DNA of 42,911 nucleotides. Origin: a virus (lineage: Duplodnaviria; Caudoviricetes). The notes beneath the pieces are model-generated. The model was not told where the DNA came from. It did not search any database and saw nothing but the letters and a program-made list of their open reading frames with translations. The translations under genes were made by a program, and so were the position numbers. Shown in pieces: positions 1-42,911 of this stretch (position 1 is its first letter; each line of letters begins with the position of its first letter). The stretch lies in the IMG/VR virus record IMGVR_UViG_3300037311_000166, positions 1-42,911 of that record. One strand, written 5' to 3'.

Positions 1-127
1 TGAAGGATAAGGAGGACAAGATGAAGTCGTTAGAAACAATGAAGGATAAGGAGGACAAGATGAAGTCGTTAGAAACAATGAAGGATAAGGAGGACAAGAT
101 GAAGTCGTTAGAAACAATGAAGGATAA
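1..127 (+). repeat. 39-bp tandem repeat (3 full copies plus a partial), continuing from the right end of the contig
   Basis: Unit TGAAGGATAAGGAGGACAAGATGAAGTCGTTAGAAACAA at 1, 40 and 79, partial at 118; each unit contains GGAGG followed by an ATG. Confidence 0.97.
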
Positions 128-563
128 ACTGTACCATATAGTTGATGGCCAGATAATTGAAGGCCCGAATAAGAAAATGAGCGGCGATTGCTCTGGGTTG
201 ACAGGTGATTGCACTGTGTTGGTTGGCAATGGCTCTGGGTTGACAGGTGATTGCACTAATCTTTTTGGTTCTTTGGACTTCATCCCAATGAACATGAGGG
301 AATCATTACCAAATTTAAGAGAATTGGGTTATGTGCTCAAGTTTAGAGCAGATTCAAGTTTAAGGGAGTGGGTTTGGGAAAACAAAACATGGTTAAAACG
401 CATGCGAATATATCAACCCGAAAAACAAACAATACAACTAGAAGAGAAAAAAACAATACAACTAGAAGAGAAACAAACAATACAACTAGAAGAGAAACAA
501 ACAATACAACTAGAAGAGAAAAAAACAATACAACTAGCGGAGAAAAATCAGGATCACTTTTAA
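21..563 (+). CDS. Repeat-rich hypothetical protein (true start probably 42802, across the circular junction)
   Basis: 13-aa, 7-aa (GDCSGLT) and 8-aa (EKQTIQLE) repeats; core is paralogous to 591..788. Confidence 0.8.
   Translation: MKSLETMKDKEDKMKSLETMKDKEDKMKSLETMKDKLYHIVDGQIIEGPNKKMSGDCSGLTGDCTVLVGNGSGLTGDCTNLFGSLDFIPMNMRESLPNLRELGYVLKFRADSSLREWVWENKTWLKRMRIYQPEKQTIQLEEKKTIQLEEKQTIQLEEKQTIQLEEKKTIQLAEKNQDHF
420..545 (+). repeat. 24-bp coding tandem repeat x5
   Basis: GARAAAMAAACAATACAACTAGAA at 420, 444, 468, 492 and 516 (last copy ends GCG). Confidence 0.95.
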
Positions 564-590
564 GAATACTAACAAAACAAGGAGAACAAA

Positions 591-788
591 ATGAAGCCGC
601 TTAAAATAATAAAAAACAAACTGTATTATAAATTTGATGGGGAAAAAATTGATGGTCCAAACGGGAGTATGACTGGTGATTGCTCTGGGTTGAGTGGTGA
701 TTGCACTTGGTTAAGGGGTGATCTGGATGAAATCCCTATGAAGGATCGGGAATTGAAACCAAATCTGCCTGATTGGGTTGAAGGATAA
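591..788 (+). CDS. Small GDCSGL-repeat protein, paralog of the preceding gene
   Basis: Shared KLY..DG..I.GPN..M.GDCSGL.GDCT...G.LD.IPM..RE..PNL; RBS AAGGAG. Confidence 0.85.
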   Translation: MKPLKIIKNKLYYKFDGEKIDGPNGSMTGDCSGLSGDCTWLRGDLDEIPMKDRELKPNLPDWVEG

Positions 789-807
789 AACAAGGAGGAC
801 AAAATGA
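786..807 (+). repeat. 22-bp stop-RBS-start direct repeat, copy 1
   Basis: TAAAACAAGGAGGACAAAATGA, identical to 1386-1407. Confidence 0.9.
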
Positions 808-1388
808 TTATCACTTTAGAAAAAGATGAGATGCTTGGGAAACCATTTCCGGCTATTCCTCTAGGTTGGCAATTTATAGTTGGCGGTGCTGTCAGGTCTT
901 GGTTTTGCGGAGAAACACTGTCTGACATCGATTTAGCGTTTAACGACGAGAAACAGATGAAAGCCTATTCCGAAATTCTTGAAAAAGCAGGCTATAAAAA
1001 AGTTTTCTCTCACGAGAACGCTGATACATTTAAAAATGGCTCGGTCATTATCCAAACTTTAAAGAAATACTGGACAGATATAGATTCTATGTTTCGCTCT
1101 TTTGACTTTGACTTGTGCTGTTTTGCGATTGATTCACAGGGCTGTATTTTCACAACTAAAAAAGCAGTTTTATCTGTGTTAAGAAAAAGGCTGTCCGTCA
1201 ATACGATTCAATCTGGCTATGAATTAGATTCTTTGCGTAGGGCTTTTAAGTATTTTGAGAAAGGATACAAGCCTTGCTACGGTTGCTTGCATGACATCGC
1301 AAAATCTTTAGGCATGGACGAAGAGACTTTAAAAAAGCAAATTGAATTTTATGCAGACGGATCGGCCAGAGTGATTCGTTTTGATTAA
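804..1388 (+). CDS. Minimal nucleotidyltransferase (CCA-adding/poly(A) polymerase head-domain-like)
   Basis: IVGGAVRS...DIDL catalytic motif, FDFDLC (RDFT-like) motif, LRRAFKY motif. Confidence 0.75.
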   Translation: MIITLEKDEMLGKPFPAIPLGWQFIVGGAVRSWFCGETLSDIDLAFNDEKQMKAYSEILEKAGYKKVFSHENADTFKNGSVIIQTLKKYWTDIDSMFRSFDFDLCCFAIDSQGCIFTTKKAVLSVLRKRLSVNTIQSGYELDSLRRAFKYFEKGYKPCYGCLHDIAKSLGMDEETLKKQIEFYADGSARVIRFD

Positions 1389-1407
1389 AACAAGGAGGAC
1401 AAAATGA
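1386..1407 (+). repeat. 22-bp stop-RBS-start direct repeat, copy 2
   Basis: TAAAACAAGGAGGACAAAATGA. Confidence 0.9.
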
Positions 1408-1721
1408 GACAAATCACACAAGAAGAATTTGATGCGCTGCCAGTTGTTTATGATCGGAAACAATGTCCTGCATACACTGATTATTCGTTGATTACAGTAA
1501 TACCAGATAACTGCGTCTTTGGTGGAGGATGTCGTTTCGGTGAAGCGAGTAGCTTCGGTAATGCGTGTAGCTTCGGTAGGGAGTGTAGCTTTGGTAGAGG
1601 ATGCAGCTTCGGTGGATGGTGTCGCTTCGGTGAAAAATGTATTTTAGGTGGATCGTGTAGCATCGGTGGGTGGTGTCGCTTCGAGAAAGGATGTATCTTA
1701 GTTAGAGCAAGACTTTGCTGA
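1404..1721 (+). CDS. Hexapeptide-repeat (FGxxCx) beta-helix protein
   Basis: About 10 tandem FGxxC[SR]-type hexapeptides; strong RBS. Confidence 0.75.
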   Translation: MRQITQEEFDALPVVYDRKQCPAYTDYSLITVIPDNCVFGGGCRFGEASSFGNACSFGRECSFGRGCSFGGWCRFGEKCILGGSCSIGGWCRFEKGCILVRARLC

Positions 1722-1820
1722 ACTCAAGGAGCGGATCAAGCAGTTTGAATGAAGAATGATCAAGAGGGGCCTTTACTCAAAGTAGTTGCTAACAGCACCA
1801 AATGTGTGTATTGCTTGTTT

Positions 1821-2309
1821 ATGAAATGGAAATCAGTCAAAAATTACGAAGAAAGATATGAGGTTTCTGATTGTGGCATAATTAGAAAGGTTCCATGCAA
1901 GTCAGTAATTGGTCAATGGATTAACGATCAGGGATATTGTTTAGTTAGACTTTCAAACCCAAGAGCAGTGTTTCGTGTTCATCGATTAGTTGCAGATGCT
2001 TTTATCCCCAATCCAGATTTGTTGCCATGTGTCAACCACATCGACTGCGTTCGTCATAACAACCATGCTTGTAATTTAGAATGGTGTACTCAGTCGCAAA
2101 ACATTGAGCACTCGGATCGGCTTGGGCGGATGAAACGTGATTACTGGAAGGGGAAGAGGTCGCCAAATGCTAAATTATCAGATCAACAAGCGGACGAAAT
2201 AAGACAGATGTATGTGAAAGGAAACATATCTTGGGAAAAATTGGCCAAGATGTTTAAGACTAACAAACGAACGATTGGGCGAATTGTGCGAAGGGAAACA
2301 TATATTTAA
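1821..2309 (+). CDS. NUMOD4-HNH homing endonuclease
   Basis: WKSVKNYEERYEVSDCG (NUMOD4-like), VHRLVADAFIPN...VNHID...NNHACNLEWCT (HNH), C-terminal HTH; start re-called at MKWKS. Confidence 0.9.
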   Translation: MKWKSVKNYEERYEVSDCGIIRKVPCKSVIGQWINDQGYCLVRLSNPRAVFRVHRLVADAFIPNPDLLPCVNHIDCVRHNNHACNLEWCTQSQNIEHSDRLGRMKRDYWKGKRSPNAKLSDQQADEIRQMYVKGNISWEKLAKMFKTNKRTIGRIVRRETYI

Positions 2310-2310
2310 T

Positions 2311-2364
2311 TATGCCCCAACAAACTGGATGCCACTGCCTGATGCGCCAAAGGATGTGTTATGA
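2311..2364 (+). pseudogene. DUF551-like C-terminal remnant
   Basis: YAPTNWMPLPDAPKDVL* in the +1 frame directly after the HNH stop; resembles the DUF551 THWMPLPEPP motif. Confidence 0.45.
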
Positions 2365-2381
2365 ACCTTAAAGGAGGTATT

Positions 2382-2702
2382 GTGCATCTTAATCAAGGAA
2401 CAAGAAAAGCAAGAAAAAATCATCGATGTGAGCTTTGCGGCTTAAACATTCTTGCAGGAACAAAATATGAATTTCATAGTTGGGTTGACAGCGGTTCAGT
2501 TTATGAAATGAAATATCACCAGATATGCTTGGGTAAAATTTCACACTGGAAAAATGATGACTGGGTTGATTGGGATTTTGATTATGAATGGTTCAGAAGT
2601 GAATACAGTATAACTCAAGAACTGATTGATGGCGGCACATGGGTTCCCCGTGAAGCACTGGATTTTCAACAACTAGAAAGAAAAAAACATGAGCGAAATT
2701 AA
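2382..2702 (+). CDS. Small zinc-finger protein
   Basis: RKARKNHRCELCG...HQIC; AGGAGG before the GTG at 2382. Confidence 0.7.
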   Translation: MHLNQGTRKARKNHRCELCGLNILAGTKYEFHSWVDSGSVYEMKYHQICLGKISHWKNDDWVDWDFDYEWFRSEYSITQELIDGGTWVPREALDFQQLERKKHERN

Positions 2703-3045
2703 ACAATGGGATGTTGTCTCTTACGGACAAAACTTAGGAATAGTAACGCAAATATATTATGATGATTTGCTTAAAACAGAGTTGGCCTCAGTGTTTAGTC
2801 CAACAAATATACGGTTCATGGATTACAGAATCGATTCTTTAAAAAAAGAGCATGATAAAGTAGCCATAGCACCATCCATGGTCATGTCTCGCAGTAGCGC
2901 CACCGGAATTATACGCCGTGTTGTAATGACATCGCTATACACGTTTGAAGAATACCAGTTTGCGCGTGATAACTATTCGACAGAAGAAGTAACGTGGTCA
3001 TGGCCGTATAGTATTACAAGTCTGGTGATCGTTGATAAGACTTAA
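2689..3045 (+). CDS. Hypothetical protein
   Basis: 118-aa ORF overlapping the upstream stop within the operon. Confidence 0.7.
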   Translation: MSEIKQWDVVSYGQNLGIVTQIYYDDLLKTELASVFSPTNIRFMDYRIDSLKKEHDKVAIAPSMVMSRSSATGIIRRVVMTSLYTFEEYQFARDNYSTEEVTWSWPYSITSLVIVDKT

Positions 3046-3046
3046 C

Positions 3047-3063
3047 AACCCGCCCCGATGGGG
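3047..3063 (+). repeat. 17-bp direct repeat, left of the Tad1-like gene
   Basis: AACCCGCCCCGATGGGG; contains a CCCC-GAT-GGGG mini-hairpin. Confidence 0.85.
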
Positions 3064-3082
3064 CAAAACGAAAGGTAATAAT

Positions 3083-3403
3083 ATGTTACAAAAAGTAACA
3101 AGCACTTTTAAACACGACGACAATGGTAATCCAGCCGGCGGTAGTACTACTGGTACAGGGATTGATATTCAATGGCAAGACGGCCCTTTAGGCCCTCCAG
3201 AAAATAGACTTCCAGCTAATGGCGCATTTATAGAAGGAGTAATTCAAGCGGCAATTGAACGATTGGAGTTTTTCCAACATTCAAAATTCTCATGCCGCGA
3301 AAATGCAATTGCTTTAACGCATTTGGAGACAGCTTTATTGTGGCTACAGAAACGAACGATGGACAGAGAAATGCGCGGCGTTGAAGGGCAGCATAAGATT
3401 TAA
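3083..3403 (+). CDS. tad1: Tad1-like anti-Thoeris/anti-CBASS nucleotide-sponge protein
   Basis: IQWQDGP...NG...RLEFFQHSKFSCRENAIALTHLETALLWLQKRTMDREMRGVEG matches the Tad1 C-terminal signature as I recall it; start re-called after GAAAGGT. Confidence 0.75.
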   Translation: MLQKVTSTFKHDDNGNPAGGSTTGTGIDIQWQDGPLGPPENRLPANGAFIEGVIQAAIERLEFFQHSKFSCRENAIALTHLETALLWLQKRTMDREMRGVEGQHKI

Positions 3404-3404
3404 T

Positions 3405-3421
3405 AACCCGCCCCGATGGGG
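3405..3421 (+). repeat. 17-bp direct repeat, right of the Tad1-like gene
   Basis: AACCCGCCCCGATGGGG. Confidence 0.85.
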
Positions 3422-3441
3422 AATGAAGAAGGAGAAAGAAA

Positions 3442-3672
3442 ATGCAATTAACAGACAAGGCAAAGCAATTAATCAAAGAGTTGGAGAATGAGGAAGAAGA
3501 AATTAGTGAAGAGCTAGTCTCTATGCACCACTCCTTAGAAGATTTTTACTACAATCTTTTTGATGGAGGCTACATAAAACTTGAAGAATGGCTTGAAGGT
3601 GATGATCTCATCAAAGTAAAAAATGCTGTTGAGGTCCTCCTAAATTTCAAAAATAAATTGCCTGAGGTTTAA
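3442..3672 (+). CDS. Small acidic hypothetical protein
   Basis: RBS AAGGAG; Glu/Asp-rich, 76 aa. Confidence 0.8.
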   Translation: MQLTDKAKQLIKELENEEEEISEELVSMHHSLEDFYYNLFDGGYIKLEEWLEGDDLIKVKNAVEVLLNFKNKLPEV

Positions 3673-3683
3673 AACTTTTTTCT

Positions 3684-3744
3684 TCCCAGCCTGAACGTCC
3701 GCCTCACGCGGTGTAGTCTCTGACGAGAGACTCTAGGGCTGGGA
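3684..3744 (+). ncRNA. Putative three-way-junction RNA element
   Basis: TCCCAGCC/GGCTGGGA closes the hairpins CCGC/GCGG and AGTCTC/GAGACT. Confidence 0.45.
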
Positions 3745-3753
3745 CGATGAAAT

Positions 3754-3864
3754 CACGGGGCAGCGCGGACGGTGACGCGCAGGTGGGGCGCTACCTCCAT
3801 AAGCATCGCGACCTAGGAATCGTAAGAGTCGTGCAGGGAGCCGGTTCAATTCCGGCCCCCGTGA
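3754..3864 (+). ncRNA. tRNA-like RNA lacking a canonical anticodon arm and CCA
   Basis: Acceptor stem CACGGGG/CCCCGTG, D arm GCGC-GGACGGTGAC-GCGC, T arm GCCGG-TTCAATT-CCGGC; 59-nt atypical centre. Confidence 0.8.
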
Positions 3865-3944
3865 ATATAATGGAGATTTTATGACAGAAAAACATCACTG
3901 CCCGATGACATTACGTATGATAACAATACAAACAAGGAGCCAGC

Positions 3945-4166
3945 ATGATAACCAACTCACTGCGTAACATAATCAACCAAATCGATTGCTCGAAAGAGCC
4001 TAACGAGATCCTCAACGATAAATGCGAGCTTCGTAAAGCGATACTGCATAAAGTCATTGACGTGTTTGAAAAGGAAGGCCTGCCGCTTGAGCGTGTGCCT
4101 CCGCCTAAGCCTGATCCCGTAGACCATATTCACCCAGGATGGGCGATGATGTGGAGATCAAAATGA
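3945..4166 (+). CDS. Hypothetical protein
   Basis: RBS AAGGAG; 73 aa. Confidence 0.7.
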   Translation: MITNSLRNIINQIDCSKEPNEILNDKCELRKAILHKVIDVFEKEGLPLERVPPPKPDPVDHIHPGWAMMWRSK

Positions 4167-4366
4167 AAAAAATTGAGCGCTTGGATATTCTTGAGGAATT
4201 GGACAATCTCAAACGTATTATTGAAGAGAAGTCTATTAAAATTGAGGGTTTTGAATACGACACTTTAGAATTTATTCAGCTTATCCGCGATGTCATTGTA
4301 GCACAAAAAGAAATGTATTTTTCATTATTGCATCAGAGAGAAGGTAAAGATGTCACAACGCATTAA
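4163..4366 (+). CDS. Hypothetical protein
   Basis: GGAG plus ATG at 4163 coupled to the upstream stop. Confidence 0.7.
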   Translation: MKKIERLDILEELDNLKRIIEEKSIKIEGFEYDTLEFIQLIRDVIVAQKEMYFSLLHQREGKDVTTH

Positions 4367-4850
4367 GTCCGGAGCGTACTCAAGGAACGCTGGCGCTAGG
4401 TTTGAGCGAGAGTGTGCTAGCTGGGTAAGATCGATGGGGTTTGATTGTTATCGTTCAGCCCAGGTCAAGCAAAATAATAACGCTCACGATTTGACTTCCG
4501 ACACGTTTCCATGGGTCATTGAATGTAAGTGGCGTGCAAACTACAGCCTGCATCAAATATGGGATGATCTTTGTTTAACTGCTAGTCACTCCAGGGATCG
4601 TCCTCCCATGCTGCTTTGGAGGCACGCTTGCCGGTCAATGCTTGTATGCTTAAACATTGCTGGTCTAAAGCCAATACCAGAATTGCATGAATATGCGTTC
4701 CTTAAAGCTAAATCTGAGAGGGGCACTTTTTGGAATTTATTTGAGCCACCAGCATCAAAATTCTTTTATAAAGAACGCGCCATAATTGTTTTTGATTCTG
4801 ATTTTTTTTCTAAAATAATTGTAAAAAATTTGGATTTTTTAAAATCTTAG
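4350..4850 (+). CDS. PD-(D/E)xK Holliday junction resolvase-like nuclease
   Basis: SRNAGARFERECA...HDL...IECK motif. Confidence 0.75.
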   Translation: MSQRIKSGAYSRNAGARFERECASWVRSMGFDCYRSAQVKQNNNAHDLTSDTFPWVIECKWRANYSLHQIWDDLCLTASHSRDRPPMLLWRHACRSMLVCLNIAGLKPIPELHEYAFLKAKSERGTFWNLFEPPASKFFYKERAIIVFDSDFFSKIIVKNLDFLKS

Positions 4851-4865
4851 TTAAGAAAGTTTTAT

Positions 4866-5294
4866 ATGTCTGAAGGCAAAACAAAAAGACAGCAAAGATT
4901 GCTTGAGGAATATTTAAAAGAAAAACAAATAGAGAAACCCGAAGGGCTTGGCTTTGTAGATTTTTTTGAAAAGGTTGATGATGCAGATTGGCGCCCTCTT
5001 TCAATTGATCAAACCATGGCATTAACCATAAAAGATTTTTTAACAAACAGGCGTATCATGGGAAAAATTCAAGTTGAAACTCGGTATTTTTATTTCACAA
5101 CGTATGAGCAGGATAAGAAAAACTTGCAAATAAAATATCCTAACAACCCAGTCATTTGCCTGTCTCAAGTGTTGGGTAATTGGCTAAGCAAGCTTAATGA
5201 TCCCCTGACTTCAATCGATATTTTTGTTTTGGGAACAATGGGCGCAACGCTATCGGGCGTAAAAGAGGGAGTAGATTATGAACCATTCGCATAA
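4866..5294 (+). CDS. Hypothetical protein
   Basis: 142-aa ORF within the operon. Confidence 0.7.
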   Translation: MSEGKTKRQQRLLEEYLKEKQIEKPEGLGFVDFFEKVDDADWRPLSIDQTMALTIKDFLTNRRIMGKIQVETRYFYFTTYEQDKKNLQIKYPNNPVICLSQVLGNWLSKLNDPLTSIDIFVLGTMGATLSGVKEGVDYEPFA

Positions 5295-5559
5295 TGATAA
5301 TCAACATCACAGTTCGTATTCCATCTGCACTAGGATCCCTCCAGAGATCTACAATGCCATGGTTGTTTTTATGGATAGGTATGGTCATGAGGTGTTTGGT
5401 GATGAGTACAAGTGGAGAAACAAGCTAAACATGAGCAAGCTTATCTTGTCCGCCACGGTCAGGTTTATGGACTGGTTTGTTGCGGAGGGATCGACCAAGC
5501 CGCTTGAGGGCGGTCTCGGGGAACTCATTGGAAATGGGAAAAACTATGAAACTTTTTAA
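5278..5559 (+). CDS. Possible ribbon-helix-helix DNA-binding protein
   Basis: SICTRIPPEIYNAM...NMSKLILSA pattern; GGGAG RBS. Confidence 0.45.
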   Translation: MNHSHNDNQHHSSYSICTRIPPEIYNAMVVFMDRYGHEVFGDEYKWRNKLNMSKLILSATVRFMDWFVAEGSTKPLEGGLGELIGNGKNYETF

Positions 5560-6976
5560 GCATCAAGCAGAAGCTTTGCAAACCTTTTGGACATTGCCCA
5601 GTGGACCAAACGCCTTCGGCCTTTTTGACGAGCAAGGTCTTGGCAAAACTTTTACGATGTTGTGCCACCTAGCGAAGCTTTGTAAGACCACGCCTATCTT
5701 TCCAGTCTTGATAGTTTGTCCCAAAAACGTCATGCCCGTATGGCAAAAGGAAATCCTATCTTTTTCGAAAGATTTGTCTGTCATGCTAACAGGGCCAATC
5801 AAGGGAAGGCAAAAAGCCTGGGCGGCCATGAGGGACAAGGAAAGGTTTTTCATCATAAACTATGAGGGGTTTAGGAGTATAGATTTTGGTGACGCATTGC
5901 CGACCACGATCATTTGCGATGAGTCACACAGGATGAAATCGATCAAGTCGTTGGTGACAACGAAATTCCTTAAGGTTCGAGATTCGGTTCCGAACAAATT
6001 TATTTTATCCGGCACGCCGATAGGCCGATCTCCCGAGGATATATGGCCCCAGGCCGAGTTCATCTGTCCGAATTCTCTGGGCTCCATTTGGGCGTTCAGA
6101 AGCCGGTACATAGCCAGTCGAGAGATTACGTTGAAGAGCGGTAAGAGAGTTAAGATTCCTGTTGGAACAAAGAATATGATGGAGCTAAATCAAAAGCTTT
6201 CCGCTTTTTCAATACGGCGAACAAAGAAAGACTGTCTGGATTTGCCTGAAAAGATCTATCAAACCGCCTACGCTTTTATGGAGGGCGAGCAGTTAAAAGC
6301 CTATCAAGCCCTGGCAAGTTCTTTAAAGGCCCAGCTTCAGGACAAAAGCATTGAGATGTCCAATGCGCTTGTCCAGCTTTCAAAGCTAAGGCAAATTCTT
6401 CAAGGATTTCTTTACACTGACACGGGGACAATCACGTTTGAGAAAAACGCAAAACTTTTGGCCTTGTTCGACTTGTTCGAAGACCTCTTAATTTCGAACA
6501 AAAAAATAATTATCATGTCCGAATTCATTGAAGATATAAAAATTCTTGACAACTTTTTAAGAGAGTATACAAAAGAGCACAAAAAGGAAGGTGAAGTCTG
6601 GGATGTTTTTATTTACGGAGGAGAGGCTCAAGAGCGCAAGCAGATTGAAGATGCTTTCAACCGTTCAAATCAAGCATTCCTGATTTCAACGATCGGAAAA
6701 ATAAAGGAAGGTGTGACGCTGACAACTTCGTCGGTCATAATTTACTATGCCAATACATATAACTACATCAGTAGGGCCCAGTCTGAGGATAGGATCCACA
6801 GGATTGGGCAGTCGAAAGATTGTATTTATATCGATCTGGTCGTAAGTGAATCGATTGATGAGGCTGTCTTGTCTAACCTTCACGGCAAACGCAAGATGGC
6901 TGATGCCATAGTGGATGGCGTCATCTCGGAAGGCGGAATGGAGCGGGAAATTTTAAGCCTGCTCAAAGGAGACTGA
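5546..6976 (+). CDS. SNF2-family DEAD/H helicase
   Basis: DEQGLGKT (motif I), DESH (II), LSGTP (III), QSEDRIHRIGQ (VI); start re-called at MKLFKHQ. Confidence 0.92.
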   Translation: MKLFKHQAEALQTFWTLPSGPNAFGLFDEQGLGKTFTMLCHLAKLCKTTPIFPVLIVCPKNVMPVWQKEILSFSKDLSVMLTGPIKGRQKAWAAMRDKERFFIINYEGFRSIDFGDALPTTIICDESHRMKSIKSLVTTKFLKVRDSVPNKFILSGTPIGRSPEDIWPQAEFICPNSLGSIWAFRSRYIASREITLKSGKRVKIPVGTKNMMELNQKLSAFSIRRTKKDCLDLPEKIYQTAYAFMEGEQLKAYQALASSLKAQLQDKSIEMSNALVQLSKLRQILQGFLYTDTGTITFEKNAKLLALFDLFEDLLISNKKIIIMSEFIEDIKILDNFLREYTKEHKKEGEVWDVFIYGGEAQERKQIEDAFNRSNQAFLISTIGKIKEGVTLTTSSVIIYYANTYNYISRAQSEDRIHRIGQSKDCIYIDLVVSESIDEAVLSNLHGKRKMADAIVDGVISEGGMEREILSLLKGD

Positions 6977-6978
6977 AC

Positions 6979-7443
6979 ATGATGGAACTTGTAGAAAAAT
7001 TGGCTGGCATGGCCGATAACATTGGAGCTGACAGAGCCCCTTTTGATGATGTCAAGCCTGAACTGGAAAAGCTGGCTAATCATCTGGCGTTCCTTCAGGG
7101 CGAGAAAGACGGTCTTGAGGATAGGCTATCTCAAAAGAACGCGGAGATCGTTAACTGTCAAAACCAAATTTTGAAACTCTGGGGCCCGTACATTGAGGGG
7201 TGCAATCGATCAGAGTTGAAATTGAATGACGGCTTTCTCAAATCGGAACTTGTTCTCAATACTTCCGTTGAGGACATGGATGAGGTTGTGAAATGGCTGG
7301 AACAAAATCAACCCGATGTTTTGAGACTCCAAGTCCACCATTCAACTCTCAAATCAGTAGCAAAGAAAAGACTTGAGGCCGAAGGCGAAACAATCCCAGG
7401 TCTCAAATACAGCACATTCACAAAAGTTAAAGTATCTTTTTAG
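6979..7443 (+). CDS. Coiled-coil recombination accessory protein (Gp157/Gam-like)
   Basis: N-terminal coiled coil; C-terminal LK....K...GETIPGL motif; located in the replication module. Confidence 0.5.
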   Translation: MMELVEKLAGMADNIGADRAPFDDVKPELEKLANHLAFLQGEKDGLEDRLSQKNAEIVNCQNQILKLWGPYIEGCNRSELKLNDGFLKSELVLNTSVEDMDEVVKWLEQNQPDVLRLQVHHSTLKSVAKKRLEAEGETIPGLKYSTFTKVKVSF

Positions 7444-7453
7444 AAAGAAGTTT

Positions 7454-7894
7454 ATGAATACATTTGAAATTAATAATCCAGAAGTCCAAGCAATTGTCTT
7501 TCGAGTTCTCTTTACTGAAGAACTTTTTAATTCTTCAGATGAGACGTACGCAAGCAAGCCTAGAGTAGAATTTAAGCGCGACCTGGCAAAGCCTGTCATG
7601 AAGTGGAAAGCCGCATTTGATAAAATCACTAAATACGTTGTTGTTAATCCGAACGGAGAAGTCGTTGATTTGATTTCAAAGTCTGAATTGAAAGACTTTA
7701 AAGTCACTGAAGACGCAAGGCTTTCCGGTGAGCAAAGACTTTCAACCGACGGAGTCCTTGAAGTCGATCGTGAAATGGCAAAAGCCTTCAAGTTCTACTT
7801 GTCACAGCGCGACAATCTTCCTTTGCCTGAATCTTCTGATGCCTTTCAGATGCTCGAACAATTTGAGAATTTTTGCAACGGGGAGGGTGTATGA
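7454..7894 (+). CDS. Hypothetical protein
   Basis: Start re-called at MNTFEINN. Confidence 0.7.
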   Translation: MNTFEINNPEVQAIVFRVLFTEELFNSSDETYASKPRVEFKRDLAKPVMKWKAAFDKITKYVVVNPNGEVVDLISKSELKDFKVTEDARLSGEQRLSTDGVLEVDREMAKAFKFYLSQRDNLPLPESSDAFQMLEQFENFCNGEGV

Positions 7895-8154
7895 GCGATA
7901 AATTTTATGGTTTGAAAACAACCATTGATCTGTCTACGTTGCAGGCTCTTTTAAACAAGGCGGCTGGATCGGATGACTACGAGCGATGGTGGAGAGAGGA
8001 GCGCGATAAGAATGACGCTCTTGAATTGGAAAACAGTAAGCTGAAGGCCGAGCGTGATGACATCGAAAGATGGTGGGAAGAGTCCGTGGTTAAAGTAAAC
8101 GAACTGACGCAAAAAATTGATTCCTACAAAAACACTGAGAATGTTTCTCAGTAA
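7891..8154 (+). CDS. Coiled-coil protein with a duplicated ERWWxE motif
   Basis: GGAGG RBS; DYERWWREE and DIERWWEES. Confidence 0.7.
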   Translation: MSDKFYGLKTTIDLSTLQALLNKAAGSDDYERWWREERDKNDALELENSKLKAERDDIERWWEESVVKVNELTQKIDSYKNTENVSQ

Positions 8155-8184
8155 TAACAAACAAACAACAAGAAAGGTAAACTT

Positions 8185-9092
8185 ATGACTGAAAACAAAG
8201 AACTCGCATTAAGCGCAGATGCCGACGTGCAGCAATGGGGAATGTCGCTTGTCGCTGAATACGGAAGTGGAGTCGAGGTCGACACCAAGATCTATAAAGT
8301 CCCGACGATAAAATTAGGGACCTCTTCAAGCGATGATGTGAAAGCTAAAATTGTTTCTGAAGGTGATTTTTATTCACCGGAATTCGGGAAGAATTTTGGG
8401 CAGTCCGTATGGTGTATTCCCGTCAAGATCTCAATGTCCTCAGCGATGATATATTCGAAAAAAAAAAGCCGCGGATTTGGGGAGACTCTCTTCCTGAAGG
8501 TCTTCAGTCTTTAGCAAAAGAGATAAAAGAGCGTAGCCTTATTTGCAAAACCAATGACATGGTGAATGGGATGTTTGAAGGCGTGAAGTGCGAAGCCTGT
8601 CCGTTTGGAGAGAACCATAGCTATTGGGAATCGAAAGAGCGCCCTCCACATTGTGTCAAGTCGAACGACGTTTATGGCTTGTTTTCCTCTTCGATTGAAG
8701 ATGGTGAATGGTTGCCTGGCATCTTGCGGTTTAGCAAGAAAAAAAATCCCGCCTTCAAAAAATTTAAGGATTTAACTGGATTGGCGGCCCAGGCATTTTT
8801 GCCACCGTCTAAAAGGAAGCCTTTATTTTTCTCGGCCTACAACTTTTCATCTTACGAGACTACCGATGGGACATATATGTATCATTCGATTAAAGAGCAG
8901 ATTTTGAAAAGTCCTTTAACAAAAGAGCAACTCGCTTCTGTGGCTCCGCTTATTGAAGTCTTTATTAAAACCTTAGCGGATCAGAAATTTGAAGCGAAGG
9001 TTGATGATGAATTAGAACCGGCTCCAGTTGTTAGCGAGACGGTTAGCGATGGAAGTCCTCAAGGATTTGACCCTGAAGATCCATTTGCATGA
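8185..9092 (+). CDS. Phage ssDNA-binding protein-like gene split by a -1 frameshift at an A10 run (8458-8467)
   Basis: ORFs 8185..8514 and 8409..9092 join at the A10 run; CxxC and an acidic/aromatic tail (FDPEDPFA). Confidence 0.65.
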
Positions 9093-9115
9093 TAGCTTTT
9101 CCACACCACAGCATT

Positions 9116-9150
9116 CCCCGCCGTGCCTCCATCACGGCGGGGTTATTTTT
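9116..9150 (+). terminator. Rho-independent terminator
   Basis: CCCCGCCGTG-7nt-CACGGCGGGG followed by TTATTTTT. Confidence 0.85.
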
Positions 9151-9178
9151 ATAACAACCAAAAGAGGTCGCGGCTCTT

Positions 9179-11815
9179 ATGGATTCAAAGTTTATAAATT
9201 TTGTCATGACCAATGGGGTCTTGACAGAGAAACACAGGCAAGAACTAAAAACAAAAAGAGGGTTTCCTGACAGTGCTATTAACAGCTTGAAATTTATTTC
9301 AACGGGAAGTTACTGGGCAAAGCACTTCCGTGAAGGGGACTGGCCGGAAGATAAAAAGAATTGGCTCTTGTCCTCTCAGGATGACGGCAGGGTTATCATT
9401 CCTTTTTTTGATTCGGCTAATAATGTCATCTTCTTGAGGCCGCATAAAATGGGCTTTAAGGCCGAAGGCCTGGAGCTTTATGTACCGTATCCGATTTATG
9501 AACAAAAGGAATTTACAACCTTAGTCATTGCGGAAAGCGAATTCAAAGCGGCAGCCTCTACCTACATGGGAATTCAGGCCGTTGGCATACCAGGAATCAA
9601 TACGTTCGCCGGAGAATATTTTGAGAAATTGCGGGCTTTTATATCTGCCAATCCAAAGATTGAGCGGATAGTCATTTGCTTTGATAATGAAGTCAAGGAC
9701 AAGCCAGGGTTCGGTAATTACAAGGCCAACTATAAAGATCGATACGAGACTTTATACTGGTCTTATGCAATGGCAAGGATGATTTCTGAATCCTTCCCTG
9801 ATCGACAGGCTCTGGTTGCTACATTGCCTGATGATTGCATGATTGATGGCAAAGCTGACATTGACGGAATGTTAGCAATGGGGCGAATCAGTGACTATCG
9901 TGATTGCATAGAGAAAGCCGTTCGCCATGAAAAGTACAGGGCTTCATGGAAAATGCCACAAAGCCACATTTCTTTTCTTTCAAGAAGAATTGACCGGAAC
10001 TTTTATAAAGGCCCAGTCGTCGAGATCGGGAACCGTCTTTTTATTCGAGATTTCAAATCCAGCGATGAAGATGATGACAAGGTAAAGCTGAAGCCGGTAA
10101 CCAATTTTCGGATGGAAATCGTTCAAACCATGAAAGAGGGAATAAATATCCAGAGACTTATTCGCTACGTGTCCGATTACGGAAACTCGGAACCGATTTT
10201 GATTGACGCTGAGTCCATGACTTCAAAGGCTAATTTTACAAAGTTTTGTTACAAGAATGGTGACTATCGCTTTATTGGCAATGAGGCGGACATGTTGGCG
10301 ATATGGGATTATTTGTTCATGCACCAGGATGGCCGGATCGTAAACAGGCTTCAATTCTACGGGTACAATCAGGAGCTGGATACCTGGTTTTTTGAGAACG
10401 CCGCTTATGGCCGTGATAAAGTTTATGACGTTGATGAGAATGGGATTGTTTGGATTAACGAAGAAGGCTTCAAGCTTTTTGACAATAACGATTTGGACAA
10501 TGGGAAAAGCAGGCTGTCCTCTGATGAGGATCGAAACGCATCTCCAAGGCTCACAAGCAAAGCCCCCTATTTTACGCTGTCAGATATTTACAAGCACTTA
10601 TCGGTGCTGAAGGGCAAAGACAAAGCCAGCATGATGCTTGCCTGGACGCTTGGGCACTTCTTTATTCCAGAGATCACCAAAGAATTAAACTATCCCTTCA
10701 TGTTCTTTCACGGCGCTCAGAACCAAGGTAAGTCCACTACTGCGAGATGGATTAGTTCCTTCTTTGGATTTGACATTAAAGGTTATCCCGTCAGGGGATC
10801 GAGCATGCCAGGGATCCAACGCGTTTGTTCTCAATATTCGTGCCTGCCAGTTTGGCTGGAAGAATATCGAAACGACAGAAGCATTGACGAAAAGAATGCT
10901 TTTTTCCGCTCAGTCTATGACGGGTCAACTATCGTAAAGGGGCAGCCAAGGCCTAACGAGATCATGACTATTAAGGCCAGGTCCAACATACTTTTTTCAG
11001 GGCAGGAATTCCCTAACGACTCGGCCTTAAATTCAAGATGTCTTCATTTTAATTTCTCCGGAAACGATCCGAAAGGCCTTGAGTCTTTTAAGTGGATGGA
11101 AATGAACAGGGAATATTTTAATTATTTTGGGCATGAGATTCTTCTTAACCGAAAAGTTTTGTGGCCAAAGATCCACGAGAAAATAAAAGAGAATCTTGTT
11201 TTGTTCGCTGATCGAAAGATTGAGAATCCAAGAGCCATCAAGCATTCATCCATTCTTGGAGCAATAGCTTCCGTTCTTTTTGAGTCGTCCGTTGAAGGTG
11301 ATGAGTACATGATTTCAATGACGATTGATTCAATCCAGCAAAGGGAAAAAGAAAAAGAACTAAACGTGTTCTTTGATGACATTGTCTCGGTGCATCAAGG
11401 AAGAGGATGGGGCTTCCCGTATTACGATGTAAGATCGGTTCCGTTATTACAAGACGCTTTTAATCAAGCCTACGTTATGGTTCTTTATTTTAATTCAATT
11501 TATATTGAATGGTTCCGATCTATGGGTAAGCAAAGAAATGACATTCCAATTTCGAAGTCAACGCTACTGTCAAACCTGGAGTGCGAGAATTACTTTATAG
11601 GCCGTGTATCTGTAACGGAGAACGAAAACGCCGGAGGCAGCGGAAGAGGCAAGGCCGGATGGTTAATAAACCTTGCTCACGATGAAACCCCGAAAGTTTT
11701 ATTTGAGCTTTTGTCTGACGTTGAAAGAATAAAGCTAAAGTCTTTTCAAAACAATCCTGCCGCTAAGTCTGTCAAGTTGATCGACTTAGACAAGCGGGCA
11801 TTTTTAAGGAGCTAA
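9179..11815 (+). CDS. Primase-helicase (TOPRIM plus P-loop ATPase)
   Basis: IAESEFKA...GIPG...ICFD...KADID TOPRIM motifs; Walker A GAQNQGKST; Walker B VWLEE. Confidence 0.85.
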   Translation: MDSKFINFVMTNGVLTEKHRQELKTKRGFPDSAINSLKFISTGSYWAKHFREGDWPEDKKNWLLSSQDDGRVIIPFFDSANNVIFLRPHKMGFKAEGLELYVPYPIYEQKEFTTLVIAESEFKAAASTYMGIQAVGIPGINTFAGEYFEKLRAFISANPKIERIVICFDNEVKDKPGFGNYKANYKDRYETLYWSYAMARMISESFPDRQALVATLPDDCMIDGKADIDGMLAMGRISDYRDCIEKAVRHEKYRASWKMPQSHISFLSRRIDRNFYKGPVVEIGNRLFIRDFKSSDEDDDKVKLKPVTNFRMEIVQTMKEGINIQRLIRYVSDYGNSEPILIDAESMTSKANFTKFCYKNGDYRFIGNEADMLAIWDYLFMHQDGRIVNRLQFYGYNQELDTWFFENAAYGRDKVYDVDENGIVWINEEGFKLFDNNDLDNGKSRLSSDEDRNASPRLTSKAPYFTLSDIYKHLSVLKGKDKASMMLAWTLGHFFIPEITKELNYPFMFFHGAQNQGKSTTARWISSFFGFDIKGYPVRGSSMPGIQRVCSQYSCLPVWLEEYRNDRSIDEKNAFFRSVYDGSTIVKGQPRPNEIMTIKARSNILFSGQEFPNDSALNSRCLHFNFSGNDPKGLESFKWMEMNREYFNYFGHEILLNRKVLWPKIHEKIKENLVLFADRKIENPRAIKHSSILGAIASVLFESSVEGDEYMISMTIDSIQQREKEKELNVFFDDIVSVHQGRGWGFPYYDVRSVPLLQDAFNQAYVMVLYFNSIYIEWFRSMGKQRNDIPISKSTLLSNLECENYFIGRVSVTENENAGGSGRGKAGWLINLAHDETPKVLFELLSDVERIKLKSFQNNPAAKSVKLIDLDKRAFLRS

Positions 11816-11816
11816 C

Positions 11817-12335
11817 ATGAAAGATGATAGAGTCGATAGTTTGACATACGAAGAACTCAAGCTGGATCCGGATAAGATATTATTTGACCACATTGGGACA
11901 AGAATCGAAGATAAAAAAGGGCTGGAAAGAAGGCTCGAAATTTTTAGTTGGTACGTGAAAGCCTATGAAGAAAAAGCAAAAAGGTTGCCTATTCGAAATG
12001 AGCTTCTGGTACTTTTGATGAAAGTTAATCCAAAGTACTTTTCTACATTCCTCTCAGTTTCTGACAGGGATTTAATTAAGGACTTGAAAGATGCGTGGAT
12101 CGGACGGATCCTGACAATTAGCGATGTAAATTCTTACGATGAAGTGATTGAATACAAAAAGACCTTGTCATCGCCAGGGGATTACGTTTCAATTAATCCT
12201 GATTCAACTTTCTCTTTAAACATTCCAAAATATCCAGCCCTGTGGGCCGTTGGCGTTGGTAATCTTTTGGTAAAAGATGAAGACTTTGATTTGTTAAAGC
12301 TGGCACGTGAGGCTGGCGAAAGACAGATTCGATAA
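11817..12335 (+). CDS. Hypothetical protein
   Basis: AAGGAG RBS; last gene of the + strand arm. Confidence 0.75.
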   Translation: MKDDRVDSLTYEELKLDPDKILFDHIGTRIEDKKGLERRLEIFSWYVKAYEEKAKRLPIRNELLVLLMKVNPKYFSTFLSVSDRDLIKDLKDAWIGRILTISDVNSYDEVIEYKKTLSSPGDYVSINPDSTFSLNIPKYPALWAVGVGNLLVKDEDFDLLKLAREAGERQIR

Positions 12336-12399
12336 CAAGTTTCACTGTCAACAGTTTGTGGCAGTCCGCGACCTGTCACAAACCTAAGACTGCCTGAAA

Positions 12400-12444
12400 A
12401 CAACAAGCCCCCAAATCTGAAAAGAAATGGGGGTTTTTGTTGTG
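12400..12444. terminator. Bidirectional terminator between the convergent arms
   Basis: ACAACAAGCCCCCA...TGGGGGTTTTTGTTGT. Confidence 0.7.
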
Positions 12445-12502
12445 AACACAAGGAAACAAGGAAGGAAACCTTGCATTCTGCTTCTCGGGCGGCTGGGAGA
12501 AC

Positions 12503-12754
12503 TTAAAGCCAAATATCCATCGCTTGGAAACTTTCAACCCAAAAAATCAAACAAACGTTTCTTTCGCCTTCTTCGTCAAAGGATTCGACTTCTCTTTCAA
12601 TAGGGTCATCCAAAAGATCTTTAAATTCAGGACACGGGTTTGTCGGCATTGGCCACCGGATCGGCATTGGCTTTACGTTCGTTGCGCAGGCGCTCAGCAA
12701 GCTTGCGAATAGCCAAGCGCCGATCATAAAGAATTGCTTTGTTTTCTTTGTCAT
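12503..12754 (-). CDS. o-spanin (Rz1-like lipoprotein)
   Basis: Signal peptide with lipobox LSAC; Pro-rich; overlaps the i-spanin. Confidence 0.7.
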   Translation of the reverse strand: MTKKTKQFFMIGAWLFASLLSACATNVKPMPIRWPMPTNPCPEFKDLLDDPIEREVESFDEEGERNVCLIFWVESFQAMDIWL

Positions 12755-12884
12755 ATTGTTTTTGAGCAGAAAACTTTTTGTTAATCTCTTTCAGGATTTT
12801 TTCTGCTTCATTCCTTGGCCGAATCCAATAAGCCAAAAGACCAAAGCCTAAAAGCACTGCCAAGATTTCAAGCATCGCTTTCAT
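12627..12884 (-). CDS. i-spanin (Rz-like)
   Basis: N-terminal TM helix followed by a coiled coil. Confidence 0.65.
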   Translation of the reverse strand: MKAMLEILAVLLGFGLLAYWIRPRNEAEKILKEINKKFSAQKQYDKENKAILYDRRLAIRKLAERLRNERKANADPVANADKPVS

Positions 12885-12886
12885 TC

Positions 12887-13108
12887 TTATTTTCCAAAAA
12901 GGCCTTTGCCTTTTGAAAGAGCATCTCGAAGAGCCCAGAATCCCGCTCCGCCAAGAGCGAATTGTAGGTTATCAAGATTGCTACTAAGATTGAAACCGTT
13001 ACCATCCAAAGCGTCAATAAGAATCTGTAAAACAGATACCAAAACAAGAGCGACACCAACGACTTTAGTTTTCGCAGTTTGAATTTTAGATTTTTCTTGA
13101 ACAGGCAT
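12887..13108 (-). CDS. Putative holin
   Basis: 73 aa, two hydrophobic segments, basic C-terminus, adjacent to the spanins. Confidence 0.55.
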   Translation of the reverse strand: MPVQEKSKIQTAKTKVVGVALVLVSVLQILIDALDGNGFNLSSNLDNLQFALGGAGFWALRDALSKGKGLFGK

Positions 13109-13125
13109 TTACGCCTCCGTTTTCT

Positions 13126-16100
13126 TTATAGTGAATCTCTTAAGGACTCTTTAAGTCCTTCTTTGACTCTTCCCGTTAGACCTTCCTTTTTCTTTGTCTC
13201 ATACTCTTCTTTTTCTTTCAAGGCACTTTTTGCGCCCGACCTTCCAAATGCTGCCAAATTCAAATACGTTATGAAAGAATCGTCAAATTCTTTCATGTAC
13301 TTTTTACCCTCGGGAGTTTCCCAGAAGAACTTGTCTTTTCCCTTTCCGTCTGGCTGCTCGGTGAAAGCGTCAAAAGTACGGTAAATCTGGAGCGACCCAG
13401 CAAATCCTGAGTTGGCTGCTGCAAGCTTCTCAAGGCGTTCCCATTTCTTTTCAAGCTTTGCGTCATATTGCCGCTTTTTCTTTCCGGACTCTGGAGCTTC
13501 GCCTGTAATTTTGTCAATAAACCCTTCCCCTATTCCCATGGTTTCCATGATTATTTGTCCGAAGGTCCACCCGTTCCCAAATGATTGACCGGTGAAATCT
13601 TTCCAGAACGGAACATAATCGCCTATCCCAATCCGGATCGGGGTTCCAACTTCTCGGTTTACCGCGTTAAATAGCTCTGAATAAGCAACCGTATTGGTCA
13701 GGGCGCTAGTTGCTCTGGCAACCCCCTCAATGTCCGCCATCTGGGGTAGATCTCCGTATACGGTCGTGAAGACGTTTGTGACATGGGACATGAATTGGCC
13801 GGCAAACCTGAAAAACGGGTTTTTGGCAAATTGCCCACGCCCCTGCTTGGACATGTTCCCATAAATTCTATCGGTCATAAAATCGGCATAGAAAGCCGCT
13901 TGCTCATCACCGAGGCCTTGGGCTTTCGCCTCAGAGTGGAACGTCAAAAAATTGTGCTTTGCAAACATTACGTCGGCTTTGTTTATTGCCCATTTTCCAA
14001 TTTTCAGCATGGTCTCATGGGCATCGCCGACCTTCTTCAAAGACTGCCTCGCCTTTTCTCCCTTTTCTCCAATAGCCTTCAGTAAAGGCATGTCGTCAGG
14101 CGCATTCTTCATTCCCTCAAAAAGCCCTTTCCAGAACTTAACGTCATTATCAAAGTCCATAGAAGTGTGATCGCGGAGCTTTATGTTTGCCGATTGCTTA
14201 ACAACGTCATCGGAGGTCTGTGAAGCAAAGTTCATAACCGACTTTACGGCATGGGCGGGAGATAGGGCAAAGGTTGCTGGAAGCGATCCTGACTGCTTGA
14301 GCATGGTTGGGACAGAATTCAGCAAGATCGAGCGGAAACGCATGTTGCGAACTGTGTCCAAGACGGCCCCAGTTACACCTTCATTATCCTCAAATTTTCC
14401 AGCGTTCCTGACCATCTCGTCATTGAATTTTGATAAAAACTCCTGAGTCTTTGGCGGGGCCCAAATCTTTGCTCTATCGATCATAGATGCCAGGCCGGCC
14501 TTATGAACAACGGATGAGGCTTGCTTGACGTAATCTTGAAGGATTTCATCCCATCCATATTCCGTTTGGACATCTTCAAGAACTCGCGTTTGCTGCTTCT
14601 TGATTCCAACATTAAGGTCCCTAGACCGGCCCTTGGTGTGCTCCTCAAGGTACTTCGGTGAAAAAGTTGTCCTTTGAGAAAGTGGCGGTTCTTTTTGCGG
14701 AAGAATCTTCCGGAAATGGTTTTTCTCGACCATCTGATGGACGTAAGTTTCGCCTTTGTCATTTAAAGGCTTTAGCCCCAATGCCGTTCGGGTTTTGTTC
14801 ACACGATCAAACCAGTCTCTCTGGGTTGCCTTAAAAAAGTTGGACAAAGCTTTTATCTCGGAAATTTTCTTAAGGCCTTCGGCGTCCGTGCCGTACTTTT
14901 CCTGCAAAGCGGTATCGTCAATGAAACCTTTTATTAATCTTCTTGCGTCAAAATCTTCTTCTGACTTGGGCTTGATATTAAAAGTCTTGCCAAGCTTTGG
15001 TGCGGCGACAACGTCATCAATGACTGCACCGTCAAGCTTTCGGTTCATATACATAAGCTTGGAAAAAGGGTTCCCGTAACCGTACTGTGCATCAATAACC
15101 TTGTCTGCCGACCTTAATAGGTTCGGAAGGTCCAAGTCTTTCCAGCGCCTCCATTCGGCTGGATCTCCAAAAGAATGAATCGATGACAAAAAATCGGCAA
15201 ACTCAGTATTGTTTTTTATCATCATCGGATTTTCACTGCTCATCAAACTGTCAAGAACATTGTCGACTTCTTGCTTTGCTTTTGTTGCGAAAGCCGATTT
15301 GCCAGTCTCAGCTTGAGCGGTAACAATTGCCTTTGCCGAAAACCTTTCCGGCTCCCCAGCTCCGCGCCTTAAGTTCTCCATAATGCCGCGGCTTGGATTC
15401 CAGGCTTTGTCAGCAAATTCTTTTGCCTTCAAATATATTTCGCTGCCTTCCTTGGCGTTCAATGGCCTTTCATTTATCGTTTCTCGAATAAGACCTCTTA
15501 GGTCCGAAAGCTTAGAAGAGATTGCTTTTGCTTCATCTTTAAACAATTCTTTTTGAATCGGATCAGTCTCCGCCGCTGCCTCAGCCATCTTCTCCATGTA
15601 CTCTTTTGAAAAGTATTGAATCTCTTTTTTGAAAGAATTTTCTTTCATCAAGGACCGGACAAGGCTTTGATCGACCCCTTCTGGAGGCTTGGCAAAAGAA
15701 TCAAAAATATCAGACGGGGCTTCAGAAAATCTTTGGACAATAGATTTGTTTAGGTTTTTGTTACGAAAAGAAAAGTTTCTGATTAATTCATTATGATCTC
15801 TAAGAAAGCCAACCTCTCTCCAATTGACTTCTCCAGTTCCTCGCAAAGCCTTGAAAGCGGAGCCTAATTGATCGTCCAAATAGTTTGCGACCTGATTAAC
15901 ATCCATGCCAGTGCTGAAAACAATTTTTTTGTATGATTGCTTAACCTGCTTTTGAAATGACGCTTTGTGCTTGGGGATGCCTGCGGCGTCAACAAGATAG
16001 TCTTTCTTTGAGATTTCTTCAGGGCTTAAGACTCTTGCCGTTTTAGATCCATCGCTGGATGGCGCAAAAGCTTTTTCTTCAATGTCGTAAAACAAAGCTT

Positions 16101-17553
16101 TTGTTTTGTTATAAACTTCAGATGGATCAACCTTGGTCTTTCCCGACTTCTTTGTGGCAAGATCTGTTACTTTTTTTACACTTCTGTGGAAATGCCAATC
16201 GAGCGCCTTCTTTGTATCATTAGTCAGAGGACCAGTAATTAGCTTGGCAAAGTCTCTTCCTTCTTTTGAAGATACTGTTTCATGAATGGTTTGGCCAACG
16301 GCTTCAAAAGCCTCAGCGTACTTACCTTCGTCAACCAATTTCCGAAGTTCCGGATTGGTATTGTAAGCCTTGGCCAATGGCGCTCCGTCTTCTGTAAAAG
16401 CCTGTCTTGCCTTTAGAACAATATCCTCATCAGAAATCTTTTGAAGTAAAGAAGTGTCAGAATCTGATAGGACTTGATAAGGCTTTAATGCTGAATTCCC
16501 ATGGAAACGCAACTTTCTGATAGTCGAAGCAGCAGAAACCATTTTATCATCGGACCCATTTTTTATGATCTCATCAAGAGATTCTTTTGGGACTGACAAC
16601 AAAGTCTTTATGTAATTTTTTGTCGACTCTTGCGCCAGAAGGCCTTCGACGGATTGCTTATAAGACTTCAGATCCTTAGAAAACGCTGTCAGCGGAAGAG
16701 CGGCCCCAGCGGTGGTGAGCCCCCCAGCAATACCAGCGCCCATGGCTGAAAACGCAATCGCTCCAAATGCAGCTTCGCCAACGATGTCTGGGAAGTCTTG
16801 ACCTTCAATTGCGGCCTGAGTCCCGCGAGAAAACCCGCCAACAACGCCGCCTTCAAAAGCTGCGCTTGCGGCCTGGGCCTTGATATTAGCTACCCTTGCC
16901 GATGAAAGAGCTGCCTTTGCGGACGCAATATCATCAACACCGCCGATTGATCTCGCGGCAATAACTCCGGCTTTGGCTTGCTTTACACCTTTGGCAGCAA
17001 TCGTTGCCTTTTGCTGAACCTGCGCCAGCGTTCCCAATGACTTTCCCGCCTTGGCTACAGCCGGAGCGGCGGATCCGGCAGCCTTTAAAGTGGAGGCTGC
17101 GGACAATCCTTTTGCGGCAGCGCCAGCCGCTAAAAGAGTCCCCTTTATCAATGGAAAAGCCGTGATGTACCCTGTAACTAACTGGGTGGCAGTTCCGACG
17201 GTCGCAAGAGAAACGGCTTCTAAAAACTCTGGAGACTGAAATTCAGACGCTTTTGCCTTTGCAATAAAGTCAGAAACTTTAGGAGTCTGCTTGTCATAAT
17301 CCGCTATCCCAAAAGTCGCTCCAGTAATGGCCTGTTCTTTCATGAAATTCAAAAGTGAATAGTTGTCAGTCAAATCCATCTTTGTTGCTGACATGCCTTG
17401 CTTGGCCGCTGAAATCTCTAGATCGCTTTTACTTTCAGGATTCTTTTGCGGACCAACAACTGGAGGCACTTCTTCATTTGGTTTTTCAAAAGAAGAAGTC
17501 TGACCCAAAGAAAGCTTTTTCTTTTTTTCACTCAACCTGTCTTTTAGCGCCAT
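13126..17553 (-). CDS. Large internal virion/DNA ejection protein
   Basis: 1475 aa, helical, Ala/Gly-rich hydrophobic N-terminal region; last gene of the virion module. Confidence 0.65.
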   Translation of the reverse strand: MALKDRLSEKKKKLSLGQTSSFEKPNEEVPPVVGPQKNPESKSDLEISAAKQGMSATKMDLTDNYSLLNFMKEQAITGATFGIADYDKQTPKVSDFIAKAKASEFQSPEFLEAVSLATVGTATQLVTGYITAFPLIKGTLLAAGAAAKGLSAASTLKAAGSAAPAVAKAGKSLGTLAQVQQKATIAAKGVKQAKAGVIAARSIGGVDDIASAKAALSSARVANIKAQAASAAFEGGVVGGFSRGTQAAIEGQDFPDIVGEAAFGAIAFSAMGAGIAGGLTTAGAALPLTAFSKDLKSYKQSVEGLLAQESTKNYIKTLLSVPKESLDEIIKNGSDDKMVSAASTIRKLRFHGNSALKPYQVLSDSDTSLLQKISDEDIVLKARQAFTEDGAPLAKAYNTNPELRKLVDEGKYAEAFEAVGQTIHETVSSKEGRDFAKLITGPLTNDTKKALDWHFHRSVKKVTDLATKKSGKTKVDPSEVYNKTKALFYDIEEKAFAPSSDGSKTARVLSPEEISKKDYLVDAAGIPKHKASFQKQVKQSYKKIVFSTGMDVNQVANYLDDQLGSAFKALRGTGEVNWREVGFLRDHNELIRNFSFRNKNLNKSIVQRFSEAPSDIFDSFAKPPEGVDQSLVRSLMKENSFKKEIQYFSKEYMEKMAEAAAETDPIQKELFKDEAKAISSKLSDLRGLIRETINERPLNAKEGSEIYLKAKEFADKAWNPSRGIMENLRRGAGEPERFSAKAIVTAQAETGKSAFATKAKQEVDNVLDSLMSSENPMMIKNNTEFADFLSSIHSFGDPAEWRRWKDLDLPNLLRSADKVIDAQYGYGNPFSKLMYMNRKLDGAVIDDVVAAPKLGKTFNIKPKSEEDFDARRLIKGFIDDTALQEKYGTDAEGLKKISEIKALSNFFKATQRDWFDRVNKTRTALGLKPLNDKGETYVHQMVEKNHFRKILPQKEPPLSQRTTFSPKYLEEHTKGRSRDLNVGIKKQQTRVLEDVQTEYGWDEILQDYVKQASSVVHKAGLASMIDRAKIWAPPKTQEFLSKFNDEMVRNAGKFEDNEGVTGAVLDTVRNMRFRSILLNSVPTMLKQSGSLPATFALSPAHAVKSVMNFASQTSDDVVKQSANIKLRDHTSMDFDNDVKFWKGLFEGMKNAPDDMPLLKAIGEKGEKARQSLKKVGDAHETMLKIGKWAINKADVMFAKHNFLTFHSEAKAQGLGDEQAAFYADFMTDRIYGNMSKQGRGQFAKNPFFRFAGQFMSHVTNVFTTVYGDLPQMADIEGVARATSALTNTVAYSELFNAVNREVGTPIRIGIGDYVPFWKDFTGQSFGNGWTFGQIIMETMGIGEGFIDKITGEAPESGKKKRQYDAKLEKKWERLEKLAAANSGFAGSLQIYRTFDAFTEQPDGKGKDKFFWETPEGKKYMKEFDDSFITYLNLAAFGRSGAKSALKEKEEYETKKKEGLTGRVKEGLKESLRDSL

Positions 17554-17574
17554 AATAACCTTCTTTTATTCTTC

Positions 17575-18615
17575 TTATTCAGACAAAAAGAACCCTGGCT
17601 GACTAGGAGTATAAGCTTTAAAACCTTCAAAAACTCTTAATCCTTTCATTGTTTCAAATGTCTCAGAATCGCTATCAAAATAACTCGGAACCTGAGAGAA
17701 GATGTCTCTAAGGTAAGCATTTTCGATCCCTGCCAAATGCTCAGCGTTTACCGGAGCTTGAATAAAAGGAAATTGAGAATTCACTTCTTCGGCAACAAAA
17801 TTATTCAAAACCTTTTTTTCTACAATTTTTTGCACAGCCTGGGCAAAGCTTGTGGCTCCGGCTGGATTATCAGCCCTTGGAGCAATTGGCTCAAAGTCTA
17901 ACTCACTATCAAAATACCCTGTTGTCCATCCAACTTTGCCAATCTCTGTTATGGCAGCAAACAAATTTTTATCATTAGGAAATCTAAACTTTCTTGACGA
18001 ATCGTTTGGAGACAAGCCTGCTTCTTTTAAATCTTCGGCACTAAAAAAACCAGATTCATAAAAATCTTTTGGAGTAAGGTAAAGCCACGATTCGTCATCG
18101 CCAAGAGTCGCCTTTAATCTTTGAAACACGTCAACTTTTCTTGGTCCTTCAACATTTGAAAGTTTCCAATCGCTCTTGAATTTATCTTCTTTATCTTTTT
18201 TAATTGACTCTCTTTGCCTTAACGCAAGTGATGCGGCCCTGAGCTGATAATCAGGATCTTGCTTCTTAAAAGCGTATTCAAGGCTTTTCATTCTTTTGAA
18301 AAGGTCTAAAGATTCAACGGCCAGACCTCGAAGTTGGGGGTTTGTAAGAGATGCCTTTTGCAATTCAGCAAAAAGTAAGAACGGATCAGGCTGCTCTCTT
18401 CTTAAAGCCGCTTCAGCAGGCAGGACTCCGGATTCAATCCCAACCGCTGTCATTTCACCAAATCCGGTCTGTCCTTCTGCCGTAGTCCTAAGCTGGGCAG
18501 CTACTTTTTTTTGCCCCTCAATCTCTCTCGCTTCGCGAGTGTCAGCTCTATCCAATGCCTTCTTTTGCATTATGGACTGATTTAACATTCCGACAGCTTG
18601 TAAAAAATCTGACAT
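17575..18615 (-). CDS. Internal virion/ejection protein
   Basis: Synteny; helical composition. Confidence 0.5.
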   Translation of the reverse strand: MSDFLQAVGMLNQSIMQKKALDRADTREAREIEGQKKVAAQLRTTAEGQTGFGEMTAVGIESGVLPAEAALRREQPDPFLLFAELQKASLTNPQLRGLAVESLDLFKRMKSLEYAFKKQDPDYQLRAASLALRQRESIKKDKEDKFKSDWKLSNVEGPRKVDVFQRLKATLGDDESWLYLTPKDFYESGFFSAEDLKEAGLSPNDSSRKFRFPNDKNLFAAITEIGKVGWTTGYFDSELDFEPIAPRADNPAGATSFAQAVQKIVEKKVLNNFVAEEVNSQFPFIQAPVNAEHLAGIENAYLRDIFSQVPSYFDSDSETFETMKGLRVFEGFKAYTPSQPGFFLSE

Positions 18616-18624
18616 ATAAACTCC

Positions 18625-20181
18625 TTAATACTCAAACGTGTACTTGGCAGGATTCCACGATGATTGATTTGAAGAAGGCGACTCACTTGTTGACTGAGTT
18701 GAGGCTTTCCCAGAGGGCATTTTAGGAGGCATACCCGCTGCCATGGAAGCAATCGTTGAACCAATGCCTACGGCAACCGTGCCAAGCCCTGGCGTGCTTG
18801 TGCTTTTAGAATTTGATTTTGTTGTTGCCTCAGCAAACTGCTGTTGTTTACCGTAATCATATTGCTTTTCAGCAAAGCCAAGAGCCCTAAATAAATTGTC
18901 TTGGCTTTCATTTAAACGAGCCTGAATCGATGGAATTGAAGAAAAGGCAGATAGTGACGGAGGTTCAAGAGCGGCTGACATTTTTATTTGTTGCTTTTCT
19001 TGCTCTTGGCCAACCATAAAATCAGCCGCTTTAGAAGCGGCATCCAATCTTAATTTTTCAAAATCAAGACTAAGTCCAAATCGGTCTCTTGCTAAAGCAA
19101 GTCTTTCTGATCCAAATTTATCAGCAAAGTCAATTTTGTCTAAAGAAATTTGCTTTTTCATTGCTTCAGCTTCTGAAGCAATTCCAAGTGTATATTTCAA
19201 CTTATCTTCCTCAAGATCAAGAAGCGTGAGGGCAAGAGCGTCAGATTTCTTTTTTGCCTTTTGCACTTGAACCGCTGAAGATGTTGGCGGCAATCCAAAC
19301 ATTGATGCTTGAGTTTCAATTTGATCGTCTATCTTTTTAGAAAGCAAGTCGAATTCAAACATTGCTTTTTTTTCTGCCGACTGATTAACGCCTTCAAGAA
19401 CCCCTAAAAGAGTATCTTTACTTTTATCTGCTTGAAGCACAGCAGCCTCAAGAGCGGAGTCTACATCGAATTGGCTTTTATTTATTTCTGTAGCAACCTT
19501 ATCAAGGTACGAATCAAGCGTAACCTGAGACTGCTTTGACTCATCAATAAGCTTGTCGTAAAATTTTATAAATGTATCTTTTACTTTCCCAAATGAACTA
19601 TCAATGAAACTATTAAGCTCGGGAAGCTCAACAAAGCCTTTTGTCAGAATGCTTGTCATATCCCTAACATAAGCTTCATCAACTTTATTTATGTATTGTC
19701 TTTGTTGAAATTCTAAATCGATTGCATTTCTTCTTGCCTGTTCAACCTCAGGTGAATCAGCACCAAACTTTTCTATTGCAGCCTTAACTATTGGAGGGTC
19801 GTCTTTTTGAAATGAGATCTTTTCAAAGGTTGTAGAATTTTTTCTGATTTTTTTGTCGATCTCTTTTAATTGCTTTTCAAGAGATGTCTTTAATAAAGTT
19901 TCTTCGTAGCTAAGTTTGGGTTTGTTAAGCTTATTTAGTTTTTCTATTAAAGAATTTCTTTCTTTATCGTACTGTTGAGCAAGCTTATCATTTTTGTTGG
20001 TTGTTGTCGTCTCGCTTTGTATTTTAAAACCTGCTGATTCAATGGCTATTTTCATAGCAGAATCAAGCATGGACATTGCCGACATGGCTTCAGGGCTTAA
20101 AGTCCCAACCTTAACTGAAGACGTGCTAGAAGAACTTGAAGAAGATCCGAATAAACTTGATAAACCTGATAATAATCCCAT
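18625..20181 (-). CDS. DNA ejection/pilot-like protein
   Basis: MGLLSGLSSLFGSSSSSSST N-terminus, coiled coils, Gly-rich hydrophobic segment near the C-terminus; start re-called. Confidence 0.55.
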   Translation of the reverse strand: MGLLSGLSSLFGSSSSSSSTSSVKVGTLSPEAMSAMSMLDSAMKIAIESAGFKIQSETTTTNKNDKLAQQYDKERNSLIEKLNKLNKPKLSYEETLLKTSLEKQLKEIDKKIRKNSTTFEKISFQKDDPPIVKAAIEKFGADSPEVEQARRNAIDLEFQQRQYINKVDEAYVRDMTSILTKGFVELPELNSFIDSSFGKVKDTFIKFYDKLIDESKQSQVTLDSYLDKVATEINKSQFDVDSALEAAVLQADKSKDTLLGVLEGVNQSAEKKAMFEFDLLSKKIDDQIETQASMFGLPPTSSAVQVQKAKKKSDALALTLLDLEEDKLKYTLGIASEAEAMKKQISLDKIDFADKFGSERLALARDRFGLSLDFEKLRLDAASKAADFMVGQEQEKQQIKMSAALEPPSLSAFSSIPSIQARLNESQDNLFRALGFAEKQYDYGKQQQFAEATTKSNSKSTSTPGLGTVAVGIGSTIASMAAGMPPKMPSGKASTQSTSESPSSNQSSWNPAKYTFEY

Positions 20182-20183
20182 AA

Positions 20184-20336
20184 TTAAACTACCTTTCTCC
20201 ACTTTCCACCGTTCTTGCAATAAATCTTTTTTGCCAGATCTAAAATCCAGTATTCACTGCAATCCGGTGACGACTGACGTTTTGCATCACTCAAGCTTTT
20301 TGCCCATAGCCGTTCGTTAGTCGGAACCTCTTTCAT
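20184..20336 (-). CDS. 50-aa small protein not in the ORF track (DUF5872-like)
   Basis: MKEVPTNERLWAKSLSDAKRQSSPDCSEYWILDLAKKIYCKNGGKWRKVV; fills the intergenic gap; GGGG RBS. Confidence 0.6.
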   Translation of the reverse strand: MKEVPTNERLWAKSLSDAKRQSSPDCSEYWILDLAKKIYCKNGGKWRKVV

Positions 20337-22308
20337 TGCATTCCCCTTTTAGTTCGGCCACCTGCTTTGATAGCTCCTGTATCGCTCCTACTATGGGGGC
20401 TATCAATTCAGAGTAAGACACAGCCCACTTTTCTTTTGATTCATCCTCTGGCTTATAGACAGCTTTTGTTTTTCCAAAGTGCGGATAAAGCACCCCCTGC
20501 ACTTCTTGCGCTCCGAATCCTAAATATTTATGGTCTTTACCATTCTTTTCATAATTTATAGGATTTAAAGCGTTAATAATATTCAAGCATGTTTCAGAAT
20601 TTAAATTGTTAATGTTATTTTTAAAACGAATATCAGATGTGTTGATTGTGTTGTCATCAGCCCAAACAGCGGTCCATAATTTTGTTGAGCTTCCAAGAGA
20701 ATAAGTACTATCGTCCCAAGGTAATACATTGGCACCACATATTATTCCGTTAAGAAAAACTTTAAGCGTAGGAATGAAACTGCTTGTAAGAGTGTTATAA
20801 GTTTCAACAAGAGCACCATAATAATAATTTAAACTAACTAAATCTGACGTTGTTGATATTTTCCATCGTGTGTCTACTCCAAACCCACCGCTATTTCCTC
20901 CGTAGCTCATTGGAAATGAGGTTAAATCTAAAGCTAAAGATCCTCCACTAGAAATAGAAAGAGTATTTGTTGTCTTTAAATATAAACCAGTATCTGAATC
21001 ATTTATTCTTAAAGCTGGTGTTGCAGCGGACCCGCTAACATTTAGTAAAATGCCACTCGCATTAATAGTAGATATGTTAGAACCTCCAGCTATTAATGCT
21101 AACGTATTAAGACCGCTAAATCCAAGTCCAGTGTTTTGATCTCCAACTCTTGCATACCTTGGAACTGTTGAAGAGGTAGAACCAGCATGATAGCACGCTG
21201 CTGAGTCTACAACAATGCCAACAGTTCCTGCGTGCGTTGTTCTAAACTCCGAACCATTCCAATATATTCCTGTATTAGTTTCTGCTGATCTAGTTAAAGC
21301 TGGCGCGCTAATAGCACCGTCTGGCAGCCGAATCGGTATTGTGCTAACATGGCCTCCGGTTGCGTGAATAATAAATGGCGTATTAGCACCCTGCACAAAA
21401 CGCGCTATACCTTTTGGAGTTACGGCATCTTTAGCAACAACTAATACAGCGTGATCGCCTGCACTTGCATTTTGGGAGTAAAATAAAGTAACAAAATCAC
21501 TGGTTAAGGTTGATCCAGCATTAGTTACGACTCTGAATAAACTTCCTGTTGTAACAGCGTCTCCAGTTATAACATGACCCAAACCCGTTGTAAGAGACGG
21601 GAAAGAAAACGAATGACCTCCATTAGCTAAAACTCCAGATGTTATAGCTCCTGTTACAGAAACATTAAAAACCGACGATGTTGATGTTCCTACTAAATTA
21701 AGAATTTTTGTTGTTGATGTTGATGAATCTGATCGTATGCATAAAGCATCGGCAAGCGATGCGGCATTGTCATCGTGAATAAAGCCAAGGTTTCGCCCTG
21801 TCGTGCTGGAAGAGTTGGAATATAAATAAAACCCCGCTCCACTGGTTAACGAGCTTGCTGTGATGGCTAAAGCGTTTCCTGTTGTAACAGAAGCTGTCAA
21901 CGAAACGTAATTATCTGTAGTTGCAGACGCTCTCCCTACTAAAACTAACCCATCATAATTGGGGAAAGTAAAACATCTAGTGGCAGAAAGAGAAGAACCA
22001 ACAGCATCAATCTTGATACCATTCCCGTCTGTATTTATAGTAAATTGATCCGAAGGAGTGCCGGTAAGAGGAACCCCTCCTGACGCCAAAAGATTAATCT
22101 GATCTTGAAGTGATTGTGGAAGGCTCTTAACTCCCTCGCCATTGTAAACGTAAGACGAGTCAAAAGCATCTTTCTTCAATTGATTTAAATCGTTGTAACA
22201 AAGCTGAATTGCCTTATTTGCCGCATCGACTAATCTCTTAACATCATTGAAAGAAGGGGTTTGCCCATTCCCAAAATTTATTAAAGGTAACTTTGCTTTT
22301 CTGGTCAT
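20317..22308 (-). CDS. Tail fibre/spike with a C-terminal intramolecular chaperone (peptidase S74)
   Basis: Gly/Ser/Thr-rich beta repeats; SDIRFKNNI...GFGAQEV...YSELIAPIVGAIQEL. Confidence 0.88.
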   Translation of the reverse strand: MTRKAKLPLINFGNGQTPSFNDVKRLVDAANKAIQLCYNDLNQLKKDAFDSSYVYNGEGVKSLPQSLQDQINLLASGGVPLTGTPSDQFTINTDGNGIKIDAVGSSLSATRCFTFPNYDGLVLVGRASATTDNYVSLTASVTTGNALAITASSLTSGAGFYLYSNSSSTTGRNLGFIHDDNAASLADALCIRSDSSTSTTKILNLVGTSTSSVFNVSVTGAITSGVLANGGHSFSFPSLTTGLGHVITGDAVTTGSLFRVVTNAGSTLTSDFVTLFYSQNASAGDHAVLVVAKDAVTPKGIARFVQGANTPFIIHATGGHVSTIPIRLPDGAISAPALTRSAETNTGIYWNGSEFRTTHAGTVGIVVDSAACYHAGSTSSTVPRYARVGDQNTGLGFSGLNTLALIAGGSNISTINASGILLNVSGSAATPALRINDSDTGLYLKTTNTLSISSGGSLALDLTSFPMSYGGNSGGFGVDTRWKISTTSDLVSLNYYYGALVETYNTLTSSFIPTLKVFLNGIICGANVLPWDDSTYSLGSSTKLWTAVWADDNTINTSDIRFKNNINNLNSETCLNIINALNPINYEKNGKDHKYLGFGAQEVQGVLYPHFGKTKAVYKPEDESKEKWAVSYSELIAPIVGAIQELSKQVAELKGECNERGSD

Positions 22309-23060
22309 GGTATCCTCATAACACTAAAAAATGTTGATGTCGCTCCTGCTACTACGTCTAAAGCTCCGCCTGAATTTTGAAAGACTCTAACGTCATAATA
22401 ATCACCGGCGGACGCTTGGTCATCATAAGCGATTTGCAAGTACGTGTCTTCTGTCGCGTGAGCCGTGAAAAGATTTGCCCTGGCAACCTCTGAAGCGTTT
22501 TTGTACAGGTAAACAACACGTCGGCCTGTAGAATTATTATCAAACCGAACCTGAGCCTTGATTGTATACCTTCCAGTTCCTCCGGTCGGGATCGTAATCC
22601 GATTAGTATTTGTCGTCAGATCATGAAGATCGCCAACGTCAAAATCTTCTGTGTTAAAATTTATTGCTGTAATCGTTGCATCCGGAATGCTTTGGGCCGT
22701 AGTTGTTAGTGTGGCCCTGACCCTTTGTTGCAAGTCAGCACCAAGAGTTCCATTCGTAATCAGGTTTTCTTGAAACGATACAGATCCCTCAAACGTCCAA
22801 TCTCCGGTAATCGTCTCGTCACCGTCCTTATACGGAAAAGATTCTGTGATCGGCTCGGCCAAAGAAGCGTCGCCAGTCCCATTAAAGGAATATGTTGCCG
22901 TATTAAAAATGTCTTTTGCAAGCTGAAGAATTGCAGAATTTACAGTGTCATTAATATATGTTTCAACAGAATTCAAAGACGCATCCAGCTTTGCTTCCCC
23001 AAGAATATCCGCATCATCATAAGTTTTTGTGTAATCAAAATCTGTTAATGTAATCGTCAT
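22305..23060 (-). CDS. Short tail fibre/baseplate protein with a C1q-like C-terminal domain
   Basis: INFNTEDFD...NRITIP..GRYTIKAQV pattern. Confidence 0.6.
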   Translation of the reverse strand: MTITLTDFDYTKTYDDADILGEAKLDASLNSVETYINDTVNSAILQLAKDIFNTATYSFNGTGDASLAEPITESFPYKDGDETITGDWTFEGSVSFQENLITNGTLGADLQQRVRATLTTTAQSIPDATITAINFNTEDFDVGDLHDLTTNTNRITIPTGGTGRYTIKAQVRFDNNSTGRRVVYLYKNASEVARANLFTAHATEDTYLQIAYDDQASAGDYYDVRVFQNSGGALDVVAGATSTFFSVMRIP

Positions 23061-23063
23061 ATG

Positions 23064-24617
23064 CTATCCTCCTCTTGTCTCTCTTCTTGAATTTTGCGAT
23101 TCAAAATCAAGAATAACTCCTAAAATTTCAGGGACCGCTGTCTCATCAAGACTTTGATCCGGCTCCCAATCCAATACAAATTGAAAAGATCTACCACTAC
23201 CTTTTGCTTTCTGAGTGTTGTGCATATACGGAGTAATACCTCCAATTGCAGACGACCCAATTTTAAACGACTCAGATATCTTTGCGGGAACTTTATCTGT
23301 CATGTCAAAGAAAATCTCTTCCGAAAACCTTCCGTCTATCAAGCTTGTAAGTTTGATTTTTCCATCTATAATATTTTGACACACTAGTGTGATATACTCC
23401 AAAACTTGATACCCTTTAACATTCCCCGTTGGGAGAAGAATTGAGCTGACAATCCTAAACCTGTTCCTGACCCCGTAATCCGAGTTGATCGTAAAATCAA
23501 AAAAACCAAAATTGCCATTGTTTGTGGCCAGTAATGTTTTTCTCTTTTTTGAATCATTAGAATCAATGAATGTGCAAGCGGAAGTGTGGTTGAATAATGG
23601 CCAATAATACCACTTGCCTGCCTTGGCTGAAAAACCAAACGCTTCATTTGAGTACTCGCTGCCGACGGATGGGAAAAGCAAAACGTAAGAATTTAATTCA
23701 GTATCCCAAAACCCACGCATGTATTCCGATCTCTCAAAGTTTACTGTATTGATATAATTCTTTCTTATTGGATCGGAAAGGAACTGAGTTTCAATCCCTG
23801 ATATTTTGTCGGATTGATCCAAAACGTGAATCCCTTTATCGGATGGGAAAAAGATTGCTCCCTCAGAAGCGACCGAGGCCGAATGGGAAACGCAACCAAT
23901 CGAATTCGAAAGCTTTACTGAATAGTAAAAAATGTCAGTTCCATCGAATTGGAAGGCGATTTTGTAGGTTGACAGTCTTTTGGATACGTAAAAGGAACCG
24001 AAAAGAGGTGGATGAATTGCTCTTATTCCATCCGGATCCCCATCGAATGGATCGCAATCCACTTCGCCTCCTGATGAAAAATCAAGCGAATTAACCCCCG
24101 TGTACAAGACTCTTCCTGGAACAGAGACATCATCAACCCATAATCTATTTTGAAAAACTCTTCCAAGAGTGCAAACGGGAGCCGTGGAATGCAATTGAGT
24201 CATCGCCCCAGTCATTGTCCATTTTAATGGATAAGTTATCTTATCCCCAAAAAAGATGCACAGAACACCAAAAAAAACTTCAAATACAACATTTGTATTA
24301 AGCGGAATGTCAATTGAAGATTGAAGGACATCGTAATTAAGATTTTCATCAAGGCTAAAAATTTTCAAACCATCATAACAAACGAGTCTCCAGCCCTTAT
24401 CGAAAGTATGGTACTGAATTTGAGAAATGATTTTTGTGTTGCCCCACGGCTTTGATTCAAAAGCTTTTTTTAGACCAGGCCTAAGTCTCTTGGTAGAGTC
24501 GTCAGTGTAAATGACGTTTTCAGCCAAGACAACATCCTTCGGATCCAGAAGTAAAGGGTTCCTCGTACTGTTCTGTTCCCCATCATAAGGCAAAAGTTGT
24601 GTTTGAAAATTTGCCAC
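23064..24617 (-). CDS. Tail nozzle/stabilisation protein (P22 gp10-like position)
   Basis: 517 aa, beta-rich; IGCVSHSA...IFFPSDKGIH motif; follows the adaptor. Confidence 0.65.
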   Translation of the reverse strand: MANFQTQLLPYDGEQNSTRNPLLLDPKDVVLAENVIYTDDSTKRLRPGLKKAFESKPWGNTKIISQIQYHTFDKGWRLVCYDGLKIFSLDENLNYDVLQSSIDIPLNTNVVFEVFFGVLCIFFGDKITYPLKWTMTGAMTQLHSTAPVCTLGRVFQNRLWVDDVSVPGRVLYTGVNSLDFSSGGEVDCDPFDGDPDGIRAIHPPLFGSFYVSKRLSTYKIAFQFDGTDIFYYSVKLSNSIGCVSHSASVASEGAIFFPSDKGIHVLDQSDKISGIETQFLSDPIRKNYINTVNFERSEYMRGFWDTELNSYVLLFPSVGSEYSNEAFGFSAKAGKWYYWPLFNHTSACTFIDSNDSKKRKTLLATNNGNFGFFDFTINSDYGVRNRFRIVSSILLPTGNVKGYQVLEYITLVCQNIIDGKIKLTSLIDGRFSEEIFFDMTDKVPAKISESFKIGSSAIGGITPYMHNTQKAKGSGRSFQFVLDWEPDQSLDETAVPEILGVILDFESQNSRRETRGG

Positions 24618-24621
24618 TTCA

Positions 24622-25638
24622 TCATCTCCTCAGATTATTGAAATAATGAGTGCGTCTCATTTTCTTGAGATTAACAACTAGCCTTGGGCTTTTTGAAGTT
24701 TTTTGGATTTTGCCAGTGAGCTTATTAATGTACGACAGAACTCTTCTGGCATGAAATGCGGCTTGTTCTTGCTGACCTTCTTGTCCAAAATAAATCTCTA
24801 GGGCCGCATCGACAATTACCCACCTATCAAGCTTGGGGAACTCGGGCTGCTGATCGTCAGAAAAAAGAGCTTGAACAGATCGAAAATAAGGTATGTGGAC
24901 CAAAACATTTTCGCCTGGGTCTAATGGGAAAAATTTAACACGCTTGTATTTAAAATCCTCGTCTGTCAAAAAATCATATCCGAGAATCATCTCTGATAAA
25001 TTAGGTATTCCAACCGGTGCGCCCCATTCACTTTCACAATAAAACTCAGGCTTGCCTCTGGCGTTAGAATTAACTGCTGTCTCGCGTGAGAAATCATGCT
25101 CATCAATCGGCTTCATTAACGGATCATTATCAGAAATCTCAGTAAACGATGAAAATGAATTTCCAGGCTTTCCTAAATCATAATACGGACGACCTATTAT
25201 GTCGCAGTCCGGCGGCAGCGTGTGTTCGTGTTGATAGATTTTATGCGTTGCCTCCGTATCTGTCGTCCCAATGAAATTCGCAGATAAATAAATTTTAGAA
25301 CTGGATTGTTTGACCCCAATAATTCTATAAATTTGAATTTCATCGTTAAACCTCACAGATCTTCCAAGAATCTCTTTTGTGACGGTGTACCCTGTAACAG
25401 TAACTTCTCTGCTTCCAGAGACAACGGAAGATGTCCCTGTTGTAATTGGTGGAGCTAAGATGATGTCCCAGGTCTTTTTTCTCCACCCCCACTGATAAGA
25501 CATTGCCAAAGTAGTATAAGCCTGATTGATTATTCCTTTGAAAATCAATTCTTCTTCTGGCCGAACTGAATTGTTCACGCGAGCCCTAGCGACCACAATG
25601 TCATAAATGTCTTTGAATGTCGTAGGTGAAAAATTCAT
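24622..25638 (-). CDS. Head-tail adaptor (tail tubular protein A-like)
   Basis: INQAY...WGW, LPPD, GKPEFY and FFP motifs. Confidence 0.65.
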   Translation of the reverse strand: MNFSPTTFKDIYDIVVARARVNNSVRPEEELIFKGIINQAYTTLAMSYQWGWRKKTWDIILAPPITTGTSSVVSGSREVTVTGYTVTKEILGRSVRFNDEIQIYRIIGVKQSSSKIYLSANFIGTTDTEATHKIYQHEHTLPPDCDIIGRPYYDLGKPGNSFSSFTEISDNDPLMKPIDEHDFSRETAVNSNARGKPEFYCESEWGAPVGIPNLSEMILGYDFLTDEDFKYKRVKFFPLDPGENVLVHIPYFRSVQALFSDDQQPEFPKLDRWVIVDAALEIYFGQEGQQEQAAFHARRVLSYINKLTGKIQKTSKSPRLVVNLKKMRRTHYFNNLRR

Positions 25639-25643
25639 GCGCT

Positions 25644-25910
25644 TCAGTGTCCCTTAAATAAATTAAACAGCAAAACTATTACCACGGCAAGAGTTGATGG
25701 AGAAGCTGCCAAAACACCATATAACGCTGATTTAGCCGAAAGATTGTGCTTCAAATCAGTTTGTGCTTCCTTTAAATCCATGACAACATTTGTCAGGCTA
25801 TCTATTACAGACTCAAGCCTGCCTATCCTTTCAGACAAATATTCAAGGTCCCTAGTGTTTAAGGACACACTTGTTTTAATGTCTTCGTCAAGAATAGACT
25901 TTTTCAGCAT
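25644..25910 (-). CDS. Coiled-coil membrane protein (holin-like)
   Basis: Coiled coil followed by a C-terminal TM helix; near the endolysin. Confidence 0.45.
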   Translation of the reverse strand: MLKKSILDEDIKTSVSLNTRDLEYLSERIGRLESVIDSLTNVVMDLKEAQTDLKHNLSAKSALYGVLAASPSTLAVVIVLLFNLFKGH

Positions 25911-25912
25911 CG

Positions 25913-26293
25913 CTACACCTCTGCTCTATCAACTTTTTTCTGATTGATGATAAAGACTTTGCAGCTATCTCCAGAAGCGCCAGACACAGATTTTATGAAA
26001 AGCTTTGACAAAAGAAATGGCAAAAGCTCTCCGGTCAAACCTTGGTTTGCAGTTCCGTTAGCCAGGCTATATGTCGAACCATTTGTAAGCGGGATCCAAC
26101 TGTCATCAGATGTTTCCCAGCCAAGATATGTGGTCCCAGTATTTGAAGCCCCAGGGATCAAAAGAATGTCAATCGCCCCCAAAGTCTCATCGTCAGTCAA
26201 TGGCTTTGGATCTAAATGATAACCAGTGATCGGGCCAATTTTTGTAAGACCCAAAACAACACGTGATCTTCTTGGTGAATTTTGAATGCTCAT
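25913..26293 (-). CDS. Hypothetical virion protein
   Basis: ATGA-coupled to the endolysin; beta-rich. Confidence 0.6.
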   Translation of the reverse strand: MSIQNSPRRSRVVLGLTKIGPITGYHLDPKPLTDDETLGAIDILLIPGASNTGTTYLGWETSDDSWIPLTNGSTYSLANGTANQGLTGELLPFLLSKLFIKSVSGASGDSCKVFIINQKKVDRAEV

Positions 26294-26679
26294 TTTTTAC
26301 TCCCGTATTTCCAGCGACGTGCTGGACCTAAATCATAATGGACAAAACTTTTTGAGACAGCGATTCCACCGTCAGAGATCTTCCCTTCTTTTACAAGCGA
26401 AAGAATTGTCTTGTGAAGATTTTGAACGGTGTCCCTTAACGGAACCAAGTCTACTGCCATTCCTTGAACATGAAATGAATTTTTTGCTCCGCCAACCTTC
26501 TTGTTATGAGCAGGAGTTCTATAGGCGGAAACAATCGAAATTGGAGATTTGAACTCATCCCTAATTTTTTGAAGATTTCTTAACAAGAATTTAAGCCTGC
26601 TATCGATCCATTCTTGCGGATATGGGGTTCCGTCTTTGCAAGCAAACTCAATGAGATTAAAATTTTTTGAAAGCTTCAT
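26290..26679 (-). CDS. Endolysin, peptidase M15A (D-Ala-D-Ala carboxypeptidase family)
   Basis: NF...EFACK, SAYRTPAHNKKVGGAKNSFHVQGMAVD, FVHYD. Confidence 0.9.
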   Translation of the reverse strand: MKLSKNFNLIEFACKDGTPYPQEWIDSRLKFLLRNLQKIRDEFKSPISIVSAYRTPAHNKKVGGAKNSFHVQGMAVDLVPLRDTVQNLHKTILSLVKEGKISDGGIAVSKSFVHYDLGPARRWKYGSKK

Positions 26680-26680
26680 T

Positions 26681-26953
26681 TTATTCCTCTGGCTCTATGG
26701 ACCACAAATAAGGGTCTGCACCTTCAACGGCCATTTGCAACGTGATAAGGTTTGTCCAATACGTGTCTTCATAAGTTCCAACTTCAACGCACTTTAAAAC
26801 ATTGTTCCCATGAATGTTATTCTTTTGGATCTTCAATAAAAACTTGGCTACCTTATCATCGACTTCAGCCTGTTCCCATTGATTAATATTTATTTGCTGA
26901 CCCTTGAAGGATAAGCTTATGCCTTGACCTCCAACCATTTTTATCGTCTTCAT
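26681..26953 (-). CDS. Hypothetical protein
   Basis: Start re-called at MKTIKM (ATGA overlap). Confidence 0.65.
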   Translation of the reverse strand: MKTIKMVGGQGISLSFKGQQININQWEQAEVDDKVAKFLLKIQKNNIHGNNVLKCVEVGTYEDTYWTNLITLQMAVEGADPYLWSIEPEE

Positions 26954-27411
26954 GCCGGCAATCCTTTCGGGAAGAATCCTGTCAAATAAAAACTTCTTGG
27001 GGTTGAAGTGATTGAGCCAACGGTCAATGGAGACCATGCGCCTCCAATTGAAAATGTTCTTGAAACATATACCCCAGCCACAAGATCTTCTGCGTACGGA
27101 GTTGCCACGTAAACAGCCCCGCCTCCAATATCAAAGACTCCAGTCCCGCAGAAAATTGAAGCCCCAGCCAAAACATCGTACGAAAAACCGCCAATGCCTA
27201 ACTGGCCAGACCCTGATCCGGCTGAACCACCAGAAGTATGTTTTCCAGAAACTTTGAAAAATACATAGTCGCCAACGACTTTTTCCCAACCAATAAGCTC
27301 ATCAAATGTCGGGATTGTATCTCCGCCAGAGGCGGAAAAAAGAATTGGAGTGAAGAGGGGCCAATCTTCCCCAGAAGAACCGCCTCCACCTCCTAATTGA
27401 ATTAATGGCAT
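26950..27411 (-). CDS. Putative head fibre/receptor-binding small protein
   Basis: MPLIQLGGGGG start; Gly-rich, beta-rich. Confidence 0.5.
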   Translation of the reverse strand: MPLIQLGGGGGSSGEDWPLFTPILFSASGGDTIPTFDELIGWEKVVGDYVFFKVSGKHTSGGSAGSGSGQLGIGGFSYDVLAGASIFCGTGVFDIGGGAVYVATPYAEDLVAGVYVSRTFSIGGAWSPLTVGSITSTPRSFYLTGFFPKGLPA

Positions 27412-27414
27412 AAA

Positions 27415-28338
27415 TTAAACCTCCGTTTGCGCTGCTAAAATCCAACCAATATAAAATATCCCATTAACGCTAATAAACTTGAAAAAAGGAACGAGGCTTG
27501 CGCTAATGTCTGGATTAGATACAATTCCAAGTGACTTTAAATGTGTTTTCATTTCGTTTAAAGTTATTTTGTTTTTAAAACCACCAACTTTTATATCTAT
27601 ATATTCACCCTTAATAATTGAAAAGCTACACCTTACAGTAACGCTATAAAAGTGCATAGTCTCATCATAATTATTATCGTATTTTAATCCAGGCGTTCCT
27701 CCGTAAGAAGTATCAAGATGAATAACGCTTAACTTATTTTTATCCGTATTGGGTGTCTCAGAGTTCAGCCCAAAAAAAGAAGACGTAGATTCGCTCCCAA
27801 TTACCTTAGAATAGACGGTGGAATTAGTTCGATCTTCAGCAAAAAATGTCGCTGTCACCATCCCTTGCTCATCGCCAACAAGGTTTACATAGAACTCTGG
27901 AATTACGTCTCGTGCCGCCCATCCTTCTGGACCCTCAGTAATTGTGTCGGACATTGAGCTTGCAAATCCTAAACTCAAATTAAAAACATGCTCAATCATT
28001 GAAAATGCAGAATCAAAAAAAACATTTGTATTTGAACCTGTTTTTAAAAGCTTAATTGACTGCTCAATGTAAGGAGTAAAAGTAAAACTGTTTCCAAGTG
28101 TAGGTGATAATTGAAGGCACGGCCAAACCAAAGCAGGAGAATCAAAAGTATCTACAATTTGATCTCGTAATTGAAGATTGTAAGGTAAAGCTAACCACTT
28201 CTCTTTTCCAACCGGAACCCGAAAATCGTTGAAAATAATCGCCCCTTTTGTTGGGTCTGGAAAGGGGAAGTCTAGAAATGGGGACCTGTCATTCTTGCAG
28301 GTACTTATCCCTTCAGGATGTCTGGTAATTTCGCTCAC
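27415..28338 (-). CDS. Virion protein, paralog of 28432..29118
   Basis: Shared ITRHPEGIST.K.D.SP...FPFPDPTKG..FN.F N-terminus and ILAA near the C-terminus. Confidence 0.7.
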   Translation of the reverse strand: MSEITRHPEGISTCKNDRSPFLDFPFPDPTKGAIIFNDFRVPVGKEKWLALPYNLQLRDQIVDTFDSPALVWPCLQLSPTLGNSFTFTPYIEQSIKLLKTGSNTNVFFDSAFSMIEHVFNLSLGFASSMSDTITEGPEGWAARDVIPEFYVNLVGDEQGMVTATFFAEDRTNSTVYSKVIGSESTSSFFGLNSETPNTDKNKLSVIHLDTSYGGTPGLKYDNNYDETMHFYSVTVRCSFSIIKGEYIDIKVGGFKNKITLNEMKTHLKSLGIVSNPDISASLVPFFKFISVNGIFYIGWILAAQTEV

Positions 28339-28341
28339 AAA

Positions 28342-28426
28342 AAGGGCCCCATTTAAATAAATTAAAACCTAATTTTAGTTAGGTCTTTGCTTAAATAAGC
28401 AAAGCTTTTATTTAAACAAAGCCCTT
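28342..28426 (-). promoter_or_regulatory. Structured intergenic RNA (attenuator/RBS-sequestering three-way junction)
   Basis: 20-bp outer stem with four G-U pairs on the - strand, plus two inner hairpins. Confidence 0.6.
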
Positions 28427-28431
28427 ATTGC

Positions 28432-29118
28432 TTAAACAACAGCGGCTAAGATGTAATCAACCTTCAGCACTTTAGAAGCTCCCTCACCGTTCTGAATCAG
28501 AATGGTAGGGCTCATCACAACTGCTGGAATGTTCGTGGTTGCAGTGGCAACCTTGGCCGCATTGGTATTGTTACCAACGTAGTAATCAACCGAAGAAGTA
28601 CCGTTAACAACAAAAGCGACTTCAATCTCAGTGTCGGCAACAACAGTCGTCAAAGACGAAACGGTTGAAGCGGTAGACGAAGCATTAGTGACGAACGATA
28701 ATCCGGTCGCTCCATCAGCTTTGGTGAAATAAATACCGTCGGTATTGGTTAACGGCGACGTGTCAATCGCTACCAAGCCAATCAACAGGTCGGATTGAGT
28801 CGCATCGGAAACCTTAAACTTTGCAGCGAAAAACAGTTTCTTATTTGCCACCGGCTTAAAGGCAGCAACTTTTTGTTGCAAAGAAACAAAGTTGTCGTCC
28901 GACGAACCGTTGGTGATCGTGAGCCAACCACCTTCTTCGGATACACTCATTACTCCGCTCGAAGCATTTGTTTCTGTCCATTCGGCAGAAATGTAACTGG
29001 TAAAGTGGTTAAAATAAACCGGCCCCTTTGTCGGATCGGGGAACGGAAAATTAACAAGCGGCGAGGAATCAAGCTTCGCCGTAGAAATTCCTTCAGGATG
29101 TCGTGTAATTTTTCCCAT
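28432..29118 (-). CDS. Capsid decoration/accessory virion protein
   Basis: Directly after the major capsid gene; beta-rich; AAGGA RBS. Confidence 0.6.
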   Translation of the reverse strand: MGKITRHPEGISTAKLDSSPLVNFPFPDPTKGPVYFNHFTSYISAEWTETNASSGVMSVSEEGGWLTITNGSSDDNFVSLQQKVAAFKPVANKKLFFAAKFKVSDATQSDLLIGLVAIDTSPLTNTDGIYFTKADGATGLSFVTNASSTASTVSSLTTVVADTEIEVAFVVNGTSSVDYYVGNNTNAAKVATATTNIPAVVMSPTILIQNGEGASKVLKVDYILAAVV

Positions 29119-29132
29119 ATAAAATTCCTTTA

Positions 29133-30053
29133 TTAAACGCCTTCGTTACCAACGATTCCGCGAGCCTGACCTACGCCTTGACCAAATCGGATGGAAGCCG
29201 TGTATTCCCACGATTGATTACGCTTATGATACTCGCCTTCAATCAAGAGATCTTCTTTTTTAACAAACTGAATGCCGTGGTGCATCGTGTCGGCCATCAT
29301 GAAAAACGAAGTCGAATTTCCAAGATAAGGCCAGTAACCATTCGGCAGAAGCTGAATGATATTGTAAACAGAGTTTACAGCATTGTTTGCGTTTTCAGGG
29401 TTGTACATGGACTTAACAATTTCATGCGCCTTGTCCTGAAGTTCTTGGCCGCAAACAAATAATTTTGGCATCATGTTGACTAATTGACCGTCTTCATTCG
29501 GGGTGTCTTGAAGAACATCGCGAGTATCACGGAAAGAGGTAATGTCAAGATCGGCAGCCGAAGACAGGTTACTCCAGGTCAATCCGTTACCATTTTCAAG
29601 AGGGTGGCTTGCAGAGCAAAGAGCCACGCCGTCATAGCCCGTGGTAGAAAACGCTTCCAAGAAAATTTGAGCAAGCTTTTTCTCTTGAATCTCAAAAGCG
29701 CCTTTTGCAAACGATTCCATCGCATATTTCAAAAGATTTTGCTTGGTATCAGTTATGAATTCCTTGGGAACAATAACCGAATTGGTGTACTTCTTGGCGA
29801 CAATTGTGTTGTCAAAACCAGGGCGAATGTAGCCAACCTTAGCGTCTTGCCCAGCCAAAGTCTCACCGAAATCGCCAACCCCAGAAATAGTGGTCGTCTG
29901 AACGATGTCGGAATTTCCAAAGCTCCCAATGTTGGCCAAGAGAGGAATCATACTAGGGTACGATTCAGCTTTTGTTTTGTAGACAGCCTTGAGTTCTGGC
30001 AGTTTATCTTCAGTAAATAGGTCTAAAAAATCATTTGGCATTGTCATCGACAT
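29133..30053 (-). CDS. Major capsid protein (Mu gpT-like, HK97 fold)
   Basis: 306 aa; GYDGVALCSASHP, MPKLFVC..LQDKA..I..S; follows the scaffold genes. Confidence 0.82.
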   Translation of the reverse strand: MSMTMPNDFLDLFTEDKLPELKAVYKTKAESYPSMIPLLANIGSFGNSDIVQTTTISGVGDFGETLAGQDAKVGYIRPGFDNTIVAKKYTNSVIVPKEFITDTKQNLLKYAMESFAKGAFEIQEKKLAQIFLEAFSTTGYDGVALCSASHPLENGNGLTWSNLSSAADLDITSFRDTRDVLQDTPNEDGQLVNMMPKLFVCGQELQDKAHEIVKSMYNPENANNAVNSVYNIIQLLPNGYWPYLGNSTSFFMMADTMHHGIQFVKKEDLLIEGEYHKRNQSWEYTASIRFGQGVGQARGIVGNEGV

Positions 30054-30068
30054 AGTAAATCCCTTTCC

Positions 30069-30599
30069 TTATCCGTTGACACCGGCTCCGTAGAGCGATT
30101 GATTAATTTTACAAATAACTTTAGCGTGAGAGCCCAAAGCATTTTCGGTTCCATCCTGGTTAAAATAACCATCAAGCAATCGAATTAATTTAACGGGCAA
30201 GGTTGCAGTTGCCGCCTGAGTCGAAGCGTCAATCTTCATTGCCGAATTTCCTGTCACAGTACTTCCGGTACCAACAACAAAATCATAGTTCAGATCGAAA
30301 TCCGTGAAAGCATCAACCGTTGCGTCATCAACGACGCAAACAAATTCTTGCAAAGGGGAAGCGACGCAAACAGGAATCTTCAAGTCCCAAAGGTTCCCTT
30401 TGTTTGCCGGAATGTAAGCAAGAGAAACGCCTATGATCGTTGTGGAAGTGGCAGTTGCCTGCTCGGCCAAACCAGAGCTATTTCTTTGCACAAGATCGTG
30501 CCGAAAAATAGCAGAGTTACTGGCGGAAATTGGCCATGGAATTTGAGAATGAACTTTGTTATATGGTTGAAAACCAAAGGCGACTATGTCGTTTGTCAT
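30069..30599 (-). CDS. Capsid cement/minor head protein
   Basis: AFGFQP...IFRHDLV...IIGV; upstream of the major capsid gene. Confidence 0.6.
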   Translation of the reverse strand: MTNDIVAFGFQPYNKVHSQIPWPISASNSAIFRHDLVQRNSSGLAEQATATSTTIIGVSLAYIPANKGNLWDLKIPVCVASPLQEFVCVVDDATVDAFTDFDLNYDFVVGTGSTVTGNSAMKIDASTQAATATLPVKLIRLLDGYFNQDGTENALGSHAKVICKINQSLYGAGVNG

Positions 30600-30608
30600 T
30601 TAAAACTC

Positions 30609-31160
30609 CTATGCTGAACCTCCGCCACCAAAGGTGACATCGGCTGCGTTAATTAGTTCCTCCGATCCTTCCTCGATCGAAGCTGTTTTTCCCATCCCCG
30701 CTGGCATAGAAGCTTTGTAGGCTGAAGTGAGAGAATCAAGGCTGGTGCTTGACGCAGCAAGACTTCTTAATCTTCGAATTTCATAATCCTCACGTGGAAT
30801 CCATGCGAGGACCATGTTTTCGCGAATGATATAATCTTTCGAATTTATGTTTGTGTCAAGATAATTTTTTGAAGAAAGATTTTTATTCCCTTTGATTCTG
30901 TCTTCAAGGTCCGAATAGGGCTGATATCCATAAGGATGGCTGCCATTATTGTTTTGCCATTCCTTAAGATTTATCCATCGAAAAACCTTATCAGGATTCT
31001 CTTGCTGTATCCTGGGATCAAACGTCAATTTGCGATAGTTTCCCATCAGACTCGTTGCCGCTTTTTTCAGCGTGTGCTGAGAAACGCGACGCCCATCAAT
31101 GATAATTTCTTTAGCCGCTCCTCGCGAGCCGCTTATTAAGCCTGTGCTTTTTCTTTTCAT
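30609..31160 (-). CDS. Conserved head-module hypothetical protein
   Basis: FRWIN...GYQP...MVLAWIP motif typical of this gene position. Confidence 0.6.
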   Translation of the reverse strand: MKRKSTGLISGSRGAAKEIIIDGRRVSQHTLKKAATSLMGNYRKLTFDPRIQQENPDKVFRWINLKEWQNNNGSHPYGYQPYSDLEDRIKGNKNLSSKNYLDTNINSKDYIIRENMVLAWIPREDYEIRRLRSLAASSTSLDSLTSAYKASMPAGMGKTASIEEGSEELINAADVTFGGGGSA

Positions 31161-31175
31161 AATAGCTCCCTTTTT

Positions 31176-31934
31176 CTATCTTTGCCGTTGCATTAAATCC
31201 AAATTCTCTTTAACCTTCTTCGGATCAACCCCAAGAAATTCGGCCAACCTTGTTCTCTGAATCTCTTCAGCCTTACTCGCCCTTTGGTTTTCCGGTGAAT
31301 AAGAAATGGAATTGGTGAGCCTTGGATTGGATGATAAGTTCCTTGCCGAGATTCCAAGGTTTGACGCAGCTATCTTTGCCGACTTCAAGACGGCTGCAGG
31401 ATCAACGCTGTCATCGCCAAAGGTTTCTTTATAAACCTTGACGGCCTCATTATAAAACTCGCTATTCTTATCCATAAGATCCGGATAAAGCTGTTGCGCA
31501 ACCCGAAAGTTCTCAGCCCTCTTGTTGTTTAGTTCGGTCATCGTAAGAACGTCTTTGGTGATGTTCTCAGATAAACTGGCTTTTACTTCGTTCATCCATT
31601 GAGACTTCAGTTCTTCAATGTCTGATTTTGTAACAACCTTGCCGAGCAACTTCTTTTCCGCGTAAGAAGCAGACGAATTCAAAAGAGCTTTTGCTCCATC
31701 GGTCGAAATATCAATCTTGTCGGTCAATGCCAAAATGTCATCACCAAAATCCGATTGATCTTGAGTCGCCGATTGACGATTGCCATTTGATACCTTTGAC
31801 TCGATCAATGAAGAAAACTTACTTGTTAAGCTTTCCATTGCTGATTCAATCATCTGCTTGTTTGCCGAAAGAATGTCATTCTTAAGGGCTTGCGGATCAA
31901 ATCCGCCGTTCCCGCCGCCTTGATCTTCGCTCAT
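31176..31934 (-). CDS. Scaffolding protein
   Basis: Helical, YPDL motif, C-terminal LAEFLGVDPKKV; lies between portal and capsid genes. Confidence 0.6.
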   Translation of the reverse strand: MSEDQGGGNGGFDPQALKNDILSANKQMIESAMESLTSKFSSLIESKVSNGNRQSATQDQSDFGDDILALTDKIDISTDGAKALLNSSASYAEKKLLGKVVTKSDIEELKSQWMNEVKASLSENITKDVLTMTELNNKRAENFRVAQQLYPDLMDKNSEFYNEAVKVYKETFGDDSVDPAAVLKSAKIAASNLGISARNLSSNPRLTNSISYSPENQRASKAEEIQRTRLAEFLGVDPKKVKENLDLMQRQR

Positions 31935-32035
31935 TTTTTACCACCTTTCTTTCCTTTGCCGCTTGAAACCGGACGAAGCCGATCTTTCTTTGGATTGCCT
32001 TTGCAGGACTTATCGCCCTTTGATTTCATTTTCAT
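31931..32035 (-). CDS. 34-aa Lys/Gly-rich basic peptide not in the ORF track
   Basis: MKMKSKGDKSCKGNPKKDRLRPVSSGKGKKGGKK; ATGA overlaps on both sides; GGAGG RBS. Confidence 0.65.
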   Translation of the reverse strand: MKMKSKGDKSCKGNPKKDRLRPVSSGKGKKGGKK

Positions 32036-32373
32036 TTGTCCTCCGTTGAGTATTGTAACCACAATGAGTCCATGAATCTCTTTAGCTCCATCAACCCTCT
32101 GTGATATCCATTGTTAAAAGCCATTCTTTCTGCGTAACTCATCCCGTCAGTACCAGAAAGCTTTTGAAAAGGATTTGAAAGGAAGCTGCTTTTAAGCATA
32201 GAGTCCACCTTAAGAAACTCTTTGAAAGCCGGATCAGCCATAAGGCCAATAGTGCTTTCAGCAATGTGGAGCTGCTCTGCAGTCAGCTTTTTCTTTTCTT
32301 CCAATCCGTCCTTTTCCTTAGCGTTTCTTTTAAATCGTTCCTTTGCTTCAGCTACCTTTTGCTCCCAGTTCAT
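32032..32373 (-). CDS. Portal-adjacent hypothetical protein
   Basis: ATGA-coupled to the portal gene. Confidence 0.7.
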   Translation of the reverse strand: MNWEQKVAEAKERFKRNAKEKDGLEEKKKLTAEQLHIAESTIGLMADPAFKEFLKVDSMLKSSFLSNPFQKLSGTDGMSYAERMAFNNGYHRGLMELKRFMDSLWLQYSTEDK

Positions 32374-34691
32374 ACTTCACCCTCTCCTTCCATCATGTCG
32401 TCCCCTCCAGCCTGAACCTCTCCAGCCCTAGTTCGCTCCGCTGCTAAACCAGCGGTTGGGGAATTTTGAAGCCCAAGAGAATTCTGTTGGGCTGATTGTT
32501 TTTTGATTGCAATGGCCATTTTTTCGTGCCTTCGATAAAGATCGTTCAGCAATTCCAATGAATTTGGATGAATCTGCTGACCAAACGCAGTGGTTTCCCC
32601 AGCGTTTATCTGATCGACAATTTTAGAAATGGCTTCCATTTTGCTTTCGTGATCGTCATTGAGAACAACTTCAACTGGTATGCCTTGAATGGTCATGAAT
32701 AATTCAGAGGCTACATCGACAGCTACCTTGGCAGGCGCTGACTGGAAGCGTTCAGGCATTGGAATGTTCAAGATACCAGCTAGCGCCAATGCTTGTTGGT
32801 AAAGGTTTTCCGGTCGGTTCACTCCAGTCATCATCATTGCCTGAGTGTTCAAGAACTGGAAATAAGACATCATTGCTTTGTACATCTGATCCTTGTTTAG
32901 CGTGGATGCTGTGGCGTACATTCCAATGTTGATCCGCTTTATGATGTCAGATTTTTTGATCTCAGCTCTTATGATATTCCCTTCTGCATCAAATACCGGA
33001 CTTCCAGAAAGACCAGTGACAGTTATACGCAAAGACTCTGGCATTCTCTCATAGGTATCCAAATACAAACCTTCAAATGCCGGACCGAGACAGGCGTTTA
33101 ACCTTTTATAAATGGGATTGTGCAGCATGTCGCGCATCTGTGTCATTCGATCAACGCCAGAGGTAGACCGAAGCGGGCCCACATTGTCACCGACTTGCCC
33201 GAATGTATTTGGCCCTATCCCAGTTTGCTCTTCAGTTTGCTGAAGAATCAATGAAATAAAAGAATTGGCCCAGCCAGTGTTGTTTGAAAACTTAAACTCT
33301 CTCACATCTGACGTGTCTTCAAGACCTGTGAAAACTCCAGGCTCAATGACAATCTCTTCAGGATCCATCGTTCCGGTCTTTCGGTAAAACCCGCCAGGGG
33401 TTGACGTGAGGATTCCGTTATTGACAGTTGCATTGACAAGCATGTCCGTCATTTTCGACATTGAATTTAATGACTCTACAATGCCCCGACCCATCGTTCT
33501 GTTTGGACGCTTATACAAATGGCACATGTGCAATGGAATTCTTCGGTTCGCTGATATGCGATCAAGATATGTCCACCTCGGGACCTCCCACGTCGCCGTC
33601 TCTACATAATACTGAAGCCTTGAAGGGTGCTGTGTGTTTTTTCCATCAGGAGATGTCTTGTCGTAACAAACTAAGAACTCGTAATACTTTGATGTCTCAT
33701 TAACCGTTGTGTTCAATCCTGAAGCTTTGTCGGCATAATTCCTTAATGTACTCGTCCTTGCCCCATGCATCGTTTGAGCCTGGGAACGCGTTCCGCCTTC
33801 CAAAATCCGCTCCGCTGACTCAGGATCAAAAAATCCAGAATCGGCCATGGCTATAACCTGAGAGGCCGTCAAATACTCAACCTTTTGAACGCACTCATGC
33901 TCATCCAATGACATTTCATCCCAACATTCACCCTTGAAAAGAACGTTTTCTGGCTTCAAAGACTTGAGCATTGGACCATCAAAAACCTTACGAATACGAA
34001 GAACTTCTTCATACGGAAGTTTCCTTAACTGATCGTGCAGGTCTTTAATTTCTTTTGATGTCAAATCATCCTCGGTAGCGTCAAGAATACTGGTGATATT
34101 CATGTACTCTTCAGACGGGACTACCTCTGTAACTTCTTCGTACTGTGTCTCCCACGAACGCTCAAGGATGCCTGTGCCTATTGTAGTCAAGTTCAAGGCA
34201 AAAGAATCAATGGCGTTGAAAATGCCCTGATATCTGTTGCAGTACTTGCCCAAGACGTACTTCATGAAGTTCTCTGTCTCTTTAAGCCTGTGCTCATCAA
34301 AGTCTTCCTGAGGCGCAATGTAGAGCGGAGGATCAGTGAAAAATATAGAAGCGATAATCAATGCGTGCATTGCATTGACTTGCTTCTCGATAAGCGGAAT
34401 GTGAAAATTTGACGATCCGTTAAAGAGTCCTTTGGAAATTGGAGAAATGTAATCGTCCCAACCTAAATACCATTCCTGATACATCTCAAGCCATTCAATC
34501 CTTTGACTCGAAAAAATCTCAAAAAATCCCATGGCCCTGTTTGCAAGATATTTTAAATCAGCTTTCTGCCTGGGAATACGAAGAACAGGATCGACTGGAC
34601 GATAAATAGAATTCTTCTTCGGTATCAAAATGCTCTTGTCGTCAGCCGTTTGACTCAAAACAGATTCGGCATGCTCTCTTTTTTTTCTCAT
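32370..34691 (-). CDS. Portal protein
   Basis: 773 aa, after TerL; TIGTGI, GRGIVE, EEQTGI and DDHE motifs. Confidence 0.85.
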   Translation of the reverse strand: MRKKREHAESVLSQTADDKSILIPKKNSIYRPVDPVLRIPRQKADLKYLANRAMGFFEIFSSQRIEWLEMYQEWYLGWDDYISPISKGLFNGSSNFHIPLIEKQVNAMHALIIASIFFTDPPLYIAPQEDFDEHRLKETENFMKYVLGKYCNRYQGIFNAIDSFALNLTTIGTGILERSWETQYEEVTEVVPSEEYMNITSILDATEDDLTSKEIKDLHDQLRKLPYEEVLRIRKVFDGPMLKSLKPENVLFKGECWDEMSLDEHECVQKVEYLTASQVIAMADSGFFDPESAERILEGGTRSQAQTMHGARTSTLRNYADKASGLNTTVNETSKYYEFLVCYDKTSPDGKNTQHPSRLQYYVETATWEVPRWTYLDRISANRRIPLHMCHLYKRPNRTMGRGIVESLNSMSKMTDMLVNATVNNGILTSTPGGFYRKTGTMDPEEIVIEPGVFTGLEDTSDVREFKFSNNTGWANSFISLILQQTEEQTGIGPNTFGQVGDNVGPLRSTSGVDRMTQMRDMLHNPIYKRLNACLGPAFEGLYLDTYERMPESLRITVTGLSGSPVFDAEGNIIRAEIKKSDIIKRINIGMYATASTLNKDQMYKAMMSYFQFLNTQAMMMTGVNRPENLYQQALALAGILNIPMPERFQSAPAKVAVDVASELFMTIQGIPVEVVLNDDHESKMEAISKIVDQINAGETTAFGQQIHPNSLELLNDLYRRHEKMAIAIKKQSAQQNSLGLQNSPTAGLAAERTRAGEVQAGGDDMMEGEGEV

Positions 34692-34693
34692 CG

Positions 34694-36301
34694 CTAAAAT
34701 CTCCTCTTCTCTTTGGCGAGCCTTACCCTGTCCGCATAAGATAAAAATCCGCCAGCTCTAACTTTCATTCCACGACCTTCCGGCTTTCTGGCCTTCAATC
34801 TCTCGGAAGGCGATAAAATCTTGTAGGCATCAACATTCTTTCTTGACTGCTGAACCCCTACCAACGCAACCGGAACATCAGGGGCTACGCCCTCAATGTA
34901 CCTGTCACAATCTATGCCATCATCCCACTTCTGGATCGGCTTTATGGCATCGCCAGACTTATCCTTCGGCCACGCATATCTCAACAACTCTTTGCGATAA
35001 CGTGAAACTTTATCCTTGAAAACATACTGCCTGGGCAACCCTGTCGCTTCGTTAACCCGATAAAGCTCATTTAACCGATCAATCCCTGGCATCAACCAAT
35101 CCTTCTTCGATGCGTTGAAGGGCAAGACATCGCCCCAATCATTCTCCGACAAAATCTTTATCATCTTTGACCTGAGATTCTCCCTTAGGTTGGCGTCAAG
35201 CTGGTTTAACGACGTGTCATTGACTGAACGTACCAAGGTTGCGCCATCTGCTATCAGCTTGTTCCGCATCTCAATTATCTCGTATGTGAATTCAGCTATG
35301 CCCTTCGGGCACCATAACTCACCGACAACAAACCTTTCCCCGTCGTTGATCCTGATCGCCTTCCATATCGCCACGTGGGGCTTGTTGGAATGAGGATCCA
35401 ACCCCTCATAAAGAAAGAACTCGCTGGTCAACGGAAAAGAATCAATGTCGGAAACCTTCGGCTTGTATTCATTGATAACCCTATCCCTTAACCTGCTCGG
35501 ATCCCCATGAATACGCGCATCACGCTCAGCGTCCGTCAACTCTTGCTCGTAAATCTCAATGTTCTTTTTTGGAAGCGTCTTGTTCTCATACGAAGAACCC
35601 TTGATCACCTTCACGTACGGCTTTCTTCCCTCCTCTGCCGGCTCAATCAAATCATCCAAAATCCACATCTGATCGTCGCTATCCTCAACGATCGTCGCCG
35701 CCATCGCTATTACCCCACCTCGATCAATGATCCCCCGAAAGTTGGCGACGTACACTTCTCGCTTCGGAGGCTCATCAAAAAGAGCGTAATCCAAATCCAT
35801 CGACTCAGACGCCTTCAGTTGCTGATTGTACGTGAGGATAAAGGTCTTCGACCCACACGCCCAGTTGATTGCCGTTATCTTCCCCTGATCCCTCGTAAAA
35901 GGATCCTTCGCATGCAACGCTGACTTTGGAACCCACTCTTCGATCTTCCGAAGCAAAGTGTGCTCGAAAACCTCATACGTATTACAATACAACCTGCCAA
36001 AATTTGGCACCTGCGTCCGTCGCTCAGGATGCGTTCCTGTCGCTAACCAATACAAATTTATCATCATGCAGGTCGTCTTCCCAAAACGATTGGCCGCCGA
36101 CAACAAGACAACCGTATGCGTTCCTATCGCCTTCTGAAAAGCTACCTGGCCAGGCGAAATGTTGGCCAAATAATGATCTACCTTGCCATCATCCGCTGCC
36201 TTCAAGGCCTTGGAAAGTAACTCCATGAACTCACGAAGCTCACGGTCACTCATCTTATCCAAAACCTGATTGGCCATCGGATCAGTCATCATCTTCCCCA
36301 T
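34694..36301 (-). CDS. terL: Terminase large subunit
   Basis: Walker A AANRFGKT, Walker B ALFDEPP, nuclease motifs GLDPH and DDGIDCDRY. Confidence 0.92.
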   Translation of the reverse strand: MGKMMTDPMANQVLDKMSDRELREFMELLSKALKAADDGKVDHYLANISPGQVAFQKAIGTHTVVLLSAANRFGKTTCMMINLYWLATGTHPERRTQVPNFGRLYCNTYEVFEHTLLRKIEEWVPKSALHAKDPFTRDQGKITAINWACGSKTFILTYNQQLKASESMDLDYALFDEPPKREVYVANFRGIIDRGGVIAMAATIVEDSDDQMWILDDLIEPAEEGRKPYVKVIKGSSYENKTLPKKNIEIYEQELTDAERDARIHGDPSRLRDRVINEYKPKVSDIDSFPLTSEFFLYEGLDPHSNKPHVAIWKAIRINDGERFVVGELWCPKGIAEFTYEIIEMRNKLIADGATLVRSVNDTSLNQLDANLRENLRSKMIKILSENDWGDVLPFNASKKDWLMPGIDRLNELYRVNEATGLPRQYVFKDKVSRYRKELLRYAWPKDKSGDAIKPIQKWDDGIDCDRYIEGVAPDVPVALVGVQQSRKNVDAYKILSPSERLKARKPEGRGMKVRAGGFLSYADRVRLAKEKRRF

Positions 36302-36803
36302 TCACAACTTCAGCTTCCATGACTGCCATCTCTTTACCCTTAATCGTTGACAAAGACTTGACGCCCTCAATCAATTTCATGGCGTTCGGATCCTTTGCGT
36401 ACAACTCCTTCATCATTGACCCGATCATCGCGTACATCTGTGACCGATCACTGACATCATCAAACTGAGTCCGAATCTCCTTGCGATCAATCGCTCCATA
36501 CCCAGCCTGGCCCGCAAGAAACTGCAATGCCTTTAACTTCGTGCTGTCTCCCTTGGCTCCGCCCTCGAAGGCAATCTTTGCAATCCCTAGCTGAACCTCA
36601 GGCATTATATTCTCTATCATCCCGTCCGTATCCCGACCCTCCAAAGACTTCTTTATCGCCTTCTTCCACTCAATCGGCGCCCCATCCCCATCATCAAGGG
36701 CTTCGCCCTTTACTAAACTGCTTAACTTGCCAATCTCCTCTTTGGCCTCAGTCCACTCCTTCTCATGCTTCTCCGTTATCTTGAACTTCTTTCTCCAGCT
36801 CAT
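36282..36803 (-). CDS. terS: Terminase small subunit (putative)
   Basis: Immediately upstream of TerL; KLKALQFL helix. Confidence 0.6.
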   Translation of the reverse strand: MSWRKKFKITEKHEKEWTEAKEEIGKLSSLVKGEALDDGDGAPIEWKKAIKKSLEGRDTDGMIENIMPEVQLGIAKIAFEGGAKGDSTKLKALQFLAGQAGYGAIDRKEIRTQFDDVSDRSQMYAMIGSMMKELYAKDPNAMKLIEGVKSLSTIKGKEMAVMEAEVVNGEDDD

Positions 36804-36811
36804 TCTTTTAC

Positions 36812-36839
36812 CTTATACGTTTAGATAAATTTTTGTCAA
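36812..36839 (-). promoter_or_regulatory. Sigma70-like promoter of the packaging/structural arm
   Basis: TTGACA-16nt-TATAAG ending 8 nt before the terS ATG. Confidence 0.5.
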
Positions 36840-36920
36840 TCAGTTGGTGAAGGATAACTCGTTGAAATTCAAGGGAGGCTTTAAAAAATGTTGACAAGTC
36901 GCTTGTCTGTCAGACTAGGA

Positions 36921-36936
36921 TGTTCCACGTGAAGAG
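36921..36936. promoter_or_regulatory. parS-like site
   Basis: TGTTCCACGTGAAGAG versus consensus TGTTNCACGTGAAACA (first 13 positions match). Confidence 0.4.
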
Positions 36937-37050
36937 GGGTGTGGGAGGCCCATCCAAAATTTTCGAGTCCGATCCAAGCGAGGTGGCACCTTTCGAGTTC
37001 CGCCAAGTCTTGCTAGGGCTTTTCGCGCACTTACAAGTTTTATAAAATTT

Positions 37051-37066
37051 TGGCATGGTTTTTGCT
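37051..37066 (+). promoter_or_regulatory. Sigma54 -24/-12 motif
   Basis: TGGCATGGTTTTTGCT. Confidence 0.7.
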
Positions 37067-37070
37067 ATTA

Positions 37071-37086
37071 TGCAAAAGACGTGCCA
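37071..37086 (-). promoter_or_regulatory. Sigma54 -24/-12 motif
   Basis: TGGCACGTCTTTTGCA on the - strand. Confidence 0.75.
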
Positions 37087-37146
37087 AACATTGCGAGAGC
37101 GTGGCGGAACGTGGCGGGGCCGGGCTATATATATTGAGCGCATTGC

Positions 37147-37196
37147 CCAAGTCCTGCCAAGTCCTGCCAAGTCCTGCCAAGTCCTGCCAAGTCTTG
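37147..37196 (+). repeat. 10-bp tandem repeat x5
   Basis: CCAAGTCCTG x4 plus CCAAGTCTTG; dispersed GCCAAGT at 37002, 37258 and 37714. Confidence 0.95.
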
Positions 37197-37457
37197 TCAC
37201 GCCCTTGATTGACCACAAAACTTTGACGCCAAATCCCGTCAAATTCCCACACGTTTTGCCAAGTCCTTGAAAAACAGAGAGAAAATTGAAAGGGCTTGGT
37301 GGGACGTGTCAAAATCTTGATAGTGCCCGATAGAATATGGTGGGAAATGTTGGGATGTTTGACGTTTTTTCAGCTCTTGTAATGTCGCATAACGATGAAA
37401 ATGGAATTTTGACGCTTTTTCGCGAAAATATTCAATCAGCGTTTTGGCAATATGTCC

Positions 37458-37473
37458 GGCAAAAACCGTGCCA
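37458..37473 (-). promoter_or_regulatory. Sigma54 -24/-12 motif
   Basis: TGGCACGGTTTTTGCC on the - strand. Confidence 0.7.
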
Positions 37474-37502
37474 GAATTGGAATTTTCTTTTTTTTGTCGC
37501 TT

Positions 37503-37518
37503 TGGCACGATTCTTGCA
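37503..37518 (+). promoter_or_regulatory. Sigma54 -24/-12 motif
   Basis: TGGCACGATTCTTGCA. Confidence 0.75.
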
Positions 37519-37601
37519 CGTGATTTTTGCCAAAAAGCATGACAAAAAATTGTCGGATGGAGGGAAAGAGTGATAGGGCGTGACGCTAAAACGGGTCTTG
37601 C

Positions 37602-37813
37602 TCGAGCTAAGTGCTTGTTTGATATTTTTTTTTTTTTTTTTTTTTTTTTAATTTTATGGTTCCGCAGCGACAAGCTCATAGGGGTGTCAAATATTTGACT
37701 ATAGGTAGCTATCGCCAAGTTTGGACCCCCTACCCCCCGCGTGTCCCCGCCAAAACCCCGAAAAGAAAAAAATAAAAAAAAAAAAAAAATATCAAACAAT
37801 AACTTACGCTCGA
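37602..37813. repeat. Large imperfect dyad with IHF-like sites and A/T tracts; candidate packaging/terminus site
   Basis: TCGAGC-TAAGTGCTTGTTTGATA-T25 ... A-tract-TATCAAACAATAACTTACGCTCGA, with nested inner symmetry. Confidence 0.75.
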
Positions 37814-38000
37814 TTTTAGTCCATATTTTTGACACGCTCTTTCACGCACCAAAAAAAACCTCACGTCCCGTCTATATATTATATAGCTATATAGACTAAC
37901 CGAAATTTGCCGCGTTTTTGCGCGCTCTGGCTTTTCCCCCCTTGTCCCTTCCGGCCCCTTCCACAACTCAGAAAAAAAATACAAAATACAAAAAAAACTA

Positions 38001-38028
38001 TTGATAATATTAATTGATAAAATATAAT
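38001..38028 (+). promoter_or_regulatory. Early sigma70 promoter
   Basis: TTGATA-16nt-TATAAT with an upstream A-rich UP-like tract. Confidence 0.65.
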
Positions 38029-38074
38029 GACAAACAATCAGCAATGTCGCTGATAAAAAAAAAGGATAACAAGC

Positions 38075-38200
38075 ATGGAAATCATAATTGAATATAAGAC
38101 ATCGGTAAACGTCATGGCTGGCTGGCGCTCAATATACGTTAAAGCCCTGGCCAAAAAAAGATTGTCAGCGTGTTTATGTGTGCAACCGGCGGGGGAATAA
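38075..38200 (+). CDS. 41-aa first early gene (not in the ORF track)
   Basis: AAGGA RBS; MEIIIEYKTSVNVMAGWRSIYVKALAKKRLSACLCVQPAGE. Confidence 0.5.
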   Translation: MEIIIEYKTSVNVMAGWRSIYVKALAKKRLSACLCVQPAGE

Positions 38201-38203
38201 ACA

Positions 38204-38476
38204 ATGCGCTTTTTCTATCTCACGATTGCCACCGGTCTGGCATTGACGGTTTTTGCATTGCTCCAGGTTGATAAATCAATCCCGAGCCAGCTTAAGGCCC
38301 GCCATGCCGCCAAACTTACCCTCTCGGATTGCCCCCCATCCCCTTTTCCCGAGGGTTGCACAACAGATGCTGAATGCTGTTCTTGGTGTCCGCAAGCCGC
38401 GCCAGGGCTTTGCGGCATGGATGAACCGAAGACTTTAAAATTCCGCCCCCGCCCTTGGTTTATGTTGGGCTGGTAA
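38204..38476 (+). CDS. Exported/membrane-anchored Cys-knot-like protein
   Basis: Hydrophobic N-terminus; C-x8-C-x5-CC-x2-C-x7-C. Confidence 0.65.
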   Translation: MRFFYLTIATGLALTVFALLQVDKSIPSQLKARHAAKLTLSDCPPSPFPEGCTTDAECCSWCPQAAPGLCGMDEPKTLKFRPRPWFMLGW

Positions 38477-38486
38477 GTGCATGATA

Positions 38487-38550
38487 AGCCGAAACGGGCC
38501 GCAAGGCCTGTCTTCCCGCAACCCCGCGCGGGAACTGATGAGGCTAGGGG
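38487..38550 (+). ncRNA. Type II hammerhead ribozyme
   Basis: AGCC-GAAA-CGGGCC(GCAA)GGCCTG-TC^-TTCCCGC(AACCCCGC)GCGGGAA-CTGATGA-GGCT-AGGGG. Confidence 0.93.
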
Positions 38551-38575
38551 ATAACAACTAAACAAGGAGCAAAAC

Positions 38576-38998
38576 ATGGAACTTTTAATCTCTGAAAATA
38601 TCGAAAATTTGGATCAATTTCTATCCCGTCCCGAAAACAAGAAACCCGATGGATCAAAAAAATTCGAGGTGCCACCAAACCTGCCGACCGGGCATGGTTT
38701 TTTAGGTCTCGTGTACAATCCCTCAACCAAAGCCGCGTATAGCGGAAAACAAGTCCAGTTCTTGAGCCTGCTTTGCCAAGCCGCCGGCCTATGCGGACAG
38801 TTTGCTGGATACCGCCAATGGAATGAGCTTGGGCGTGTGGTTAAGAAGGGTCAAAAAGCAGTCCGGATCTTCGTTCCAAAATTCAAAAAATCAGAGGATG
38901 GGCAAGAAGCAGTCTATTTTCGGATGGTAACCGTGTTTGCTTTTGAGCAAACAGAGCCGCTTCCTGAAGCCTCAGAAGGTGAGGTTGCCAATGGATGA
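38576..38998 (+). CDS. ArdC-like N-terminal ssDNA-binding (antirestriction) domain protein
   Basis: NPSTKAAYSG...FAGYRQWNELGRVVKKGQKA...VFAFEQT. Confidence 0.8.
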   Translation: MELLISENIENLDQFLSRPENKKPDGSKKFEVPPNLPTGHGFLGLVYNPSTKAAYSGKQVQFLSLLCQAAGLCGQFAGYRQWNELGRVVKKGQKAVRIFVPKFKKSEDGQEAVYFRMVTVFAFEQTEPLPEASEGEVANG

Positions 38999-39521
38999 CT
39001 CTCACCCGTACCATTTCACTTGCGAAATAAAAGGCCTGCCAAAGTTCTATCTTCGGCTTAGCGGGTATGCGTCAGCATATGAGACGTTTAACAAATACAA
39101 GGCGCATCCGCGCATTGATCATCTAAAAGACGGGATTGAGCGAATGCGGAACCGAGTCAATGTGCAAAAAACGCTGGAAATTGAATTGAGCGAAGAAGTT
39201 ACAAGCAACCGCTCACAATTTAAATTTTTCTGCGTGTCGACCGTCGACGGTGACGGATGGTGGGCGGAAAAAATAACAAAGCGTTGGGGCTCAACGCCTA
39301 GCCACTGGATTCGTACCCGAGGCGCAACAGACCATGCCGAGTTACTCTTTAATCGAGAATGGCTTGCGACTTTTACCAAAATCTATGAGGCATACATTGA
39401 TAGGGCCAAAGTAAAATTTTACTTTGCCGATGTCATGAACCTCAAGCGACATTTGGAAAAATCAGTCACAGAATGTTTGGAATATATCGACACAACGAAG
39501 CAATTTTTAGCAAAATTATAG
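38991..39521 (+). CDS. Hypothetical protein
   Basis: GAGG RBS; start re-called at MDDSHP. Confidence 0.7.
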   Translation: MDDSHPYHFTCEIKGLPKFYLRLSGYASAYETFNKYKAHPRIDHLKDGIERMRNRVNVQKTLEIELSEEVTSNRSQFKFFCVSTVDGDGWWAEKITKRWGSTPSHWIRTRGATDHAELLFNREWLATFTKIYEAYIDRAKVKFYFADVMNLKRHLEKSVTECLEYIDTTKQFLAKL

Positions 39522-39554
39522 AACACCGATGCAGTTATAGAAAGAGGAGAATTC

Positions 39555-39830
39555 ATGACACACAAACCACGCGGCCCATGGCGGCCCACCCATTATCTAT
39601 CCCCTGAACTCAGCACTGGCTGGGTACATGACGAATACAACCGCCGCATTCAAGCCGATTATTTGGCCCGATGGCAAGAGGAAAACCGGATTGAGCAGCT
39701 AAGCGAACTAGAAAAGACAATCGTTAACCTTGCGCCGGCTAGCAAGGGCGAAAGGTTGCTTTTTTGGTCACTGCTCGCCGCGCCCTTGGCAATGACAACC
39801 GGTTTTTTGGTGTGGCTGTGGGTTTTATAA
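39555..39830 (+). CDS. Membrane protein with a C-terminal TM helix
   Basis: GAGGAG RBS; hydrophobic C-terminus. Confidence 0.7.
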   Translation: MTHKPRGPWRPTHYLSPELSTGWVHDEYNRRIQADYLARWQEENRIEQLSELEKTIVNLAPASKGERLLFWSLLAAPLAMTTGFLVWLWVL

Positions 39831-39921
39831 CGAACGGGCCAGTCGGGATCCCACCGCCCTGGCCCAAAAGATTTTAAAAATTTTTATCGACAATTTTTAG
39901 CAAATAATATAAGGGAATTTT

Positions 39922-40068
39922 ATGAATTTAAACTTGATAGTTTTGCGGTCCCTTCTTTTGTTAGCTCGGGAGGCGCTTTTGCATCCAGGCGATTTGAGCG
40001 AGGCCGGAAGGCGTTTGCTTATTGAAGAGATTGAGGAATGCGCGATGCAGATGGGATGGAAAAAATGA
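39922..40068 (+). CDS. 48-aa hypothetical protein (not in the ORF track)
   Basis: AAGGGA RBS; stop overlaps the next ATG (ATGA). Confidence 0.55.
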   Translation: MNLNLIVLRSLLLLAREALLHPGDLSEAGRRLLIEEIEECAMQMGWKK

Positions 40069-40643
40069 AACCTTCAACGATTGTACCGATTATTGAAACT
40101 TCCGAAATGGGAAGATTTTTAAACGTAGTTTCGCCTGGCAAGCTCGGGCATGGTGACGAGTCAAAGACTCCCGCGCTTGCGGTTCAGGAGTTCTATGATG
40201 AGAATGAATGGGAGATCCGGCGCCATTTATGCTACAGGCTGGAGATGCTCTTTTCTGATCAACCTCTTGAGATGAGAGCCCGCTATTACACGTTGCGGAC
40301 CGGCCGAGCGATTCCGAACGTCAAGACGATCGATTATTTTTGCAGGTTGTTCCAAGTCGACCCAGATTGGCTGGTTTTCGGCTACCAAGACGGCGCTCAG
40401 ATTGACGACCCCATCGAGTTCACCCCACCGCCTACCACGGTTTGGCCACGTCCTCTCAGGGTGTTTATGCGCGACAATGGACTAAGGTTTATTGACATGT
40501 CCAGGCTGACCGGCCTGCACTATTCGAACTTTTCCAGCATTTTTTCAGCAGTCGAGAATCCGAAGGGTTCATTTCGGACGGTGTGGACATTGTCAAAATG
40601 CCTCAACCTAACATTGAAGAAGTTATTTTATGACGTTGATTGA
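40065..40643 (+). CDS. Tandem XRE/Cro-like HTH transcription regulator
   Basis: G...PNVKTI..FC..F.V.PDWLVFG and a second LRVFM...MSRLTGL...LSKCL.L....LF domain. Confidence 0.7.
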   Translation: MKPSTIVPIIETSEMGRFLNVVSPGKLGHGDESKTPALAVQEFYDENEWEIRRHLCYRLEMLFSDQPLEMRARYYTLRTGRAIPNVKTIDYFCRLFQVDPDWLVFGYQDGAQIDDPIEFTPPPTTVWPRPLRVFMRDNGLRFIDMSRLTGLHYSNFSSIFSAVENPKGSFRTVWTLSKCLNLTLKKLFYDVD

Positions 40644-40806
40644 CACGCAAGTCCTCGATGAGGACGACAATAATTTTGCAGTTTGTCCTGTCTGTCATGA
40701 TCCCGAGAACGGCGAAGCCCTGGATTGGTGGGTTGGGGATGAGGCGGATGGGAGCCCGAGGTTTGTCGGGCCTATTTGTCAGGATTGTTTATTTGAGCGT
40801 TATTAA
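40630..40806 (+). CDS. 58-aa acidic zinc-ribbon protein (not in the ORF track)
   Basis: CPVC...CQDC; Asp/Glu-rich. Confidence 0.65.
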   Translation: MTLIDTQVLDEDDNNFAVCPVCHDPENGEALDWWVGDEADGSPRFVGPICQDCLFERY

Positions 40807-40876
40807 TGCCAAGCTGAGCCCGAAGGTTTTTTCATGTTTCCCCTTCGGGTTTGGCTGGCTCCATTGAGCGAGTGAT

Positions 40877-41152
40877 TTGATGAAAGCCAAAACCTATACA
40901 CCAGCTGGCGTGACAGGAACGATCAGCGAACTAATTCAGAAAAAAATTATCAGATCAAGGAGTATTGGGATTCAGGGAAAAAAGAATGGCAAGCCGCGTC
41001 CTGCTTTTTATTTTGAGTCAGATATTTCGCCGAACTGGATAATAAAGGTTCCTCATTCAGTATGGCTTTTGTACAGTGATTTACCGGACACAACAAGCAA
41101 CGCGATGAAAGCTCTTCTTTCGTCGATTGATTTCCGAGTGGAGATAAAATGA
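40877..41152 (+). CDS. Hypothetical protein
   Basis: ORF coupled to the next gene. Confidence 0.6.
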   Translation: MMKAKTYTPAGVTGTISELIQKKIIRSRSIGIQGKKNGKPRPAFYFESDISPNWIIKVPHSVWLLYSDLPDTTSNAMKALLSSIDFRVEIK

Positions 41153-41940
41153 CATTATCAAAAGACAATCCACTTATTAAGTCCGGCTTGCTGACCGAGG
41201 CCGGGGATGAAGCATGGTATCCGATGGAGCACTTGAATTTTTCTCGTCGCATTCAGTTTGTACGCGTTGGCAGAGAGATTTTTTTAAGCACCTTTCTTGC
41301 GAAAGGGAATTTCAGATTTACAGATTTTGGTGATGACACCTTGATTCTTCATCACGATTGCAATTTTTATTATTCTTTGTTTCCAAAATTTTTAAACGAA
41401 CCGGAAGTGTTTGGGCACATGATTTCCAAAACCATGATGGAAACACCGATTGGCAGGGTTGTTTTTTCTACAGGTTCTGAAGGGGTTTATTCTTTGAACA
41501 CATTTGGAATTTTGGAAAGATATTCCAGCCATTTTTGGATGGCCCAAACGCTTGAGGCTTACGAGGAAGAACTAAATAATCTTGGTCAGTCAGTTTTAGA
41601 AGATGATTCATCGAGCGACTTTTCAGCAAATTCAGATCCGTTTTTAAAAACACCGTCGAGTCGCAGTTTGTTTTTTCGTAAGATTGTCGATGACGCATTT
41701 TCACGTTTCAACATCATTCTCAAAAATGATTTGGATACCGTTTATCCTTTGAGCCATGACTCTCTTAAGTGGCAATACTTGCAACTTGTACGCAAAAGAA
41801 TTCTGTCATTTCAACCCGTCAAATTTTGGCAGCTTGATGCTGCTTTTAATGCTGGGGTTTTAAACGAGGCTGAGGCCCAGGCTTATCTTGATGGCCTCGC
41901 GTACTATAACAGCCTGGATAAACCGAAGGAGGGAGCATGA
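41149..41940 (+). CDS. Hypothetical protein
   Basis: 263 aa; GGAG RBS. Confidence 0.75.
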   Translation: MTLSKDNPLIKSGLLTEAGDEAWYPMEHLNFSRRIQFVRVGREIFLSTFLAKGNFRFTDFGDDTLILHHDCNFYYSLFPKFLNEPEVFGHMISKTMMETPIGRVVFSTGSEGVYSLNTFGILERYSSHFWMAQTLEAYEEELNNLGQSVLEDDSSSDFSANSDPFLKTPSSRSLFFRKIVDDAFSRFNIILKNDLDTVYPLSHDSLKWQYLQLVRKRILSFQPVKFWQLDAAFNAGVLNEAEAQAYLDGLAYYNSLDKPKEGA

Positions 41941-42311
41941 AAATCAAATTCAAACTAGTGAAATTCGAGAAGGCTCTAGCGTTTCAAGTCTTGGAGATGG
42001 ATGAGCGGTTTAGGAGAAAAGACGATGCGAAAGATGAATACATCTTCAAAGCGTCAAACTTAATGGAAATCATAAGCATTTGCGAACCTGATCTTTTAGG
42101 ACCTTGGAGTTTAGGAGACTTGACAATATGCCTGCGAGGCACAAAAAAATATAAAGACTTTAAAGTAGATGCATTCTTGTTCCAAGATAATTACCAGCGC
42201 GACGAATGCCATGATAAAATCATTAATGCACTACGCGAATGGGCTGAGAAGTGGGAAGGTTGGAACAATACAGAATCGCCAGCAATAGATGGTGACGTGT
42301 TCACGTTCTGA
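41937..42311 (+). CDS. Hypothetical protein
   Basis: GGAGG RBS; ATGA overlap. Confidence 0.8.
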   Translation: MKIKFKLVKFEKALAFQVLEMDERFRRKDDAKDEYIFKASNLMEIISICEPDLLGPWSLGDLTICLRGTKKYKDFKVDAFLFQDNYQRDECHDKIINALREWAEKWEGWNNTESPAIDGDVFTF

Positions 42312-42322
42312 GGGGACGATTT

Positions 42323-42508
42323 ATGAAACAAAAAGAACCGATGGAAAAATTTTTTGCACGAGCAATTTTTGAGGAGTCAATTTTAAATAGCCTGCTTTTG
42401 CCTCAGATCCCCTCTTTTACAGATTTCTTCAGGATTGATGAAGTGCCGGAAGATATGGATGAGATTGAAAAGCTGCTGCTTGATGCTGCAAATAGATTAG
42501 GCTGGTAA
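42323..42508 (+). CDS. Small hypothetical protein
   Basis: GAGGGG RBS; acidic, 61 aa. Confidence 0.65.
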   Translation: MKQKEPMEKFFARAIFEESILNSLLLPQIPSFTDFFRIDEVPEDMDEIEKLLLDAANRLGW

Positions 42509-42595
42509 TTGTTTATGGTGCTTCAGAATTATCAGATATTTTATTCTCTGGGAAATAAGGTAACAGTTATTCTTTTATCATAGTTAGGAATTTAT

Positions 42596-42805
42596 ATGAC
42601 TTACGGTTTTGAATCGCTAATCTGCACCGCCCCGAACGAATGCCAGAAGCTCGGCGAGATTGTCGTCTCGTGTGTGATGTCCAGCTGGCAATTTTGGCTT
42701 GCGATTGTCGGCGTGTCGCTTGTTATGTCGATACTAACGAGGCCGAGGGTTCGTGTGAATGTTAAAGGCGTTGGTAAGCAGGTGAGGATAAGGAGGACAA
42801 GATGA
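42596..42805 (+). CDS. Small membrane protein
   Basis: One TM helix followed by an Arg-rich tail. Confidence 0.65.
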   Translation: MTYGFESLICTAPNECQKLGEIVVSCVMSSWQFWLAIVGVSLVMSILTRPRVRVNVKGVGKQVRIRRTR

Positions 42806-42911
42806 AGTCGTTAGAAACAATGAAGGATAAGGAGGACAAGATGAAGTCGTTAGAAACAATGAAGGATAAGGAGGACAAGATGAAGTCGTTAGAAACAATG
42901 AAGGATAAGGA
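42783..42911 (+). repeat. 39-bp tandem array and terminal overlap with 1-91 (circular closure)
   Basis: 42821-42911 is identical to 1-91. Confidence 0.95.

Follow-up and report, generated by a model that had tools for sequence, protein, structure and literature searches.

The four sigma-54-type boxes in the non-coding gap of an uncultured phage quite possibly form a silent, phased array on which host sigma-54 RNA polymerase would be parked near the genome end, occluding the DNA there and titrating the factor. The parts of this reading differ in strength: host sigma-54 very probably binds the boxes; given binding, the boxes are probably mostly silent; and, for what then remains, occlusion and titration can be put forward with considerable confidence as the selected job.

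Phage genome and non-coding gap

The window (the whole stretch of 42,911 nucleotides that was analysed) is one circular virus record from one freshwater metagenome run, with an end overlap that falls in a 39-bp repeat and a CheckV completeness of 42. This coding tandem repeat (window positions 1-130 and 42785-42911) constitutes the contig end overlap; the number of copies is uncertain, and the repeat may contain the start of the gene at 21-563. The phage is podovirus-like and encodes an SU10-type portal, a Mu gpT-like capsid, terL, an SNF2 helicase and a primase, together with an XRE regulator (40038-40643). An Acb2/Tad1-like protein (hairpin domain, below the cut-off) and an ArdC N-domain protein, at 3032-3403 and 38576-38998, are possible anti-defence genes. 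Searches for the host with the endolysin and the capsid gave matches that were all below 60% identity, to phages of mixed hosts.

Late genes are on the minus strand, from 36803 downwards, and early genes on the plus strand, from 38204. The terminase operon (late) is separated from the early genes by a 1.4-kb non-coding gap, in which all four boxes lie (Table 1). The cumulative GC skew has its minimum at 37-39 kb, coinciding with the coding-strand switch.

Table 1. Features of the gap and its borders (window coordinates)
Feature	Position	Strand	Remark
Probable terminase small subunit (terS-like), first late-operon gene	36282..36803	-	Named by its position before terL; no family match
Sigma-70-type promoter of the terS-like gene, TTGACA-18-TAAGGT	36810..36839	-	By eye; not in the promoter-scan listing
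parS-like palindrome	36921..36936		3 mismatches to the consensus used; 3 of 200 shuffles
Box 1, TGGCATG-N4-TTGC, -24/-12 type	37051..37065	+	Left half of the face-to-face pair
Spacer between the two -12 elements, A/T, 6 bp (TATTAT)	37066..37071		Family: 3-7 bp, 73% A+T
Box 2	37072..37086	-	Right half of the face-to-face pair; predicted +1 near 37060
Tandem repeat, 10-bp unit, TTGGCA on the minus strand	37147..37195	+	Depth 179; probably collapsed or variable
Sole exact IHF-consensus site	37310..37322	-	Between the two pairs; 12 one-mismatch sites more, 36834 to 38006
Box 3	37459..37473	-	Left half of the back-to-back pair
Box 4	37503..37517	+	Right half of the back-to-back pair; its 29-bp gap lies in the third phased peak (24-30 bp)
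Long inverted repeat of poly-T and poly-A tracts	37608..37806
Near-consensus sigma-70 promoter (11/12) towards the early genes	38001..38028	+	Promoter scan

Sigma-54-type boxes

The pattern TGGCAY-N5-TTGC occurs exactly four times in the window, every time in the gap, against 0.24 expected; four matches were reached in none of 100 shuffles. For the gap alone (1,400 bp), the shuffle mean was 0.005 boxes and none of 200 shuffles reached four. All four boxes match the sigma-54 consensus YTGGCAYR-N4-TTGCW (GG at -24, GC at -12, 10 bp between) and, in sequence only, belong among sigma-54 promoters. The preliminary description had listed these four motifs, which hold up against shuffles, with both minus-strand boxes starting one base later than it placed them. 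Its layout of one face-to-face and one back-to-back pair is retained; the face-to-face gap is 6 bp, and the 4 bp originally given would require the W after each GC to be taken as part of the box.

A domain search of the phage genome found neither a sigma-54 activator (PF00158) nor a sigma-54 DNA-binding domain (PF04552), as expected from the earlier statement that the phage has no enhancer-binding protein. The boxes had also been said to have no credible gene directly downstream, which holds only in part. None of the six ORFs in the gap matches a PHROG, but box 2 is directed at the terS-like gene, with 257 nt from the predicted +1 to the ATG.

Other features of the gap

IHF-like sites were scanned with WATCAA-N4-TTR, which we take to be the consensus. 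At one mismatch or fewer, the gap holds 13 sites against 2.5 expected (0 of 200 shuffles), and one exact site (as many in 22 of 200 shuffles). The interspersed IHF-like sites noted before are thereby borne out in number, the one singled out near 37260 being a one-mismatch match only. Exact sites, all of them predicted, are found at 0.26 per kb near pairs and 0.08 per kb away from them.

The parS scan used a 16-bp palindrome, TGTTYCACGTGRAACA, presumed here to be the consensus. The parS-like site suggested previously was located as one palindrome, with three mismatches; parS-type palindromes are present at only 4 of 76 pair loci. Closer matches lie near terL in the relatives L407, L412 and L413 (62-66 nt before the terL match), and such palindromes are also seen in L418 and SYP (about 292-308 and 965-980), so that in phages that appear to be lytic they recur around the terminase or the genome end.

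The read depth of the 10-bp tandem repeat suggests more copies than were assembled. A unitig at 37164..37611, which contains the back-to-back pair, has a depth of 49.5 against 31.3 on either flank (one run, contigs only); from this one depth figure, it is possibly a terminal repeat or packaging start. Short TG(G/A)C(A/G) words are enriched in the gap (25 per kb vs 9.6). The -10 element of the terS promoter is weak and ends 6 nt before the ATG; judged from the sequence, the late operon may begin with a leaderless mRNA. A similar terS promoter was found in three of nine relatives by pattern and in L418 by eye (examples L403, L405, L407 and L418).

Occurrence in viral and bacterial collections

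The face-to-face pattern was found at 125 or more loci of IMG/VR (about 750 stretches by estimate, against one for a complemented control pattern), and 114 of the 125 loci listed were of phage type. For the GTDB genomes (596 billion bases), about 180 stretches were estimated and at least 148 loci found; those 148 listed included 89 with a Leptospira-type repeat, 24 near-perfect palindromes and 16 of phage type. Back-to-back pairs (about 550) and tandem pairs (about 1200) are also abundant by estimate, which makes the single box the basic unit.

Box carriers are phages of 36-480 kb, plus a locus beside an inovirus-type gene. Three of the ten non-Leptospira GTDB loci scanned adjoin phage genes: terS (L196), scaffold and replication genes (L202) and an inovirus pI/Zot-like gene (L203). 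The last, a phage-type face-to-face pair, is on a Burkholderiaceae assembly contig, and filamentous phages may carry the element. The 147 nearest-ORF proteins around 80 pair loci were mostly without a family, and five were terminase subunits. With the back-to-back pair of the window, blastn gave chance-level matches only, and with the pair of L117 partial matches only.

The Leptospira loci fit the search pattern and were rejected as sigma-54 pairs: the match is coincidental, with a pyrimidine at position 7 and, in the one unit read, a repeat period of about 1 kb and attC-type ends, recognised by what we assume to be the attC core motifs. On short contigs from a number of Leptospira assemblies, these loci (L132-L278) show the attC-like repeat at intervals of about 1 kb, as large integron cassette arrays.

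Geometry and helical phasing

Geometry statistics were calculated after similar loci had been clustered, a step that removes close copies and not all kinship. The face-to-face spacer is 3-7 bp long in 87 of 94 clusters and 73% A+T; under a stricter pattern, a spacer of 0-2 bp was found in one stretch of the collection. Back-to-back gaps (81 clusters) fall at 5-10 bp (32), 14-21 bp (30) and 24-30 bp (19), with none at 0-4, 11-13 or 22-23 bp, and are phased at 10.5 bp (R=0.50; none of 5000 uniform draws as high). Tandem distances (80 clusters) fall at 24-29 bp (36), 33-39 bp (24) and 40-45 bp (14), with none at 19-23 or 30-32 bp; phasing was tested in 74 of these clusters, six at 17-18 bp being left out, and gave R=0.42 (0 of 5000 uniform draws). 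The 6-bp and 29-bp gaps of the window agree with the family pattern. Helical phasing suggests that several proteins are bound simultaneously on double-stranded DNA. In the 94 face-to-face clusters, the half-site combination CA x TG was seen at twice expectation and TG x TG almost never (one cluster).

Position near the terminase and in relatives

In 22 of 24 records, terL has the face-to-face pair on its upstream side; the distance is at most 2.1 kb in nine and at most 12 kb in 21. These records derive from the 26 of 43 with a Terminase_6N match, after three near-identical ones had been merged and the 17 without a match left out; two of the distances use weak matches at contig ends. Flanking ORFs, by crude calls, are divergent at 32 of 67 pair loci.

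Relatives of the phage's own terL were sought in IMG/VR by a single-protein search, which found none, and by an alignment search, which gave 26 loci. The exact box is present in 4 of 23 terL-relative records and the opposed pair in none, all records being fragments (9-66% complete). In these fragmentary records, the array is not fixed in the phage's own lineage. Upstream of terL in these relatives, one-mismatch boxes number 12 in 39 kb, against six in 140 kb on the downstream side, a 7-fold higher density; 8 of the 12 face away from the gene. At 13 of the 23 loci scored, the contig begins less than 2 kb upstream of the terL match, which points to a genome end or an assembly-breaking repeat there.

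Cultured Pseudomonas phages

A blastn search with the face-to-face pair led to Pseudomonas phage SYP, a region of which recurs in 188 Pseudomonas phage records, three of them inspected. The TGGCA, the TGC and the AATT spacer are invariant across PAK_P1, SYP and phiPMW, and the interior varies. In PAK_P1, the genes on either side of the exact face-to-face pair (55588-55621) run in the same direction, with a sigma-70-type promoter following the pair; two boxes of this phage fall within an annotated CDS. In SYP, the box is repeated at both record ends, which implies a 351-bp terminal repeat, and four further boxes lie within 1.3 kb. After the PAK_P1 pair, a conserved non-coding stretch of ~60 nt (about 55622-55690) is shared with SYP and phiPMW, and in all three phages a reversed TTGACA stands about 10 nt before the pair.

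In PAK_P3, exact boxes occur at two positions, 50798(-) and 50946(+), which are 133 bp apart and do not form a face-to-face pair. The ONT-cappable-seq table of PMC10914365, for one medium, lists no start between 48439 and 51049, and neither TGGCAC nor TGGCAT occurs in the PAK_P3 upstream sequences of that table. This silence is suggestive at most, because it concerns one medium and boxes that are not face-to-face, and host sigma-54 promoters are mostly silent too. The exact box is absent from LUZ24, 14-1, LUZ19 and phiKZ.

Candidate reader of the boxes

At the unfixed positions of 300 phage half-sites, Y precedes the box at a frequency of 0.74, R occupies position 7 at 0.97 and W follows the GC at 0.84, which is the sigma-54 pattern. 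By eye, the half-sites resemble the ChIP-mapped E. coli sigma-54 sites listed in Table 1 of PMC4591121. No sigma-54 or activator was found in 47 pair-bearing records (the longer contigs among the first 80 loci, ten of them at least 90% complete), and no homologue of the TerS-like or XRE protein of the window in 43. The TerS search recovered all four of four terL relatives used as a positive control, and the XRE search was run without one. Since the pair-bearing records are without sigma-54, an activator, this TerS-like protein and this XRE protein, the reader is likely a host protein. Cultured carriers are Pseudomonas phages, and PMC5626770 describes the RpoN of this genus.

Proposed parking of host sigma-54 polymerase

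In the proposed mechanism, host sigma-54 RNA polymerase would sit on the boxes as inactive closed complexes, the array being helically phased, probably silent and beside a likely genome end. Because the sigma-54 holoenzyme binds without an activator, the DNA would be loaded at once on cell entry. Several complexes would then be bound together at fixed faces of the helix, next to the IHF-like and parS-like sites, and the parked enzyme would shield the terminal region from sigma-70 transcription, blocking and sequestering without initiation. Four sites per entering genome cannot titrate much; after many genome copies, sigma-54 would be drawn from host sigma-54 promoters, pspA and rtcB for example. 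Of the two options in the preliminary description, the one that gains support here is the landing pad that takes up a host protein without transcription, in so far as the boxes occur without this TerS or XRE protein and without a phage sigma-54 or activator, in arrays that are phased.

In the E. coli data presented in PMC4591121, most sigma-54 binding is by inactive holoenzyme, and most host sigma-54 promoters are silent in rich medium. Single intragenic sigma-54 sites in the same data do not act as roadblocks, which disfavours simple insulation. A broader version of the proposal is conceivable, if doubtful: diverse lytic phages may coat their genome ends with idle host sigma-54 polymerase as a structural protein, the arrays capping or insulating the end and soaking up sigma-54, and the face-to-face pair opening one joint bubble that would serve replication or packaging.

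Relation to known systems

Host RpoN -24/-12 promoters, as represented by E. coli glnA, pspA, pspG, rtcB and hypA in Table 1 of PMC4591121, share with the phage boxes the box itself, GG-N10-GC, the flanking Y and W and nearby IHF-like sites. They are single, with a gene mostly within about 100 nt and a cognate activator, whereas the phage boxes are paired and phased, with no activator in the genome, and the gene closest to them is preceded by a sigma-70-type promoter of its own. The silent sigma-54 sites that PMC4591121 reports for E. coli are alike in that inactive holoenzyme stands on a consensus box with little or no RNA (for the phage, binding is predicted). They differ in being scattered, single, mostly intragenic and weaker, where those of the phage are almost perfect matches, occur in clusters and have a spacing under selection. 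The RpoN* molecular roadblock, as outlined in PMC5626770, is comparable in that occupied -24/-12 sites alter the RpoN regulon; there, an engineered protein blocks host sites, whereas here the phage DNA would supply the sites.

No description of phage sigma-54 boxes in pairs or arrays came up in the literature search, most subscription papers being outside its reach. The only phage sigma-54 promoter claim found in print, within the searchable part of that literature, is the 'Sigma54' promoter P015 of Pseudomonas phage YuA (PMC10914365). It was rejected as a precedent: the 50-nt upstream sequence given there has no -24/-12 box, the annotated -24/-12 promoter in NC_010116 (38392-38570) reads TTGACC-17-TACAAT and is probably a sigma-70 promoter, and YuA has no exact box. 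The SrpA palindrome of phage K5 was also set aside, the sequence given in PMC5945682 being different from the boxes.

If parking is true, many phages would exploit the distinctive stable binding of sigma-54 without firing, by means of non-coding DNA alone. Silent sigma-54 sites would have a selected function, and a DNA-decoy route would be added to host takeover. A structural use, if true, would be a non-transcriptional role of a sigma factor, encoded purely in DNA.

Alternative explanations

Activation of the boxes by a host enhancer-binding protein under some host state, which would make them genuine sigma-54 promoters and the face-to-face pair a bidirectional one, is rather unlikely. The geometry would suit this, as the predicted starts cross (37077 on the plus strand, 37060 on the minus strand), so that the transcripts would diverge, one of them towards terS. 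The excess of IHF-like sites, the A/T-rich spacer, the divergent flanks at 32 of 67 loci and the normal silence of sigma-54 promoters in rich medium are in keeping with it. Bidirectional sigma-70 promoters, reportedly described by Warman and colleagues in 2021, have two opposed elements that share one melting region and yield divergent transcripts; sigma-54, by contrast, requires an ATP-driven activator, and firing of the pair is hypothetical. Against promoters stand the sigma-70-type promoter that terS has of its own here and in three of nine relatives, the direction of the boxes upstream of related terL genes (8 of 12 away), the co-directional genes around the PAK_P1 pair with a sigma-70-type promoter following it, the absence of promoter logic in tandem arrays at 25-29 bp and back-to-back arrays at 5-10 bp, and the lack of a mapped start at the PAK_P3 boxes. 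The idea that late transcription is wired to a host activator, the other option put forward initially, is weakened by the terS promoter, the orientation of the boxes and the PAK_P3 starts.

It is improbable that the face-to-face pair is a DNA-opening device, in which sigma-54 on both halves would unwind the DNA directly behind each GC and the two openings would merge in the A/T spacer, as an entry site for enzymes of replication or packaging. The spacer limits are sharp (3-7 bp, 73% A+T), the pair is upstream of terL with a possible terminal repeat adjoining, the skew minimum is at 37-39 kb, and closed complexes unwind at -12/-11 according to bioRxiv 10.64898/2026.10.06.757011. However, single and tandem boxes outnumber face-to-face pairs, the turn in skew is also the coding-strand switch, and the pair is missing in the terL relatives.

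Were the boxes operators of TerS or of the phage's XRE regulator, their likeness to sigma-54 sites would be incidental. They sit where TerS sites are expected, in a gap dense in the shorter TG(G/A)C(A/G) words, but neither protein has a homologue in the 43 pair-bearing records, and the TerS-bearing terL relatives are mostly without boxes. The same box is found in phages of 36-480 kb and beside an inovirus-type gene, and variable spacing is ill-suited to one dimer. Binding by TerS or the XRE regulator, named at the outset as what would overturn the sigma-54 reading, finds no support in these comparisons, and the operator reading is very improbable.

Selection of opposed pairs as hairpins of RNA or single-strand DNA is highly improbable. 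The first pair of the window does form a stem of 16 pairs (z -4.6), spacers shorter than 3 nt hardly occur, and half combinations of the CA x TG type, able to form wobble pairs on one strand, number 24 against 11.4 expected. Over the 94 clusters, however, real pairs gain nothing over re-paired halves (RNA -18.5 vs -18.7, DNA -10.0 vs -10.3 kcal/mol) and have fewer internal Watson-Crick matches (1.87 vs 2.23). On these two comparisons, the hairpin reading fails across the family. Tandem boxes, which are unable to pair, are more frequent, and the second pair of the window has no fold (z -0.7). Rfam gave eight matches, none at the family threshold.

That the boxes are chance or neutral sequence is scarcely credible: the pattern was picked after the sequence had been seen and is mostly missing from terL relatives, but about 750 stretches stand against one for the control pattern, and the boxes are helically phased and kept across three Pseudomonas phage genomes.

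Follow-up and report, generated by a model that had tools for sequence, protein, structure and literature searches.

Type II hammerhead ribozymes were described by Perreault et al. in 2011 (PMC3088659). The accessible text of that paper covers the pseudoknot of the class, its place between prophage genes, cases associated with ardA, and the hypothesis that these ribozymes take part in mRNA processing. It reports activity for 14 of 18 consensus hammerheads, and the prophage hammerheads flanking ardA were active both in vitro and in E. coli. The biological reason for the association of ribozymes with genes is described as not known in the available parts of two further papers (PMC6765202; PMC10085705). 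Here, a hammerhead located upstream of an ArdC-like gene in a phage was compared with these systems. Judged from its sequence, the element at 38487-38550 is confirmed as a real type II hammerhead; the class is large, and this member of it is ordinary.

The window, i.e., the whole stretch of DNA that was analysed, is the entire 42.9-kb record of a tailed phage. Its minus strand carries the genes for terminase, portal, capsid, and tail, and its plus strand the replication genes and small genes, including the promoter-like site, the ORFs, and the ribozyme described below. A sequencing run containing the phage is a freshwater metagenome and possibly its source; a Logan contig, possibly from the source sample, is identical to the window at every base. 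A second run contained small pieces of the phage only and left the ribozyme uncovered. The runs listed as containing the phage included no RNA dataset, which carries no weight for or against expression. In one sequencing run, the contig depth is 49.5 at 37164-37611 and about 31 elsewhere. This non-coding stretch lies between the packaging genes, on the side of the gene in the small-terminase position, and the early operon that opens the plus-strand block. The raised depth suggests that it is likely a terminal repeat and thus the physical end of the genome. An imperfect 68-nt inverted repeat at 37608-37806 adjoins this likely end; its arms are 63 nt apart and are based on an A-rich run and a run of 25 T, and a 10-nt tandem repeat is present at 37147-37193. 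Both ends of the window (1-127 and 42785-42911) lie inside one tandem repeat with a 39-nt unit. The label "direct terminal repeat" given to the record may therefore reflect a collapsed repeat of uncertain copy number. The CheckV completeness is 42%.

A sigma-70-like promoter (TTGATA-16-TATAAT, with an A-rich tract upstream) is predicted at 38001-38028. It matches the consensus at 11 of 12 positions, the best match in the region, and is the likely start of the early transcript. As this near-consensus site precedes the ribozyme, the latter likely belongs to the first early transcript. Two open reading frames lie in between, i.e., ORF1 (38075-38200, 41 aa, no family found in the family search) and ORF2 (38204-38476, 90 aa). 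The cut was previously proposed to separate the first two genes; with both ORFs located upstream of the ribozyme, the division would instead fall between the second and third genes. ORF2 had no Pfam or PHROG match, and a protein search returned only ORF2 itself. Its hydrophobic N-terminus is signal- or membrane-like and is followed by six cysteines (43, 52, 58, 59, 62, and 70) in the pattern C-x8-C-x5-CC-x2-C-x7-C, which is unusual in a phage early gene. We take this spacing to resemble that of a cystine knot. The ESM Atlas feature look-alikes are small cysteine-rich proteins, all scoring below 0.9, and serve as a lead only; the single-sequence model of the cysteine segment is too poor to use (pLDDT 62.6). 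Tandem stop codons are found at 38482-38487, directly 5' of the ribozyme and out of frame with ORF2. In most natural examples, the stop codon of the upstream gene is at this place, and the end of ORF2 may have shifted frame after the arrival of the cassette.

The earlier note had described a complete type II hammerhead, and sequence reading, a descriptor scan, and Rfam alignment recovered all of its core bases and stems at the same positions. Stem II is formed by AGCC (38487-38490) and GGCU (38542-38545) and is open-ended. The segment 38491-38512 contains the GAAA core (38491-38494), stem III, and the GUC triplet (38510-38512), which places the predicted cut after 38512. Stem III consists of C38495-G38510 and five further pairs closed by a GCAA tetraloop (38501-38504), thus 6 bp as previously noted, or 7 bp when A15.1-U16.1 is included. 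Stem I pairs 38513-38519 with 38528-38534 (7 bp), and its 8-nt loop carries CCCC at 38522-38525. According to the descriptor scan and folding, the whole segment 38513-38534 would form the hairpin with which the 3' product begins at its 5' end. The last segment, 38535-38550, holds the CUGAUGA core (38535-38541), the 3' strand of stem II, A38546, and the GGGG pseudoknot strand (38547-38550). The descriptor counted 7, 4, and 7 pairs in stems I, II, and III, respectively. The type II core is present throughout (C3 U4 G5 A6 N7 G8 A9, G12 A13 A14 A15, and U16 H17); loops close stems I and III, stem II is open, and the pairs adjacent to the core are intact. CCCC and GGGG are able to form the proposed loop I-tail pseudoknot of at least four pairs, as far as complementarity is concerned; the same register is found in 2 of 63 natural long-arm examples. 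The predicted cut site, the 63-nt leader, and a 3' product starting with a 5'-OH on a hairpin follow from the sequence and hammerhead chemistry.

The Rfam check suggested for this motif gave a mixed result. The full length of the Hammerhead_II model (RF02276) was aligned with an E-value of 6.4e-5 on 1.4 kb and 0.002 on the whole window, but at 34.6 bits the match is under the gathering score of 37, so a scan at the gathering threshold reports nothing. Only one of the eight hammerheads found by the descriptor in 60 ardC loci was recovered by such a scan; the cut-off thus misses many hammerheads. Both methods found this hammerhead as the sole one in the 43-kb genome. In dinucleotide shuffles, a match with all stems of at least 4 bp appeared in 5 of 100 sequences, and one with at least 18 bp in total in none of 100. 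Folded alone (38480-38560), the three stems form the minimum free energy structure with a stem II probability of 0.88. With a value of -0.06, the folding z-score of 38470-38580 does not stand out.

Type II hammerheads are abundant in viral DNA. A narrow pattern for the class would match about 1,400 IMG/VR stretches, as extrapolated from 6 of 64 parts scanned. From 134 IMG/VR loci, 141 distinct hammerheads passing the stem test were retained after removal of exact duplicates. Two arm lengths occur between the cut and the CUGA core, one of 17-19 nt, typically with a 3-nt loop (78 of 141), and a longer one of 21-26 nt, which is the pseudoknot type (63 of 141). A ribosome binding site (RBS) and an ORF of at least 40 aa follow 111 of the 141 hammerheads. 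The distance from the cut to the start codon has a median of 58 nt and is 39-75 nt in 97 of these 111 cases, compared to 63 nt in the phage studied here. A stop codon within 15 nt upstream of GAAA was found in 75 of 86 examples with enough upstream DNA, against 211 of 2580 random positions; the ORF2 stop lies 14 nt upstream. A loop I-tail pseudoknot of at least 4 bp can form in 45 of the 63 long-arm examples (tail-swap controls: mean 11.5, maximum 21), and 4 bp are found here. The genes downstream are varied, with any Pfam match in 8 of 111 (300-nt flanks only from locus L082 on). The hammerhead and its context are therefore canonical and known in kind, the layout having been known since 2011. 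One detail deviates from the sample. Compared to the pseudoknot-type hammerheads sampled, stem II plus spacer has one additional base, the base after GGC (tail position 4), which is A or G in 63 of 63 long-arm examples, being U here. No close relatives of the phage were found with the ArdC-N protein among viral and metagenome contigs or with the terminase among viral contigs. A pattern for the CCCC/GGGG pseudoknot geometry gave three matches, none with hammerhead stems, and protein searches with ArdC-N returned only that of the window.

The hammerhead occupies the 99-nt gap between ORF2 and the third gene, whose ATG (38576) is 63 nt after the predicted cut and is preceded by a Shine-Dalgarno-like AAGGAG (38564-38569). 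This gene (38576-38998) encodes a stand-alone ArdC-N domain protein of 140 aa, which matches PF08401 at residues 45-111 (E 2.9e-10, 40.8 bits against a cut-off of 22.6), phrog_7245, and, weakly at the sequence level, ArdC in PDB 6i89. Its single-sequence model is too poor to use (pLDDT 37.5). The C-terminal MPTase metalloprotease domain (PF18818) is absent from the ORF and from the whole genome at E ≤ 1. A split ArdC with the protease encoded by the next ORF (38991-39521), which overlaps the ardC-N stop by 8 nt, is of no known family, and likely belongs to the same 3' cleavage product, was ruled out since no MPTase match is present there or elsewhere. Of an "antirestriction" ArdC, the gene thus encodes the ArdC-N domain only. 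In plasmid R388, the protease activity of ArdC is dispensable (E229A), according to the accessible text of PMC7213743, and ArdC-N is presented in the available part of PMC5512222 as an ssDNA-binding domain of mobile elements. For these reasons, an antirestriction role is plausible for the lone ArdC-N, as judged by analogy. Further downstream, an exact 14-nt repeat is found at two gene junctions (39501-39514 and 39891-39904), each shortly past a TCGACA hexamer. These repeats and hexamers are possible internal promoters or operators.

The position of the ribozyme raises the question of a dedicated ardC control element, whose cleavage would switch on, boost, or time ArdC-N synthesis. From 131 viral ardC loci, 80 were taken, and 60 remained after discarding 3 seed contigs and 17 near-duplicates; the genes surveyed encode full-length ArdC and not a lone ArdC-N. 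Within 3 kb of ardC, eight hammerheads were found in 6 of the 60 loci, against none in 358,940 shuffled bases. They belong to types I, II, and III, and every one of them is on the coding strand. Five of the eight directly flank ardC, compared to about 17% of junctions (P 0.006, from a rough junction count with non-independent cases, two of the five being from one locus). This mild enrichment and the published ardA precedent (PMC3088659, in its accessible text) speak for such control. On the other hand, ArdC-N was present in only 6 of 99 hammerhead-carrying records (loci L001-L112, with L113-L134 left out), and a hammerhead lies directly upstream of ardC in 2 of 60 loci and directly downstream in 3 of 59, a distribution which argues against a switch. 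Unmasking of the RBS by cleavage was ruled out in the model, in which the predicted opening energy is 3.1 kcal/mol before and 4.5 kcal/mol after cleavage. Control of ardC is therefore regarded as quite improbable, and the specific link to this gene drawn in the earlier note did not survive, since none of the 111 downstream genes in the hammerhead sample is ArdC-N, 54 of the 60 ardC loci have no hammerhead, and the association of such ribozymes with ardA was already published.

Other ardC loci carry further ribozyme classes. Rfam added a twister in L147. It also added four pistols in L206, whose ardC locus (about 1330-4920) is punctuated by them and by one type III hammerhead. Among the 6 hammerhead-carrying records with ArdC-N, L140 has a valid hammerhead directly downstream of the ArdC-N gene; in L139, a core variant has the same place, and in L138, two hammerheads lie farther upstream. 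A degenerate hammerhead without stem I directly precedes ardC in L143 (reverse strand, about 1435-1495), and its core region doubles as the ardC RBS. No hammerhead was found in cultured-phage regions with weak ArdC-N matches (3 of 6 records examined). Overall, the association of ardC, an early gene, with ribozymes is modest, and ribozymes of any class may bracket it on either side, which fits punctuation rather than a dedicated switch.

It is well established that hammerhead cleavage leaves a 2',3'-cyclic phosphate and a 5'-OH. On balance, we consider it probable, with some reserve, that the element acts as a general processing cassette between cistrons, with the early transcript being cut after 38512, probably during ORF2 translation. 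The transcript would start near 38001-38028. After cutting, the stem III hairpin would terminate the upstream piece, which carries ORF1 and ORF2. The downstream piece, with ardC-N and the genes behind it, would start at the stem I hairpin and bear a 5'-OH there, so that the decay of the two pieces may be uncoupled. In a host with RNase E, 5'-end-dependent decay of the downstream piece would likely be slowed. Indeed, the accessible text of one preprint reports that a ribozyme-made 5'-OH slows end-dependent decay (bioRxiv 10.1101/2020.07.22.216051); for glmS, the available part of PMC6765202 describes cleavage leading to decay and not to stability. The full Rfam alignment, the intact core, and the class-typical geometry, with the stop 14 nt before GAAA and the start 63 nt after the cut, favour the cassette. 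Against it are the loss of stem II in the predicted native fold and the U after GGC, seen in none of the 63 long-arm examples. The fast cleavage previously expected from the tertiary contact is likewise not assured. Stem II plus spacer is one base longer than usual, and the RNA is predicted to misfold in its native context; as stated in the accessible text of PMC3088659, a tested ribozyme became less active when its stem II was extended by one pair.

This misfold was predicted with ViennaRNA. When at least 45 nt of upstream sequence are added, the last ORF2 codons (38446-38463) pair with stem II, G12/A13, and the GGGG tail (38455-38463 with 38484-38492, 38451-38453 with 38542-38544, and 38446-38449 with 38547-38550), and the stem II probability drops from 0.88 to 0.00. 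The active fold then lies above the ensemble by 7.8 kcal/mol with 60 nt and by 6.3 kcal/mol with 90 nt of upstream sequence, the pseudoknot energy being uncounted. As the naked full-length RNA is predicted to misfold, cutting would likely occur while ORF2 is translated; we read this as a side effect of the surrounding sequence and not as a switch that was selected for. A stronger version is that selection has shaped the end of ORF2 to tie up stem II, G12/A13, and the pseudoknot strand. In this version, the terminating ribosome melts the helix and licenses the cut, tying the release of the ardC-N message to ORF2 translation. With the ribosome footprint at the stop codon held unpaired, the gap indeed falls to 0.5-0.6 kcal/mol, and the local hairpin 38455-38492 (-14.5 kcal/mol) could form before the ribozyme is complete. 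The penalty induced by the upstream sequence is matched or exceeded by just 5 of 140 natural hammerheads. Yet the effect is borderline relative to chance and was noticed post hoc, as a gap of this size is reached by 21 of 400 synonymous recodings and by 17 of 400 shuffles, and 12 of 140 natural hammerheads have a total gap at least as large. Moreover, blocking 38444-38463 alone leaves a gap of 5.5 kcal/mol because other pairings take over. The folding model omits pseudoknot and tertiary energy, with the loop-tail duplex alone at -8.3 kcal/mol before loop penalty, and the searches for relatives gave none in which covariation could be looked for. A selected gate is thus unlikely for this locus. 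Translation gating as a property of the whole class was ruled out, given that natural hammerheads did not surpass versions with a shuffled upstream sequence (of n=140, 17 were above all of their 8 shuffles and 17 below, with about 16 expected each).

The predicted misfold could also mean that the cassette is largely silent, i.e., that it arrived with a gene module, still looks intact, and is mostly trapped. The atypical length of stem II plus spacer is consistent with this, 4 of 18 consensus hammerheads were inactive (PMC3088659, accessible text), and the stem I-less hammerhead in L143 indicates that such cassettes do decay. In contrast, the core is unchanged and 18 of 18 stem pairs and 4 pseudoknot pairs are intact in this phage, whereas drift would be expected to erode them, and the ribosome footprint lifts the predicted block; we hold silence to be rather unlikely. 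Hammerheads can also ligate, and cleavage followed by religation might yield circular or spliced RNA. With a single ribozyme in the genome, there is no second end for circularisation, and the accessible text of PMC3088659 reports that no such products were detected for tandem prophage hammerheads, which makes this outcome extremely improbable.

The processing cassette favoured here is one more example of an abundant known class. Being the sole ribozyme in a small genome, it offers a setting in which one core mutation would probe what intergenic phage hammerheads do. The only new detail is the rival hairpin predicted from the upstream codons, which a ribosome may have to open first. Given this predicted misfold, the RNA might remain uncut when long and naked and still be active in cells. 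RNA extraction can itself trigger ribozyme cleavage, as reported in a preprint (bioRxiv 10.1101/2024.07.19.604288). A selected, ribosome-opened gate, if true, would make this phage element a naturally conditional hammerhead. There is a small chance that the hammerhead is kept shut by the final codons of an early gene, which encodes a small and probably exported protein rich in cysteine, that the terminating ribosome opens it, and that the anti-defence message is freed only once the host translates phage RNA. A literature search covering few subscription journals returned no report of a natural ribosome-gated phage hammerhead.

Compared to described systems, the locus combines familiar parts. 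With the glmS ribozyme, it shares self-cleavage in a bacterial-type mRNA leader leaving a 5'-OH, which is predicted here. In contrast, glmS has a different fold, is ligand-gated, and triggers decay by cleavage (PMC6765202, available part), and no ligand site is evident in the phage hammerhead. The N-terminal ssDNA-binding domain, supported by Pfam and the weak PDB sequence match, is shared with ArdC of plasmid R388 (PMC7213743, accessible text; PDB 6i89). The phage protein of 140 aa has no metalloprotease domain, whereas in R388 the activity was inactivated (E229A) and the domain retained. Clustered prophage hammerheads flank single genes with at least two ribozymes per operon, whereas one match was found in this genome. 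As for the ardA hammerheads, which are flanking in Agrobacterium tumefaciens and upstream in Legionella (PMC3088659, accessible text), the common feature is a self-cleaving RNA class that lies, in phage-like surroundings, directly before a gene of an antirestriction family. The gene here encodes ArdC-N, an ssDNA-binding fold unrelated to ArdA, with one ribozyme only, on the upstream side. The closest likeness is to the type II hammerheads of RF02276. The phage element differs from them by its score below the gathering value, a stem II plus spacer one base longer, and a single copy instead of a cluster, and it shares their topology, invariant core, short open stem II, predicted loop I-3' tail pseudoknot, and phage intergenic setting.
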